DNA of 64,000 bases from positions 11,679-75,678 of the forward strand of contig CAYYXO010000002.1 of the NCBI GenBank assembly GCA_964475745.1, given 5' to 3'. The DNA comes from an uncultured Candidatus Saccharibacteria bacterium (GTDB lineage Bacteria > Patescibacteriota > Minisyncoccia > UBA6257 > JAKLIH01). Each line of letters opens with the position of its first letter. The first letter of the stretch is position 1. The notes under the pieces were generated by a model that saw only the letters and a program-made list of their open reading frames with translations, made no database searches and was not told where the DNA came from. The translations under genes and the position numbers were made by a program. This document shows, piece by piece, positions 1-64,000 of this stretch.

Positions 1-28
1 ATCGAAGTTTTTAGTGAATAAGATAATC

Positions 29-57
29 TTGCATTTTGTAATTTTTTGTGATATAAT
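29..57 (+). promoter_or_regulatory. sigma70-like promoter, TTGCAT, 17-nt spacer, TGaTATAAT (extended -10), upstream of secE
   Basis: Hexamers read directly from the sequence with a 17-nt spacer and a TG at -15/-14. Confidence 0.5.
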
Positions 58-85
58 AATTGACATAGATTAAACTTTTTAAATT

Positions 86-274
86 ATGGGTATTTTGAAG
101 AAACCAATAAGCTTTTTTAAAGAGGCTTTATTGGAATTGAAAAAGGTTCATTGACCAACAAAGAAAGAAGCCATTGCGCTAACAGGGGCAGTTTTAGTGA
201 TTGCTACTTTTTACGCGTTATTATTGTCTGGAATGGATTTTTCACTTAGTGAAATATTGCTAAAAATCTTTTAA
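86..274 (+). CDS. secE: preprotein translocase subunit SecE (62 aa, one in-frame TGA)
   Basis: Single TM segment and the KKVHWPTKKE motif, where TGA sits on the conserved Trp of SecE KVxWP. It has the classic position upstream of nusG-rplK. Confidence 0.75.
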
Positions 275-297
275 AAATAATTATAAGATAAAAACTT

Positions 298-846
298 ATG
301 GCTCGACAAGAGTTGGATTTAGGTAAAAATTGATATGTTTTGCATACTTCTCCTGGTTATGAGGAGGCAGTGGCAAAAAATTTGAAATCCAGAATAGAGG
401 CTTTTGATTTAACCGATAAAGTTTTTGATGTTTTGGTGCCTATTGAACAAAAAATAAAAATAAAAAATGGCAAAAGAACAACCTATGAAGAAAAAATTTT
501 TCCAGGGTATGTTTTTGTTGAAATGGTTGTTGATGATACTTCTTGATATGTAGTTCGTAACACACCACATGTAACAGGTTTTATTGGAGCAGGAACAACC
601 CCATTGCCAGTTGACAAAGGTGAAATGGATTTAATTTTTAAAAGAATTGGCGGAAGTGATCCTCATTATAAAATTGATTTTTCTGTCGGAGAAAAAGTTA
701 AAATAATAGATGGTCATTTTAAAGATTTTGATGGAGTAATAGAAGAGATTGATGCTGTGAAAGGTCGTATTAAAGTTTCAGTAGGTATTTTTGGCCGAGA
801 AACAAAAGTAGATGTTGATTTTCTACAAGTAAGTAAATTGTCTTAA
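298..846 (+). CDS. nusG: transcription antitermination factor NusG (183 aa, 2 in-frame TGA)
   Basis: The N-terminal GKN-TGA-YVLHT matches KRWYVV/KNWYVV. DDTS-TGA-YVVRNTPHVTGF matches DESWYVVRNTPGVTGF. A KOW motif lies in the C-terminal part. Both TGA codons fall on invariant Trp positions. Confidence 0.85.
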
Positions 847-870
847 TAAAATTAGTTAATAAAATATTAT

Positions 871-1296
871 ATGTCAAACAAGAAAGTAAAAACAGTTATT
901 AAATTAGAAATTCCAGCTGGGGCAGCTAACCCAGCTCCTCCAGTTGGTCCTGCGTTGGGTCAACATGGTATAAATATACAAGATTTTTGTTCTTCTTTTA
1001 ATGCTCAAACTCAAGAAAAAAAAGGAGATATAATCCCAGTGGAAATTTCCGTATATGAAGACAGAACTTTTTCTTTAGCCTTTAAGGAGCCGCCAGTGGC
1101 TAGCTTGTTATTAAAAGCAGCCAATATTCAAAAAGGTGCTGCAAATCCTTTGGCTAAAAAAGTAGCTAAGATTACTAAAGATCAAGTAAAAGAAATAGCC
1201 CAAAGAAAAATGCCTGATTTAAATGCTAATGATGTTGAAGGCGCTATGAAAATTATTGAAGGTACTGCTAGAAGCATGGGCATAGAAATTATTTAA
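871..1296 (+). CDS. rplK: 50S ribosomal protein L11
   Basis: [14 protein letters not shown] and the FNAQTQ motifs typical of L11. It has no internal TGA. Confidence 0.9.
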
Positions 1297-1307
1297 TATT
1301 TTGAAAA

Positions 1308-1338
1308 GAAAAGCCAGCCTTTATGGGCTGGTTTTTTT
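1308..1338 (+). terminator. rho-independent terminator after rplK
   Basis: Hairpin aaagccagcc-ttta-gggctggttt followed by a T-run. There is no rplA downstream. Confidence 0.6.
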
Positions 1339-1340
1339 GA

Positions 1341-1369
1341 TTGAATAAATTTTTTGATTATGCTATAAT
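1341..1369 (+). promoter_or_regulatory. sigma70-like promoter TTGAAT, 17 nt, TGcTATAAT, upstream of gatB
   Basis: Hexamers and spacing read from the sequence. Confidence 0.5.
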
Positions 1370-1396
1370 AAAGAATGTATATATTAAAAAAATTTT

Positions 1397-2899
1397 ATGG
1401 TTAGCGAAGAAATAAAAAAACAATATTTGCCAACAATAGGACTAGAGATTCATATGGAAGCAAAAACAAGAAATAAAATGTTTTGTAGCTGTTTGAACGA
1501 CGCAGATGAACCAAAGTCAAACAAAAATATTTGTCCTATTTGTTTAGCTCATCCAGGAGTTTTGCCAACAATAAACAAAGAGGCAGTTGAAAAAATTTTA
1601 AAATTAGGCTTGGCTTTGAATTGTGATATTCCTGAAATAGCTAGGTTTGATAGAAAAAACTATTTTTATCCTGACTTGCCAAAAAGCTATCAAATAACAC
1701 AATTTTTTAAGCCGTTTTGTTTGAAAGGCAGTTTACCTTTATTTTTAGGAGAAGAAGACTTATCAGAAGTAGCCATTACAAGAATACATTTAGAAGAAGA
1801 TACTGGAAAGTTAAGTCATGAGAAAGAAAGAACTTTAGTGGATTATAATAGAGCTTCAAGGCCTTTAATTGAATTGGTGACTGAGCCAGAAATGCATGAT
1901 GCTAAAACAGCTAAATTGTTTGGAGAAAGCTTGCAAGTTATTTTAAAAAGTTTAGAAATTTCTGATGCTGACATGGAAAAAGGTCAGATGAGAGTGGAAG
2001 TTAATGTTTCTGTTGCTAAAAAAAGCCTGGGTAGTAAATTGGGCACAAAGGTAGAAGTAAAAAATATTAACTCATTTAGAGCAGTAGAAAAGGCCATAAA
2101 CTATGAAATAGAACGACAAATCGAACTTTTAGAAAAGGGAGAAAAAATAACTCAAGAAACAAGAGGATGAGATGATGTTAAAATGGTGACAGTTTCCCAG
2201 AGGATAAAAGAGGGTTCCGATGATTATCGTTATTTTCCAGATCCAGATTTGCCACAAATAAAAGCTTGAGGTAAAGACGGCATGTTTGATCTTGAAAAGC
2301 TAAAGAGTACTTTGGGAGAAATGCCTTATAACAAGAAAAAAAGATTGATAGCTGAATATAAAATCGAAGCAAAAAAAGCAAACCATTTGGTGGTAAATGA
2401 AAAAATCAGTAACTTTTTTGAAAGCGTTGTTTCAGAATTAAAAACCCTGTTTAAGTTGTTTGATCAAAAAGAAAAAGAGGCAGTCGGACTGATTTATAAT
2501 TATTTGACTTCAGATTTGTCGGGACTCATGGCTTTGAAAGAAATTTCTTTTGACGCTTTAAAAATTAAACCTTTTAATTTTGCTAAATTGATTTTATTGA
2601 TTTTAGAAAATAAAATTTCTTCTAAGGGGGCAAAAATTATTTTAGAAGAAATGTTAGAAAGCGAGAAGCGCCCAGAAATTATTATGCAAGAAAAAAATTT
2701 ACAACAGGTGTCTGATAATTCAGCAGTGGTTGAAATTATTCAAGAAATTTTAGATGAAAATCCGAAAGCTATTTTAGAATACAAGGAGGGTAAAATCAAT
2801 GCTTTGCAGTTTCTTATTGGTCAGATAATGAAAAAAAGCAAAGGAGCGGCCAATCCAAGCGTAGCAAAAACTTTATTAATAGAAGAACTAAAAAAATAA
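1397..2899 (+). CDS. gatB: Asp/Glu-tRNA amidotransferase subunit B (about 500 aa, 2 in-frame TGA)
   Basis: N-terminal [10 protein letters not shown]...[13 protein letters not shown], then [15 protein letters not shown] and a C-terminal GatB/YqeY domain. The frames of the 1397 and 2282 segments are contiguous across TGA, and the ETRG-TGA-DD site sits on an aromatic/W position. Confidence 0.9.
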
Positions 2900-2907
2900 C
2901 CTTTTAA

Positions 2908-2947
2908 AAACCCTCTTATTTCACTAAATAAGAGGGTTTTTGGGGCT
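2908..2947 (+). terminator. rho-independent terminator after gatB
   Basis: Hairpin aaccctcttatt-tcactaa-ataagagggtt followed by T's. Confidence 0.6.
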
Positions 2948-2975
2948 TGTATTTTTATCAAAAAACTGATATAAT
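2947..2975 (+). promoter_or_regulatory. sigma70-like promoter TTGTAT, 17 nt, TGaTATAAT, upstream of lepB
   Basis: Read directly from the sequence. Confidence 0.5.
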
Positions 2976-3031
2976 AACCTAGTTAAAAGGTATTATCTTA
3001 TTTTTATAATTTATTTTAAACAAGTAAAAAC

Positions 3032-3580
3032 ATGAAAAATATTAAAAGCTATCTTTTGGAATTGATTGAGGTAGTAGTGATCGCCTTGCTAATAGTTATT
3101 CCTATTAGAATGTATCTAGTCACACCTTTTTTTGTGAGAGGTCAAAGCATGCAACCAAGTTTTCAAGACGGAGATTATTTGATAATTGACAAACTAAGCT
3201 TTAGAATTTCTGATCCCGAGAGAGGCGATATAGTTGTATTTAAGGCCCCTTTAGAGCAAAGTAGTTTTTATATAAAAAGAATTGTTGGTTTGCCAAGCGA
3301 AACAGTGGAAATAAAAGATGGCGGGTTAATAGTTTATAATAGCGACAACACAGAAGGCTGAGAATTAAAAGAATCATATTTGGAAAATCATCCAAATACT
3401 CCTGGTAATATAAAAATAAAACTCCAGGCAGATGAATTTTTTGTTTTAGGAGACAACAGGGAGGCTTCTTATGATTCAAGAGAGTGAGGCAGTTTAAAGG
3501 CGGATAGAATAGTTGGAAAGGTTTGGTTGAGGTTGGCACCCATTAATAAGGTGCAAGCTTTTTCTTTGCCTAAATATTAA
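3032..3580 (+). CDS. lepB: signal peptidase I (182 aa, 2 in-frame TGA)
   Basis: N-terminal TM segment, the catalytic-Ser region RGQSMQPSF, and the GDNREASYDSRE-TGA-G box matching GDNRxxSxDSRxWG, where TGA sits on the conserved Trp. Confidence 0.8.
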
Positions 3581-3596
3581 TAATTAAATTATTATT

Positions 3597-4952
3597 ATGC
3601 CAAAAAAAGGAATTCGTTTTGTTGATATAAAAGAAAAGCTGAACAAGAAAAGTGAGCCTAAAAGAACAACTAAAAAAGTTAAATCTGTTGATTTTAAAGC
3701 GGTAACCAAAACAAAAGATATTTTTGGTAGAAATCTGAAGGTTTGAAAAGATTTAGAAGAACAAGTTGGTGAAGTTTTAAAATTTTATCAATTTGATAGT
3801 ATTGAAACCCCAATGATAGAATACAAGGATTTAATATTTAAGGGTGCTTGAAAAAACCAAGAAGAAAAAAAGAAAAGATTTTTTTGAGTTGAAAAAGCAG
3901 GTGAAAAAAGCATGATGCTTAGGCCGGATTTGATGTCAGGCATTTTAAGAAGTTATTTTGAAAACAAGATGCAAAATCAAAGCCAGCCAGTTAGATTTTT
4001 TTCTTTGGGTCCAGTTTTTATAGATGATGAAGAAAAAAACTTTAGCCAATATAGTCAGCTGACCTTAGAAGCCATTGGTGACAGTAGTGCTATCATTGAG
4101 ATAGAAATAATAAATACTATAAAAAACTTATTTGAGGATTTTGGTTTTGGCAATGTTTCTGTAGAAATAGACAATATTGGATGTGAAAAATGTAAAGAAG
4201 CTTATGAAAAAGAAGTAAAAAAATATTATAAAGATATAAAAACAAAAGTTTGTACTAAATGCAAAAAGATTACCAAGGATAATTTTTTGAAACTGCTTGA
4301 CTGTAATGAAGAGAAATGTAAAGCATTAAGATTTGGCTTGAAAAGTTTTGACGAATTTTGATGTTCAGAATGTAAAAATCATTTTGTAAATATTACAGAA
4401 TATTTAGATTTTTTGAAAATTGAATATTCTTTGGTGGCCAATCTAGACAAATACACTCCGTTTGACAATAAAATTGTTTTTAAAGTAAATGTTTTTGATA
4501 AGGAAAAAAAATATGAAGCTGCTTTTGGCTCAAGGCACGATAATTTGATTAGAAATATAAGCAATAATGGAAAATATGGAGTGGGCTGTAATATTAACTT
4601 AAATTTGCTGTTTAAAGCCTTTAGAGAAAATGCACAAAAAAACAAACCAGAAGAAAAAGAGTTTTCCGTGTTTTTGATACAAATTGGAGATACAGCAAAA
4701 AGAAAAGCTTTTGAAGTGGTAGAAAGCTTAAGAAAAGAAGGAATTATTGCTAAAACCAATTTAAGTAAGGACAGCTTAAGAGCTCAAATATCCATGGCTG
4801 AAAAAGAAAAAGTAAATTGCATATTGATTATTGGCCAAGAGGAAGTTATCAGGGGAGAGGTGATTTTGAGAGATTTTCAATCAGGGTTGCAAGAAAGCGT
4901 TTCTTTTGCTAAACTAATACCAAATTTAATTAAACGAAAAGCAAGCAATTAA
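3597..4952 (+). CDS. histidyl-tRNA synthetase-like class IIa aaRS homologue (about 451 aa), with degenerate motif 2 and a Cys-rich insertion
   Basis: It aligns along its whole length to HisRS. LRPDLMSGILRS matches LRPEGTAGCVRA. Motif 3 AAFGSRHD matches GGGRYD. The C-terminal class IIa anticodon-binding domain is present. In the motif-2 region (FRxERPQxGRxRQFxQ) it instead reads FIDDEEKNFSQYSQL. A CxxC-rich insert reads CEKCKEAY..CTKCKK..CNEEKC. Confidence 0.6.
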
Positions 4953-4978
4953 TAAAAATCGAATAAATAAAGAAAATA

Positions 4979-5203
4979 ATGGCTATTAAAATTACTAAAA
5001 AAGACAAAGAATCAACTTCAGCTTTTTTGTATAGAGCAAGTCAAGTTATACAAAAAAGTGGTGTTTTGATACAGGCAAATAAAAAGCAAACAAATAAAAA
5101 GAAAAATAACGAAAGAGGAAAGAAATTGTCAGCTCTCCATAAGATTAATTTTAAAAAAGATATCGAGTATAAGAAAAAGATGGGCTTGCCAATAAAAAAA
5201 TAA
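4979..5203 (+). CDS. small basic protein, possibly ribosomal protein S21
   Basis: 74 aa and very basic. The segment AFLYRASQVIQKSGVLIQANKK loosely resembles the S21 core ALRRFKRSxxKxGxLxExRKR. The assignment is tentative. Confidence 0.4.
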   Translation: MAIKITKKDKESTSAFLYRASQVIQKSGVLIQANKKQTNKKKNNERGKKLSALHKINFKKDIEYKKKMGLPIKK

Positions 5204-5207
5204 TTTT

Positions 5208-5660
5208 ATGGAACCAGAGTTTTTGTTATACAACAATAGCAAGGAAGAAAGAAGAGTTGTGAATTTTGTTAAAAAAGCAACCAGCAATATTTTAAAAGCA
5301 GAAAGTTTTTTAAAAATTCTAAAAAATAGAAAAATACAAAACTTCTCTTTTTCGATAATTTTAGAAGATAAAAAAACAACAAGGAGGTTAAATAGGGAAT
5401 GGCGTGGTAAAAACAAAATTCCAGATATATTATCTTTTTCTTTGTTAGAAAAAGATTTGTCAAAAACGATTTTGGGAGATATTTTTTTAACCCCAGAAAA
5501 GATAATAAAAGAATCAAAAGAAGGTCTGTTGATGGTTTTTCAGAAATTAATAATACATGGATTGCTTCATTTGCTAGGCTATGATCATGAAAAGGAAAAA
5601 AACTATTTGGAAATGAGCAAAGAAGAGACAAAAATTTTAAAAGAATTAATTAATAATTAA
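5208..5660 (+). CDS. ybeY: rRNA maturation endoribonuclease YbeY
   Basis: The HGLLHLLGYDH zinc-binding signature lies at the C-terminal end of a 150-aa protein. Confidence 0.8.
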   Translation: MEPEFLLYNNSKEERRVVNFVKKATSNILKAESFLKILKNRKIQNFSFSIILEDKKTTRRLNREWRGKNKIPDILSFSLLEKDLSKTILGDIFLTPEKIIKESKEGLLMVFQKLIIHGLLHLLGYDHEKEKNYLEMSKEETKILKELINN

Positions 5661-5671
5661 AATTAATATTT

Positions 5672-6877
5672 ATGAAAAACGCCTTATTGTCATTGGATGT
5701 CGGCACAAATAATATTTATGCGGTTTTGTTTCAATGCGAACAAAAACCCCAAGTGCTGCTTTCTATAAAAAAACCTTCCAATGGCGTGAGAAAGGGCTCA
5801 ATTCAAAATATTAATGAAGTTGTTCAAAATATTGACGGCCTGCTTGATGAAATTACCAGAGCAAGAGGCAAAAATGTTTCTCAAATTGTAATGAGCATTG
5901 GTGGGGCAAATGTTAGTATGACTAAAAGTCGCGGCATTGCTTTGATTTCCGGGAGAAACAATGTTGTTGATAGAGATACAATTGTTCGTTCGCAAAATTC
6001 ATCAAAAGCTTTGTTTTTGCCACCAGGAAGATCAACTTTACATGCGATTCCTCAAAGATATATTGTTGATGGCAATGAATTCGATGTGGAGCCATTAGGT
6101 ATGTCAGGTATGAGATTGGAAGTAGAAAGTGCTATAATAGATACAGATATTATGTCAATTAATAATGTTTCTCAAATAGCAGACAGTACAGGAGCTAGAA
6201 TAACAAATATATTTGCCAATCCTTTAAGCGGAACTTATTCTACTTTGAACAGAAAAGAAAAAGACTTAGGAGTTGTTGGCATTGATTTGGGAGCTAGCAC
6301 CACCACTATTTCGGTTTTTGAAGAAGGAAAACTAGTTTTTATGAAAACTATTCCTGTTGGTTGTGGCAAGATTAGCGACGATATTTGCTTATGACTTCAA
6401 ATAGCTCAAGAAGAGGGAGAAAAAATAAAATTACAATCAGGAGATGCTTATCCTGATAAAGTTGACAGTAAGGAGATATTAAACTTGGGAGATTTTGTTG
6501 CAAATGAAGACAGAAAGTTTAAAAAGAAAGATTTAGCTATGGTTATTTCTGCTAGACTGGAACAAATTTTTGATTTGATAAATAAAGAGCTAAAACAAAT
6601 AAATAAATTTGCTAATTTGCCAGGAGGAGCTGTTTTGTATGGAGGCGGATCTTTGATGCCACACATTATTGAACTAGCTAGAGAATGTTTAAAATTGCCA
6701 GCAAGAGTTGCTTTGCCGGAGGTAGAAGGTCATATTGAAGAAGATCCAGGATTTGCTGTTGCAATGGGTAATATTAAATTTATGTTTGAAGATAAAAATA
6801 TATCTGATAATTGTGTTGATTCAGGTGGAGGCCTTTTGGGCAAGATATTTAAAATGTTTGATAAGTTTAATTTATAA
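5672..6877 (+). CDS. ftsA: cell division protein FtsA (about 401 aa, 1 in-frame TGA)
   Basis: Actin-like ATPase with DVGTNNIYAV at the N-terminus and GGGSLMPHIIELA later. It sits directly upstream of ftsZ. The 5672 and 6485 segments are in the same frame across the TGA at 6395. Confidence 0.85.
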
Positions 6878-6908
6878 TTAATAAAATACAATAATTAACA
6901 AGAAGGAT

Positions 6909-8153
6909 ATGGCAAACACAAACAATACAAAAGAAGAAGAAGTAGTAAGAAGCTCGAGTGCAACAAGTCCAAGGCCTAAAGTAAAAATTAAAATAGTTGG
7001 TATTGGAGGGGCAGGAGGAAATATTTTGACTAGAATGTATAAAAAGAAAACAGATGGAGTTGATTTTGTTGCTATTAATACTGACACTCAAGGTCTTCAT
7101 TATACTAAAGCAGATCAAAAAATAAATATTGGATTAAATGTAACAAGGGGATTGGGTGCTGGCATGGATCCAGAAATTGGTCAAAAATCTGCCGAAGAGA
7201 GTTCAAAAGATGTTGCTGAAATATTAGGCAAGCCAGATTTGATTTTTATTGCTTGTGGTTTGGGAGGTGGTACTGGCTCAGGAGCCGCTCCAATTGTTGC
7301 TAAATTAGCAAAAGATACTGGTGCTATTGTAGTGGCAGTAGTCACAAAGCCTTTCTTTTTTGAAGGAGCAAAAAGAATGGAGATAGCAAATGAAGCCTGG
7401 GAAAAATTATTTAAAAATGTTGATTCAACTATTACTATAAACAACGATAGGATATTTAATATAATTGAAAAAGATACTCCGGTACTCGATGCTTTTAAGC
7501 AAATTGATGAGATATTAAAACAAGGTGTAAAGGGTATTTCAGATTTGATAAATTATCCTGGTTTAATTAATTTAGATTTTGCTAATTTAAGAACTATTTT
7601 AAAAGATTCAGGAGAGTCAATTATTGGCATTGGTAGGGCTACTGGAAAAGATAGAGCTATAAAAGCAGCCAAGATGGCTATCGAATCTCCTTTATTGGAA
7701 TTATCTATAAAGGGAGCTTCAAGAATTTTATTTAACATCAGCGGTCAAAATGATTTGTCACTTTCTGAAATAACAGAAGCAGCAAGAATTATTACTGACA
7801 ATGCTGCTAAAGATTCAAAAATAATTTTTGGGGCATCTTATGACAATGAATTAAAAAGCGGTGAATTAAAAATAACAGTAATTGCCGGTGGCTTTAATAA
7901 AGAAGATGAAGGAGAAAAGTTGGTTTCTAATGAGCAGTTTGTTTCTTTTTTTAAAAAGGAAAATGATGATTTCTATAATCTAAATCAAAAAATAGACGAT
8001 CAAGAAGAGGAAAATGACAATGAAGATAAAGAAATCAAAGAAGAAGATGTTTTAGAAATGGAAGAAGAAAGCAAAAAGACATTTGATTCAAAAGATGATG
8101 AGGATGATATTGATATTCCACCATTTTTGAGAAAATTTAAAAAACAAAAATAG
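6909..8153 (+). CDS. ftsZ: cell division GTPase FtsZ
   Basis: GGGTGSGAAPIVAKLAK tubulin signature, a T7 loop, an acidic linker and the C-terminal DIPPFLRK FtsA/ZipA-binding peptide. Confidence 0.92.
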   Translation: MANTNNTKEEEVVRSSSATSPRPKVKIKIVGIGGAGGNILTRMYKKKTDGVDFVAINTDTQGLHYTKADQKINIGLNVTRGLGAGMDPEIGQKSAEESSKDVAEILGKPDLIFIACGLGGGTGSGAAPIVAKLAKDTGAIVVAVVTKPFFFEGAKRMEIANEAWEKLFKNVDSTITINNDRIFNIIEKDTPVLDAFKQIDEILKQGVKGISDLINYPGLINLDFANLRTILKDSGESIIGIGRATGKDRAIKAAKMAIESPLLELSIKGASRILFNISGQNDLSLSEITEAARIITDNAAKDSKIIFGASYDNELKSGELKITVIAGGFNKEDEGEKLVSNEQFVSFFKKENDDFYNLNQKIDDQEEENDNEDKEIKEEDVLEMEEESKKTFDSKDDEDDIDIPPFLRKFKKQK

Positions 8154-8162
8154 AAAAATTTA

Positions 8163-8192
8163 AAAAAGTCACTAAAAGTGACTTTTTTAAAT
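8163..8192 (+). terminator. rho-independent terminator after ftsZ
   Basis: Hairpin aaaaaagtcact-aaa-agtgactttttt. Confidence 0.6.
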
Positions 8193-8233
8193 TTGTAGTT
8201 GAAAAGGATAGCAAAAATAGGCCTTTTTAGGGG

Positions 8234-8261
8234 TTGACTTTTTTTGGGATTTGTCTATAAT
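8234..8261 (+). promoter_or_regulatory. sigma70-like promoter TTGACT, 16 nt, TATAAT, upstream of nrdD
   Basis: Read directly from the sequence. Confidence 0.45.
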
Positions 8262-8323
8262 ATTTATACATCAAAAATAAGGCGGATGCTGGTCATAATT
8301 TTAATAATCTCTAAAAAATTATT

Positions 8324-10552
8324 ATGAAAGAAAGCAAAAAAAATAGCCCTAAGTTGTTAAAAAATAAAGAGGCACAAAAGGAGAAAGATTTGAAGAAAGT
8401 AAAAATAGAATATCATATTAAAAAAATACAAAACAGAGATGGTTTAATAAATAGCTTTGACGAATCTAAGATACGCAATGCTATTTTTAAAGCATTTACA
8501 TCTACTGGCGAAGGTGATGAGAAAACAGTTGATAAGATATTAAGTAAAGTTTTGTATATTTTAAATAAAAGGTTTAAAAAAGATGAAGCTCCAACAGTGG
8601 AAAACATTCAAGACATTGTGGAAGAATGTTTGATGACTTTTGGGTACACAGAGACAGCCAAAAACTATATTTTATATCGTGAACAACGTCGCCGTATCAG
8701 AGAAAGTAAAATTGCATCTGGTGAAGCAGTTGATATTGTTGACGAATATTTAAAAGAGCTTGATTGAGAGGTAAAAGAAAATAGTAATACCACTTACTCT
8801 TTGCAGGGCATGAATAATTATATTGCTAATTATGTTTCAAAAAAATATTGATTAAATAAAATTTATACTCCAGAAATACGAAAAGCAAATAGAGAAAACT
8901 TTTTTCACATTCATGATTTAGGAACTATAGGTGCTTATTGTTGCGGTTGAGATTTATATGATTTATTGGTAAAAGGTTTTGGTGGGGTTTCAAGCAAAAT
9001 TCAATCAAAGCCACCAAAACATTTAAGAACTGCTTTAGGTCAAATTGTAAATTATTTTTATACTTTACAAGGAGAGGTGGCTGGCGCTCAAGCTTTTTCA
9101 AGTTTTGATACTTATCTTGCTCCGTTTATTCGTCATGATAAATTAAGCTATGCAGAAGTTAAACAAGCATTGCAAGAATTTATTTTTAATTGCAATGTGC
9201 CGACTCGCGTTGGATTTCAAACTCCTTTTACTAATGTTACGCTTGATTTAAAATGCCCAAGCCATACTAAGGATTTACCAGTAATTATTGGTGGAGTTCC
9301 TCAAAAAGAAACTTATGGTGAATATCAAGAAGAGATGGATCTTTTTAATAAAGTTTTATGCGAAGTATATACAGAAGGAGATGCCACTGGAAGAGTGTTT
9401 ACTTTTCCAATTCCAACTTACAATATAACTAAAGATTTTGAATGAGATAATCATGCTTTTGAGGGTATTTGAAAAATGACAGCAAAATATGGCATTCCTT
9501 ACTTTTCTAACTTTATTAATTCTGAAATGTCCCCAGAAGATGCTCGCTCGATGTGTTGTCGCCTTCGTCTCGATAATAGAGAGCTATATAAAAGAGGAGG
9601 AGGTTTGTTTGGGGCCAATCCAAAAACAGGAAGTGTGGGCGTGGTTACTTTAAATTTGCCAAGAATTGCTTATTTGTCAAAAACCAAAAATCAATTATTT
9701 AAAAACATTAGAAAATATATGGATTTGGCAAGAGAATCTTTAGAAATAAAAAGAAAAACCATTGAAAAATTAACAGACAAAGGTCTTTATCCCTATAGTA
9801 AATATTATTTACAAGATGTGGTAAAAATGAGAGGCTCTTATTGAGCAAATCATTTTTCTACTATTGGTATTGTTGGTGGCAATGAAGCAGCACTTAATTT
9901 TATTGGTCAAGACATTACCACAGCAGAAGGAAAAAGTTTTGTTTTGGAAATGCTGGATTTTATGAGATCTGTTTTGGTTGAATATCAAAAAGAAGACGAT
10001 GGCTTGTATAATTTAGAAGCAACACCAGCAGAAGGGACAGGTTTTCGTTTGGCAAGGCTGGACAAAAAAGAATTTCCAGATATTATTACTTCTGGCACAG
10101 ACAAAACGCCTTATTATACCAATTCAACACAAATGCCAGTTAATTTTTCAGATGACTTGTTTGAGGTTTTGGATTGGCAAGATGACTTGCAAACAAAATA
10201 TACTGGAGGAACAGTTTTGCATGGTTTTATTGGAGAAGAAATTTCAGAATATGAGTCGGTTAAGTCTTTGATAAGAACCATTTTTACAGACTATAAATTG
10301 CCTTATTTAACAGTAACACCAACATTTAGTGTTTGCCCAACGCATGGCTATTTAGCAGGAGAGCATGAGCTTTGTCCTAAATGCATTGTGGAGCAAAAAT
10401 GTGAAGTTTATTCTAGGGTGGTAGGCTATTTAAGACCAGTAGTAAATTGGCATGCCGGTAAACAACAGGAATTTAAAGATAGGGTGGAATTTACTATTAA
10501 AAGACAGTTTAATGTTTTTGATAATAAAAAAACGCCAGTAAATAAAAAATAA
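8324..10552 (+). CDS. nrdD: anaerobic ribonucleoside-triphosphate reductase, class III (about 742 aa, 5 in-frame TGA)
   Basis: N-terminal ATP-cone (IQNRDGLINSFDESKIRNAIF), the NrdD core (MTAKYGIPYFSNFINSEM), a C-terminal Zn ribbon CPKC and the glycyl-radical motif SRVVGYLRPV. The 8324, 8966, 9476 and 9944 segments are in one frame. Confidence 0.85.
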
Positions 10553-10553
10553 A

Positions 10554-11252
10554 ATGCTTATAGGTGGTTTTCAAAAATTAACTTTAATTGATTATCCTAA
10601 GAAAATTGCAACCATTGTTTTCACAGTTGGTTGCAATTTTCGATGTGGGTTTTGCTATAATTTAGATTTGGTTATACCAAGTAGGAAAAAATCTTTGACA
10701 CTAACAAAAGAAGATGATTTTTTTGATTTTTTAGCTTCAAGAAAAGGGAAATTGGAGGCAGTTGTTGTCACTGGTGGAGAACCTACTTTACAAAAAGATT
10801 TAGAAATTTTTTTAAAGAAAATTAAATCTCTGGGTTTTTTAGTTAAACTAGACACCAATGGAACAGCCCCAGAGAAAATAAAAAAATTGATTAAAAAGGG
10901 GTTGGTTGATTATATTGCTATGGACATAAAAAATCGCCTTACAGAAAGTAAATATAAAAAAATTGTTGGCACAAAAGTAGATATAAACGCTATTAAAAAA
11001 AGCATTAAACTTCTTATGGAAAATAAGATTGATTATGAATTTAGAACAACCATGGCTCCTGGAATTACCAAGGAGGATCTGTTGTCAATAGCAAAATCAA
11101 TCAAAGGAGCAAAAAAATATTTTTTACAGGAGTTTAAAGATACTGAAGTAATTGACTTGGGCTGTAAAAAAGATGCCTGGTTAAAAGAAGAAGAGCTGAA
11201 AGATTTTAAAAAAGAAATTGATAAACTGGTAAAATATTCAAAAATAAGATAA
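10554..11252 (+). CDS. nrdG: anaerobic RNR activating protein (radical SAM)
   Basis: CNFRCGFC radical-SAM cluster motif, located immediately after nrdD. Confidence 0.85.
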   Translation: MLIGGFQKLTLIDYPKKIATIVFTVGCNFRCGFCYNLDLVIPSRKKSLTLTKEDDFFDFLASRKGKLEAVVVTGGEPTLQKDLEIFLKKIKSLGFLVKLDTNGTAPEKIKKLIKKGLVDYIAMDIKNRLTESKYKKIVGTKVDINAIKKSIKLLMENKIDYEFRTTMAPGITKEDLLSIAKSIKGAKKYFLQEFKDTEVIDLGCKKDAWLKEEELKDFKKEIDKLVKYSKIR

Positions 11253-11343
11253 CATGAAAAATGTTTTATACCTAAGGCTGTTTAGATGTTTTGTAATATT
11301 TTTTATTTTTAGTCTGGTGTGACTAAATTTAAGTAATTTTTCT

Positions 11344-12750
11344 GTGAAGCTTTGGTTAATTTTGCTTTTATTTTTCTTAGTGATTTATTTTAAAAAAGAG
11401 TTGTTTTTATTAATCGGTTTTAATTTTAAAACTTTTGGGATAGTCTGTGCGATGGCGCTAATAAGCGCTGTTTTTGTTTACAGATTAAACTATCAAGCTG
11501 TACCAGAAGAAGCTTTAAAGGAAGCAAAAGATATTAAGATACTGATTATAAGAGATGGTGTTTTGATACAAGATTATAAAGTTGTTTTAGGGAAAATTAT
11601 TAATCAAGGTGAATTAGAAGGTCAATATGTTTTTATAAAATTTGATCTTTTAGAAGATTATAAGATAGGCCAAATTGTTTTACTTAAAACTGGTTTAAAA
11701 AAAATAACCAAAACATCTTTACCCTTTGACATGTTGTTTTCCGGAAGAGTTCTTTATCAGGTTGATTTTGAAGAAATGACTGTCTTGGGTCAAGAAAATC
11801 AATTTAATTTGTTTCAAAAAATAGCCAACTTAAGAGACAAGGTTGATCAAAAAATTAAACAAGTTTTTCATTTAAAAAATTATGAGCTGGTTTCGGCTTG
11901 ACTGCTAGGTAAAACAAAGGTTGTTGATTATGAATTAAATGATTTATTTAGAAGAGCTGGTATAAATCATATATTGGTTATTTCTGGAACCCATTTGTCT
12001 ATTTTATTCAATGTTTTTTTATTTTTGCTTATTTTGATGCCTTTTGGATTTGCTTGGTTAAATTTTGTGCTATTGATATTTTTTCTTTTAGTTTTTTTGC
12101 TTTTAACAGGCATGTCGGCCTCTATTTTAAGAGCTTCTATTATGTGGTTTTTAATTTTATTGGCAAAAACCAAAGGTCTAATTATAAATTATACAAATAT
12201 ATTGTTTTTATTGGTTTTAGTGGTGGCCTTGATAAATTCATGAGTGATTGTTTATGATGTTGGGTTCCATTTGAGCTTGCTGTCAATTGTTTCCTTGGTT
12301 TATATTTTCCCCATTATTCTATTTTATTTTGAAAAGGCAATGCTAATTAAAGGCAAGTTGGTTAAATATTTTGGTTTTGTTTTTTTAGCTTCATTGGCGA
12401 TATCAATCGGGCTTTTTCCTTATTTGGTTTTTGTTTTTAAAGAGTTTAATTTTTTGAGCATGTTTTTTAATGTATTACTAATGCCTTTAGCGGCTATAGC
12501 TTTAATCTTAGTATTTGTGACGCTATTAGTCTCTTTCTCATGGTTGTTTTTAGGGCAAATACTTGGCTTTTTTTCAGCTATAGCAATAGATCTTTTTATG
12601 TGGTGTTTGACGTTTCTGGGTGATTTTGGCTTGAGAGGCAATGTTTTAATGTTTAATTTAAACTATATGGTTTTGATTTATTATCTTGGCTTGTTTGTTT
12701 TGGTCGTTGATTTTTATAAAAAACATAAAAAATTAACTTTAAATTTATAA
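11344..12750 (+). CDS. comEC: competence protein ComEC/Rec2, membrane channel part (about 468 aa, 2 in-frame TGA)
   Basis: Polytopic membrane protein with the GINHILVISGTHLSILF competence-domain motif. It ends at TAA 12748, one nucleotide before the next ATG. Confidence 0.75.
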
Positions 12751-12751
12751 T

Positions 12752-13606
12752 ATGATAGAAAAAGATTTTTTGAAAAAAGGCTTGGTTTTTATTTTGATAG
12801 TTTTGAATGTTTATGTTTGAAGCTTGGTGGCTAATTTTTTGTTTTTTAAAAGAAGCGTTAATTTTTTAGATGTTGGCCAAGGAGATAGTGCCTTGCTTGT
12901 TTTTAAATCTGGCAATATTCTAATAGATGCAGGGAAAAGAAATTATGTTTTAAAGCCATTAGCAAAAACATTGCCTTTTTTTGACAAGACAATTGACTTG
13001 GCTATAATTACTCATGCAGATACAGATCATTTCGAAGGACTTTATTTCATTTTAGATAATTATAATGTGCGACTGGTAATGATAAACGACTTTCATACAA
13101 AATCTGAAAGCTATAAAAAACTTTTAAATAAAATAGCAGAAAAAAACATTAAGGTGGTTTATGGTGTTTTTGGTGCAAAAGTTTTAGGGGAAGATTTTAA
13201 TATTGAAGTCTTGTTTCCACAAAAAGAAGAAATTGACATTAAAAAAACTAACGAAAATTCAATTGTAGCGAATGTTTTTGCTTTAAAAAATAACTTTTTA
13301 TTTACTGGCGATATAAATGATAAAATTTTAGAAAAAATTTTAAAAAGGAATGTGCACTTAGAAGTTGATTTTTTGAAATTGCCTCATCATGGTGCTAAAA
13401 ATTCTCTGAATAAAAAGATTTTAGAATACTTTAACTTTAAGAAAGTGATTGTTTCTGTTGGCAAAAATAGCTATGGCCATCCCAACAAAGAGATCATCGA
13501 AATGATAGATTTTTTTAATAGAGGGGTTTTGAGAACAGACGAATTAGGCACAATTAGATTTTCTGAGTCAAAAGAGGGCAAAAACAGTGTTTTTATTGGC
13601 AATTAG
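12752..13606 (+). CDS. ComEC C-terminal-like metallo-beta-lactamase domain protein (about 284 aa), encoded as a separate ORF
   Basis: FLDVGQGDSALL, HADTDH and LPHHGAKNS match the MBL-fold signatures of the ComEC C-terminal domain. It is in a different frame from 11344..12750 and has its own ATG at 12752. Confidence 0.7.
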
Positions 13607-13674
13607 GCTATTTTGGCTATTGTATTTTTTCGTTTTTTTTGATAAAATATAAGTATAAAAATAATTATTGTTTT

Positions 13675-14754
<1,080 letters not shown>

Positions 14755-14774
14755 TAACTAATTAAAATTATTTT

Positions 14775-16844
14775 ATGCTTTATTCATATAATCTGTTACA
14801 AAGTTTTATAAAACAAAAATTGGTTAGCCCTAGCCAGCTAAATGATGCTTTTAATATTCATTTGGGCGATTCTTCTTATGAAAAAAATTCAACGGACTAT
14901 GTTTTTAATATAGAATTGACGCCAAATAGAATCGGCTCTTTGTCGGGGCATAGATTTTTGGCAGATGAAGTCTGTGCTATGTTTGATTTTGATTTAAATA
15001 AAAAAGAAACTTTTAAAATAAAAAAAGTTCCTCAAAGTAAGCAGTTTTTATTTAAATTAAAAAATGATGCAAAAAAATCTTGTACCTATTATTCTAGTTT
15101 GATATTAACAGATATAAAAATTAAAGAATCGCCAAGGTTTATTAAAGACGCTTTATCAAGCTGTGGTATTAAGTCAATAAACAATGTCGTTGATATCACT
15201 AATTATGTTATGCTGGAGCTAGGCCAGCCAATGCATGCTTTTGATTATGAAAAAGTTATTGGAAATAAAATAATAATTCGACATGCTTTTTTTGACGAAC
15301 AAATTGTTAGTTTGACGGGCGAGGTATATGATTTAAATAAAGATATTTTGGTGATTGCTGATACAAAAAGACCGATGGCTATTGCTGGAATTAAAGGAGG
15401 CTTAAATCATGAAGTAGATGATCAAACAAAAACTATCGCTCTAGAGAGTGCTAATTTTAATGCTAATGAAGTTTATCGATCATCAAAATCTTTAGGATTG
15501 ACAACAGATGCTTCAGTGAGGTTTAGCCATAACCCTTCTTTAAGCTTAGCAAAAGAAGCCATGATAAGGGCAGCTGAGTTGCTAGTTAAATATGCTAATG
15601 CAACTATTGCAAGCAATGTTTTGGAAACAAATGATTTTACTGACAAGGCTTTGATAGTTCCTTTTAATTTGGAAAAGGCAAATAAAATTATAGGAGAAGA
15701 AATTAAAGAAAAACAATATAAAAAAATATTAGAAAAATTAGGCTATAAAATTAAAAAAATATCACAAATATTATGAAATGTTTCAGTGCCAAGTTATCGC
15801 ACCAATGTTGTGGCATTAGAAGATGTGGTTGATGATATTGTGAGAATTTATGGCTTGAACAATGTTAAAGCTATCACTCCTAAGATAGAGCTAAGAGCAC
15901 CAAAAATCAATGAATTTTATTTATTTAAAAACCAAATAAAAGATTATATGGTCTCTATGGGTTTGTCAGAACTTTATAATTACAATTTTATTAGCGAAGC
16001 GGATAAGGAAGTTTTGCCTAAGCAAGTTAAAGAAAAAATCATCCCTCTTTTAAATGCTATGAGCAACAACTTGAAATATTTAAACCCAACATCTTTAATT
16101 TCATTAGTTAAAAATGTAAATACAAACTTGTCTTACTTTGAAAAAGAAAAGTTTTTTGAAATAAAGAAAAGTTTTTGACAGGAAAAAGATGTTATTTTCG
16201 AAAAACCTTTCTTAAGCTTTTGTTTGTTTGATTCAACTAAAAAGCAAAAGGAAGAAGATATGCTGTTAGAAGCAAAAGGAATGTTAGAAACTTTGTTTGA
16301 AAAAAGTGGCATTGATAGTTCCTCGTATTATTTTTCAGATAAATTAGAAAGAGATTTTCAGGAAAACAATCAATTTTTCAAAAAGATTTTATTTGTTTGT
16401 GACAAGAAAAATGAGAAAATTGGTTATTTTGGCATTCTTGATGATGAAATAAAGTTAAAATATAAAATAAAAAATGATCAAAAAAATGTTTTAGCGGTGT
16501 TATCCGAACTAGATTTAGAAAAATTATTCTACATGGCAAGAAGTGCTATTGACTTTAGACCACTACCAAAATATCCAGCGTCAATAAAAGACATCTCTGT
16601 TTTAGTTGATAAAAAAGTTCTAATTAATGATGTCATGATGAATATGTTTTCCATTGGCATAGATCAACTAAAAGATGTCGATGTTTTTGATATTTATGAT
16701 AAAGGAGAAAATGATGCTAAAAAAAGTTTGTCTTTTCATTTGATTTTTAGAAGTGATGAAAAAACATTGACTAGCTGCGAGATAGACCTATACGTAGAAA
16801 AAATAAAAAAACACTTAATAAAACAAGGTTATATTATAAGATAA
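14775..16844 (+). CDS. pheT: phenylalanine-tRNA ligase beta subunit (about 689 aa, 2 in-frame TGA)
   Basis: B3/4 and B5 domains are present (MHAFDYEK.. GIKGG). The C-terminal FDX-ACB-like segment reads ISVLVD...SLSFHLIFRS. It sits directly after pheS and the three ORF-track segments are in one frame. Confidence 0.8.
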
Positions 16845-16853
16845 GTTTTTAAT

Positions 16854-18995
16854 ATGAAAATAAAAATAAATAAGGTTTCTAGCAAGGTAGATAAAAAAGA
16901 AGAAAAAGCTATAAAAACTAATTTAACTAAAAAAGAAGGAAAGCCAAAAAAAGAAGTGGTTTTAAAAAATGAGGAAGCTAAAGACAATGGCTATACAGCT
17001 GAAAGTATTCATGTGCTTGAAGGCTTAGACCCGGTAAGAAGAAGGCCAGGCATGTATATTGGTTCAACTGGTATTTCTGGTTTGCACCATTTGGTTTGAG
17101 AAGTTTTTGACAATGCCATTGATGAAGCTTTGGGTGGTTTTTGTGATAATATAAAAATTGAATTATTAGAAAATAATCGCGTTAGTATTTTTGATAATGG
17201 TAGAGGTATTCCAGTTGATGTTCATAAACAAACAAAAAAATCCGCTTTAGAAACTGTTTTGACGGTTTTGCATGCTGGTGGTAAATTTGGTGGAGGATCT
17301 TATAAAATTTCTGGCGGTTTGCACGGTGTGGGTGTGTCAGTGGTAAATGCTTTGTCTAGCTACTTAAAAGCAGAAGTATACCGAGAAGGTTTTATTTATT
17401 GCCAAGAATATAGCTGTGGCAAGCCGTTAACAGAGGTCAAAAAGACTCAAACAAAAGAAAAAATAATGCATGGCACTCGGATTACTTTTGAGCCAGATGC
17501 AACCATTATGCAAGAAATAAATGTAGATTGAAAAACCATTTTAGATCATGTTAGGGAGCAAGCTTATTTGGTTAGAAAAATAAAAATAGATATTTCGGAT
17601 AAAAGAGACCCTGAAAATCAAAATGACTATGTTTTTTATTTTGAAAATGGTATTGTTGCCTTTCTAAGTTATTTGATAAAAGACCACAATACAAGGTCAA
17701 TACAGAAAAATATCTTTTTTACTGAAGAGACTTCCAATGAAATAGAAGTTGAGATTGCTTTGAGCTATACCACAGAGATTGAAACTTCCGAGTTTGCTTT
17801 TGCCAATAATATTCATACTCCAGAAGGAGGCATGCATTTAACCGGCTTTAGAGCCGCCTTAACAAGAGTTTTAAATGATTATTTAAAAAAGAACTATCCA
17901 AAAGAAAATTTATCACTAACAGGAGAAGATGTAAGGGAAGGCTTGATGGCAATTATTGCTGTAAAATTAAAAGAGCCTCAGTTTGAAGGTCAAACAAAGT
18001 CAAAACTTGGCAATCCAGAAGCAAGAGCTGCTGTTGAGCAAGTTATGTCAAAAGCATTTAGAGATTATTTAGAAAAGAACCCAGATGATGTAAAAAGAAT
18101 TTTAGAAAAATGTTTAGTTTCAGCTAAGGCAAGATCTGCTGCAAAGCTAGCAAGAGAAAATGTTTTGAGGAAAAGTGTTATGGAAAACACCACTTTGCCA
18201 GGAAAATTAGCTGATTGTATTAGTCGTAAAGCAGAAAATTCTGAATTGTTCATTGTTGAGGGCGATAGCGCTGGCGGCTCGGCCAAACAAGGAAGAGACC
18301 GTCATACTCAAGCCATTTTGCCTTTGCGAGGAAAAATTTTAAATGTTGAAAAGGCTAGATTAGATAGAATGATGACTTCAGAAGAAATTAAAGCGGTTAT
18401 TTTAGCTTTGGGAACTTCAATTGCAGAAGATTTTAATTTGAGCAAATTGCGTTATCATAAAGTTGTTTTGATGACTGATGCTGATGTAGACGGTGCTCAT
18501 ATTAGAACATTGCTTTTAACATTGTTTTATAGATATTTCTTAGGAGTAGTAGAAGGTGGATTCTTGTATGTTGCTCAGCCACCTTTGTATCGTATTCAAA
18601 GAGGTAAAGATTTCAGATATGCTTATACTGAAGGAGAGAAAGAAAAAATGATAGATGAGCTATTAAAGATAAAAGAGGCTAAAAAAGAAGCAGGAGCTAA
18701 AAAAGAAGAAAAAAATGAAGAAGAATCTCCAGAAGAAGTAGCAGAAGAAGTTTCAGACGAAATGAAAAAATACAAGGGATTAATAATCCAAAGATATAAA
18801 GGTTTGGGAGAAATGAACCCAGAGCAATTATGAGAAACAACTATGGATCCTAAAACAAGAATATTAAAAAAGATTACTATTGATGATGCTAAAGAAGCAG
18901 ACCGTTTATTTGACATTTTGATGGGAGAGGAAAGAATGCCTCGTAAAAAGTTTATCCAAGTGCATGCTAAAAAAGTTAAAAACTTAGATGTATAA
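16854..18995 (+). CDS. gyrB: DNA gyrase subunit B (about 713 aa, 3 in-frame TGA)
   Basis: [19 protein letters not shown] in the GHKL ATPase domain, the Toprim segment [15 protein letters not shown], and the C-terminal [20 protein letters not shown], where TGA sits on the invariant Trp. No gyrA follows. Confidence 0.92.
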
Positions 18996-19007
18996 TAAAA
19001 TTGTTTT

Positions 19008-19292
19008 ATGATAGATAAAAAAGGAACAGAACATTTATTAGAGCTTTCTAGATTAGAAATATCAGAAAGCGAAAAAAAAGATCTTCAAAATGACTTGAAG
19101 TTGATTTTAGAATATATCGACCAGCTTGAAGAGGTTGATGTTACTGGAGTTGAGCCAATGACAGGAGGCACTTTTAACATTAATGAATACAGAAAAGAAG
19201 ATTTCAAAGAAAATGATTTCGAAAAAGATCCTTTACTTTCATCAGCACCAAAACAAAGCGATGATTATTTTGAGATAAAAAATATTTTTTAA
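19008..19292 (+). CDS. gatC: Asp/Glu-tRNA amidotransferase subunit C
   Basis: 94-aa acidic protein with LSRLEISESEK...VEPM, typical of GatC, and positioned immediately before gatA. Confidence 0.7.
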   Translation: MIDKKGTEHLLELSRLEISESEKKDLQNDLKLILEYIDQLEEVDVTGVEPMTGGTFNINEYRKEDFKENDFEKDPLLSSAPKQSDDYFEIKNIF

Positions 19293-19300
19293 TAAAAACT

Positions 19301-20725
19301 ATGATAGAAGAAATACAATTAAAAATAAAAGATGGTAGCTTAACTGTTGAAAATCATATCAACCATTATTTGTCTAAAATAAAAGAGCAAAATAAAGAAA
19401 TAAATTCTTTTTTGGAAGTTTTTAGCGATTTTTCAGGAGATATAAATGCAAGTGAAATAAACATAAAAAATGCTAAGGCAAGAAAACTAGATGCCGTAGC
19501 TATTGCTATAAAGGATAATATTTTGATAAAAGGCAAGAAAGCAACCGCGGGCTCTTTAATGCTAAAAGATTATCAAGCAACTTATGATGCCACTATAATA
19601 AAAAAGATAAAAGAAGAGGGTGGTATTGTTATAGGCAAGACAAATTTAGATGAGTTTGCGATGGGGTCTTCAAATGAAACTTCTGCCTTTGGAGTAGTAA
19701 AAAATCCAAGAGATTTGTCAAAAGTTCCAGGAGGTTCTTCAGGTGGATCAGCTGCTGCTGTATCAGCTGGTATGTCAGATGTTGCTTTAGGATCTGATAC
19801 AGCTGGTTCTATAAGGCAGCCTGCTAGCTTTTGTGGCGTGGTTGGCTTTAAACCAAGCTATGGAGCAGTTTCAAGATTTGGTTTAATAGCTATGTGTTCA
19901 TCTTTGGATGTTATTGGTCCAATTGCTAAAAATGTTTCTGATTGTGAAAAAGTTTTTGAAGTAATTTCTGGTAAAGACCAATATGATCACACAACCATAG
20001 AAGTAGAAGCTTACGAAAAAGAATGACAAGAAGAAGATTTAAAAGGATTGACCATTGGAGTGCCTAATGAATATTTTGTAGCAGGAATTGAAGAAGAGGT
20101 GGAGTTAAAAGTTAAAGAGCTAGTTATGAAATTGCAGTCATTAGGAGCAAAGATAAAAAATATTTCTTTACCACATACAAAATATGCGTTGCCTTGTTAT
20201 TATATTATTATGCCTGCTGAGGTTAGTTCTAATTTAGCTAGATATGATAATATAAGATACGGCACAAAAATAAAAGACTTAGAATCTCTAAAAATTAATA
20301 ATTTGAAAGAATTATATTTTAAGACAAGGGGGGTAAACTTAGGAAGAGAAGTAAAACGAAGGATTTTATTAGGAGCTTATGTTTTGTCAAAAGGGTATTA
20401 TGATGATTATTATCTAAAAGCTCAGAAAGTAAGAGCTTTGATAAAACAGGATTTTGATAAAGCTTTTTCTGAAGTTGATTTAATTATTACCCCCACAAGC
20501 CCAAAGGTTGCTTTTGGTTTTGGTGAAAAAAATAAAGATCCAATTTCAATGTATCTATCAGATATCTTTACTGTACCAATGAATTTGGCAGGTATTCCAG
20601 CTATTAGTTTGCCATTAAAAGAAAATAAAAATAATTTACCTATTGGCGTTCAATTGGTGGCCAATTTTAAACAAGACAAAAAACTTTTAAAGATTTCTAA
20701 ATTAATAGAAAAAATAATAAACTAA
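19301..20725 (+). CDS. gatA: Asp/Glu-tRNA amidotransferase subunit A (about 474 aa, 1 in-frame TGA)
   Basis: Amidase signature GGSSGGSAAAVSAG. The 19301 and 20048 segments are in one frame across the TGA at 20027. Confidence 0.9.
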
Positions 20726-20726
20726 T

Positions 20727-21296
20727 ATGCCGGAAAATATTTTTGAGAACCTACTATCTTTTGCAGATTTACAAGAAGCAGCTAGAGAAGTTGTTCCTCT
20801 GCTTTTAAATGACTGAACTTTAGATTTGTTGTTTTACCTTCGAATTGCTGGGTTTGTTTTAGCAGTCATTTTTTTACTAGCAGCCTTGCTTTTTTACTTT
20901 AAAGTAAAAAAATTAAGAAAGCCAAAACCAGCTAAAATAGGGCTTAGCTCTCTTGATAAAGACTCGCTTTTAAACGAAAAAAATCTAAAAACTATTGAGA
21001 AAAAAATAGCAGATTATATTGCTTTTGATAATATTCTATATTGAAAGCTTGCTTTAGCAGAAGCAGATAGTTTGTTGGGTAAAGTTTTGGCAGAAATTGG
21101 TTTTAAGGGAAGTGATATCTATGAGAAATTGTGTAATGCCAAAAATCATATTGATATCGATTTAGAAGTGCTCAAAGATGCCCATATAAAAGTTTCGGAT
21201 ATCTTAGATGACAACAACTATCTTTTAACAAGAGGAGAGACGGAGCAATTAATAGCGATATATCATAAGGCAATTGAAGATTTGAAGAAACTATAA
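20727..21296 (+). CDS. hypothetical membrane protein (about 189 aa, 2 in-frame TGA)
   Basis: The ATG at 20727 is in frame with the 20826 and 21072 ORF segments across TGA. It has one TM helix and no recognised domain. Confidence 0.4.
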
Positions 21297-21299
21297 CAG

Positions 21300-21328
21300 T
21301 TGACAAGCATAACTTTTTATGCTATAAT
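21300..21328 (+). promoter_or_regulatory. consensus sigma70-like promoter TTGACA, 17 nt, TGcTATAAT
   Basis: Perfect -35 and -10 hexamers. A hairpin terminator lies only about 15-45 nt downstream (21345..21375). Confidence 0.55.
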
Positions 21329-21475
21329 ACGAGTAGATATAAAACCTATTATTCTGATAGGTTTTTTTGTTTTGAACCTTAAAAAATTTTTATCTGCCTT
21401 TGTTGGCAGTCAAAATATATATATGTTTATGTTTATTTTTTGTTTTTAATTTTAGAAAATAAAAAGGAGAAAAAA

Positions 21476-21925
21476 ATGTTTAAAAGTTTTTTGTTGGTCA
21501 TACTTGTTGCCTTGTTTTCCGTTTTTTCTTTGAAAGTTGAAAATACGATGGCGTATGAGATATTGCATCCTCAGGCCGTATCTCTGGACTCACCTAGAAT
21601 TAGTGCAAGTTTTAGGGTGGGTTATCAGCATGAGCATTTTTTTGTTTTTGATAACATTGCGCCTTTCGGAACTTACTTCAAAGTTGAAAAGTGTAAAGTT
21701 GATGGTGGTCTAGAGAATGCTACCGTGGAGATTTACAGAGTTCCTGATGGCAAGACAGCCGCAGAAGTTTTACCCACCTTTTCAAATGGTGGGGCAGAAC
21801 TTATAATGGTTATGCCAGAAGATGGGTACGATCTTTTGGCCAAAGGACAATATATAATTAAATTAATTGGGCCAAAATGTATGGCTCGAGTTAATTTAAT
21901 TTGGAACCCCAGGAGGGTTCCGTAG
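21476..21925 (+). CDS. hypothetical secreted protein (about 149 aa), foreign-looking
   Basis: It has a signal-peptide-like N-terminus and a strong SD (AAAAGGAG) 7 nt upstream. It contains no TGA, its only Trp is TGG, and it is locally GC-richer. Confidence 0.5.
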   Translation: MFKSFLLVILVALFSVFSLKVENTMAYEILHPQAVSLDSPRISASFRVGYQHEHFFVFDNIAPFGTYFKVEKCKVDGGLENATVEIYRVPDGKTAAEVLPTFSNGGAELIMVMPEDGYDLLAKGQYIIKLIGPKCMARVNLIWNPRRVP

Positions 21926-21937
21926 GGGGAAGGTAAT

Positions 21938-22129
21938 ATGAAAAATAAAGTCGAAATGGCCTCAAATATGGCGGCAACGCTCTTGTCGCTATATTTAGCA
22001 GTAATTTTTTTTCAAGGTATTGTTGTTGTGCAAAGAATTGAGATCACTTGGTTCTTTGCTTTTGTAGCAGGGATATTTTTTGGGAGAGCGTTAGCACTTT
22101 GTTTCAAAAAGGAGAAAAATAAAAAATAA
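21938..22129 (+). CDS. small hypothetical membrane protein (63 aa)
   Basis: Two predicted TM helices and TGG for Trp. A GC-rich hairpin terminator (22142..22180) follows. Confidence 0.3.
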   Translation: MKNKVEMASNMAATLLSLYLAVIFFQGIVVVQRIEITWFFAFVAGIFFGRALALCFKKEKNKK

Positions 22130-22249
22130 ATAAAAATACAAAGGAGGTGTAGCCTAGATGGAGGCCGCCTCCTTTTTTGTTATTTTAAGAGGGTTTAAGG
22201 GCTTTGTTTATAGCCTTGTTTTATCCACTATTTTTACACATTTAGGGGC

Positions 22250-22277
22250 TTGACTTTTGATTTAAATATGCTATAAT
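22250..22277 (+). promoter_or_regulatory. putative 23S/5S rRNA promoter TTGACT, 16 nt, TGcTATAAT
   Basis: Read directly from the sequence, about 250 nt upstream of the 23S 5' end. Confidence 0.45.
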
Positions 22278-22529
22278 ATAAAACAGTTAACTAATATTAA
22301 AAGTTCATATTCTTATGAATAAAAGAGATTCAAAAAACAGTTTAAAATTCAGGTGGTAAAAACACAGAGTTTTTCTTTGTGATTATACCGCTTGTCAAAA
22401 GCGGTTTTTTAATTCTCTAATAGTATTGGTTGATCTTTGAAAAAAGAATAAGGGTAAAATGTATTTTCATTGGAAAATTAAATAAAAAACTTAATTGAAG
22501 TTTCTTCAATGCTTTAATTAAGATGAGGA

Positions 22530-25590
<3,061 letters not shown>

Positions 25591-25637
25591 TATTAAAGTA
25601 TATATTTTATTCCTTATTCTTTTCAAAAAATTAAATT

Positions 25638-25746
25638 GGGCTGGTGATTAATTGTGATATGTCCCACTCGTTTCCATTTCGAACACGATAGTGAAAGTAT
25701 CATGACTCGATAATACTCGCAAGGGGAAAGTAGAGTTTGCCAGCCC
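25638..25746 (+). rRNA. rrf: 5S ribosomal RNA
   Basis: Helix I GGGCTGG/CCAGCCC and the conserved internal CCCACTCGTTTCCATTTCGAACACGATAGT. It sits directly after 23S. Confidence 0.8.
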
Positions 25747-25749
25747 TTA

Positions 25750-25796
25750 TATGTCGGCGGTCTTGGTTTTACCAAGACCGCCGGCTTTTTAATTAA
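25750..25796 (+). terminator. rho-independent terminator after 5S
   Basis: Long GC hairpin gccggcggtcttggt-ttta-ccaagaccgccggc followed by TTTTT. Confidence 0.7.
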
Positions 25797-25860
25797 AAAA
25801 CTTTTGCTTGTATTTTATTAAAAAATTTAGTATAATGTTTTTTAGTTAAGAAAAAATATT

Positions 25861-27177
25861 ATGTCAAAAAGATTTTTTAAACAAATAGTTGCTTCGTTTT
25901 TATCTTTGCTAGTTTTAGTTATAGTAGGATTTGGTTTTTCAAGATTATTTAAATCCAAGCCAGTTGTTTTTGATCCAAGAAAAGCAGAGATAGCTTCTTT
26001 AAATACTTTCCAATTTGAAAGTAACGCTTTTTGAATGACTCAAGGAGATCGTTATTTTGTTTATAGCCGAGTAACAAATCCAAATGATAATTGAGGAGCA
26101 AAGAGTTTTGACTTTGTTTTTGATTTTGTTCAGAGACAAGAAGAGCTAGAAAGATCCGTTAGAAAGATTTCTGGTAGAGACTATATTTTACCAAGACAGA
26201 CAAAATATATTTTAGCCTTTGTTGAAACTGCCAATCTTTCTTTTGACAGCATAAATTTTCAAGTCAATGACAGAAATGTTGACTGAGACAAACCTATGAG
26301 TGAAGAATTTTTAAACCCAAATTTATTTAGTATAACCAACATAAATCTAGCAACAGGTACAGGTCAAATTATTGCTCCAAGAGAACAAGAAAGCACTTTG
26401 TTTTATGAATTTAAAAAAGATTTAAAAATGGGAGACAAGAACGAAGATGTTTTTAATTTGCAATCTGTTTTAGCTCAAGATAGAGAAGTTTATCCAGAAG
26501 GGCAGATTCATGGAAGTTTTGATTTAGCAACTTACAAGGCAGTCATTAGATTTCAACATAAAAATGGCATCCATCCCCAAACAGGCATAGTGGATTATAA
26601 AACCAGAGAGATTTTAAACCAAATGTTTGGTGGGTCAAGAAGCGAAGCAATCCAAAGAGGCGGCTTTTCCTTTGATAGCAATTTACAATTTGGAGATGCT
26701 GGCTCTGAAGTAAGAGAATTACAAAGAGTTTTAGCACAAGATCCAACAGTTTATCCAGAAGCAAGAATTACCGGCAATTTTGACTATTTATTAAAGCGAG
26801 CTTTAGAGCGTTTTCAAGAAAAACATTCTTTGCGAATAACAGGCGAATTTGACACACCAACAAGAACAAAATTAAATTCAATTTTAACTTCTCAAGATGG
26901 TGCAGCTGAAATAGCTCCTGGCTTGACGGCAGAATTATCCTTTACAGTTTTTAATAATTCCAATACATCTTTTAGAGAAGTTGCTTTGGTTGGCTTTTTA
27001 TGTGATACTCAAAATAAAGTAGTTGCTGTTTCAAGAAATACTATTCAATTAATGTCTCAAAGGAACCAAAATGTTTCTTTTTCTTGAGTTCATAATCTAG
27101 GCGAAAATGTAAAAGTTTGTCCAAATGGGTTGCAAGCCTATACAAATGTTTTCGATGTCAATAATATTATAAGATAA
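25861..27177 (+). CDS. secreted/membrane-anchored protein with two peptidoglycan-binding (PG_binding_1-like) repeats (about 438 aa, several in-frame TGA)
   Basis: N-terminal TM segment and two repeats of LQxVLAQDxxVYPEgxIxGxFD...FQxK..(I/L)xxTG. The 25861 and 26296 segments are in one frame. Confidence 0.55.
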
Positions 27178-27178
27178 A

Positions 27179-28270
27179 ATGATGGTTTATTTAGTTAAGA
27201 ATTGAAAAATATTTGTAAGTGTTTTTTTGTTGACAACATTAAGTTTGCTTATTTTAGCAAGTTTAAGCATGAATCCAGTTGATAATTTAGATGCCTTTTA
27301 TAGGCAGCTAGTTTTTTTTGTGATAGCAACAGTTTTTCTAATATTTTTTGCAAAATTTGATTATAATTTGCTTAAAAATCATTCTTTTTTTATCCTAGGA
27401 AATTATTTTTTATGAAATTTTTCTTTGATATTGTTGTTAGTTTTATCTCCAGTTACAAGAGGTACTAATCGTTGGTTTGATCTAGGTTTTTTCAGTTTAC
27501 AGCCAGTTGAGTTTGTAAAATTAGCTTTGATTTTAGTACTAGTGAAGTTTTTATATCGACGCAATTTAGAAATTTGAAATTTAAAAAATATTATAATCAG
27601 TGGAATATTTTTAGGCATACCTTCGGTTTTGGTTTTGCTGCAACCAGACTTGGGCCCAGTAGTGGCAATGTTTTTAATTTGATTAATTTTACTTTTGGTT
27701 TGTGGGCTGAGGTTCAAGCATTTATTAATTATGATAGTGTCGGTTTCGTTGGTGGCTATAGTTGGTTTTAATTTTATACTTCACGATTATCAAAAAAATC
27801 GTTTAATTTCTTTTTTAAATCCAAACTTAGATCCCATGGGCTTAAATTATAATCAACTTCAGTCAATGATAACCATAGGGAGTGGTCGTTTTTGAGGCAA
27901 AGGTTTGGGTTGAGGAACTCAAACTCAATTACAATATTTGCCAGAAACAAAAACAGATTTTATTTTTGCTGCCATTTCAGAAGAACTGGGGTTTTTAGGT
28001 GGCACCATTATTTTAGGAAGTTTTTTGTTAATGTTTAGTTATTTTGCAGATGCTTTAACTATAGCAAAAAATAATTTTAGCAAGCTTATTATCATTGGTT
28101 TTGGAGTGAAAATATTTTTAGAAACAGTTATAAATATAGGCGTAAATGTTGGGTTTTTGCCTGTTGTGGGCACAGCATTGCCTTTTATAAGTGCTGGAGG
28201 ATCTCATTTAATTGTAGATTTTATTATGGTCGGTATAATTTTAAATATTGTTAATGGACGTAATTACTAA
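27179..28270 (+). CDS. SEDS-family peptidoglycan glycosyltransferase (RodA/FtsW-like; about 363 aa, 5 in-frame TGA)
   Basis: GSGRF-TGA-GKGLG-TGA-GTQTQLQYLPETKTDFIFAAISEELGFLGG is the SEDS signature. The ORF-track segments 27227, 27695 and 27938 are in one frame with the ATG at 27179. Confidence 0.8.
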
Positions 28271-28272
28271 TT

Positions 28273-29274
28273 ATGAAAAAAATAATTTTTGCTTTTGGTT
28301 TGCTTTTTGTTTTTAGTTTCGTTTATTTAAGTATTAATAAAAAAACTACTTTAGAAGAAAAGTATTTCATTGTTGAACCTAGGCAATCTTTTTTATCAAT
28401 AATTGATGATTTGCATAGCGAAGGAATAATTAAAAATAGATATTTTTTCAAAGTTTTTGTTTTTTTGAGAGGAAGTCATAGGGATTTTAAACCAGGCGAA
28501 TATTATTTTAATGGCAGTTATTCAATGAAAAATATTTTAGAAGAGCTAAAAAACAACAAAGGTATATCAGTAACCATAGTTGAAGGCTATAATATTTATC
28601 AAATAGAAAAATTGCTTTTAAAAAATGAAATACTTTCATCAAAAGGAGAGCTAGTAGATTTTCTAGTCAAAGATGTGGATCTGAAAAAATATCCTTTTTT
28701 AAGATATGTTCCACCAGAAAATAATCTAGAAGGATTTCTATATCCTAATACCTATTATTTTTTAAAAAATACTAGCATAGAAAGAGTGGTAGAAAACTTT
28801 TTAGATCATTTTAATGAAAATATTTATATATTAGTTAAAGATAAAATAGCTTTAGACGAGTTTTATTATAAGCTTATAAAGGCTTCTTTCTTGGAAAAAG
28901 AAATATATCATAAAGAAGATATGCCTTTAGCATTAAGCGTAATAAATAACCGTCTTGATATTGGTATGAGGTTGCAAATAGATGCTACTTTATGTTACCC
29001 AAAATTTATGTTACAATATGAAAAAGACCAGGTTTTAAGATGCAATCAGGTTTTAGCAAGCGATAAGCAGATGACATCAGAATATAACACTTATAGATAC
29101 GCTGGCTTAACCAGAACGCCAATATCAAATGTTAATTTTGAAACCTTTAAAACTGTTTTAGAAGAAATTACTTCAGATTATTTCTATTATATAACAACTC
29201 CTCAAGAAAAAGATACTGTTTTTGGTAAAACATTAGAAGAGCATAATCGCAATATACAAAAATATTTAAGATAA
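28273..29274 (+). CDS. mltG: endolytic murein transglycosylase MltG (YceG-like)
   Basis: N-terminal TM segment and a YceG domain with GYNIYQIEKLL and PENNLEGFLYPNTYYF, matching LEGYLFPDTY. Confidence 0.75.
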   Translation: MKKIIFAFGLLFVFSFVYLSINKKTTLEEKYFIVEPRQSFLSIIDDLHSEGIIKNRYFFKVFVFLRGSHRDFKPGEYYFNGSYSMKNILEELKNNKGISVTIVEGYNIYQIEKLLLKNEILSSKGELVDFLVKDVDLKKYPFLRYVPPENNLEGFLYPNTYYFLKNTSIERVVENFLDHFNENIYILVKDKIALDEFYYKLIKASFLEKEIYHKEDMPLALSVINNRLDIGMRLQIDATLCYPKFMLQYEKDQVLRCNQVLASDKQMTSEYNTYRYAGLTRTPISNVNFETFKTVLEEITSDYFYYITTPQEKDTVFGKTLEEHNRNIQKYLR

Positions 29275-29289
29275 TTTTATAAAATAATA

Positions 29290-29913
29290 ATGGAAAACAA
29301 AAACTTTATAATTTCAAAAATGAGTAATTTCCTAAGCAAACTACCAAGCATTGGCCCTAGGCAAGCGAAGCGTTTAGCTTACTACATAGCCAGATTAGGA
29401 GCTAATAATGTAGAAGAAATTGCCAAGCTATTTTGAGATATAGCAAACAATGTTGATGTTTGCGAAGATTGTTTTTCTGTTTTTGAAAGAGAATTCAAAG
29501 ATCAGAAAAAGTGCGCTATTTGCTTAAGCACATTAAGAAAAAAGAAATTTATTTGTGTTGTTGAAAAAGACACCGATCTCATTTCTGTTGAAAAAACAGG
29601 GAAGTATAAAGGAGTTTATTTTGTTTTAGGTGGGCTGTTAAATTCTTTTGAAACAAATATTGATGACAAAGTAAAAATTAAAGAATTAGTTGAGAAGATA
29701 AAACATTCATTAGAAAATAAAGAGCCAATTGAAGAAATTGTTTTGGCTTTAAATCTAACAGCAGAAGGTTGCTTGACTGCAGGAGAAATCAAAAAGCAAC
29801 TGCAACCCTATAATATTAAAATTACTCAGTTGGGAGTTGGTTTGCCTATTGGCAGCGAGGTTGAGTTTGCTGATACCGAAACATTGATAGAATCCTTTAA
29901 GAATAGGGGGTAA
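29290..29913 (+). CDS. recR: recombination protein RecR (about 207 aa, 1 in-frame TGA)
   Basis: HhH segment LPSIGPRQAKRLAYYIA, a C4 zinc finger (CEDC...CAIC) and a Toprim segment (ICVVEKDTD). Confidence 0.85.
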
Positions 29914-29976
29914 AGTTATGTTTTTTAAAGGGCCAAATAGCCCAGTATTTAGGGGAAAAAGTGTTAATAATAGCTA

Positions 29977-30005
29977 TTGACAAACGTGATTATTTTTGAT
30001 AATAT
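29977..30005 (+). promoter_or_regulatory. putative 16S rRNA promoter TTGACA, 17 nt, TGaTAATAT
   Basis: Read directly from the sequence, about 150 nt upstream of the 16S 5' end. It implies 16S is transcribed independently of 23S-5S. Confidence 0.5.
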
Positions 30006-30152
30006 ATAAAAGCAATACTTCAGTAGGAAGTGTTCTTTTAAACTTGAAAATTTAGATATACCACAACTAACAAATTCAAAGTTTTTTAGTTGCTCTAAAG
30101 GTTTATTTTTTTTGAATAAATTTTGTATATTTTATATACAGTTGTTTTTTTT

Positions 30153-31672
<1,520 letters not shown>

Positions 31673-31799
31673 TTTTAGGAATCTTTGTTTAATTTGATTC
31701 GTCAAATTAAACTATTCCAAGGTCGTCCCGAATATTTTTTAAATATTTTGGAACTTGTTAAACTAAACCTGCTGGAGCAACTAAAAAGTTTTGAATCAA

Positions 31800-31837
31800 A
31801 AAAGGATACTATTTATTTAGTGTCCTTTTTTGTTTTA
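31800..31837 (+). terminator. rho-independent terminator downstream of 16S
   Basis: Hairpin aaggatact-atttattt-agtgtcctt followed by TTTT. Confidence 0.55.
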
Positions 31838-31949
31838 GAAACGGTGTGTTGGCTTGCAAAATGACATCTTTTGTGGTAGAGTATCTATGTTTGAAATTTG
31901 CTGTTTAAAAGATGAAAAGGCCGGCGGGCATACGCAGGAGGAAATTTTT

Positions 31950-32426
31950 ATGAGTATTATTGATGATAGTTTGGTTCAGGAAGCGTTAGATTTATCTGGT
32001 CCGACAATTGAAACCATACTGAAAAACCCCAAGTCAACTTGGGGGCCAAAGTATGTCGAAGTTTTTATTATTGAGCGAGACGATGTTAGCGCATATACTG
32101 CCGTTATAGGAGAGAAAGAACCCTGGGATCCTTCCTGGGGAGAAGAGCTCGACTATGATTTTTTGTTTGTAGCAGAACAAAAGGCCAATGCTTCTCTTAG
32201 AGAAAAGGCGGACACGTCTTTTCTAATTGAGCAATCCCCATGGTTGCTTGAAGAAGGAGAATTTTTGTATCCCGGAGGCGTCTATTACGGCGGGGTTGCC
32301 GTTGGTGTTTCTGGAGCAAAAGGTATTGTCGATGAAGGAATAGCAAAAATCCTGATCAGTGCTATTGTTATGCTCGCAAAGCAGAAAACGCAAGAAAAGA
32401 TAAGAAATGATGATTACCAAGTGTAA
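31950..32426 (+). CDS. GlcG/DUF336 (heme-binding-like) family protein (about 158 aa), foreign-looking
   Basis: PGGVYYGGVAVGVSGAKGIVDEGIA matches the DUF336 GG..GAIGVSG...D..A signature. A canonical SD (CAGGAGGAAA) lies 7 nt before the ATG. All four Trp codons are TGG, it contains no TGA, and it is locally GC-richer. Confidence 0.55.
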   Translation: MSIIDDSLVQEALDLSGPTIETILKNPKSTWGPKYVEVFIIERDDVSAYTAVIGEKEPWDPSWGEELDYDFLFVAEQKANASLREKADTSFLIEQSPWLLEEGEFLYPGGVYYGGVAVGVSGAKGIVDEGIAKILISAIVMLAKQKTQEKIRNDDYQV

Positions 32427-32438
32427 CATCGAAAAAGC

Positions 32439-32475
32439 AAAAGGAACTTGGCGCGACGCCAAGTTCCTTTTTTGA
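32439..32475 (+). terminator. rho-independent terminator
   Basis: Hairpin aaaaggaacttggcg-cgac-gccaagttcctttttt. Confidence 0.65.
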
Positions 32476-32574
32476 TTTTGCAGCATATGTGCCAATATCG
32501 CCACCAGATATGGACAAAATAAGATTTTTATGATATAATATAAATAGAAAAATAGATTGAATTAGGAGGTAAAA

Positions 32575-32997
32575 ATGTATGAACTTTTTGAAAAATTATT
32601 AGAGGCCACCAAAAAGGGTCTTGTAAAATGGAAAAAAGTTGGAGAAAAAGTCGTTGTTCCAGGTTATACAGAAGGGTTTCAGCAATATGAAGCTATCATA
32701 GAAGAAAAACGAATAAAAACTTTTGTTCAGCTTAAGGCCGTTGTTAAAAAAAAGGGGTTATTTAATAAAAGAAGCGTCGAAGAGGCTAGTTGGGTGTTTG
32801 GTGTTTTTCTCAATGATTTTGCTCTTATAACCTCAAACGAAGAGGCTTTGAGGAGCGATATTATGGTAACGAGCTCCTTTCATGAGCTCAAAATGGTAGA
32901 TTTCTTTTATTCGCTAGAGGAGGCAGTTCGAGAAAAAGATCTACTCGAGTCCATTGACGCAGATCTTACTGAATTATTGTCCTTGTCGATTAAGTAA
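32575..32997 (+). CDS. hypothetical protein (140 aa), foreign-looking
   Basis: A perfect SD (TAGGAGGT) lies 8 nt upstream and an extended -10 (TGATATAAT) further upstream. It contains no TGA, and Trp is TGG. Confidence 0.4.
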   Translation: MYELFEKLLEATKKGLVKWKKVGEKVVVPGYTEGFQQYEAIIEEKRIKTFVQLKAVVKKKGLFNKRSVEEASWVFGVFLNDFALITSNEEALRSDIMVTSSFHELKMVDFFYSLEEAVREKDLLESIDADLTELLSLSIK

Positions 32998-33024
32998 ATA
33001 ATCACAAAAACCCTACAACGAAGC

Positions 33025-33062
33025 GTAGGTAGCTCAATTAATCTTAATTGGGCTTTTTTATT
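33025..33062 (+). terminator. rho-independent terminator
   Basis: Hairpin agctcaattaa-tc-ttaattgggct followed by TTTTT. Confidence 0.5.
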
Positions 33063-33246
33063 TCCCTTTTTTGATTTAGAACTTGTTTTTTGTTTTAAAA
33101 TTTAGTATATTTTATTCAAAAGAAAGTTTCGATAAAAGCTTAAGCGATGGCGGCAGTAGTAGCGGAAAATAATAAAATCAAAGTTGTTTTGAAAAAGGAG
33201 GGGCAATTGCATGTCCCTCTATTAAATCAAAATAAAATTTATAATC

Positions 33247-34446
33247 ATGAAGTGGAAAATTATAAAAAATGATAATCCATATAAAGAATATTCTGATTTT
33301 GAATATTTGTGGGTTGATATTTTTTTAAGTAAAGGCTTATTATATAGACAAGATTTAGTTAAAATTTTAAAGCATTTTGACATAAATTTTGTTGAAAAAA
33401 ATTGAGAAGAAAATATTTCTTTAGGAGAAATGGGCACGGTGCTGCATGGAGATGTTAAAAAAGATGTGTTGTTGCCGTTTCTACAAAATTATATACATCA
33501 AAATTACCCAAAGATATTTGGCTTTGAAGAGGCAAGTAAAATATATAATGCTTTGATAAAAATAGACAGTCAGTTAAATATTATAAAACTTTGGTTTGCT
33601 TTTGAATGCGATAAATACGATAAAAATTTAAAAAGTTTTTTGGAAGAAAAACTCCTTGACTTGACAAAGGGAGCTAGAGTTAAAGATAATGCTGAAATTG
33701 GGTTAAGCGAAGAAAAAGATAATTATTGTCAATGATGTGTGGTTGATATATTAACTCAAATGTATAGATTATCTTTTATAAACGAAGACATCAAAAAAAA
33801 TTATTTTGAAGAAAATTATGATGAATTTCGTTATCAATGATTGATAATTATTTTATGCAGAGAATTATTGCCAAGAAAAGATATGTTGGCATTTTTAAAG
33901 CATTATGACATGCGGTTTTTTGGAATAAATTGAAAAAATAGAATTAAATTAGAAGAAATGGGTTGGGTAATTTTGCATGATGTTGAAGAAGATGATCTTT
34001 TTGATTTTTTGTCAAATTATTTAAAAGAAAAATATCCAAAACTTTTTTCTTTTGAGGAAGCATGTAAAATTTTTGACGCATTGTTTTATTTAAAAAATGA
34101 AATTCAAATTATGGAAGTGTGGTTAAATATGGCTGATGAATCTCCGTATGTTTCTTACATGAGAGAGCAACTCGATTATTTAAAAGAGCAAAGAGAAGGG
34201 GGGGTTTTTGACGAATCGCCAAGCATGGAAGAAAAAAGAAAAGAAACAGGTCTTTTTAGAAGAACAGCGCAAGATGTTATTTTGGCTTTGTATGAATTAG
34301 CCATGAAAAACTATTTTAAAAAGAAACAAAAGGCAAGTCCTAGTCATCTTTATGGCAATGAAAGCTCTAAAGGCCATGATGACTCGGCAGCGGTTAAATG
34401 CATGCAAGAATATCTATCAAGAAAAAAAGCTGAAAATGACTTTTAA
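33247..34446 (+). CDS. hypothetical protein with an internal tandem duplication of a roughly 130-aa domain (about 399 aa, 6 in-frame TGA)
   Basis: One frame runs from the ATG at 33247 through ORF segments 33430 and 33958. Unit 1 reads ...EEMGTVLHGDVKKDVLLPFLQNYIHQNYPKIFGFEEASKIYNALIKIDSQLNIIKLWF... Unit 2 reads ...EEMGWVILHDVEEDDLFDFLSNYLKEKYPKLFSFEEACKIFDALFYLKNEIQIMEVWL... The units are clearly homologous. A basic, Ser-rich C-terminal tail follows. Confidence 0.5.
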
Positions 34447-34606
34447 TGCTCAGTATGATTATTTATTGATAAAGTAAATATTCACAGAGTAAACAATCGA
34501 CAAGCAAATGACTTTTTCTAAATTAACCCTGTAAATAATAGCTTTTTTGGAGGGGGTTGATTTTTAAACTTATTTTGACTATACTTTATTTAGTTAAAAA
34601 AGAAGT

Positions 34607-35317
34607 ATGGCAACAACAAAAAGGTATTTTTACTCAAATGAGTTTTATCATATTATTTTAAGAGGTATTGATGGAAAAACTTTGTTTTTAAACGACCAAG
34701 ACTATTTTAGAATGATCAATGGCATGTTTGTTTTTAATGATAAAGGGTTAATAGGTTCTTCTTTTCGACACAAAGGATGTCCAAATGATAGATTTGAAAG
34801 AAAAAGAAAAGGGCCTTTGGTAAATATACATGCTTTTTGCTTAATGCCAAATCACATTCATTTTTTGTTGGAACAAAAGGTTGAAGGGGGTCTGTCAAAA
34901 TTTATGTTAAAAATAGGAGCCGGCTATGCGGCTTTTTTTAATAATAAATATAAAAGAAAAGGCCATTTGTTTCAAAGCAGATTTAAGTCGGTTTTAATAA
35001 AAGATGATGATCAGTTGGCAGTAATTTTTTCTTATATCCATACAAATCCGGTTTCTATAATAGAACCTAATTGAAAGGAAAAGGGTATAAAAGATTTTAA
35101 AAAAGTTAGAAATTTTATTGAAACCTATAGGTGATCAAGTTATGCTGATTATTTAGGTAACAAAAATTTTCCAAATTTAACAAAAAGAAATTTTATGCTT
35201 CAAGATCAAAATCAACGCGCTTGAAGAAATTTCGTAGAAGACTGGCTAAAGTATAAGGCAGAGTTGTTTGAGCGTTTTTTTAAAGACAAAGGCAAAGATA
35301 GTTATTTATTGGAGTAA
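34607..35317 (+). CDS. IS200/IS605-family Y1 (HuH) transposase-like protein, RAYT/COG1943-like (about 236 aa, 3 in-frame TGA)
   Basis: HuH motif LMPNHIHFLL, the catalytic-Tyr region FSYIHTNPV, and C-terminal YR-TGA-SSYADY matching the WSSY box. It uses TGA for Trp, so it is host-adapted. No tnpB is adjacent. Confidence 0.7.
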
Positions 35318-35346
35318 AAATCTGAAAAAATTAAAAGCTAAAGAAA

Positions 35347-35375
35347 GAAAGGACGACCCCAGGGGTCGTCCTTTT
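35347..35375 (+). terminator. rho-independent terminator after the transposase-like gene
   Basis: Hairpin aggacgacccc-a-ggggtcgtcct followed by TTTTT. Confidence 0.65.
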
Positions 35376-35539
35376 TGAAAAAAGCAGCACTGTTTTGTCC
35401 ATTATAGCACTGGCGATGCTCATTGGGTGATTTTTCCAAAAAAGCTTCGCCTCTTTGTAAAGTTCACTATCGGTTATATCCATTTCGTCATCTTTTTTAA
35501 TGTTCTTTCGATAAAGTTGATTATATTATAGCCTTTTTT

Positions 35540-35790
35540 ATTAAATATGTCAACACCATGCTTAGCGAGTTAAATTTCAAAGCCCATCATGGTGTTGGCC
35601 ATCATTTCAGCTTAATCAATTACAACGTAGCAAGGCAACGTTGTATATTCTCCTTTGATTAATCAGGCCTAACGCTACCTGGTAACGGAGGGAGGGAGTG
35701 GTTTGTGGGGATATTTGGTGGTTGTTTTATATTACGTAGCGGGAGGGGATCTTGGTGTTATTTTAAATTATGCAATGCGAGTGGTTGTAT
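35540..35790. other. GC-richer structured non-coding element with inverted repeats and G-tracts
   Basis: Inverted repeats caacaccatg...catggtgttg (35551..35596) and tacaacgt...acgttgta (about 35618..35645). A G-tract cluster follows: GGAGGGAGGGAGTGG..GTGGGG...GCGGGAGGGG (35690..35745). It contains no ORF. Confidence 0.35.
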
Positions 35791-35841
35791 AAATGATATA
35801 AATATGCTAAAATTGATTTAAATAGCTTAATTGTATTATTT

Positions 35842-36783
35842 ATGAATGATATATCAAAAAAAAAGGAAGAGTTTCTTTTAAAAATTATGAGTTCAACAAA
35901 CGCTGATAAATTTAAAAGATATTTAGGAAGCCCATTGCGATATGCAGGAGGTAAAACATTGGCTGTCGGGTATATTGTAAAATTGTTGCCTAATAAAATA
36001 GATAGAGTTGTTTCGCCTTTTTTAGGGGGGGCTTCAGTTGAAATTGCCTTGGCAAAAGAGCTGGGACTTGAAGTTATCGGGTATGACATTTTTGACCTAC
36101 TGATAAATTATTGGAAGAACCAAATTAATAATCCTGAGCAGCTGTATCAGAATTTAAGAATATTGGCAAACACAAAAAATAAATATCAAGAGGTAAAAAA
36201 TATTTTAAAAAATATATGAAATAAAAATGATGGCCTGTTGAAAAATGATTTTTCTAGTTTAGAATTGGCAACTTATTATTATTTTAATCATAACTTAAGC
36301 TATGGACCTGGATTTTTGGGATGGATGTCGTCAAATTATTTAGATAATAAAAAATATGATTCAATGTTGAAAAAAGTTAAGAATTTTAAGGTTTGTAATT
36401 TTCATGTTCGTACATCAAGTTTTGAAGAAGCAATCCCGATGCATAAAAAAGATTTTTTATATTTGGACCCGCCTTATTATTTAGACGGAGACAGTAAAAT
36501 GTTTAAAGGGATATATCCAATGAGAAATTTTCCAATACATCACAATGGCTTCAACCACGAATTATTATTTAATTTGTTAAAAAATCATGATGGCGGTTTT
36601 ATTTTGTCATATAATGATTGCGAATGGGTAAGAAAAAAATATAAAAATTTTAAAATTATAGATATTGAATGGCAATATACAATGGGACAAGGGGAGACAA
36701 GAATAGGTAAAAACAGATTGTCAAGAAATTATGACAATAACAATGTAAAAAAATCTCATGAATTATTAATTATAAATTATTAA
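35842..36783 (+). CDS. Dam-family (D12-class) N6-adenine DNA methyltransferase (about 313 aa, 1 in-frame TGA)
   Basis: N-terminal SAM motif LRYAGGKTL (a Dam motif I-like FxGxG/YAGGK) and the catalytic motif IV LYLDPPYY (DPPY). The 35842 and 36238 segments are in one frame across the TGA at 36217. Confidence 0.8.
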
Positions 36784-36798
36784 ATATAAAATAGCGAT

Positions 36799-37398
36799 AT
36801 GTTAATTAAAAAAGTAAAAACAGCTTTTAAAATAGCAGACGTTGAGCTTGTAAAGAATACAACAAAATTAAAATTTAATTATTTGTCCACCATAAAAGAT
36901 GAAAATAATAAAATTTTACCAAAGGACATTCTTACTAAAAATTACGCAAGAGTTTATCTAATTGTTGTTGACGGAGAGATAAAAAAAATAGGGGCGTCGC
37001 AAGATAAGGGGGGAATGAAGGGGACGTTGAGTATTTATAAAGATGGTGGCGTAAAAGGAAGGCCAAGCATAAGAAGTTTCGGCATCTGGTATTTTTTGTA
37101 TCGTACTGCGATGCAAGGTAAAAAAATTGAGTTTTATATGATATATCATGACAATTTCAATTTTGAGATTAAGGGTTTGTTACAAACATATCAAACAACA
37201 TTAGCGAGCATAAGCTGTAAGCTTATTGAATATTATTGTGTTAAAGATTATTTGTCGATGGAAAACAATCATTATCCAGACTGGAATGTTCAAGAACAAG
37301 CAATGGATTGGCCAGAAGAGGTTAAAAGAGAACATTCTAGAATAACAGCAGGTAGTTTAAATAATAAATCTAAGAGAAAAAAAATGAAAATGGCATAA
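36799..37398 (+). CDS. hypothetical protein, possible PD-(D/E)xK nuclease partner of the MTase (199 aa)
   Basis: It lies directly downstream of the Dam-family MTase. LPKD-(15 aa)-VVDGEIKK fits a PD...(D/E)xK spacing. No other family was recognised. Confidence 0.35.
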   Translation: MLIKKVKTAFKIADVELVKNTTKLKFNYLSTIKDENNKILPKDILTKNYARVYLIVVDGEIKKIGASQDKGGMKGTLSIYKDGGVKGRPSIRSFGIWYFLYRTAMQGKKIEFYMIYHDNFNFEIKGLLQTYQTTLASISCKLIEYYCVKDYLSMENNHYPDWNVQEQAMDWPEEVKREHSRITAGSLNNKSKRKKMKMA

Positions 37399-37412
37399 CA
37401 ATAAATGATTTA

Positions 37413-37754
37413 ATGCCGTTTCTTAAAAGCGACCAAAATCCAAATGGATCTATAATTAGTTTGTCGGATTTGTATCTGTCTATTTGTTATGGCATGAGAT
37501 ATGAACCAGCAAGTGGTTATTGACTTTCTAACGCTGATTTTTATAGTTTTACCCCTGATACAGATAAAATAGGCAGTCAAATAAGGTATTATCTTCAAGT
37601 TCCAGATATTGAAGAAATTATGGAACCAATAGAGCCTGAAGATGAAGGCAATGAAGAGGAGGAGGAAGGGGATGGCGAAGAAGGGGATTTTGAGGAAGAA
37701 TTGTTGTACGAAGAAGGTGGCCTTGAGGAAGAAGAAAATGAAGAGACTGAATAA
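37413..37754 (+). CDS. small protein with an extremely acidic C-terminal tail (about 113 aa, 1 in-frame TGA)
   Basis: MPFLKSDQNPNGS...GYWLSNADFYSF...IEPEDEGNEEEEEGDGEEGDFEEELLYEEGGLEEEENEETE. About 35 of the last 45 residues are D or E. It is not in the ORF track because of its internal TGA. Confidence 0.4.
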
Positions 37755-37778
37755 AATAGTAAAAAAGATGAATTGTGA

Positions 37779-37812
37779 AAAACACTGGCTTTAAAAGCCA
37801 GTGTTTTTTTGT
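37779..37812 (+). terminator. rho-independent terminator
   Basis: Hairpin aaacactggctt-taaa-agccagtgttt followed by TTTTT. Confidence 0.65.
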
Positions 37813-37862
37813 TTTCTTTGAAATTATGCTATAATAGGAGCATATAAAGTTAATATTACATT

Positions 37863-38830
37863 ATGGACAATTGTCAAATAAAATTTTGTCAAAACAATAA
37901 GCTGATTAATAAGTTTTATTTTCTGGTTAATTTAGCTAAGGTGGCTAAGTGAAAAGATAAATCCATGGGGATTGATTTTTTTTCTGGCTATAAAATAAAT
38001 AAAATTTCTAAAAAGGAAATTGAAAAATTTAAGAAAATTTTCAAAAAAGTAGAATATTGAGATATAGAAAGAGTTTTTTACCAAGCTAACACTGAAGCAG
38101 GCGCTTTAAAAGGATTGTCAAAATATCTTGCAAAAAGTGATATATTGGAATTGAAAAAAATATTTAATTTTTTTGAAAAAGACTTTCTAACTCTTTATAA
38201 TAGTATTGATAAAAAACATAGCAAAGAATTAAAGGATCTATGAAAAAAGACTGAATACCAGAAGATTTTAAAAAAGCTGATTTATTTATTTGGAGACAAA
38301 AAGAAAAAATATAATCTAAAGGTAAAGATAGTATTTGAAAAAAACTTTGATGGTGTTTTTAGAGGCACAGTTTATGACGAAAATATTGTTTTGGAGGTGG
38401 CTGACTTAAAAGATAGATTTGATTTGTTGGAAAATATTATTTTTGTTTTGCTACATGAAATTACTCATGTATTTGTAAAAAGTAATGAGCTTATAAAATT
38501 TACAATAAATAAACTCGGCATTACTCGAAATACTGTTAATGTGATTAAAAAATATAATATTGATTTTGATAATTTTGCAGAAGAAATTTTGATCAGAATG
38601 TTTCTTACAAGAGGGTATTTTCGTGATAAAAACAAAGAACGTTTTTTAAATAATAAAAAAATAACTTGAAAACATGCAATAAATCAAAATCAAATACAAT
38701 TGCATTGTTTTAGTATGATGCTATATAAAAGTATGCATAAAGATGTTGAAAAATATGTTAAAAAAAACAAGAAAATTGACGATGAATTTTTATCAAAAAT
38801 GATAAAAATAATTAAAAGCAAGGTTAAATA
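37863..38830 (+). CDS. hypothetical HExxH-motif (putative zinc metallopeptidase-like) protein (about 322 aa, 3 in-frame TGA)
   Basis: LLHEITHVFV is an HExxH motif in a Lys-rich protein. It has an ImmA/IrrE- or SprT-like flavour, but the family is not identified. Confidence 0.45.
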
Positions 38831-38958
38831 AAAAGAGCGGAGAAGGCAATTTTTTTGGTTAAATTAGGCTAGTAAATGCTAGCTTTTTGAGGTATTGCAT
38901 AAAATTAAAATTGTTGATACATTGAGGTTGGCTTAATAAAAATTTTAAAAAATGTATC

Positions 38959-39573
38959 ATGATTTTATCTGACAAGGATATTAAAAAAGCCATTAAAGAT
39001 GGCGACTTGGTTTTTCGAGAGAAGCTTTCTTCTGAGCAGATTGAAGCAGCGTCAATTGATTTAAAATTGGGCCCAATTTTTAAAACTTTTAAGCATACTA
39101 GTGAGTCGTTATTGGATTTGAAAAAAGGAATTGACTTTGGTAAAATCATGAGCACAGAAGTGGTGGATAAAAAGAAGGGGTTTATTTTGCATCCAAATAG
39201 ATTTGTTTTGGTGAGCACAAAAGAATATATGAAGCTGTCAAACAAAGTGGCGGCAAGGGCAGAGGGCAAAAGTAGTTTAGCAAGAATGGGACTTTTGGTG
39301 CATACAGCTGGTTTTATTGATCCGGGATTTGAAGGAACAATTACTTTGGAAATAAGTAATCAGGCTGAAATTCCTATAGTGCTTTATCCTGATATGTATA
39401 TTTGTCAGATTGCTGTTGAATCTTTGTCTAGTCCATGTGAATTTTCATATAAAGAGAGAAAAAATCACTTTATCAAGACTCGGAAGGGCCAAAAGAGGCA
39501 AGTGCTCAAAACTTATTTAAGAAGAAAAAATAAAGATAAAAAAGCCAGGTTAACTTTTAACCTGGCTTTTTGA
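38959..39573 (+). CDS. dcd: dCTP deaminase
   Basis: 204 aa with a dUTPase-fold and AASIDLKLG...GFIDPGFEGTITLEISN typical of Dcd. Confidence 0.75.
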   Translation: MILSDKDIKKAIKDGDLVFREKLSSEQIEAASIDLKLGPIFKTFKHTSESLLDLKKGIDFGKIMSTEVVDKKKGFILHPNRFVLVSTKEYMKLSNKVAARAEGKSSLARMGLLVHTAGFIDPGFEGTITLEISNQAEIPIVLYPDMYICQIAVESLSSPCEFSYKERKNHFIKTRKGQKRQVLKTYLRRKNKDKKARLTFNLAF

Positions 39574-39638
39574 TGCTTGCTTTTTATTTTTTTATCTGTT
39601 AAAATATTTTTATATTAATAGTAATAAATTTTATTATT

Positions 39639-40325
39639 ATGTCACTAGTTTCATATAAAAATGTCACCAAGGTTTATAATGACAGTTGTCTAGTTTTAGA
39701 TGATATTTCTTTTGATGTTGTTGAAAATGAGTTCGTTTCTTTAGTGGGTAAATCAGGAGTAGGAAAAACAACTATTTTAAAAATGTTGTTTGCTGATGAA
39801 AAGCCAACAAAAGGTAAGGTTTTATTTGATGGCAATGATATTGCAGAAATGAAAGTAGACGAAGTTTCGATGCTGAGGCGTCAAGTGGGCATTGTTTTTC
39901 AAGATTTTAAACTTTTGCCTAAATTAACTGCTTTTGAAAATGTTGCTTTTGCTTTAGAAGTCGCTGGATATAGCGATGAAAAAATAAAAGAAGAGGTTCC
40001 AGAAGTTCTAAGATTGGTTGGCTTGAGCGATAGAGGCGATAATTTTCCCCATCAATTGTCTGTTGGTGAGAAACAAAGAGTTTCTATTGCTAGAGCTATT
40101 ATTCAAAAACCAGATTTGCTAATTGCTGACGAGCCAACTGGTAATTTAGACCCAATTAATACCTGGGAAATTATTAGGTTGTTATTGAAAATTAATGAAT
40201 TGGGCACAGCTATAATTCTTTCTACTCATGATAAAGAAATTGTTAATACTCTTGGAAGAAGAGTTATTACTTTGGAAAACGGGCGAATTGTTCGAGATGA
40301 AGAAAAAGGAAAGTATGTTTTGTAA
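39639..40325 (+). CDS. ftsE: cell division ATP-binding protein FtsE
   Basis: Walker A GKSGVGKTT, the ABC signature LSVGEKQR and Walker B LLIADEPTGNLD. It sits immediately upstream of ftsX. Confidence 0.85.
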   Translation: MSLVSYKNVTKVYNDSCLVLDDISFDVVENEFVSLVGKSGVGKTTILKMLFADEKPTKGKVLFDGNDIAEMKVDEVSMLRRQVGIVFQDFKLLPKLTAFENVAFALEVAGYSDEKIKEEVPEVLRLVGLSDRGDNFPHQLSVGEKQRVSIARAIIQKPDLLIADEPTGNLDPINTWEIIRLLLKINELGTAIILSTHDKEIVNTLGRRVITLENGRIVRDEEKGKYVL

Positions 40326-40364
40326 AATTAGTATCAATTTATTTAATAATTATAAATAAAAATT

Positions 40365-41309
40365 ATGGGTACATCAATAAGTACAAAATTAAAAAGAATT
40401 TTTAAAAGAGGAATCTTAATTTTAAAAAGAAATGGTTGGTTAACGGTAGCTACAGTCATAACCATGTTTTTAAGTATTTTAGTTTTTACTGGTGTTTTGA
40501 CAATGAACTATGCTTCAAATAAATTTATTGATCATTTACAAGATAAAATTGATATTAGTGTTTATTTTAAAACAGGCGTTGACGAGGGAGAAATTTTAAA
40601 TATTCAAGAAGAGATTGGCAAAGTCGAAGGAGTGGCTAGGACAGAATATGTTTCTAGAGAAAAAGCACTGACTTTTTTTAGAGAAAGATATGGTCACAAT
40701 GAAACAATTTTAAAAGCTTTAGAAGAAATAGGAGAAAACCCTTTGTCAGCTTCAATTAATATAAAAGTAAGCAGCCCTGAATATTATGAAACAGTTTTGT
40801 CATATATTGAAACATCAATATATAAAGACAAGCTAGAAAGAAAAAATTTTACTGAGAGTAGAGATTTGATAGAAAGAGCCTCTGGCTTTATAACGGGTTT
40901 AAAAATAGGCTCAATTGCCATTACTTTAGTTTTAACAACAGTGGCCGTAATAGTAGCCTTTAATACTATAAGAATTGCTATTTATGCTATGAGAGAGGAA
41001 ATAGGTATTATGAAACTAGTAGGTGCGTCTAATTGATTTATTAGAGGTCCATTTCTTTTAGCTGGATTTTTCTATGGATTAATTGCTGCTTTATTGTCGT
41101 TTGTTTTCTATATTCCGTTTCTTTTGAATTTTGGGAAAAAATTTGATGTTTTTGTTGGACAAGCAAGCATAACAGGAGGCTTCTTTTCAAGTTTTATTGG
41201 TTTGTTAATAGTCCAGCTTATTTTTGGAGCTATCTTGGGAGTTATTTCAGCTCTTTGAGCTATTGCTAAGCATTTGAATAGAAAGTTGCCATCTGCAGGA
41301 GAATGTTAA
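40365..41309 (+). CDS. ftsX: cell division permease FtsX (about 314 aa, 2 in-frame TGA)
   Basis: N-terminal TM segment, a periplasmic domain, and a C-terminal three-TM region with VGASN-TGA-FIRGPF matching the GATxGFIxxPF box. Confidence 0.8.
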
Positions 41310-41334
41310 ATTAAAACATTAAATAAAAAGACAA

Positions 41335-43155
41335 ATGGTAAAAAAATCTTCAAATAAAAAGATATCTTTTAAGCGGATGCTAAAGATATCCTGGTTTGCT
41401 TTTAAGCTATATATTAAGCCAGACAAAATAACTGGCATTTTATTGTTTATTCTAGAGATAATCGATCGTGCAAAAGGCATGGTTAGTTTTGTGATAGTGG
41501 CAAAAATAATTGATGTTGTGGTTGATATATTGCAGAAAGGACAAAGCGTTGATTTGGTTTTGCCTTATTTGATCGTTTTAGTTGGATGAAATGCCTTTTC
41601 AGGATTGATAAGTTTAAATAGGTGGTATTTGAGAAACAAAATGTCTCAAAAATTTTATTGATTAGCAGACATTTTAATTTTTGAACATTATAAAACATTA
41701 GGGGTACCTGTTTTAGAAGATCCTGAAAAAAACAATGCCATTAATCGTGGTAAAAGTGAAATTTTTAGAGTAGGTGATTTGTTTTATCAATTTATTTATT
41801 TTGTGGCTGGAGTGGTTAATGTGGTTATTTCTGGTATAGCAGTTTTTTATTTTTTACCAAAAGTGGTGTGGGTTCTTTTTATTTGGATTTTTTTAAAAAA
41901 CATCCCAGATTTGTGATACACCAAAAAAATGTATCAATATGGGTATAACAGCACAGAAGATAGGAGAAAATATAAGATGATTATTTATTATGTGTTAAAT
42001 AAAGTTAAATTGATTGAGCTAAGTATTCATAATGCTACAAGCTATATAAAAAATAAATATTTGGGATTTGTTGAAAAATATGTTTTGGGATGAATAAAAA
42101 TTAGAAAAGAAATGTATAAGGTCAGTTTATTTTTGGCTATTTTTGATGCTCTATTCCAATTTTGAGCATATTTTATGGTTGTTTCAAAAATTATTATAGA
42201 CAAACTGTCAGTTGGCAGATTGTATTTTTATATAAGCATGGTAAATAGATTTACAAGCTATTTGGAAGATATTTATCAAAGTCTGGTTGGCTTGTACGAG
42301 ACATCTTTAAGAGTTGATGATATTTTTATTTTCTTTGGCTTAAGGCCAAGTTTTCAAGATGGACATATTAAAGTTAAAAAATTTGTAAGCCCACCACAAA
42401 TAACTTTTGATGAGGTAAGCTTCAAATATCCCAATTCAAATAAATTTGTTTTAAAAAATTTAAATTTAAATATTAAGCCAGGGGAAAAAATAGCCATAGT
42501 TGGAGTAAATGGTTCTGGAAAAACAACTTTAATAAAATTGCTTTTAAAATTCTATTTAACGAGCAAGGGAAACATTATGATAAATAAGGATAACATTGAA
42601 GATATAGAGGCAGAATCTTATTATAAAAATGTTGGAGCTTTATTTCAAGATTTCGGTACTTTTGGCGCTTTAAATGCGGAAGACAATATTTTTATTGGCG
42701 ATACAACTTCTTTAAAAAATAAAGCAAAAATAAAAGATGCTGCTGTTCAAGCCGATGCTCATGATTTCATAAAAGAATATAAAAATAAATACAAGCAAAT
42801 TTTAGATGAATTTTTTGAAGGAGGCATAAGGCCAAGTTTTGGTCAATGGCAAAAAATAGCCATTGCTAGGTTGTTTTATCGCAATCCTTGGCTGGTGATT
42901 TTTGATGAGCCAACAGCTTCAATTGATGCAGAAGCAGAGTACAAGATTTTTAATAATATTTATAAGTTTTTTGAAAATAAAACAGTTATTATTATTTCTC
43001 ATCGTTTTTCTACTGTCCGCAATGCTGATCGGATTATATTAATTGATGAAGGAAGGATATTGGAGCAGGGAAATCACGAAGAATTGATAAAATTAAAGGG
43101 TAAATATGCTAAAGCGTTTAGATTGCAAGCAGAAGGATACAAAATAGAAAAATAA
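41335..43155 (+). CDS. ABC exporter, fused permease plus ATPase (about 606 aa, 5 in-frame TGA)
   Basis: Six-TM N-terminal half. The NBD has GVNGSGKTT, SFGQWQKIAIAR and VIFDEPTASID. The 41335 and 42175 segments are in one frame. Confidence 0.8.
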
Positions 43156-43163
43156 AAAAGGCG

Positions 43164-43200
43164 CCTGTTCTTGATAGAGCGGGCGCCGAGGTTTTTTGGT
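43164..43200 (+). terminator. rho-independent terminator after the ABC exporter
   Basis: Hairpin ggcgcc-tgttcttgatagagcg-ggcgcc followed by T's. Confidence 0.55.
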
Positions 43201-43202
43201 AT

Positions 43203-43406
43203 TTATTCTGTATAGTGTTTAATGATTTCTTCACATGAATGGACATCTTTTAACATGTTCCAGTTTGGTCCGTGACATCGTTTAAATACGATGCATTTTT
43301 TACATTTTGCGGGAGCATTTTTCTCGGATTTTTCAATCAACTGCTTATCTACTTCGAGAGTAATTTTTAAGAGATCCAAAAAACCTTCCGGATCTTTGTC
43401 TGTCAT
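43203..43406 (-). CDS. small Cys-rich hypothetical protein (67 aa)
   Basis: CKKC..C..C..C arrangement. Trp is TGG and there is no TGA. The composition differs from the surrounding sequence. Confidence 0.3.
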   Translation of the reverse strand: MTDKDPEGFLDLLKITLEVDKQLIEKSEKNAPAKCKKCIVFKRCHGPNWNMLKDVHSCEEIIKHYTE

Positions 43407-43488
43407 TTTTAGTTCCTTTCTTGTTAAGATTCAAATATGCCTATATGCCTTCTATTATACCATAGATTTTATTGTTTTGCAAATAAAA

Positions 43489-43517
43489 AACCCCGCCTGA
43501 TTAGGCGGGGTTTTTAG
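43489..43517 (-). terminator. hairpin terminator, bidirectional, likely for tRNA-Gln
   Basis: aaaaccccgcc-tgatta-ggcggggttttt. Confidence 0.5.
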
Positions 43518-43519
43518 TG

Positions 43520-43590
43520 CTGCGGGACTTGGACTCGAACCAAGATACTCGGCTTCAAAGGCCGATGTCCTACCATTAGACGATCCCGCA
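43520..43590 (-). tRNA. tRNA-Gln (anticodon UUG)
   Basis: The reverse complement folds as a 7-bp acceptor TGCGGGA/TCCCGCA with U1-A72 (typical of tRNA-Gln), D-stem GTCT/GGAC, anticodon stem TCGGC/GCCGA with loop CTTTGAA, and T-arm CTTGG-TTCGAGT-CCAAG. CCA is not encoded. Confidence 0.8.
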
Positions 43591-43714
43591 ATGTTTTTTC
43601 TTGTTTTTTATATATTACTATATTTTTGGTCAAAAATCAAGTTTTTTAAGTGGCAAATTTTTAATAATTTTGATATACTTTTATATAATTAAAAAAATAA
43701 ATTTAAAGATTATT

Positions 43715-44041
43715 ATGAAAAAAATAATTGTTTTGAGCTTTTATTTGGCTACATTGTTTTTGGTTTGCTTTTTTTGACAAAAACCCGTAGTGTGTTTTGT
43801 AGGATTGTTAATTCTTAGTATTTTGTATTTTGTATTTTTGAATAGAAAAAATGCTTTGATGATTTTTATAACCATTGGTCTTTTGGGTTCAATTTCTGAA
43901 GCTATTTGTGTTTATTTTGGAGCTTGAAGCTATACTATTCCTAATATCTTTGGCATTCCTATTTGATTGCCATTAGTTTGAGGTATGGCTGGCTTATGTT
44001 TTTGAGATATAAATCGATTCTTTCAAAAAGCTGACAATAAA
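43715..44041 (+). CDS. small hypothetical membrane protein (about 108 aa, 5 in-frame TGA)
   Basis: Three hydrophobic segments. It is invisible in the ORF track because of its TGA codons. Confidence 0.35.
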
Positions 44042-44125
44042 TAAAATAATAGAGCTAGTTTTTTGTTGTTTATTTTTTTGTTTTGTGGTACATTATTTTA
44101 AGTAACAAATCATTAAAAAATTATT

Positions 44126-45223
44126 ATGAATGTGGATTATTTTTATCATATTTTAGGCCAAAGTTTTTGAGGAAATGTCTTTTGAGGAAATACGCTTTGG
44201 CAATATGCAATTGCTTTTTTGGTGTTTTTGGCTGTTTTGTTGGTTTTAAAACTTTTTAAATCAATTGCCATTAGAAAATTGCAATATATTTGCCATAAGA
44301 CTATAAACGAGATTGATGAATTGGTAATGGAAGTGGTTGCTTCTATTGGTTGGTTTTTCTATTTAGTAGTGGCATTGTTTGTTTCTTTTAGGCTGTTAAA
44401 TATTCCAAATTTTTTAAATGTTTTAAGTGTCTTTGTTTTAGTCGTTTTTATTATTCTTTATGTAATAAAAATAATTGAAAAAATAGTTGTTTTTCATTTG
44501 AACAAAACAGCTGAAAAAATGAATGAAAATGGTGAAACAGAAGATAGAAAAGTTGACCCAGCTATTGTAAAGTTTTTGAGTAGTTTGTTGAAAGTTATTT
44601 TGTGGACATTGGCAGCGATAATTGTTCTTGAAAACTTGGGCTACAATGTTACTTCATTGGCAGCTGGCTTGGGTATTGGTGGTATTGCTATTGCTTTAGC
44701 AATGCAAAATGTTTTAGGAGATATTTTTGCTTCTTTTTCAATTTATTTTGATCAACCTTTTAAAGTGGGAGATTTTATTGTGATTGGCGCTGAAAGAGGG
44801 GTGGTCCAAAATATTGGCATTAAAAGTACTAGATTAAAAACTTTACAAGGAGAGGAATTAGTGGTTTCAAATAGAGAACTGACTCAAACTCAGATACATA
44901 ATTTTAAAAAAATGCAAAGAAGAAGAATTGTATTTAATTTTGGAGTTGTTTATAGTACTCCTTCGGCTAAGCTTAAAAGAATATTAGAAATTGTTAAAGA
45001 AATAACAGAGGATATTGATATTGTTGATTTGGACAGAGTTCATTTTGCTAAATTTGCAGAATTTAGTTTAAACTTTGAGGTGGTATATTTTTTAAATTCG
45101 AAAGAATACAATGTGTTTATGGATACACAGCAGGAAATTAATTTCCAAATAAAAGAAAAGTTTGAAAAAGAAAAAATTGTAATGGCATTTCCAACTCAGA
45201 CAATTCATCTTGAAAAAAATTAA
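44126..45223 (+). CDS. small-conductance mechanosensitive channel (MscS family; about 365 aa, 3 in-frame TGA)
   Basis: Three TM helices, then an MscS beta-domain with LAAGLGIGGIAIALAMQNVLGDIFAS...KVGDFIVIG...GVVQNIGIKSTRLKT. Confidence 0.75.
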
Positions 45224-45232
45224 AAATTTTTC

Positions 45233-47848
45233 ATGGAAAACGACAAAAAAATATTAATGATTGTCGATAGCAATGCCTTAATACATAGAGCTTACCATGC
45301 TTTGCCTGGGCTGACAGCTCCAGACGGCACATTGGTAAATGCAGTATATGGTTTTTGTTTGATTTTTTTTAAGGCAATAACTGAAATAAAGCCAGACTAT
45401 ATTGTGGCTAGTTTTGATGTTAAGGGAAAGACTTTTCGCCATGATGAATTTGAAGATTATAAAGCAACTAGAGAAAAAAAAGCAGATAATTTTTACCATC
45501 AGATACCAATAATTAAAGATGTTTTAAAAAGTATGGATGTTTTGGTTTTGGAAAAACAAGGATTTGAAGCTGATGATGTAATAGGCACAGTAGCAGAAAT
45601 GACCAAAGATGAAAATTTAGAAACAGTGGTGGTTACTGGAGATTTAGATACTCTGCAGCTTTTAAGAGAAGATTTAAAAGTATGAACTTTAAAAGTTGGC
45701 ATCTCAAACAGTGTGGTTTATGATATTAAAAAATTTAAAGAAAGGTATGAGCTGGAAGTTGATCAGTTTGTTGATTTTAAAGCATTAAAGGGAGACCCTT
45801 CAGATAATATTCCTGGAGTTGCTGGGGTTGGAGATAAAACGGCTATGGATGTTTTAAAAAAACATGGTAGTTTAGAAAAGCTATATCAAGAAATAGATGG
45901 TATTTTAGCTGACCCAATGCTGAAGCCAAAAGATAAAAAACTTTATTTAAAATTAAAAGAAGCCGAAGACGAGGCTATGTTTAGCCAACATCTATCTATG
46001 ATAAAAAGAGATGTAGAAATTGATTTTAGTTTGGCTAAGGCAAAATTTGATTTTAAAGAAAAAGAAAAAACAGCTAAAATTTTTAGAGAGCTTGGCTTTA
46101 CTTCTTTAGTGGCCAAGCTAAACATGAATATGATTGAAAGCGCTTCAAAAATAAAAGATACAAAAAATAAAAAAGAAGTAAAGATGGCGAGTGACTTAGC
46201 AGAATTTCAAAAAGAATTGAAAAAAGAAAAGATTTTTATTTTAGAAAATGAGCAGACAAATGAAAAGGAACCAGGATTGATCTTGTTTTTTGAAAAAGAA
46301 GAATATTTTGTTTGAGTAAAAGTTTTGAAAGATAATATAAAAGATATAAAAGAAATATTAAAAAATAGAGATTTGATTGTTTTTGATGCTAAGAATTTGT
46401 ATTATAAATATGCAAATTGTTTTGAGAATTTTTGTTTTTATGATTTAAAAATAGCTTTTTGGCTTTTGGATTCTCAGAGAAAAGATTACACTATAGAAGC
46501 TATGGTTAAAAAACTTAATATTAAGAGTGAAAAAGCTTTTAGTTTTTTATATAACTATGATATAGAGGATTGGGTTTTGCTTTTTAACGATCTTTACAGG
46601 ATTAGTTGGTCCAAAATTATTAATTTGAAGTTGGAAAGAGTTTTAAATGAAATTGAAAAACCTTTGATAGGGGTTTTAGTTGACATGGAAAAAAATGGTA
46701 TAAAACTTGACGTAAATTATTTAAAAAAAGTCAAAGATCAAATTAGATTGTTGATTTTAGAGCTAGAAGAGGAAATTTATGAGTTGGTGGGTGAAAAGTT
46801 TAATGTTAATTCACCAAAGCAATTATCGGAAATTTTGTTTGAAAAATTAAAAATATCAACAAAAGGATTGGCAAAAACAAGTACTAAAAAAATATCAACA
46901 AATAGCGATGAGCTAGAAAAGATTTTAGAAAGCCATGAGGTAATATCAAAGATTATAAAATATCGAGAATTGTCAAAATTGGAAAATTCTTTTTTAAACA
47001 CTTTGCCTAAGTTTGTAAGCAAAGAAGATGGTCGCATTCATACGACTTTTGTGCAAACAGGAACAGCTACAGGCAGACTTTCTTCTGACACGCCTAATTT
47101 ACAAAATATTCCAGTGAGAGGCGAGACAGGATCTTTAGTGAGAAAAGCTTTTGTGGCAGAAGAGGGTTGAGATTTGGTTTCTTTTGATTATTCTCAGATG
47201 GAATTAAGAATCGCTGCTAAGCTTTCAAATGACCCAAAAATGTTGAAAGCATTTAGAGAGGGAAAAGATTTTCATCGATATACTGCCAGCCTAGTCAATA
47301 AGATTGATTATGAAAAAGTAACAAAAATTCAGAGAGATAAGGCTAAGGCACTTAATTTTGGCATTATTTATGGTATGGGCTCAAAAGCTTTTTCTTTATC
47401 AGCTAATATTTCTAGGGATGAAGCTAAAGAATTTATAAAGCAATATTTTCAGATATATGATGAGTTAAAAAATTTTATGGAAGGTTTAAAAAATATAGCA
47501 AAGGAAAAAGGCTATGCAGAAACATTGTTTGGGAGAAAGAGATTTTTGCCTTTTATTGGTTCAGTTGGCATGCAAGCAGCGATGGATGAAAGAATTGCTA
47601 TAAATATGCCGGTGCAGGGTTTGGCAGCTGATATTATAAAATGCGCCATGGTAAAGATAAATAAATATTTAAAAGATAATAATTTGCAAAATGAAATAAA
47701 AATGGTTTTGCAGATTCACGATGAATTAATTTTTGAAGTTAAAAAAAATGTGACAGAAAAAGAAATTTTTGATACAATAAAAAACATCATGGAAGAAAAT
47801 GAATTTGATATTTTATTAAAAGTTGATAATAAAGTCGGCAAAAATTGA
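45233..47848 (+). CDS. polA: DNA polymerase I (about 871 aa, 3 in-frame TGA)
   Basis: A 5'-nuclease domain (LLMIVDSNALIHRAYHA.., GDPSDNIPGV) and a polymerase domain (RIHTTFVQTGTATGRLSS, AEEG-TGA-DLVSFDYSQMELRI matching EEGWxLVxxDYSQIELR, QIHDELIFE). The 3'-5' exo region appears degenerate. Confidence 0.9.
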
Positions 47849-47867
47849 GGCGATTTAAAATAAAAAT

Positions 47868-49223
47868 ATGACAAAAAGGGAGATAAAAAAATTTTTCGAA
47901 AAAATAAAAGTAGCAGCTAAATTCTGATCTTTTTGATTGGTGACTATTTTGATAATGTTGAGTTTAGGCTGTTTTTTGTTTAGAGTGATTGATAATAACT
48001 TGGTGATTTTAGATTATGGATTTCTGGTTTTGCCAGCAGCATTATTTGTTTTGATCTTTTTTTTAATTGATGTTATTTATCGAGTTGCTAACATAGAGAC
48101 AGAAAAAAGCCAAGTGGATGGAATGATGTTTGGTATGCATGATGCGGTGATTGCCTATGACCAAGATTTTAAAATAACTTTAGTCAATGAATCTTTAGAA
48201 AGGCTATGCAATATAAAAAAAGAAGATATTTTAGGTAAAAAAATAACTCCAGAATGAAATAATTTTGAAAGATATGCTTTATTAACAAAAATTGTTTTTC
48301 CTTCTTTAGCTCCGGAAATGTCTCGTTTGTCGCCAAGTGCAAATCCATCTAAAATACTGATAAAACTTTTTAAACCAAAGGAATATATTTTGGAAATAAT
48401 AACCACCAAGGTAAAAAACTTATATGATCATTCTTTTGGCTTTGTTAGAATCATAAAAGACAGAACAAGGGAAAATCAATTGTTAAAAAGTAAGTCGGAT
48501 TTTATTACTATAGCGGCGCATCAATTAAGAACTCCGCTAACAGGAATTACTTGGGCAGTTGAAGTAATGCATAGAAAAGAATTGGGAGAAATAAATGCTA
48601 GTCAAGAAAAAGCGTTAGGCCAAAGCTTAGAAGCTCTAAGAGAAATGTCTTTAACAATAGATGAATTATTAAAAGCAGCAAGCATTGAAGAAGGAAGATT
48701 TGATTATAATTTTGAATTAGGAGATATTATTTCCATTACTAATGATGTTTTAAGGGCATCTTTGATAAAAGCTCAGCAAAAAGAAGTTAAACTTCTTTTT
48801 TATCCACCAGGGTTTAAGCTACCCAAGTTTGTTATGGATAGAGAAAAAATAAAAACATTGATGGTTAATTTGATTGATAATGCCATTAAATATAATGTTG
48901 AAAAAGGAGAGGTGAGGATTAAAATAACACAAGTTATTGACAAGCCGTTTATTAAGGTTAGCGTTGAAGATACTGGTATTGGCATGAATGATCATGACAC
49001 AGAAAATGTTTTTGAGAAGTTTTATAGAGGTCAAAGTGTTTTGAAATCGCATACTTCTGGTATTGGTTTAGGCCTATATATTTCAAAAAACATTGTTTTA
49101 AATCACGGAGGTCAAATATGGGTTGATTCAGTAGAAAAAAGAGGAAGCGTGTTTAGTTTTACTTTGCCACTTGATCAAAACTATATTCCGCCGCAAATGA
49201 AATCGCCCTTAAACACTTTATAA
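47868..49223 (+). CDS. sensor histidine kinase (about 451 aa, 4 in-frame TGA)
   Basis: Two TM helices, a PAS-like segment, the HisKA H-box IAAHQLRTPLTGI and HATPase_c N/G boxes (LIDNAIKY, DTGIGM, GIGLGLYISK). No response regulator is adjacent. Confidence 0.8.
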
Positions 49224-49272
49224 GCAAGTAGTTAAAAAGTAAAGGTCGAGTTAATAAAAACAAAAAAATATT

Positions 49273-49521
49273 ATGAACAAGAGGATAGGGATAATCACTC
49301 ATGTTTTTGATAGAATAGGCGTGGCGATAGTTTACCTAGAAGACAATTTAAAAATAGGAGATGTCATAAGAATTTCTGGGAAAAACGCTGAGTTTACTCA
49401 AACAGTGGACTCAATGCAAGTTGATAGACAGGGAATTGATTCAGCGCAAAAAGGAGCTACGGTAGGTATAAAGGTAAATGATAGTGTTCAAGAGGGTGAT
49501 GAAATTTTCCTAGTGGAATAA
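49273..49521 (+). CDS. small hypothetical protein (82 aa), possible EF-Tu domain-2-like beta-barrel
   Basis: It has a GDVIRISG...GATVGIKV...GDEIF pattern. The assignment is weak. Confidence 0.3.
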   Translation: MNKRIGIITHVFDRIGVAIVYLEDNLKIGDVIRISGKNAEFTQTVDSMQVDRQGIDSAQKGATVGIKVNDSVQEGDEIFLVE

Positions 49522-49534
49522 ATAAAAATTAACA

Positions 49535-50707
49535 ATGAAAAAAAATCAATTACTGCTAACAGTGGAATCCATGGCTATATTGGTCGGGACGATTGTTAGC
49601 GCGGGTATTTTTGTGTTGCCATATATTAATATAAGATCTGGTCTTTTAGCGACAAATGTTTGATTAATTCTTTTGGGAATTTTGGTTTGTGTTTTACATT
49701 TGATTTTTGGTGAAATAGTTTTGCGCACCAAAGGTGATTATAAGTTGCCAGGGTATGCGGGTATTTATTTGGGCAAAACAGTAAAAAGATTTTTTGGCTT
49801 TGCTAGTGTATTAACATTGGCTTTTTCATTGTTGATCTTTATTATTATGGTAAATAATTTTGTACAGATTTTATTTTTTCAACATATGGCCTATTTAAAA
49901 CCTTATAGCTTTGTTTTGGTGTGATTCTTGTTAAATTTATTTTTATTTTTTAAATATGCCAAGGTAAGTAAGTGTAATTTTTTTTTAACTTTTGTTTTGA
50001 TTGGTTTGATGGGAGTGGTTTCTTTTTTATGTATTTCTAAAATTGATTTTTCTTCAGTATTAAATTTTTCTCGACTTTTGTTTACAAAAGATTTTTATGC
50101 TTCCTATGGAGTGGTTTTCTTTTCTTTTGACGGCCTGGTAGCCATGCCAATAATGTTTAGTTTGCTTAGATCCAAAAAAGCTGCTAAGAAAGTTTTTAAA
50201 AGATCAGTAATATTGGCCTTTGCTTTTGTGGTAGCATTGTATTTTGTTTTTATGAATGCCATTAGTTTGCTTTCAAGAGGATCCACTTCTATTGATGCTA
50301 TTTCTGGCTTGGCACCATTTTTTGGTCCAGTACTGGTGCTTATTGGGTCTATTCTTGGCATTTTAGCTATTTCGACTGGGTATATTACTTTTTCTTTTTA
50401 TTATAAAGAAATGCTTCAGTCTGATTTTAAAATAAGTAATGCTAAAAGTATTTTGATTACTATGTTTTTGCCTTTAGTTTTTTTACTTTTAGGTGCAACA
50501 AAGGTTGATGATTTGATGTCGTTAACAGGTGGTATTATGGGAGGTTTGGTAGGTATAATAATTTTATTTGTCTATAAAAAAGCAAAAGAAACAAGCAAGG
50601 TAAAACCTGCCTATAGCTTAAACTTGCCTAATTGATCTCTGGTGGTTATTGGCGGAATTTGATTTCTCGGGTCAATGTCTCAAGTATTTTTAAGAATGAT
50701 AAAATAG
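49535..50707 (+). CDS. amino-acid permease-like polytopic membrane transporter (about 390 aa, 5 in-frame TGA)
   Basis: About 11 TM helices. The N-terminal LTVESMAILVGTIVSAGIFVLPY resembles the hydroxy/aromatic amino-acid permease family. The three ORF-track segments are in one frame. Confidence 0.55.
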
Positions 50708-50773
50708 CAATTGACATTATTTTAATAATTTTATACAATATAGTTAGATGAAAAAATAAATTAACAAATTTTT

Positions 50774-52960
50774 ATGAAAAAAATTCTTATTGTTTTGACT
50801 TTATTATTGCTTGTGTTTAAAATTGCCTTATCGGCTAGCAATGAATTTTGTATTACGGGCAAAATTATTGGTATGAGCACAAGCGCACAAACGATTGTAG
50901 TTGAGCCAGAAATTTCTTTAACAACAAGGGTGGTTAGTTTTTTAAAAAATATTTTTAATCGACAGTCATCTGTTGCTCCGACTCAATATGTTTTTGAGCT
51001 AACAAAAACAACTCAATTATTAGATGATAAAAAAAATCTTATTACTTTAGACAATGTTTCTATTGGTGATAGGGTCACTGCTTGTGGCATTGTGATGGAA
51101 GAAGATGAAGACTATAATATATTACAAGCAAGATCTGTGGCTATTCAAAAGCAACGAGGTTCTTTAATTGCTGAATGAGTAAGTACTTTAGTTGATATTG
51201 GACAAAGAAGAGAATTTAATGTTACAGAAAGAGGAGGCGTTGATGTTGGCGTAGGATTATGGCCGATAACTTCCATGACCAACTGTGTTTTTGAAGGCGA
51301 GCCTGTTTTGATAAATCCTTTGCTTGATCCAAAAGGTGAAAAAGTAAAGCCATGTTGTGATGGTCTGATTTTATGTAAATCAGAAGAAGGCACAGTTACA
51401 AAGCTAGGAGTTAATTATATTATTGCGGGAGTTTGTATGAGAAATTGTGAAGATCCAATTAATGCAAATGATGCTGACAAATTTAAAATTTATTCTCCCT
51501 GAGAGCTTTTAAAAAATCAAATGGCAAAATTTCAAGAGTCTGATAAAATTTCTTTACCAAAAGAAAAAAATCTTTTAACTTTACCTCCCCAATGTCTAAC
51601 GGATGATGATTGTTTTCCTTTTCCAGATGATTTTGATATTGATGGGATGAGGATCATAAAGCCTAATTCTATGTTTCAAAGTATAGGAAATATTCCAGAA
51701 GGATGATTGCCTGTTTGCAGAAAAGGGGTTTGCGTTTGAGAGATAGCATATCCTCAGCCAAGAGTGGATGACTTTGAAAGAGAGATTTATTGAGCTGGAT
51801 ATTGTTCAAAAGATGATGAATGTGTTTTTGATGGTAACAGTTGTGTTTTAAGAAGCAATGCTTATTCTGGATTAGGTTTTTTTGCAGAGATGTTTATAGA
51901 TAAAAATAAATCAGCAGATTGTGTTTGTAGAAATAATGCTTGTGTTAGTTTAAGTGGAATGGGATTGGGATTGCCAGGAAGAGGATTGATTGATTGTGGC
52001 AAAGAGGTGGTTGAGGTTTGTGGAGAAGATAATAAAACTTATCTAAACCCATGTTTTGCTATACAAGCAGGTGTTAATATTAAACATTATGGCAAATGTA
52101 TGTCAGACGCTGGGAAAAAACCCGATACAGGTATGATACCATTTCCAGATGACGACCCAATGATGTGTAAAAGTAATTTTGAATGTGCGTGGTGTAATAA
52201 TGGTTGTTTTACCAGAGAAATGATATCCCAAAGCAATATGAAATGCGATCCAAATAAAAAAATTCCTCAAGGCATGACTTGTCTTTGCTTAAGAAGTGGA
52301 ATGTGTGAGCTTAGGTCACAAGGTGATTTAGGCGGAGCTGTGCCACCAGCAACTTCACCAGAAAGAAGGCATGTGCCCGATAATGTTTGCCTAGCAGATA
52401 AAGATTGTGTTTTTTGTGGACAAGAATGTTTAACCACAATAGTTGTTGACCAGATGATTTCTATGGGCAGATCTTGTAGAGTTGATTTACAACCAGCAAA
52501 TGCAAAATGTGTTTGCAGGCAAAGCAATTGTTCAATTGAATATCAACAAGTACCTCAACCAGAACCGCCAAAAAGTGAAAACGGGCAAATTAACCCAAGA
52601 GAATCAAATATATTAGGTTTTTGTGGTATAGAGACAGGAGGGTATTGTAGTAATGATGCAGATTGTAAAGTAGGAGGATGTTCTGGGCAAGTGTGTCAAT
52701 CAAGAACAGAAGTGGATATGATTACTATATGCGATTGAAAAGATTGTTATCAAAAACAAGGTGTTTATTGTGGATGTGTTTCAAATAAATGCATGTGGTA
52801 TCAATCGGGAAGTCAAAATCTACCTCAGCCTCCAGAGAGCAGTTTTCCTGAGATAGGTTTTCCTCATATTGACAATCAAATAAATGTCAATTACCATGAT
52901 CAGAATATGTTTCAGCATAATAATGATTTATGGCAATCGCCAACATACATTACTTATTAA
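50774..52960 (+). CDS. large secreted cysteine-rich protein with a Kazal-like motif and repeated C-x2-D-x-(D/E)-C modules (about 728 aa, about 8 in-frame TGA)
   Basis: Signal peptide MKKILIVLTLLLLVFKIALSA. ORF-track segments 50774, 51275, 51521 and 51890 are all in one frame and interrupted only by TGA. It contains VCGEDNKTYLNPCFAIQAGVNIKHYGKC (Kazal VCGxDxxTYxNxC...GxC) plus CLTDDDCFPFPDD, CSKDDECVF, CKSNFECAWCNNGC, CLADKDCVFCGQEC, CSNDADCKVGGCSGQVCQ and CDWKDCYQKQGVYCGCVSNKC. Confidence 0.55.
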
Positions 52961-52968
52961 AAATTTAA

Positions 52969-53001
52969 AACTAGCGAAAAGCAAAGCTTTTCGCTAGTTT
53001 A
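52969..53001 (+). terminator. rho-independent terminator
   Basis: Hairpin actagcgaaaag-caaa-gcttttcgctagt followed by TT. Confidence 0.6.
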
Positions 53002-53051
53002 TTGAATAGCAAAGAAATATGTGATAAGCTATAGAAAACTTAAAAGAAACT

Positions 53052-54113
53052 ATGGATATCAACCAGTTTGATTATAAGCTACCAAAAAAATTAATTAGCC
53101 AGAAGCTAACTTTGCCAAGAGATCGGTGTAATTTTTTAATATATAATAGCGAAAAAAGGGAGAGCTATTTTAAAAAGTTTTACCATGTTTTGGATTATCT
53201 GGGAAAAGATGATGTAGTGGTGCTAAATGACACCAAGGTTTTTCCAGCTAGACTAGAAGGAGAAAAAACAACAGGAGGAAAGATAGAAGTTTTTTTGATA
53301 AAACCTATAGATGGTAATTTTCAAAAAAAAGTAAAAAATAAATGAGAAATTTTAGTAAATAAAAAAGTAGAAGATAGTCAAGAGATTTTATTTAAGAAAA
53401 AAAATAAAATAGTACTAAAGGGCATAATTAAAAAAGACCAAAGTCTTTTGATGGGGTTTAATTTGAAGGGAGAGGCTTTGTGAAAAGCAATTTATGATTT
53501 AGGAAATATGCCTTTGCCTCCATATATCAAGAGTCAAAAAGATCAAAAACACTACCAAACTATTTATGCTAAGAAGGTGGGTTCATGTGCTGCCCCAACA
53601 GCAGGGTTTCATTTTACAGAAAATTTAATTGAGAAATTATTAAAAAAAGGAGTCAAAATAGAATATATTACTTTAAATGTTGGGCTAGGGACTTTTAAGC
53701 CAATAAGAGTGGATGACATAAAGAAGCATAAAATGGATACAGAATATTTAAAAGTAGAAAAAGATGTTGCTAAGAGGTTAACAAATTATAAAAAGCAAGG
53801 AAAGAGAATTATAGCTGTGGGCACAACAGTAGTAAGAACCCTGGAGTCAGTTTTTAAAAAAGGTGTTTTTTGCGATGATGTTTTGCAAACAAATATTTTT
53901 ATTTATCCAGGCTATAAGTTTAAAGTAGTGGATGCGTTTATTACTAATTTTCATTTGCCACGATCAACTCCTTTAATGATGACAGCTGGTTTTTTAATGC
54001 AAAAGCATGGTGATTTTGAAACAGCTAAAAAAGAATTATTTAAAATTTATAACTCAGCGGTAGCTAAAAAATATAAGTTCTATAGCTTTGGAGATGCTAT
54101 GATGATAATATAA
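53052..54113 (+). CDS. queA: S-adenosylmethionine:tRNA ribosyltransferase-isomerase (about 353 aa, 2 in-frame TGA)
   Basis: N-terminal FDYKLPKKLISQKLT..RDRCNFLIY matches the QueA DFDFELPEELIAQ start. GNMPLPPYIK and HFTENL are present. Confidence 0.85.
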
Positions 54114-54127
54114 ACTAAGACAAAAGT

Positions 54128-55267
54128 ATGGAAAAATTTAAAATAAAATATCAGTCAAAAAAAACAAAAGCAAGAATTGGCCAGCTTAAAACAGAACACG
54201 GGAGTATTGAAACGCCAGTTTTTATGCCACCAGCCACGAGAGGTTTTTTAAAAAGTGTGGATAGCATAGATGTAGTTAAAAATTTAAAAAACCAGATGCT
54301 TTTAGTAAATACTTATCATTTGTATTTGAGGCCAGGAGACCAATTTGTGAAGAAATTTGGAGGTATTCATAAGTTTATGGGTTTTGATAAGCCTATTTTG
54401 AGTGATTCAGGCGGGTTTCAAGTTTGAAGTTTAAATAAAAAAGGTGAAAAATTGGCAAAAATATCAGAAGAGGGAGTTAGTTTTAAATCAAATATTGATG
54501 GCTCTAAACATATGTTTACTCCAGAAAAATCAATTGAAATACAACATAATCTAGGAGTAGATATTTTAATGGCTTTTGATGAATGTACTAATGATAAAAA
54601 TTCAAAAGAGCAGGTCGTAAAGGTATTAGAAAGAACTAATCGATGATTAGCTAGATCCGTTGAGCAGCATCAAAGGTTGCAAAAGAAAAACAAATCAAAT
54701 AAATTACTTTTTGGTATTGCCCAAGGTGGAGTGCATTTGGATTTGAGAAAACAAGCCTTGGAGTTTGTTAACAACACAGAAGTAGATGGAGTGGCTCTAG
54801 GCGGAGAAACTATTGGCTATAATATGAAAAAAACAAAGGAGTTGTTGAAAAATTTGGAAGGTTGTTTAGATCTAAAAAGGCCAATTTATACTATGGGCTT
54901 AGGCGGTAATATCCAGGACATGATTGATGCCATGGTCAGAGGAGTGGATATGTTTGATTGTGTGAATCCTGCAAGACTGGCTCGTCATGGTGAAATGTTT
55001 ATTGGTAAGCTTGATTTAAAAACATTTAAAGTCAAATCATCAGAAAAAGGTAATGTTTTAAAAATTGGATTGAGTAAATACCAAAATGACAAAAAGCCAG
55101 TAGAAAGCAATTGCGATTGCTTGGTGTGCCAAAATTATTCAAGGGCATATTTGAGGTATCTGTATATGATAAAAGAACCGCTATATTTTAGATTAGCCAC
55201 GATTCACAATATTTATTATGTGAATAAGATAATAAATCAATTTAAAGATTTTGTAAAAAATGAATAA
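54128..55267 (+). CDS. tgt: queuine tRNA-ribosyltransferase (about 379 aa, 2 in-frame TGA)
   Basis: [25 protein letters not shown] and the zinc site [17 protein letters not shown]. Confidence 0.88.
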
Positions 55268-55796
55268 AAAACTTTTGCTATACACTTGTTGTGCTTCATG
55301 CGCTTTGCCAATATTGGATTATTTAAAAAATCAAAATTTTGACATTACTCTTTATTTTTCAAATTCAAATATTTTGGATAAAGATGAATTTGATAAGAGG
55401 CTATCAGATGTTGAAAAAATTGCTAAAATTTATAATGTTGAAGTTGTGATTGATGAATATAATCATCAAGAATGACTCGATTGCTTGAGTAAAAATTTAC
55501 CAAAAGATTTAAAAGAATATCAAGAAAATTCTGAAAGATGTGTTGCATGCTTAAATTTTAGAACTCAAAGGTTGGCAAAATATCTTCTGAGTAATGTTTT
55601 TGATGTTGTTTCCAGTACTTTTTTGACTAGTTTGCATAAAGATACGAAAAAAGTCGAAAACTGATTAAAAGAATTTGGAGGGGAAGTTTTGTTTTTTGAT
55701 ATTGATAAAAAAGATTTTTATAAGAAGGGAATTGATTTGTCCAAAAAGCATGATATTTATAGACAAAAGTTTTGTGGTTGTGAATTTTCGAGATAA
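55260..55796 (+). CDS. queH: epoxyqueuosine reductase QueH (DUF208; about 178 aa, 2 in-frame TGA)
   Basis: LLLYTCCASCALP matches the QueH LLLHSCCAPCS box, and C-terminal YRQKFCGCEFS matches YRQ.YCGC. It overlaps the tgt stop by 8 nt. Confidence 0.7.
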
Positions 55797-55895
55797 AATA
55801 ATTGTGCAGGCCATTGCTTTTTTGATATTTATGTGCTATACTGAAAAAGTAAATAGCGAACAAGTTAATTAAAAAAATAATAATAAAGTTGGAAA

Positions 55896-56291
55896 ATGGA
55901 CTATGGCAAACATTTGCTGTTAGAGGTTGTTACCAAAGATGGCAAAGATTTGGCAAGTGTTGCTAAAATGAAGAAGTTTTTTGATTTGATTATTAATAGA
56001 GTTGGCTTCAACATTGTTTTTAAGCCAATGTTCTACAAATTTAAACCAAGAATCAAAGGAGAACTTGCTGGCATTACTGGCATGTGCATAGTGAGTGAAT
56101 CACATATTTCTATACATACTTGACCAGAAAAAAACTATTTTTCTTTTGATATTTTTTCTTGCAGCGATTTCGATGTAAATAAAGTTGTGGACATAGTAGA
56201 AGAAGTCTTTCTGGCAAAGGAAATTTATTCAGAGATTATTGAAAGAGGTTTAAAAATAAACTTCAAAAAGAAGCGCAAAAAAGGCAGTTAA
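55896..56291 (+). CDS. speH: S-adenosylmethionine decarboxylase proenzyme, small SpeH/SpeD type (about 131 aa, 1 in-frame TGA)
   Basis: GKHLLLEV...ESHISIHT-TGA-PEKNYFSFDIFSC matches the class 1 AdoMetDC processing-site region ESHISIHTWPE...DIFTC. TGA falls on the conserved Trp. Confidence 0.8.
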
Positions 56292-56303
56292 CTGCCTTTT
56301 TTG
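56281..56303 (+). terminator. rho-independent terminator after speH
   Basis: Hairpin aaggcagt-taa-ctgcctt followed by TTTT. Confidence 0.6.
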
Positions 56304-56427
56304 ATTAGTTGAAAAAAAGTTAAACATTGTCTATAATATATATTAAGATTAAAATATTTTTGTGAAAACAATAAAAGATATAAAAAACTCTGATAAATAC
56401 TATTGAACAAATCATGTAAAAAACAAA

Positions 56428-56775
56428 ATGATTTTTTATGGTTTGTCGGAGTCTTTGATAAAAAGAATTTTGAGATTTCCTAAAAGAACTGAAGAGGGTA
56501 TCGCGCCAAATACTTTGGCAGTAATGAAAGCTGCTGGTTCAAAGAAAAATCCTTATGAGCTTTGGGTGATGTATCAGGTAGCAAAAAATAAAAACAATAA
56601 AAGCAATATAATAGATGAGGATATTTTAAACAAGCTTTCTGAAAAAGAAGTTGTTGATATTGCTAAGACCAAACCTCAAATTGTGGTTATTAGTGCTTGA
56701 AAATATCCTGGTATTACCAAAGCAAAAGAAGAGGTGCCTATTCCTGAAGATGTCAGAAAGATTTTTGGCTTGTAA
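56428..56775 (+). CDS. hypothetical protein (about 115 aa, 1 in-frame TGA)
   Basis: Uninterrupted frame with a plausible start. It shows no recognisable domain. Confidence 0.3.
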
Positions 56776-56838
56776 TTTTTGAAAAAATTGTTTAAAATAT
56801 CATTAGTAAAAACAATTAATAAAATAAGATTAAATATT

Positions 56839-57600
56839 ATGAAAAATTTTAAATTTTATTTAGCAGGGTCTTTAGTGATTCTCTTTCTGCTGTTTTTTCA
56901 ATTTGTGTTTGTGGTTTTAAAAGAAGCCACTATTTTGGATAGAGCTCAAAAAGAATGAGATCCTTCTAATATAGAATTAAGGGATTTGGGCTTTACCTCT
57001 GATAGGTTCGTAAAAGATAAAAATATCAGAAAAGAAGTAATTAAATACAACAACAAGAAATTTTTAGTGGTTTTTATGGGCAACGAACAGTCATATTTTG
57101 ATAGAAAGATAGTTGCCAATATGTTTGTTTATGGCCCCGACATTTCAGGAAAAACAGTTTTAAAAGATTTTCAATCTTTTACCTTGACTCCAAAAGAAGA
57201 ACCATTTTTTAAAGATAATTTACCAGAATTGCCTTTTGTGGAAAAAGTGGTTGATATAAATGGAGATGGTGTTCCAGAAATATTAGTTAATCTAGGAAAT
57301 TACCCAGGTCTCGGAGCTCGCTATACAGTGGTTTCTTATGATTTGATAAGAGAAGATTTAAAATGACTTCGAGTTCAAGATAAAAATGGTATTATTGATC
57401 AAGCTTGATTCTTTGAAGGGTATTTTGATGATGCTATCCTTAGATTTGAAATAGATGAAAAAGAAAGTTCCGTCTATCAGTTTATTGGGGTTATGCCAAG
57501 AGATATTAGCGAGGAAGAAAGCTTAGATTTAAATAATTGAAACTGAAGAGTGGATATTTTTACTTTAGCAAGGGAGGGCGGCTTGTTTATTCAAAAATAA
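56839..57600 (+). CDS. hypothetical exported protein (about 253 aa, several in-frame TGA)
   Basis: N-terminal TM/signal segment. The 56839 ATG is in frame with the 56986 ORF across TGA. Confidence 0.4.
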
Positions 57601-57602
57601 TT

Positions 57603-58466
57603 ATGGTTAAAAAAATATATGTTATAAATAACTCTGGAGAGAGGGAGTTGTTATCTAAAAATAAAATAATAAATAGTGCCAAAAGAAGTGGTGCTAGTTT
57701 GGATTTGGCTAAAAAAGTTGCTGACATTGTAACAGAAAAAGTTGACGAAGAAATGACCACAAGGAAAATTTATGCATTGATTAAAAAAACTTTATTAAAA
57801 GAAAGTCCGGCAAGCGGCATGAAGTATTCTTTAAAAGAAGCCATAAGAAAGTTGGGGCCAACAGGACATTGATTTGAAAAATATGTAGCTGATATTTTAA
57901 AGGAGTATGGCTACAAAACTAAAATTAATCAGATAGTAAAAGGCCGTTGTGCTGATTTTGAAGTTGATGTTTTGTTGTGAAAAGATGAAATAAAAGAATT
58001 TTCTTTTGGCGAATGTAAATATCATAACAATCCTGGAGCTAAAGTTTCTATTTCAACTATTTTAGAAAACTTTGCTAGCTTTATTGATTTAAAAGATGGC
58101 AAATTGGGGCAATCTTTTGTTGACAAAAAGTATAATTTAAAAAGAGCCATCATTACAAATACAAAGTTTACCTCAAAAGCTATTACTTATGCTAATTGTT
58201 ACGGAGTAACTCTCTTGGGTTGAAAATATCCAAAAGGAAGGGGTTTAGAATACTATATTGATGGCAAGAATCTTTATCCAGTAACTATTTTGCCTTCTGT
58301 GACTTCATTAATGCTCGAAGAGCTTTATAATAAAAATGTTTTATTAGTGAAGGAATTATTAGATGAAAATGTTCAGAAAAAACTTAAAAAAAGTTCTTTG
58401 CCAAATGTAAATGTTGACAAGATAGTTAAAGAGGCAAAAATACTTTTTAAAGAAGAAGGGTTTTAA
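57603..58466 (+). CDS. ATP-cone domain fused to a restriction-endonuclease-like (Mrr/PD-(D/E)xK-like) domain (about 287 aa, 4 in-frame TGA)
   Basis: N-terminal YVINNSGERELLSKNKIINSAKRSGASLDLAKKVADIVTEK.. is the same ATP-cone pattern as the NrdD N-terminus. The following domain has CADFEVDVLL-TGA-KDE...FGECKYH, fitting a D...ExK nuclease core. Confidence 0.55.
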
Positions 58467-58559
58467 TAGTTCCTCCCTAGAATTAAAGCGTTTTTTCAAC
58501 TGTTGAAAAAAGAATAAAAATGTGATAAAATAAGGGTGTTAATTTGAAATATTTTTAGG

Positions 58560-58641
58560 GCCGAAGTGGCGGAACTGGCAGACGCGCACGACTCAAAATC
58601 GTGTGGAGCAATCCATGTGGGTTCGACCCCCACCTTCGGCA
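58560..58641 (+). tRNA. tRNA-Leu (anticodon CAA)
   Basis: Acceptor GCCGAAG/CTTCGGC with discriminator A, anticodon stem CACGA/TCGTG with loop CTCAAAA, a 13-nt long variable arm (type II), and T-arm GTGGG-TTCGACC-CCCAC. Confidence 0.8.
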
Positions 58642-58687
58642 CAAGAAGTTCTGATAATTTTAAATAAATTAAGGTTAAATATTTAAA

Positions 58688-60058
58688 ATGGACAATTTTG
58701 AAGAAAAAGAAATCATTATTATAGATAAAAACCAAGAATCTTTTTTTGGTAATTTAAAGTTAGAGATTGGAAAATGATGAAAAAAGAATGGCACTTGAAA
58801 AAATGGTTTAAGTGTTTTTGTTATTTTTGCTACCTTAATGTTTTTTTCTCAACTAATGACAAATTATGGTTATAAAAGAGGAATAAATGATGCATTAAAC
58901 AGAAGTACTGAAGTTGGTTTTTGATCAACTCAAAATGTTTTTGGTATGGATTCTCAGAAATCAGAAAGCAACTGATATGTTTTTTGGGATGTTTGAGCAA
59001 GAGTAAAAAATAGCTATATTGAAGGAAGCAGCATCACTGATGAAAAAATGATAGAAAACGCCATTAGGGGTTTAGTTAGAACAACTGAAGATCCATTTTC
59101 TGAATATTTGACCTATGAAGACTATAAAGAATTGACTGGTGAGCTCCAAGGATCTTTTGAAGGCATTGGTGCGGAGATAAGCAGAAGAAATGGTCAAGTG
59201 GTGGTGGCGGCGCCATTAAAGGATACGCCAGCCTATAAGGCAGGGTTAAAGCCAGGAGATATCATTATAGAAGTTGATGGTGTTTCAACTATTGATGCCA
59301 CTACAAATGATGTAGTTAAATTGATTCGTGGGCCAAAAGGAACAACAGTTACAGTGGTTGTTTTTAGGGAGGAAAACTACGAAAGAAAAACTTTTAAAAT
59401 TACTAGAAGTCAAATAAATGTTCCTTCTTTGGAGTTAGAAGAAACCAGTGATGGTATTATGATTATTAAAATGTATAATTTTTACGATCCATTAGTTCCT
59501 CAATTTGCAAAAGCTGTTGAAATTATAAAACAAAAACAGCCAAAAGGAATTATTCTTGATTTGAGAAACAATCCAGGTGGATATTTAGATGCTTTTATTG
59601 AAGTCGGTCAATACTTTTTTGAAAGAGGAGCTACTTTATTAGTAGAAGATTTTGGAGACATAAAAGATGATATGATTTATCGTTCTAAAAGGAACGGTGA
59701 ATTAAAAGATTATAAAATGGTTGTTCTGGTAAATGAAGGGTCTGCCTCTGCTTCTGAAATTTTGGCAGGAGCATTAAGAGATAACAACAAAGTATTGATT
59801 GTTGGTGAAAAAACTTTTGGTAAGGGAAGCGTGCAAGAGTTAATGCCAATTCGCAATAACAACTTTTTAAAGCTAACAGTTGCTTATTGGTTGACTCCAA
59901 GCGAGGTCAATGTTAGTAAAAAAGGAATTGTGCCAGATATTGAAGTAAAACAAGAAGAAGAGGATTTAACCATAATAAGTTCTTATGATGTTTCTGATTT
60001 AAAAAAAGACGCTCAGCTTAATCGTGCTTATCAAGAGCTATTAAAAATAATCAAATAA
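58688..60058 (+). CDS. ctpA: carboxy-terminal processing protease, S41 with PDZ (about 456 aa, 5 in-frame TGA)
   Basis: PDZ segment GIGAEI...[13 protein letters not shown], the S41 core [12 protein letters not shown] and [13 protein letters not shown] with catalytic Ser, and TFGKGSVQ with catalytic Lys. Confidence 0.8.
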
Positions 60059-60060
60059 AT

Positions 60061-60519
60061 ATGGAAGTAATATTATTAAAAGATGTAAAAGGTCTTGGTC
60101 GGAAAGGTGAAGTCAAGCAAGTCAAAGATGGTTATGGCCATAATTTTTTAATTAAAAAAGGCCTAGCTATTTTAGCAACCAGAGGCGAAGTTAATCAGGT
60201 CAAAGATTTGGCACAACAAAAAAAGAAAAAAGAAGAATCCTTGGAAAGAGAGAGAAGAGAGCTCGAGAAAAAAATAAAATCTCTTAATTTGAAAGTGGGG
60301 CTTAAGTTTGCTAAAGATAGTAAAAGCGCTTATGAATCTTTAAATAAGGAGCATGTAATTGGTGGCTTGAAAAAAGATTTTCAAGTAGTTTTACCAGTAA
60401 ATGCAAAAATAATTTTTGATAAAAACATAAAACAAAAAGGAGCAACAACAGTAAAAATTGATTTAGGAAATAATGTTGTTGTTCCTTTGGAAGTTGAAAT
60501 TATTGATAGCTCAAATTAG
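60061..60519 (+). CDS. rplI: 50S ribosomal protein L9
   Basis: [36 protein letters not shown] matches the L9 N-domain. Confidence 0.85.
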
Positions 60520-60788
60520 TCGACGTTTACTACGTTGACTTTTTTTGTTTTGCCTTGAAAAGTTTTTTTCTGCTTAGTAATAAATTTAACTTTTCCTTCT
60601 TTGGTGGCGTAGATAGTGCAATCTTTTCCTTCGGCAGTGTTTTTGCCAGAATAAAATCTATTGCCTTTTTGTTTTACGATAACACTTCCAGCTTTGGCTG
60701 GCATGCCGTCATGCAATTTAAGGCCTAATCTTTTTGCATTTGAATCTCTTCCTAAGCCAGAGGATCCTCCTGATTTTTTTGTAGACAT
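60516..60788 (-). CDS. rpmA: 50S ribosomal protein L27
   Basis: [24 protein letters not shown]...[17 protein letters not shown] matches L27. It is convergent with rplI and overlaps its stop. Confidence 0.85.
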
Positions 60789-60817
60789 ATTTATACTTTT
60801 AAACTATATTAACATTT

Positions 60818-61201
60818 ATGAGGTATATTCTAACAAATTTTTATCAATTTGTAAAGAGATTAATTTATTGGTTTAAAACCAATATTCTTTGCTTTTTATT
60901 GATTTTATTAGCTTTTGGAGCTGGTTTGATCACAGGAGGTAAGTTTTTAAAGCGTCCGCCAATAGTTGTTTATGGTGATGTTATTGACATAAAAGAGCTT
61001 AACTTGGAAAGTGATGCCAAAAAGTCAGTTGTTGGAAGCAAAGAGGTCTTGGGTGGTTTTGTGGCTAGTAGCAGAGGCAAGTATTATTATCCGAGCGACT
61101 GTAGCTTAGCCAAAAGCTTGAGTCCAGCCAATTTACTTCATTTTGAAACAGAGGCCAGTGCTATTGAGGCTGGCTATATCAGACAAGAAAGATGTTATTA
61201 A
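60818..61201 (+). CDS. hypothetical membrane-anchored protein with an Ada-metal-binding-like C-terminal segment (127 aa)
   Basis: One TM helix. YYYPSDCS...LLHFETEASAIEAGYIRQERC resembles the Ada N-terminal domain pattern, but only two Cys are present. Confidence 0.3.
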   Translation: MRYILTNFYQFVKRLIYWFKTNILCFLLILLAFGAGLITGGKFLKRPPIVVYGDVIDIKELNLESDAKKSVVGSKEVLGGFVASSRGKYYYPSDCSLAKSLSPANLLHFETEASAIEAGYIRQERCY

Positions 61202-61202
61202 T

Positions 61203-62423
61203 TTAAAAATCCGAGAAATCATCATAAACTTTGGCATGGATGTTTTTATTGATGTCTCCGTTGGTAAATAATTTTGTGTCTTTTTTGTTGGTGGTTTTAA
61301 CAATTTTTACTTTGTTTTTTACTTTTTTACATGTTTCTATTTGTTTTCTGGTGTCTTCTGGTATTTCTCTCATAATATCATTAAAAGATTCTTTATCTAT
61401 TTTGATTAAACCATTTCATTTGTCTAGTGGTTGCAAAATTTCTTTGATCTTTTTTCATTCATAAGTGTAGATTTCTTTGTCATTGATTTCAAAACAACCC
61501 TCATCACTTTCAAGTTTGAAGAGTTTTTTTTGAACAAGAAAGTTGTCTATTTGGCATTTGATTTTGTCAATCTCTTTTTCTAAAATTCTTTTTTTGTCAT
61601 GAAGAGTAAAATATTTGTTGATTAAATGCTTAGTACTTTGTTCGTCTTTAGGGATCTCTTTTTGTTGGTAGTTTCTAAAAGCAGGACAAATATTTTTAAA
61701 ACCACATCAATTGCATAAAATAGTTGGTTTTGGCGGAAAAATCTTTTCTTTTTCTATGTCTTTTATAGTTTTGATTATTTGGTATTTGGTTTTTTCTAAA
61801 TCATCAATATTTCGTTTGGTTTTTAGATGTTCTTGGTGGCGCAGAAAATACAAAGAAAGATCTAGCTTATCTAATTCAATTTTGGGTCATTTATTAATGA
61901 CAGCCATTGCATATATGGAAAGCTGGTTGTTGTCGTCAACATTTTTTTGAGTTGGGAGTCTTTTGCCAGTTTTGTAATCAACAATTTCATAGTGATTGTT
62001 TATTTTACTAATGCGGTCAATAATGCCAGAAACAATATGCAGATTATTGTTGGGCTCCTTTATTTCTAGTTCAAAAGGAGATTCAAGACCCAAAACAGTA
62101 AGTTTATCAAAATGATTGTTCTGGTAAAAGCCTTTAAGCATCATTATGCCTTCGTCAAAATTAAAGCCATTTAAATTTTTTTCTTTATTGCTTTTTAAGT
62201 CAAAATATTTGATTTCACCAAAATGAGCTTCATAAAAGGAAAGCAGATCTTTTAAAGATATTTTTTTTGGGTCATTTTCAAAGAATCATTGTAAAACGTA
62301 ATGCAAATAAGTGCCAAAAACAGCTGCTTCTGATTTTGGCTCAATTAACTTGTCTATTTTGCCCAACTTGTATTTATGGGGGCATTGTTTGAATGTTTCT
62401 AAAGAAGAATGTGAAACGCGCAT
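61203..62423 (-). CDS. Cas4-like/RecB-family PD-(D/E)xK nuclease with a 4Fe-4S cysteine pattern (about 406 aa, about 6 in-frame TGA)
   Basis: Minus-strand frame rejoined across TGA. N-terminal QCPHKYKL supplies the first Cys. The nuclease core is GIIDRISKINNHYEIVDYKTGK...QLSIYAMAV. The C-terminal CNWCGFKNICP supplies CxxCx5C. Only the 85-aa piece at 61887..62144 is visible in the ORF track. Confidence 0.65.
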
Positions 62424-62538
62424 ATATTTTGTTTAATTGAATATATAAAAGTATAACAAAGATGAGGATAAAAAACAATATTGAAAACATCCATTAATTG
62501 TGGTATAATGTAAGCAGATACTTGAAAAGGAGGTAAAA

Positions 62539-62670
62539 ATGTTTTGGAAGGGGTTGGCTGTTTTAGTTTGTTTCCATTTTGTCAATTTGTTGTTAAAAGT
62601 TGTCTCAAAAGGAAAAAAAGATATGAGATCTAAAAGATTGATCGAAGATATCAAAAGATTTAAGAAATAA
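62539..62670 (+). CDS. small hypothetical protein (43 aa) with a perfect Shine-Dalgarno
   Basis: GAAAAGGAGGTAAAAATG gives an AAGGAGGT SD 7 nt upstream. There is one hydrophobic helix and a weak hairpin plus T-run downstream. Confidence 0.3.
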   Translation: MFWKGLAVLVCFHFVNLLLKVVSKGKKDMRSKRLIEDIKRFKK

Positions 62671-62754
62671 ACCGTATTTTGAAGAAAAATGCGGTTTGTT
62701 TTTTTGAATAAATTTGATACAATTTATTTAATAAAATAAATTATAAATATTTGT

Positions 62755-63603
62755 ATGAAAAAAAAGATTGAAAAAATAGCTTTCTTTTACAATGAAAAGA
62801 ACAGAAAGGCAGCTGTTTGGGCAAAAGAAATTAAATTGCTCGTAGGAAAGTTAAACAAAAGTATTGTTTTTACGAATGAGCAGCCAGATGTGGTTTTTGT
62901 TTTGGGAGGAGACGGCATGATTATAAGAGCCATAAAGCATTTTAATTACAGCCAAGCTTTGTTTATGGGTTTTAATTTGGGCAAAGTGGGATTTTTGATG
63001 TCAGTAAGAAATCAGAGATATTTTTTAGAAAGTGTTAAAAAGTTTTTTGAGGGGGAATATTTTGTAAGCTCAAGAAATCTTTTGAGAGTTGAAGTGATAA
63101 GAGATAATAAGGTGGTATTTAAAGATAATGTTTTAAATGAAGTGGTGGCGCAAAGTTTGCTTGGTATGGTCAATTTAGATGTAAAGATTGATGGCTTTCC
63201 TTTTCAAAATATTTTTGGCACAGGGGTTTTGGTTTCTACAACAACAGGGTCAACTGCTTATAACTTATCTGCTCATGGCCCAATAGTAATGCCAAGCATT
63301 GGTTGTATGATTTTGAGTGAATTGATGGATCATAATATACCAACTCCTAGCTTAATAGTTTCTTTAGATAAAAAAATAATAATTGATGTGGTGGAGTTTA
63401 GAAAAAAAGATATTGTTAAGATAAAACAAGGGGGAGGAATGATAGAAGCAGATGTTTTATTAATAAGCGATGGCCAGCAGTTGTTTTCTTTAGAAAAAGG
63501 AGATAAGGTTGTGGTCAAAAACAATAATAAAAAGGTTGATATTGTGGAGCTAGATAAAGACTACTTTTTGTTTAGCCTAAAAGATAAGTTTTACAAGAAA
63601 TAG
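62755..63603 (+). CDS. nadK: NAD kinase
   Basis: GGDGMIIRA motif, an NE/DV box and the overall length fit NadK/PpnK. Confidence 0.85.
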   Translation: MKKKIEKIAFFYNEKNRKAAVWAKEIKLLVGKLNKSIVFTNEQPDVVFVLGGDGMIIRAIKHFNYSQALFMGFNLGKVGFLMSVRNQRYFLESVKKFFEGEYFVSSRNLLRVEVIRDNKVVFKDNVLNEVVAQSLLGMVNLDVKIDGFPFQNIFGTGVLVSTTTGSTAYNLSAHGPIVMPSIGCMILSELMDHNIPTPSLIVSLDKKIIIDVVEFRKKDIVKIKQGGGMIEADVLLISDGQQLFSLEKGDKVVVKNNNKKVDIVELDKDYFLFSLKDKFYKK

Positions 63604-63630
63604 CCCAAAAGCGGCTTTCTAGAAAGGAGG

Positions 63631-63659
63631 TTGACAAGATTAAAAAAGTTTGCTAGTAT
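63631..63659 (+). promoter_or_regulatory. sigma70-like promoter TTGACA, 17 nt, TGcTAGTAT
   Basis: Read directly from the sequence. It drives a short structured transcript. Confidence 0.45.
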
Positions 63660-63665
63660 ATTAAT

Positions 63666-63736
63666 AGTTGAGTGATAGAGCTTCGGCAATATTGCTCAAC
63701 TACTGAAAGAAATCTGTTTTCGGACAGGTTTTTTTC
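63666..63736 (+). ncRNA. candidate small RNA or leader: two hairpins ending in an intrinsic terminator
   Basis: Hairpin 1 is ttgagtgatagagcttcggcaatattgctcaa, containing a UUCG loop. Hairpin 2 is ctgttttcggacagg followed by TTTTTTT. It sits between a consensus promoter and the next ORF at 63901. Confidence 0.3.
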
Positions 63737-63900
63737 TTTTATTTTAGAAATTGGCTAAATTATTGATATTTGCTAAAAAAGATGCCTATTGGTAAGGTTT
63801 TTAAAATTGTATCGGGGGTTGATTTTTTTGTAAAAATTAGCTAAAATAATAAATAGGAAAATAGCTTAAGCTAGTTATTTAATAAATAAACAATAAAAAC

Positions 63901-64000
63901 ATGAAAAAGAAAAATATAATAATGATTATTGTGCTGATTGTTATTATTGCCATGGCAATGATTTGAGCGTTAAAAAATAGTGTAATTTCCCCAACCACAA
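63901..64000 (+). CDS. hypothetical membrane protein, 5' part only
   Basis: MKKKNIIMIIVLIVIIAMAMI-TGA-AL is a hydrophobic N-terminus that runs off the window. Confidence 0.3.

Follow-up and report, generated by a model that had tools for sequence, protein, structure and literature searches.

A UGA=Trp gene of a Patescibacteria-like bacterium encodes a predicted secreted, cysteine-rich mosaic protein with Kazal and eight-cysteine-cluster domains

The locus at 50774-52960 of the window (the whole 64-kb stretch of DNA analysed here) is a single gene, not four, in a genome that uses genetic code 4, with TGA read as Trp. With a probability of about 55%, we propose that its product is extracellular and fast-evolving, belongs to a Patescibacteria-like bacterium, and blocks foreign serine proteases through its Kazal domain. 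Gene content and the NCBI label of one MAG bearing an orthologue suggest this phylum. One secreted, disulfide-bonded mosaic protein would be made by a cell-walled, small-genome, UGA=Trp organism, with removal of the signal peptide leaving a string of small rigid domains on flexible linkers. The Kazal domain would inhibit extracellular serine proteases by tight, substrate-like binding in the canonical (Laskowski-type) manner, offering Lys410 as P1 on a loop that Asn425 and two disulfides, Cys408-Cys427 and Cys416-Cys442, hold in place. Foreign proteases of the trypsin-like or subtilisin-like kind would thereby be kept from attacking the cell surface or the zone of contact with a partner cell, with the disulfide-rich modules serving as protease-resistant spacers or as binding modules. 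We infer the inhibitory activity, the protease it acts on, and any part played in host interaction from the features below; the architecture itself is new, built from known kinds of domain.

3032-3580, within the window: signal peptidase I gene, assigned by sequence reading
50711-50739, plus strand: promoter-like site, TTGACA-17 nt-TACAAT, consensus match only
50774-52960, plus strand: complete CDS, 728 aa plus TAA stop, with six in-frame TGA=Trp codons
50774-50839, plus strand: signal peptide, aa 1-22, MKKILIVLTLLLLVFKIALSAS, read from sequence
50840-51157, plus strand: OB-like β-barrel, aa 23-128, AF2 pLDDT ~90 or higher
51275-51457, plus strand: family-specific 6-Cys domain, aa 168-228, from orthologue conservation
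51584-51748, plus strand: Cys module M1, aa 271-325, with C274, C280, C315, and C320
51794-51952, plus strand: Cys module M2, aa 341-393, 6 Cys, pLDDT 83-91 in places
51989-52102, plus strand: Kazal-type domain, aa 406-443, from Pfam Kazal_1, PDB phmmer, AF2, and Foldseek
52157-52315, plus strand: 8-Cys module M3, aa 462-514, pLDDT 92-96
52379-52546, plus strand: 8-Cys module M4, aa 536-591, pLDDT ~80, Cys framework as in M3
52616-52804, plus strand: eight-cysteine-cluster domain (Heavy_Cys_CGP), aa 615-677, TIGR04289 and PF27854
52805-52957, plus strand: Cys-free C-terminal tail, aa 678-728, pLDDT <50
52968-53000, no strand assigned: hairpin with a 15-bp stem, directly 3' of the stop codon

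The plus-strand open reading frame comprises 2187 nt (729 codons, TAA stop counted) and starts at the first ATG downstream of in-frame TAA/TAG stops. Under table 11, the stops within it are TGA only, at nt 51176, 51500, 51704, 51737, 51791, and 52736 (codons 135, 243, 311, 322, 340, and 655). A preliminary sequence-only reading had claimed four fragments and intervening gaps in one frame split only by TGA; this proved correct, with six such codons, and the four fragments are the table-11 open reading frames of at least 60 aa (134, 75, 61, and 282 aa). The table-11 reading also yields a fifth piece of 55 aa and two short pieces. That these are instead separate small genes or a decayed pseudogene, with the TGA codons acting as stops, is already effectively refuted: table 11 does break up the region, and the database "proteins" P0003, P0002, P0004, and P0014 are such fragments, but TGA is Trp throughout the window, domains span the TGA codons (with the eight-Cys domain needing an aromatic residue at codon 655), orthologues hold one continuous frame in which TGA positions differ, and 728 codons lacking TAA or TAG would arise by chance with a probability of ~6e-22 at the given base composition.

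Most genes of the window contain in-frame TGA. The alternative assignment of TGA to Gly (code 25) is ruled out by (i) the alignment of Tgt, in which TGA falls on the conserved Trp of ERSMRW, (ii) Trp content, which is 0.96% under code 4 versus 0.31% under code 25, (iii) the column of codon 655 across the eight-Cys family (n=126), with W 71, Y 37, F 13, M 4, V 1, and G 0, and (iv) the NCBI record of this protein (P0001, from a 94,415-bp contig), which is the Trp version, the Gly version not being on record. Moreover, the Trp of EC[AL]WCN is TGG-encoded in the target, and the L001 orthologue has TGA at the aligned position. For NrdD and PolA aligned to PDB entries, the TGA sites lie in poorly aligned stretches or one residue past the alignment. 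A Mycoplasma-type organism is ruled out by the presence of FtsW/RodA, MltG, and a peptidoglycan-binding protein. Application of table 11 to a code-4 genome splits such proteins into "hypothetical" fragments that are already in public databases.

The N-terminus displays the succession of charged, hydrophobic, and small residues seen in signal peptides, as had been suggested earlier; AF2 predicts a helix at aa 2-20 in this region, and a signal peptide is common to all orthologues, consistent with the protein being secreted. The protein has no C-terminal transmembrane segment, LPXTG, CGP-CTERM, or lipobox. Cys residues number 48, slightly fewer than the >50 previously claimed, and make up 6.6% of the protein versus 0.86% in the window's other genes; the motifs already quoted were all found, i.e., VCGEDNKTYLNPC...HYGKC at aa 415-442, CKSNFECAWCNNGC at aa 465-478, CLADKDCVFCGQEC at aa 539-552, and CSNDADCKVGGCSGQVCQ at aa 625-642. 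In the closest orthologue, 46 of the 48 Cys are kept at 37% non-Cys identity. Because the count is even, 46 of the 48 residues are kept, and the two that are not conserved are missing as a pair, the cysteines are probably joined in structural disulfides and not present as free thiols. The 64-kb window yielded no identifiable disulfide-forming enzyme. In the AF2 model, domains with pLDDT >90 alternate with linkers at <50, yielding a beads-on-a-string arrangement in which disordered linkers separate all domains, in the order OB-like barrel, 6-Cys domain, M1, M2, Kazal, M3, M4, and Heavy_Cys_CGP; compact Cys-rich domains of the kind anticipated from the sequence are thus predicted at high confidence.

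By its profile matches and modelled fold, the segment at aa 406-443 is a genuine Kazal domain of a non-classical, two-disulfide subgroup. The Pfam Kazal_1 score is borderline (21.5 bits versus a cut-off of 21, aa 407-442), and that for Kazal_2 (21.6 bits) is below its cut-off of 22.8. A phmmer search of the PDB matched many solved Kazal inhibitors (E 2.4e-7 to 1e-3), including ovomucoid (2.4e-7), GmSPI-2 (1.5e-6, gapless over 36 residues), and LDTI (1.6e-5). The core motif is present as C408-GKEVVEV-C416-G-E-D-N-K-T-Y423-L-N425-P-C427, with both Tyr423 and Asn425 conserved. AF2 models aa 406-444 at pLDDT 92-95 with a β-α-β fold (E415-417, H426-431, E436-439), which Foldseek superposes on 4hgu with an rmsd of 1.0 Å over 36 residues (TM 0.80, 47% identity) and also matches to 1ppf_I (OMTKY3). 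The Kazal motif first noticed in the sequence therefore belongs to a real domain, as judged from the Kazal_1 score, the PDB matches, and the fit on 4hgu. Of the six Cys and three disulfides (I-V, II-IV, III-VI) of the classical form, Cys I and V are absent, with only II, III, IV, and VI present; the pairs Cys408-Cys427 and Cys416-Cys442 correspond to II-IV and III-VI. Since the active inhibitors GmSPI-2 and CrSPI-1-D1 also have two disulfides only, we place the domain in a non-classical subgroup still within the Kazal family. GmSPI-2 (MEROPS I1, PDB 4hgu/2m5x) shares the 36-38-residue core C-x7-C-G-x-D-x-K-T-Y-x-N-x-C-x14-C and, with four Cys only, likewise lacks the Cys I-V bridge; however, it is a free 36-aa animal inhibitor, whereas the domain described here is a single bead within a bacterial mosaic protein of 728 aa and has Gly at P2. 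Other paralogous or orthologous Kazal copies of the family carry a different extra Cys pair, in a terminal C-x4-C-x-C.

Inhibition of subtilisin and proteinase K has been demonstrated for the four-Cys, two-disulfide Kazal form, in which P1 lies two residues past the first Cys and seven residues separate the first two Cys (PMC4169406). The target shares this spacing (C408-x7-C416) and the Y-x-N-x-C motif with the four-Cys inhibitors. By position, P1 is predicted to be Lys410, flanked by Gly at P2 and Glu at P1'; in the LDTI alignment, the Lys of the C-P-K-I loop lies opposite Lys410, and the P1 Lys of LDTI is two residues past the first Cys, as here. Across orthologues, the P1 residue varies (K, D, S, N) while the scaffold VCGxDGKTYxNPCEA is kept. 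Variable P1 on a conserved scaffold is a known pattern of Kazal inhibitors; Asp, Ser, and Asn are poor P1 residues for common serine proteases. Given the P2 Gly, and P1 Asp/Ser/Asn in several orthologues, the Kazal domain could serve in binding instead of inhibition. None of the nearby genes encodes a candidate target protease; among proteases, the window shows only an S41 C-terminal processing peptidase, a type not known as a target of Kazal inhibitors. In the literature searched, nothing relevant was found on Kazal domains in CPR or other bacteria.

The C-terminal module is, by its profile matches, the prokaryotic eight-cysteine-cluster domain and not a eukaryote-style one. TIGR04289 scores 52.3 bits (versus a cut-off of 50) over aa 625-675, covering model positions 2-52 of 52, and PF27854.1 (Heavy_Cys_CGP) is precomputed for the exact protein. 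In the target family, the domain has 10 Cys, and it holds TGA=Trp codon 655. In a 121-sequence alignment, the target keeps every invariant column (F, C, G, 10 Cys, G); the signature residues F-C-G, GGCSG, C-[DE]-W-x-x-C-Y, C-x-C, and a final C-x-W are likewise kept, with the aromatic residue after the sixth Cys being the TGA-encoded Trp. Modelled alone, the domain reaches pLDDT 90.4 and pTM 0.79, and this model has no structural neighbour in the PDB. The domain is named in DPANN archaea, Archaeoglobi, Pyrobaculum, Nitrospirota, Deltaproteobacteria, and one Patescibacteria MAG, and TIGR04289/PF27854 proteins (e.g., T. barophilus TERMP_01543, as well as small proteins of DPANN, Archaeoglobi, and bacteria) have the same invariant residues and extracytoplasmic setting. 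A Thermococcus barophilus protein annotated with the eight-Cys domain has been found in culture supernatant (PMC10667668). Most family members are ~100 aa long, with an N-terminal hydrophobic leader followed by "GC" and then the domain at the extreme C-terminus; in contrast, ~590 residues precede it here and a 51-residue tail follows. Thermococcales members are anchored via CGP-CTERM, which the target lacks: the CGP-CTERM equivalog TIGR04292 scores 37.3 bits versus a cut-off of 200, with the shared domain alone matching, and the C-terminus (...LWQSPTYITY) has no Cys-Gly-Pro and no transmembrane segment. At the position of the tail, the L001 and L018 orthologues have an extra 6-Cys module. The gene sets a widespread, uncharacterised domain in a context that suggests an extracellular function. 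At one Pacearchaeota eight-Cys locus, the neighbours encode a cation ATPase, a Na/Ca exchanger, and RuBisCO, which give no functional clue.

The remaining Cys modules are specific to the target family or to similar metagenomic proteins. For the N-terminal domain, which has no Pfam match, Foldseek returns CusF and other OB folds (E 2e-3, TM 0.69), a fold for which oligosaccharides and other molecules are frequent ligands. The domain's C26 and C104 form a lineage-specific pair: both are absent from the L001 orthologue, which keeps every other Cys. The 6-Cys domain, with the pattern C-V-x-E-G-E-P ... CC ... C ... G-x-x-Y-I-x-x-G-x-C-x3-C, is conserved in all orthologues and duplicated in some (pLDDT ~70-80); it too has no Pfam match. 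Confident AF2 prediction of M1 is limited to a C-terminal hairpin at aa 311-324. The framework of M3, C-x5-C-x2-C-x3-C-x12-C-x11-C-x-C-x5-C, recurs in M4, the module type of which is also found in an unrelated protein (P0126); neither M3 nor M4 has sequence relatives in the PDB. HMM searches with the excised modules gave no Pfam/NCBIfam match at E up to 10, whether to TIL, antistasin, EB, or another eukaryotic module, and the earlier suggestion of such modules is not supported. Nor does hhalign support M3 and M4 as divergent copies of the eight-Cys domain (probability 2.4%, with only the terminal C-x-C-x4-C hairpin aligning), or such an origin for all five Cys modules.

Orthologues occupy the same slot on seven other code-4, low-GC contigs, with the conserved order Trp/Tyr permease, target gene, and QueA-Tgt-QueH in all eight contigs, target included. 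They are 25-37% identical, versus 50-85% for neighbouring genes, and diverge two to three times faster than their neighbours at a fixed genomic position. The organism or its relatives are present in JGI samples 3300034686 and 3300037067. Kazal copy number ranges from 1 to 3 among them, with modules gained and lost. This evolution resembles that of surface proteins. The OB-like domain, the 6-Cys "CVxEGEP" domain, and M1-M4 are restricted to the syntenic family. Beyond it, the metagenomic protein P0006 (Beta_helix/NosD with five Kazal repeats) has the same 4-Cys Kazal form, C-x7-C-x10-C-x14-C, and P0016 pairs two Kazal-like domains with a C-terminal eight-Cys domain, as in the target; outside these shared domains, neither protein has homology to the target.

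As a possible but less probable alternative, the protein may be an adhesin or structural surface fibre, in which a rigid protease-resistant stalk carries Kazal, OB-like, and eight-Cys domains that bind ligands. The beads-on-a-string model is compatible with this, as are the rapid sequence change and shuffled modules at a constant genomic position, the orthologue P1 residues Asp, Ser, and Asn (atypical of strong inhibitors), and the ligand binding common among OB folds. The eight-Cys domain is also frequent among episymbiotic DPANN and CPR lineages and usually sits at the C-terminal end of proteins whose N-terminal "passenger" regions differ widely. However, the protein has no recognised anchor, and the reactive-loop geometry, P1' Glu, and spacer Asn of inhibitory Kazal domains are retained. 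On the adhesin reading, the ligands could belong to a host, to a partner cell, or to the wall of the organism itself, with the Kazal domain being non-inhibitory, as in follistatin/agrin-type Kazal-like domains. Adhesin and inhibitor roles are not mutually exclusive.

More speculatively, UGA=Trp Patescibacteria may use the family as a hypervariable "shield and grapple" on their surface, in which Kazal domains neutralise host or competitor proteases and the eight-Cys domain attaches. If true, the eight-Cys domain would be a general cell-surface recognition module for episymbiotic attachment, with a fold absent from the PDB that CPR bacteria share with DPANN archaea, and new disulfide-rich folds would likewise be represented by the family-specific 6-Cys and 8-Cys modules.

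The sequence-only reading had described the modules as eukaryote-style. This stood for the Kazal domain insofar as the domain is real, but the C-x2-D-x-(D/E)-C modules are prokaryotic or family-specific. We consider it doubtful that the Kazal and other modules were derived from eukaryotes by horizontal transfer. The best solved-structure matches are the animal inhibitors ovomucoid, GmSPI-2, and LDTI, and a close multi-Kazal match, P0008, is a eukaryotic gene (833-kb gene range, RasGEF/Ank neighbours); PDB matches are nonetheless biased towards animals, reflecting what has been solved. Moreover, the Kazal domain accounts for only 38 of the 728 residues, the other recognisable parts are prokaryotic (Heavy_Cys_CGP) or family-specific, and the 4-Cys Kazal form occurs in tandem in P0006, which looks prokaryotic, and alongside the eight-Cys domain in the unrelated P0016. 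In codon usage, GC content, and in-frame TGA=Trp the gene matches its genome, and eight contigs carry it in the conserved slot, so that a transfer, if any, would have to be ancient. A eukaryotic origin is neither needed nor shown.

A metal-binding or redox role of the cysteines, in metallothionein-like, Fe-S, or zinc-ribbon-like modules, is very unlikely: the very high Cys density, the C-x2-C and C-x-C spacings, and the match of the N-terminal domain to the copper chaperone CusF as nearest fold (E 2e-3) are set against a signal peptide that sends the protein outside the cell, Kazal Cys pairs that are known disulfides, an even Cys count with gain and loss in pairs, the lack of the His or Met clusters typical of CusF sites on inspection of the residues, and confident AF2 folding of the domains with no ligands.

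Almost nothing is known of self-protection and partner attachment in ultrasmall host-dependent bacteria. In this field the gene is a concrete candidate that is cheap to test, with a 38-residue Kazal domain bearing a predicted Lys P1, a fixed locus with fast divergence, and a variable domain number.

Upstream of the gene, the promoter-like site matches consensus at 11 of 12 positions, the best in the region, and lies ~35 nt 5' of the start codon. The hairpin beyond the stop codon is likely a transcription terminator; a scan placed it on the minus strand, the stem is palindromic, and the plus-strand sequence 3' of it is TTTATT. Counting the promoter-like site and the terminator hairpin as support, the gene would form its own transcription unit.

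The Cys-rich protein (728 aa) is encoded by a real gene and contains a real Kazal domain. The four fragments that the sequence-only reading had joined are indeed one frame: they are the four table-11 open reading frames of ≥60 aa, split by TGA only, and every motif quoted there occurs in the protein; its tally of >50 Cys drops to 48, i.e., 6.6% of residues versus 0.86% for 41 other window genes. Under table 11, the frame is interrupted by just six TGA codons (nt 51176, 51500, 51704, 51737, 51791, and 52736), with the ATG at 50774 being the first start downstream of in-frame TAA/TAG stops. At the window base composition, the chance of 728 codons free of TAA/TAG is ~6e-22. The gene, its flanking elements, and a downstream gene are as follows:

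50711-50739: promoter-like site TTGACA-17-TACAAT, of consensus-like sequence, 5′ of the gene
50774-52960 (+): target coding sequence, 2187 nt, 729 codons, terminal TAA
52968-53000: hairpin with a 15-bp stem, 3′ of the stop codon
54128-55267: Tgt

TGA encodes Trp across the whole window. In-frame TGA is present in most genes (TGA 104 versus TGG 49 among 15,880 codons), stop codons are TAA (36) and TAG (6), and Trp content is 0.96% if TGA is read as Trp versus 0.31% if it is read as Gly. Within Tgt, a TGA falls opposite the Trp of the Zymomonas motif ERSMRW; similarly, a TGA of the target orthologue on contig L001 aligns to a TGG-encoded Trp of the target. Across 126 relatives with the eight-cysteine-cluster (eight-Cys) domain, the column of target codon 655 holds W (71), Y (37), F (13), M (4), or V (1), and Gly in none. 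NCBI records the protein with Trp at these codons (94,415-bp contig, singleton cluster); no Gly version is on record. No tRNA-Trp(UCA) was found within the window. The code of this lineage has been recognised only recently, UGA=Trp in Patescibacteriota having first been reported in a May 2026 preprint (class Minisyncoccia). Table-11 pieces of the target family and its neighbours sit in public collections as separate hypothetical proteins (P0002, P0003, P0004, and P0014, which derive from L001-like and window proteins, and gene calls of L018 and L019); P0002 and P0004 have termini at exactly the eight-Cys domain's TGA=Trp codon, and Tgt, for example, is split into four calls and QueH into two.

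The target is predicted to be a beads-on-a-string protein. Its AlphaFold2 model, from a 70-row alignment, has sharply bimodal confidence (mean pLDDT 68, pTM 0.30), distributed as follows:

aa 23-125: OB-like barrel, high confidence
aa ~171-225: 6-Cys domain, moderate confidence
aa 311-324: M1 hairpin, high confidence
aa 343-392: M2, high confidence in places
aa 406-444: Kazal, high confidence
aa 463-515: M3, high confidence
aa 539-592: M4, confidence ~80
aa 608-680: eight-Cys domain, high confidence
linkers and last 45 residues: disordered, confidence <50

Foldseek against the PDB matched two parts of this model, namely the Kazal segment and the N-terminal domain, which resembles OB folds (CusF, E 2e-3, TM 0.69). 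Pfam recovers only Kazal (aa 407-442), with Kazal_1 at 21.5 bits (cut-off 21) and Kazal_2 at 21.6 bits, below its cut-off of 22.8. NCBIfam places TIGR04289 heavy_Cys at aa 625-675 (52.3 bits, cut-off 50), and the precomputed Pfam family is PF27854 (Heavy_Cys_CGP); excised modules gave no further domain match.

The Kazal motif read from the DNA is borne out by the Kazal_1 score, by phmmer matches to PDB sequences (ovomucoid, 2.4e-7; GmSPI-2, 1.5e-6, 36 residues without gaps; LDTI, 1.6e-5), and by superposition of the model on 4hgu (GmSPI-2; rmsd 1.0 Å over 36 residues, 47% identity, TM 0.80 by Foldseek); the modelled segment also matches OMTKY3. As it has four Cys only (C408, C416, C427, and C442), the domain is without the Cys I-V bridge that classical Kazals have, and it shares the four-Cys, two-disulfide form of GmSPI-2. 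The latter is a potent subtilisin and proteinase K inhibitor in which seven residues separate the first two Cys and P1 lies two residues past the first (PMC4169406). By this spacing rule, the predicted target P1 is Lys410, in the loop C-G-K-E, followed by an ovomucoid-like P1′ Glu; Tyr423 and the spacer Asn425 are kept. Across orthologues, P1 is K, D, D, S, or N on a conserved scaffold (VCGxDGKTYxNPCEA). The most specific functional prediction for the target, and a directly testable one, is that its Kazal domain would be a canonical serine-protease inhibitor with P1 Lys. The proposal of eukaryote-style modules holds at most for the 38-residue Kazal domain and fails for the others; the 4-Cys form also occurs in metagenomic, prokaryotic-looking proteins (P0006), and a eukaryotic multi-Kazal protein (P0008) is as close a match.

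Searching 1.84 billion representatives exhaustively yielded 964 matches at E ≤1e-3; the eight-Cys domain is present in 126 of the top 151, and lies ≤10 residues from the C-terminus in ~100 of those 126. Despite its name, it has 10 Cys, in the pattern FCG-x-ST-x-G-x-C-x2-D-x-DC-x2-GGCSGQVCQS ... TTCEW[RK][DE]CY ... C-x-C-x4-CQW. A profile search found 277 proteins, mostly ~100 aa, with source names both archaeal (Pacearchaeota, Woesearchaeota, Micrarchaeota, Aenigmatarchaeota, Nanoarchaeia, Archaeoglobus, and Pyrobaculum) and bacterial (Thermodesulfovibrionales, Nitrospiraceae, and Deltaproteobacteria); genome loci extend this range to Patescibacteria, Myxococcales, and Lujinxingia. A model of the domain alone, from 121 sequences, has pLDDT 90.4 and pTM 0.79; together with the high-confidence Kazal and M3 models, it predicts compact Cys-rich domains. 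The profile matched no PDB sequence, and Foldseek gave no structural neighbour in the PDB beyond Dickkopf at E 8.9. The literature offers a single functional hint: a Thermococcus barophilus protein that is annotated as carrying this domain was found in culture supernatant (PMC10667668). Most eight-Cys-cluster proteins (alignment A8, 121 small members) are ~100 aa, with a hydrophobic leader then a lipobox-like 'GC'. Elsewhere, the domain is C-terminal to Kazal-like domains (P0016), DUF333-like domains assigned by eye (P0023 and P0048), or an M3/M4-type module (P0126). Such recurring contexts hint that an extracellular role is common to these proteins.

M3 and M4 are built on one framework, C-x5-C-x2-C-x3-C-x(12-15)-C-x(10-11)-C-x-C-x(4-5)-C, kept in orthologues and also present in the unrelated P0126; no sequence relatives were found in the PDB. 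Homology of M3/M4 to the eight-Cys domain is unsupported (hhalign probability 2.4%). The 6-Cys domain (CVxEGEP...CC...C...GxxYIxxGxCxxxC) is restricted to the target family.

Orthologues occur on seven other contigs (L001, L018, L019, L021, L022, L023, and L024; identical in L022 and L023), all with 28-35% GC and in-frame TGA. The order PolA, histidine kinase, small EF-Tu_D2-like protein, Trp/Tyr permease, target, QueA, Tgt, QueH is retained at every locus as far as the contig reaches, save for a different upstream gene in L001. Neighbours are 50-85% identical to window genes (two Tgt matches, 38-40%), versus just 25-37% for the Cys-rich protein. The closest orthologue keeps 46/48 Cys at 37% non-Cys identity; the two unconserved ones, C26 and C104, are missing jointly. 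Among orthologues, Kazal domains number one to three and 6-Cys domains one or two, and the L019 protein has lost the eight-Cys domain. L001 and L018 have an additional C-terminal 6-Cys module where the target tail is Cys-free.

Support is good for the domain identities of the target and for its predicted character as an extracellular, modular protein with disulfide bonds; what is new is an architecture combining known domain kinds with uncharacterised disulfide modules. A surface protein in molecular conflict would fit the fast divergence, the varying number of domains, and the changing P1 residue. An adhesin fits these features equally well, and the roles of surface conflict protein and adhesin can coexist.

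The target tail (52805-52957, ...NVNYHDQNMFQHNNDLWQSPTYITY) stands in place of the orthologue module (L001 3144-3401 and L018 C-terminus; ICxxVMxCxxGxxxxADCGExGNKCYxF...C.C). All six Cys are lost jointly, and the tail may be a decayed remnant of that module, since 'FQH.ND' is kept versus 'QFHDLGND'.

The window (GC ~30%) also encodes FtsW/RodA, MltG, a PG_binding_1 protein, ComEC, an S41 protease, an MscS channel, a histidine kinase, and QueA-Tgt-QueH. The cell-wall genes are:

25861-27177: PG_binding_1 protein
27179-28270: FtsW/RodA
28273-29274: MltG

Given peptidoglycan and cell-division machinery, ComEC, and the S41 protease, the genome is cell-walled and CPR-like; a mycoplasma is ruled out by FtsW/RodA, MltG, PG_binding_1, and other window genes. 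Of the orthologue-bearing MAGs in the genome collection, the closest carries the label 'uncultured Candidatus Saccharibacteria bacterium', and we infer a Patescibacteria-like source organism.

The rRNA genes are unlinked and in unusual order: 23S (22522-25582), 5S (25640-25745), four protein genes (PG-binding protein, FtsW/RodA, MltG, and RecR), then, downstream on the same strand:

30151-31676: 16S

Almost all long ORFs are on the + strand and GC skew is positive in every 2-kb bin (+0.15 to +0.36), which suggests that the whole window belongs to one replichore, leading strand. The queuosine cluster QueA-Tgt-QueH (53052-55796) directly follows the target, with synteny kept in L001, L018, L019, and L022-L024; no queuosine-precursor synthesis genes are visible in the window, though tRNA-modification genes are present. 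Mobile or defence-type genes are:

34607-35317: IS200-like Y1 transposase
35770-36783: D12-class N6-adenine methyltransferase
57537-58466: ATP-cone plus Mrr_cat restriction-endonuclease-like protein

A further gene of this mobile or defence type is the sole clear minus-strand gene of the window:

61203-62423 (-): PD-(D/E)XK/Cas4-like nuclease

Follow-up and report, generated by a model that had tools for sequence, protein, structure and literature searches.

An ATP-cone protein with a predicted Mrr-type nuclease domain in a CPR-type genome that reads UGA as tryptophan

The plus-strand ORF at positions 57603-58466 of the window (the whole 64-kb stretch of DNA analyzed here) raises the question of what a protein that places a nucleotide-sensing domain in front of a nuclease domain might do in the cell. 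An initial annotation had described it as an ATP-cone fused to a restriction-endonuclease-like domain, plausibly a nucleotide-gated defence or housekeeping enzyme, and had called the architecture uncommon and poorly characterised. Here, we refer to this protein as the target.

The gene and its genetic code

With standard bacterial decoding, 57603-58466 is split, and the ORF listing contains only 57537-57872 and 58290-58466. Straight translation of 57603-58466 yields three internal stops, all of them TGA. When TGA is read as tryptophan, the frame is complete: it encodes 287 amino acids, ends with a TAA stop (58464-58466) and exactly matches P0001, a protein in a public collection. The start codon is backed by the family N-terminus (M..K.YVIN) and by the end of the upstream ORF at 57600. 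The coordinates in the initial annotation were exact for this full frame with TGA as a sense codon; it was silent on the recoding that the ORF needs. The recoded codons are at amino acid 90 (57870-57872), where homologs have Pro, Trp or Asp, at amino acid 126 (57978-57980), a variable position in homologs, and at amino acid 207 (58221-58223), where Trp was found in 120/120 homologs and 76/76 aligned loci. We ruled out a pseudogene broken by stops, as all the stops are TGA and align with Trp. With TGA taken as tryptophan, the gene is genuine and intact.

The GC content, GC3 and codon usage of the gene are typical of the window, and every one of its Trp codons is TGA. From this native composition and the recoded Trp codons we conclude that it is a long-resident gene; recent horizontal acquisition was ruled out on the same composition and codon usage. 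Mean column identity in the family alignment is high (52%), and strong purifying selection acts on all three domains of the protein described below.

The recoding extends across the window. Under translation table 11, queA, tgt, nrdD, polA and other genes are fragmented, and the same genes become long ORFs if only TAA and TAG terminate translation. We aligned 40 TGA sites in window proteins with homologs that use the standard code. The majority residue was Trp at 14 of these sites and Phe or Tyr at 9, and it was Gly at none. All six TGA codons of NrdD (8324-10552) align with Trp, and in the GyrB-like protein (16854-18995) the TGA just before ETTMDP corresponds to a Trp in E. coli GyrB. TGA is used more often than TGG (102 vs 45 codons), and genes in the window end in TAA (37) or TAG (6), with no other stop codon used. 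Because TGA sites align with Trp, TGA outnumbers TGG and genes end in TAA or TAG, we conclude that UGA encodes Trp in this window and is neither a stop nor a Gly codon. The reading of UGA as Gly (code 25), known for Gracilibacteria and Absconditabacteria, was ruled out, with Gly accounting for 1 of the 213 aligned residues.

The four closest relatives of the target (L001-L004, from MAGs labelled Patescibacteria) also recode TGA. No tRNA(UCA) was found in the 64-kb window or in the sequence of L001-L004. A 2021 Codetta survey found UGA as Trp only in Mycoplasmatales/Entomoplasmatales and insect endosymbionts, and UGA as Gly in CPR lineages (PMC8629427). On that listing, a CPR-type clade with code 4 may be undescribed. 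Unless annotation treats UGA as Trp, genes of this lineage are lost or cut short.

Two further features of the window are recorded here. The rRNA genes lie on one strand in an unusual order, with 23S (22522-25582) and 5S (25640-25745) upstream and then 16S (30151-31676), separated by ~4.4 kb of protein-coding sequence. At 50774-52960 (plus strand), a gene encodes a protein of 728 aa that is very rich in cysteine, has a hydrophobic N-terminal segment resembling a signal and contains six Trp residues encoded by TGA.

Domain architecture and conserved residues

The central part of the target (amino acids 87-222; 57861-58268, plus strand) is a PD-(D/E)xK nuclease domain of the Mrr_cat/AF1548 type. 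The Mrr_cat model (PF04471) scored 28.4 bits over amino acids 87-204, passing the gathering cut-off of 21, and matched 87 of 119 homologs at E<=0.01. The target also matched the sequence of PDB 1Y88, AF1548 of Archaeoglobus fulgidus, with an E value of 4.5e-26 (phmmer), and a survey of the PD-(D/E)xK superfamily groups 1y88 with Mrr_cat (PMC3424549). The structure model of the target (pLDDT 94) contains the alpha-beta-beta-beta-alpha-beta arrangement of a restriction-endonuclease-like fold, and two fold searches support this assignment. The restriction-endonuclease-like part of the initial annotation was thereby borne out: domain searches do find a nuclease fold, and the claim stands.

We took the correspondence between residues of the target and AF1548 from the phmmer alignment with 1y88. 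The predicted catalytic Asp is D122 (57966-57968), equivalent to D38 of AF1548, and the (D/E)xK element is E137-C138-K139 (58011-58019), equivalent to E51-x-K53 and read as IECKFHN in 1y88. These are the residues that the initial annotation had recognized as a D...E-C-K core. D38, E51 and K53 of 1y88 align structurally with the catalytic residues of restriction endonucleases and are predicted to be catalytic (PMC1874628, PMC1821046). The helix-1 acidic residue of the site is E92 (57876-57878), found in 75 of 76 loci; the one aligned locus lacking it, L077, is N-terminally truncated at that position. None of E92, E120, D122, E137, C138 and K139 varies among 119 homologs, and no full-length sequence from 76 genomes of bacteria and archaea has lost a residue of the E-D-E-K tetrad. 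The fold and the intact catalytic site support an Mrr-type PD-(D/E)xK nuclease with predicted activity. In addition, C116 (57948-57950), C138 (58014-58016), C199 (58197-58199) and H141 (58023-58025) are conserved in the family and in AF1548, and could have a structural role or form a metal or redox site.

A third domain, absent from the two-domain reading of the initial annotation, occupies the C-terminus (amino acids 225-279; 58275-58439, plus strand). This helical, helix-hairpin-helix (HhH)-like domain matches AF1548-like_C (27.4 bits vs a cut-off of 23.9), as do 117 of the 119 homologs, and is presumed to bind DNA. One phmmer alignment covers both domains of 1y88, so the nuclease and C-terminal domains are co-linear with AF1548.

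The N-terminal domain (amino acids 5-84; 57615-57854, plus strand) is a divergent ATP-cone. Its identity is firm at the family level and weak by sequence in the target itself. The initial annotation had proposed confirming an ATP-cone plus Mrr_cat with Pfam; Mrr_cat passes, but the ATP-cone (PF03477) score of the target is 22.7 bits, below the gathering cut-off of 25.8. A profile of the N-terminal 84 residues had no significant ATP-cone match among PDB sequences (NrdR at E 0.19), and its best matches were designed helical repeats. Across the family, the ATP-cone model matched 99/119 homologs at E<=0.01 (best E 5.5e-8). The target has the beta-hairpin lid and four-helix cone fold, with clear fold matches. 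As target-only sequence searches are weak, we base the assignment on these fold matches and on the family-wide Pfam HMM results. The initial annotation had seen the same pattern in NrdD of the window, which has a strong cone (76 bits). The register between the two is correct (VINNSG/IQNRDG, F/F, K/K), but their similarity is not significant in a profile comparison (E 0.11).

We compared the cone with the adenine pocket of E. coli NrdR, which is lined by V51, K53, E59, P60, F61, K65 and L66 (bioRxiv 10.1101/2025.03.28.645925). By register, these are V7, N9, E15, P16, F17, K21 and V22 of the family consensus, and the lid Lys is the sole difference. The target keeps V7, G12, E15, K21 and I22, together with the conserved T53 and K78. 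Its lid is VINNSG instead of V-x-K-R-D-G, with K-R replaced by N-N, and P16 and F17 are both Leu, as throughout its own clade. The lid Lys is present in 25/25 non-CPR loci and in 14 of the 51 that are CPR-labelled; 35 of these 51 have Asn instead, the target and its relatives among them. Non-CPR cones are canonical, with VIKASGE in Nitrospirota, Bacteroidota and Hadarchaeota and VVKRDGR..F...KI in one archaeon. The residues S18, K21, G30, A36, T53, L64, L77 and K78 are invariant in homologs, so we conclude that the cone is not a relic and is under purifying selection. Nucleotide binding may nevertheless be altered or lost in the target, judging from its lid, its Leu residues at positions 16 and 17 and its sub-threshold Pfam score. 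Gating of the nuclease by nucleotides is what analogy with other ATP-cone proteins would predict.

Genomic context and proposed role

We searched 1.84 billion cluster representatives (clusters at 50% identity) exhaustively with an HMM and recovered 1,538 family clusters at E<=1e-3, 978 at 1e-10 and 549 at 1e-30. Nearly all of the best 150 clusters cover the full three-domain length. A scan of one genome per species placed the family in at least 594 species genomes. The majority of the matches listed are from Patescibacteria; others are from Nitrospirota, Bacteroidota, Actinomycetota, Gammaproteobacteria, Hadarchaeota and other archaea. These numbers speak against an uncommon architecture. Its description as poorly characterised fits the full-text literature, in which we found no description of an ATP-cone fused to a nuclease or restriction endonuclease. 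The family is thus catalogued in databases, not rare and experimentally unstudied, and the target is another member of it. Database names for members are "restriction endonuclease", "ATP cone domain-containing protein", "ATPase" and "Holliday junction resolvase", and NCBIfam had no match for the target. The first of these names is probably misleading for the family.

Upstream, the target is set among queA, tgt, queH and an AdoMet decarboxylase gene, together with genes for a small protein and a membrane protein. Beyond it are tRNA-Leu(CAA), an S41 peptidase, L9, L27, a Cas4/RecB-like nuclease and NAD kinase. The small protein (137 aa, weakly DUF4258-like; 56362-56775, plus strand) is encoded 3 nt before the membrane-protein gene (273 aa; 56779-57600, plus strand), which ends 2 nt before the target. 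These two genes (56362-57600) are probably co-transcribed with it. The best promoter-like site (56309-56337) is ahead of the first upstream gene, in a region where the number of such sites is not above chance. In L001-L004, which share 59-63% identity with the target, the local gene order is the same, including the trio of small protein, membrane protein and target.

The small protein belongs to a well-conserved family of ~115-137 aa with invariant W-T-x-H and SAW-x-YPG motifs, and no other protein accompanies the target family as often in CPR genomes. It occurs near the target family in 12 of 77 loci, often at position -2, with homologs in L001-L003, L005, L007, L011, L013, L015, L030, L039 and L047. 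Its similarity to DUF4258 is sub-threshold (best E 0.0026), and we found no solved relative. We rejected it as a conserved CPR operon partner, as this occurrence is too sparse and the protein is poorly annotated. No other conserved partner was found in the CPR loci, and across all 77 loci no neighbour cluster exceeded 11-12 occurrences.

Other genes of the window touch on nucleotide supply and DNA processing. On the plus strand at 8324-13606, nrdD and nrdG are directly followed by a comEC split between a Competence-domain part (11254-12750) and an MBL-domain part (12752-13606), so that dNTP synthesis adjoins a DNA-uptake channel. The window also carries dcd. At 35770-37398 (plus strand), a D12-class N6-adenine DNA methyltransferase gene is followed by an unannotated 199-aa ORF, and the two may form a small restriction-modification (R-M) pair, with no relation to the target. 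An IS200-like Y1 transposase gene (34607-35317, plus strand) is directly upstream of the methyltransferase. A second PD-(D/E)xK nuclease of 406 aa is encoded at 61203-62423 on the minus strand (PDDEXK_1, 105.6 bits). It has weaker matches to DUF2800 and Cas4 and a C-terminal Cys cluster (CNWCGFKNIC).

We checked the 77 loci for the defence-island context that the initial annotation had raised, and it did not appear. Among the 133 immediate neighbours, no Pfam family occurred more than six times, no DNA methyltransferase was among the recurrent families, and PADLOC identified only five scattered families. The sole DNA methyltransferase identified in the window (the D12-class gene, 35770-36783) is 21 kb from the target. 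By tblastn, family copies were found in none of 50,697 phage records and in two of 72,556 plasmids, collections in which CPR mobile elements are under-sampled. An R-M or defence-island role is therefore unlikely, given that methyltransferase and defence neighbours do not recur, that the family is absent in phages and nearly absent in plasmids, and that the composition of the gene is native.

These results bear on the possibility of a solitary restriction-type or abortive-infection nuclease, similar to Mrr and type IV enzymes, that senses ATP/dATP pools disturbed by phage. The catalytic domain does belong to Pfam Mrr_cat, and the PD-(D/E)xK classification places it in its Mrr group (PMC3424549). 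Its structural neighbours MspJI, AspBHI, Can2, Card1 and Cdn1 are sensor-plus-nuclease defence proteins, although the readers of modified DNA found in Mrr, MspJI and AspBHI are missing from the target. PADLOC matches to CARF_PDDEXK and Csx1 are weak (E about 1e-3; E>=7e-4) and limited to the generic nuclease core. The patchy spread across phyla fits some horizontal transfer, but the high column identity, the native codon usage with recoded Trp and the conserved housekeeping synteny argue against a defence gene. We regard this explanation as quite unlikely. Of the two roles that the initial annotation had left side by side, defence loses ground, and housekeeping gains from the neighbours, the absence from phages and near absence from plasmids, the codon usage and the nucleotide-catabolic clusters found outside the CPR.

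Among those clusters are the ones around the two plasmid homologs, which are well annotated and come from Pontibacter actiniarum and Criblamydia sequanensis. In each, the homolog is the first gene of one type of co-directional cluster, in the order ATP-cone protein, MBL-fold metallo-hydrolase, thymidine-phosphorylase (TP)-family protein and ribose-phosphate pyrophosphokinase (PRS). The Criblamydia cluster is flanked by phosphoketolase, glycogen phosphorylase and acetate kinase genes. Five further Bacteroidota genomes (L059, L062, L064, L067 and L073) have the MBL gene at +1, encoding beta-CASP and RMMBL domains, and in L064 the cluster goes on with genes for a class I aldolase, the TP-family enzyme and PRS. 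The MBL/TP/PRS module of Bacteroidota and Chlamydiota was located at 2829-6597 in L081, 6834-10602 in L082 and 8852-15944 in L064. NCBIfam describes the MBL protein as beta-CASP ribonuclease-like (aCPSF1/Cas14-like), below equivalog cut-offs, and the cluster phosphorylase as archaeal type. In the archaeon L051, an AMP-phosphorylase gene (618 bits vs an equivalog cut-off of 535) is just upstream of the homolog, and genes for a phosphomutase-type enzyme and an ATP-dependent DNA ligase are also upstream. At 31-37% identity to the target, the homologs linked to these clusters still have all of its diagnostic residues. None of the papers found appears to establish a pathway role for the MBL/TP-family/PRS module. 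In Bradyrhizobium diazoefficiens, an adjacent MBL-PRS-TP trio (bll3115-3117) is co-induced under microoxia (PMC6515984), and AMP phosphorylase with PRPP synthetase forms part of the nucleotide-to-central-carbon "AMP pathway" of archaea and CPR bacteria (PMC5113843).

The position of the homolog at the head of the cluster in Pontibacter, Criblamydia and Bacteroidota is typical of an autoregulated repressor. It would suit a non-catalytic, NrdR-like regulator in which the cone senses ATP/dATP while the nuclease-fold and HhH domains bind DNA and repress the downstream catabolic operon. NrdR provides the precedent of an ATP-cone that governs DNA binding through oligomerisation (bioRxiv 10.1101/2025.03.28.645925). 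However, an E-D-E-K tetrad that is invariant in bacteria and archaea is unexpected for a binding-only domain, and CPR genomes lack a downstream operon to regulate, which makes a regulator very improbable. We also weighed a structure-specific endonuclease of DNA repair or recombination (similar to NucS/EndoMS, Hjc or XPF/Mus81), whose cone would couple cutting to the dNTP supply for repair synthesis. Linkage to recA, ruvAB, ligase, clamp or polymerase genes is not recurrent in the 77 loci, and the recurrent non-CPR partners are catabolic (phosphorylase, PRPP synthetase, aldolase and beta-CASP RNase-type proteins). The target has neither a clamp-binding motif nor a NucS-like mismatch-binding N-domain, its N-terminus being the cone. 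A repair role is thus unlikely.

Our preferred reading, held tentatively and at a little less than even chances, is a cone-gated endonuclease for housekeeping turnover of nucleic acids and not for restriction of foreign DNA. The protein would be a Mg2+-dependent PD-(D/E)xK endonuclease of the Mrr_cat/AF1548 family, held on nucleic acid by its C-terminal HhH-like domain and brought under adenine-nucleotide control by its N-terminal ATP-cone. Whether the cone is occupied by ATP, by dATP or by some further adenine nucleotide would set the oligomeric state and thereby turn cutting on or off. Cone-driven switching of oligomer and activity has precedent in ribonucleotide reductase (RNR) and NrdR (PMC4390871; bioRxiv 10.1101/2025.03.28.645925). 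The first cuts would feed DNA or RNA into mononucleotide salvage or catabolism through the AMP-phosphorylase/PRPP route. For the CPR organism, we infer the nuclease activity, the binding and gating by nucleotides, the substrate and the salvage role alike. As to substrate, the HhH tail suggests DNA and the RMMBL-type partner suggests RNA, which leaves it ambiguous.

We propose the salvage role because clusters outside the CPR pair homologs with nucleotide-catabolic genes. The housekeeping, vertically inherited CPR setting fits a turnover role, and CPR bacteria scavenge nucleotides. Against salvage, the catabolic partners are near homologs only outside the CPR. MBL, TP and PRS homologs were not found in the 64-kb window, nor within +-8 kb in CPR loci, where an MBL-like fragment in L025 is the sole exception.

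ATP-cones are on/off switches of dNTP synthesis, acting directly in RNR and at transcription in NrdR. A nuclease under the same switch would carry this logic from making nucleotides to recovering them from nucleic acids, a question at the heart of how CPR/Patescibacteria manage with minimal biosynthesis. More speculatively, and with considerable doubt, the family might add a third functional class to the ATP-cone proteins, beside RNR and NrdR: an adenine-nucleotide-gated endonuclease that opens breakdown through AMP phosphorylase and PRPP (pentose-bisphosphate type). In the genome-reduced CPR bacteria, which depend on scavenged nucleotides, it would regulate entry to the use of own or imported DNA and RNA, with the Lys-to-Asn lid of the CPR subclade changing the choice of nucleotide that it senses. 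If true, CPR bacteria would use imported or own DNA/RNA as a source of nucleotides and carbon via a regulated nuclease. The family is testable, with proteins of ~280 aa, a high-confidence model, cultivable hosts (Flavobacterium, Fluviicola and Pontibacter) and a clear gene-cluster hypothesis.

Comparison with known systems

The closest architecture is that of AF1548 (PDB 1Y88), which has the same Mrr_cat and AF1548-like_C domains in 199 aa but lacks the ATP-cone. AF1548 is a structural-genomics protein whose nuclease function is predicted only (PMC1821046, PMC1874628). Mrr and the other type IV enzymes with Mrr_cat (PF04471) share the catalytic family and the PD-(D/E)xK motif with the target. 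The N-terminus of Mrr is a winged-helix reader of modified DNA, whereas the target has an ATP-cone N-terminally and HhH C-terminally and no defence or R-M context. It has neither the adjacent methyltransferase nor the modified-DNA reader of a type II or IV R-M enzyme, and the sparse phage and plasmid records and non-recurrent defence neighbours set it apart from anti-phage defence islands. Can2, Card1 and Cdn1 couple a CARF sensor to PD-(D/E)xK and are activated by cyclic oligoadenylate; in the target, the sensor is an ATP-cone and there is no CRISPR context. Among repair nucleases, NucS/EndoMS has an N-terminal DNA-binding domain and a clamp motif that the target lacks, and XPF/Mus81 carry the ERCC4 GDxnERKx3D motif type, whereas the target motif is of the Mrr type and the 77 loci show no recurrent linkage to repair genes.

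Among ATP-cone proteins, NrdR has an N-terminal zinc ribbon, the reversed domain order and no nuclease, and in the subclade of the target the lid Lys of the cone is replaced by Asn. The NrdR-type CxxC...CxxC ribbon is absent in the target, which opens with the cone (MVKKIYVINNSGE) and has no N-terminal Cys pairs. In the cones of NrdA, NrdB and NrdD, including NrdD of the window, the effector is the reductase, whereas in the target it is a predicted nuclease.
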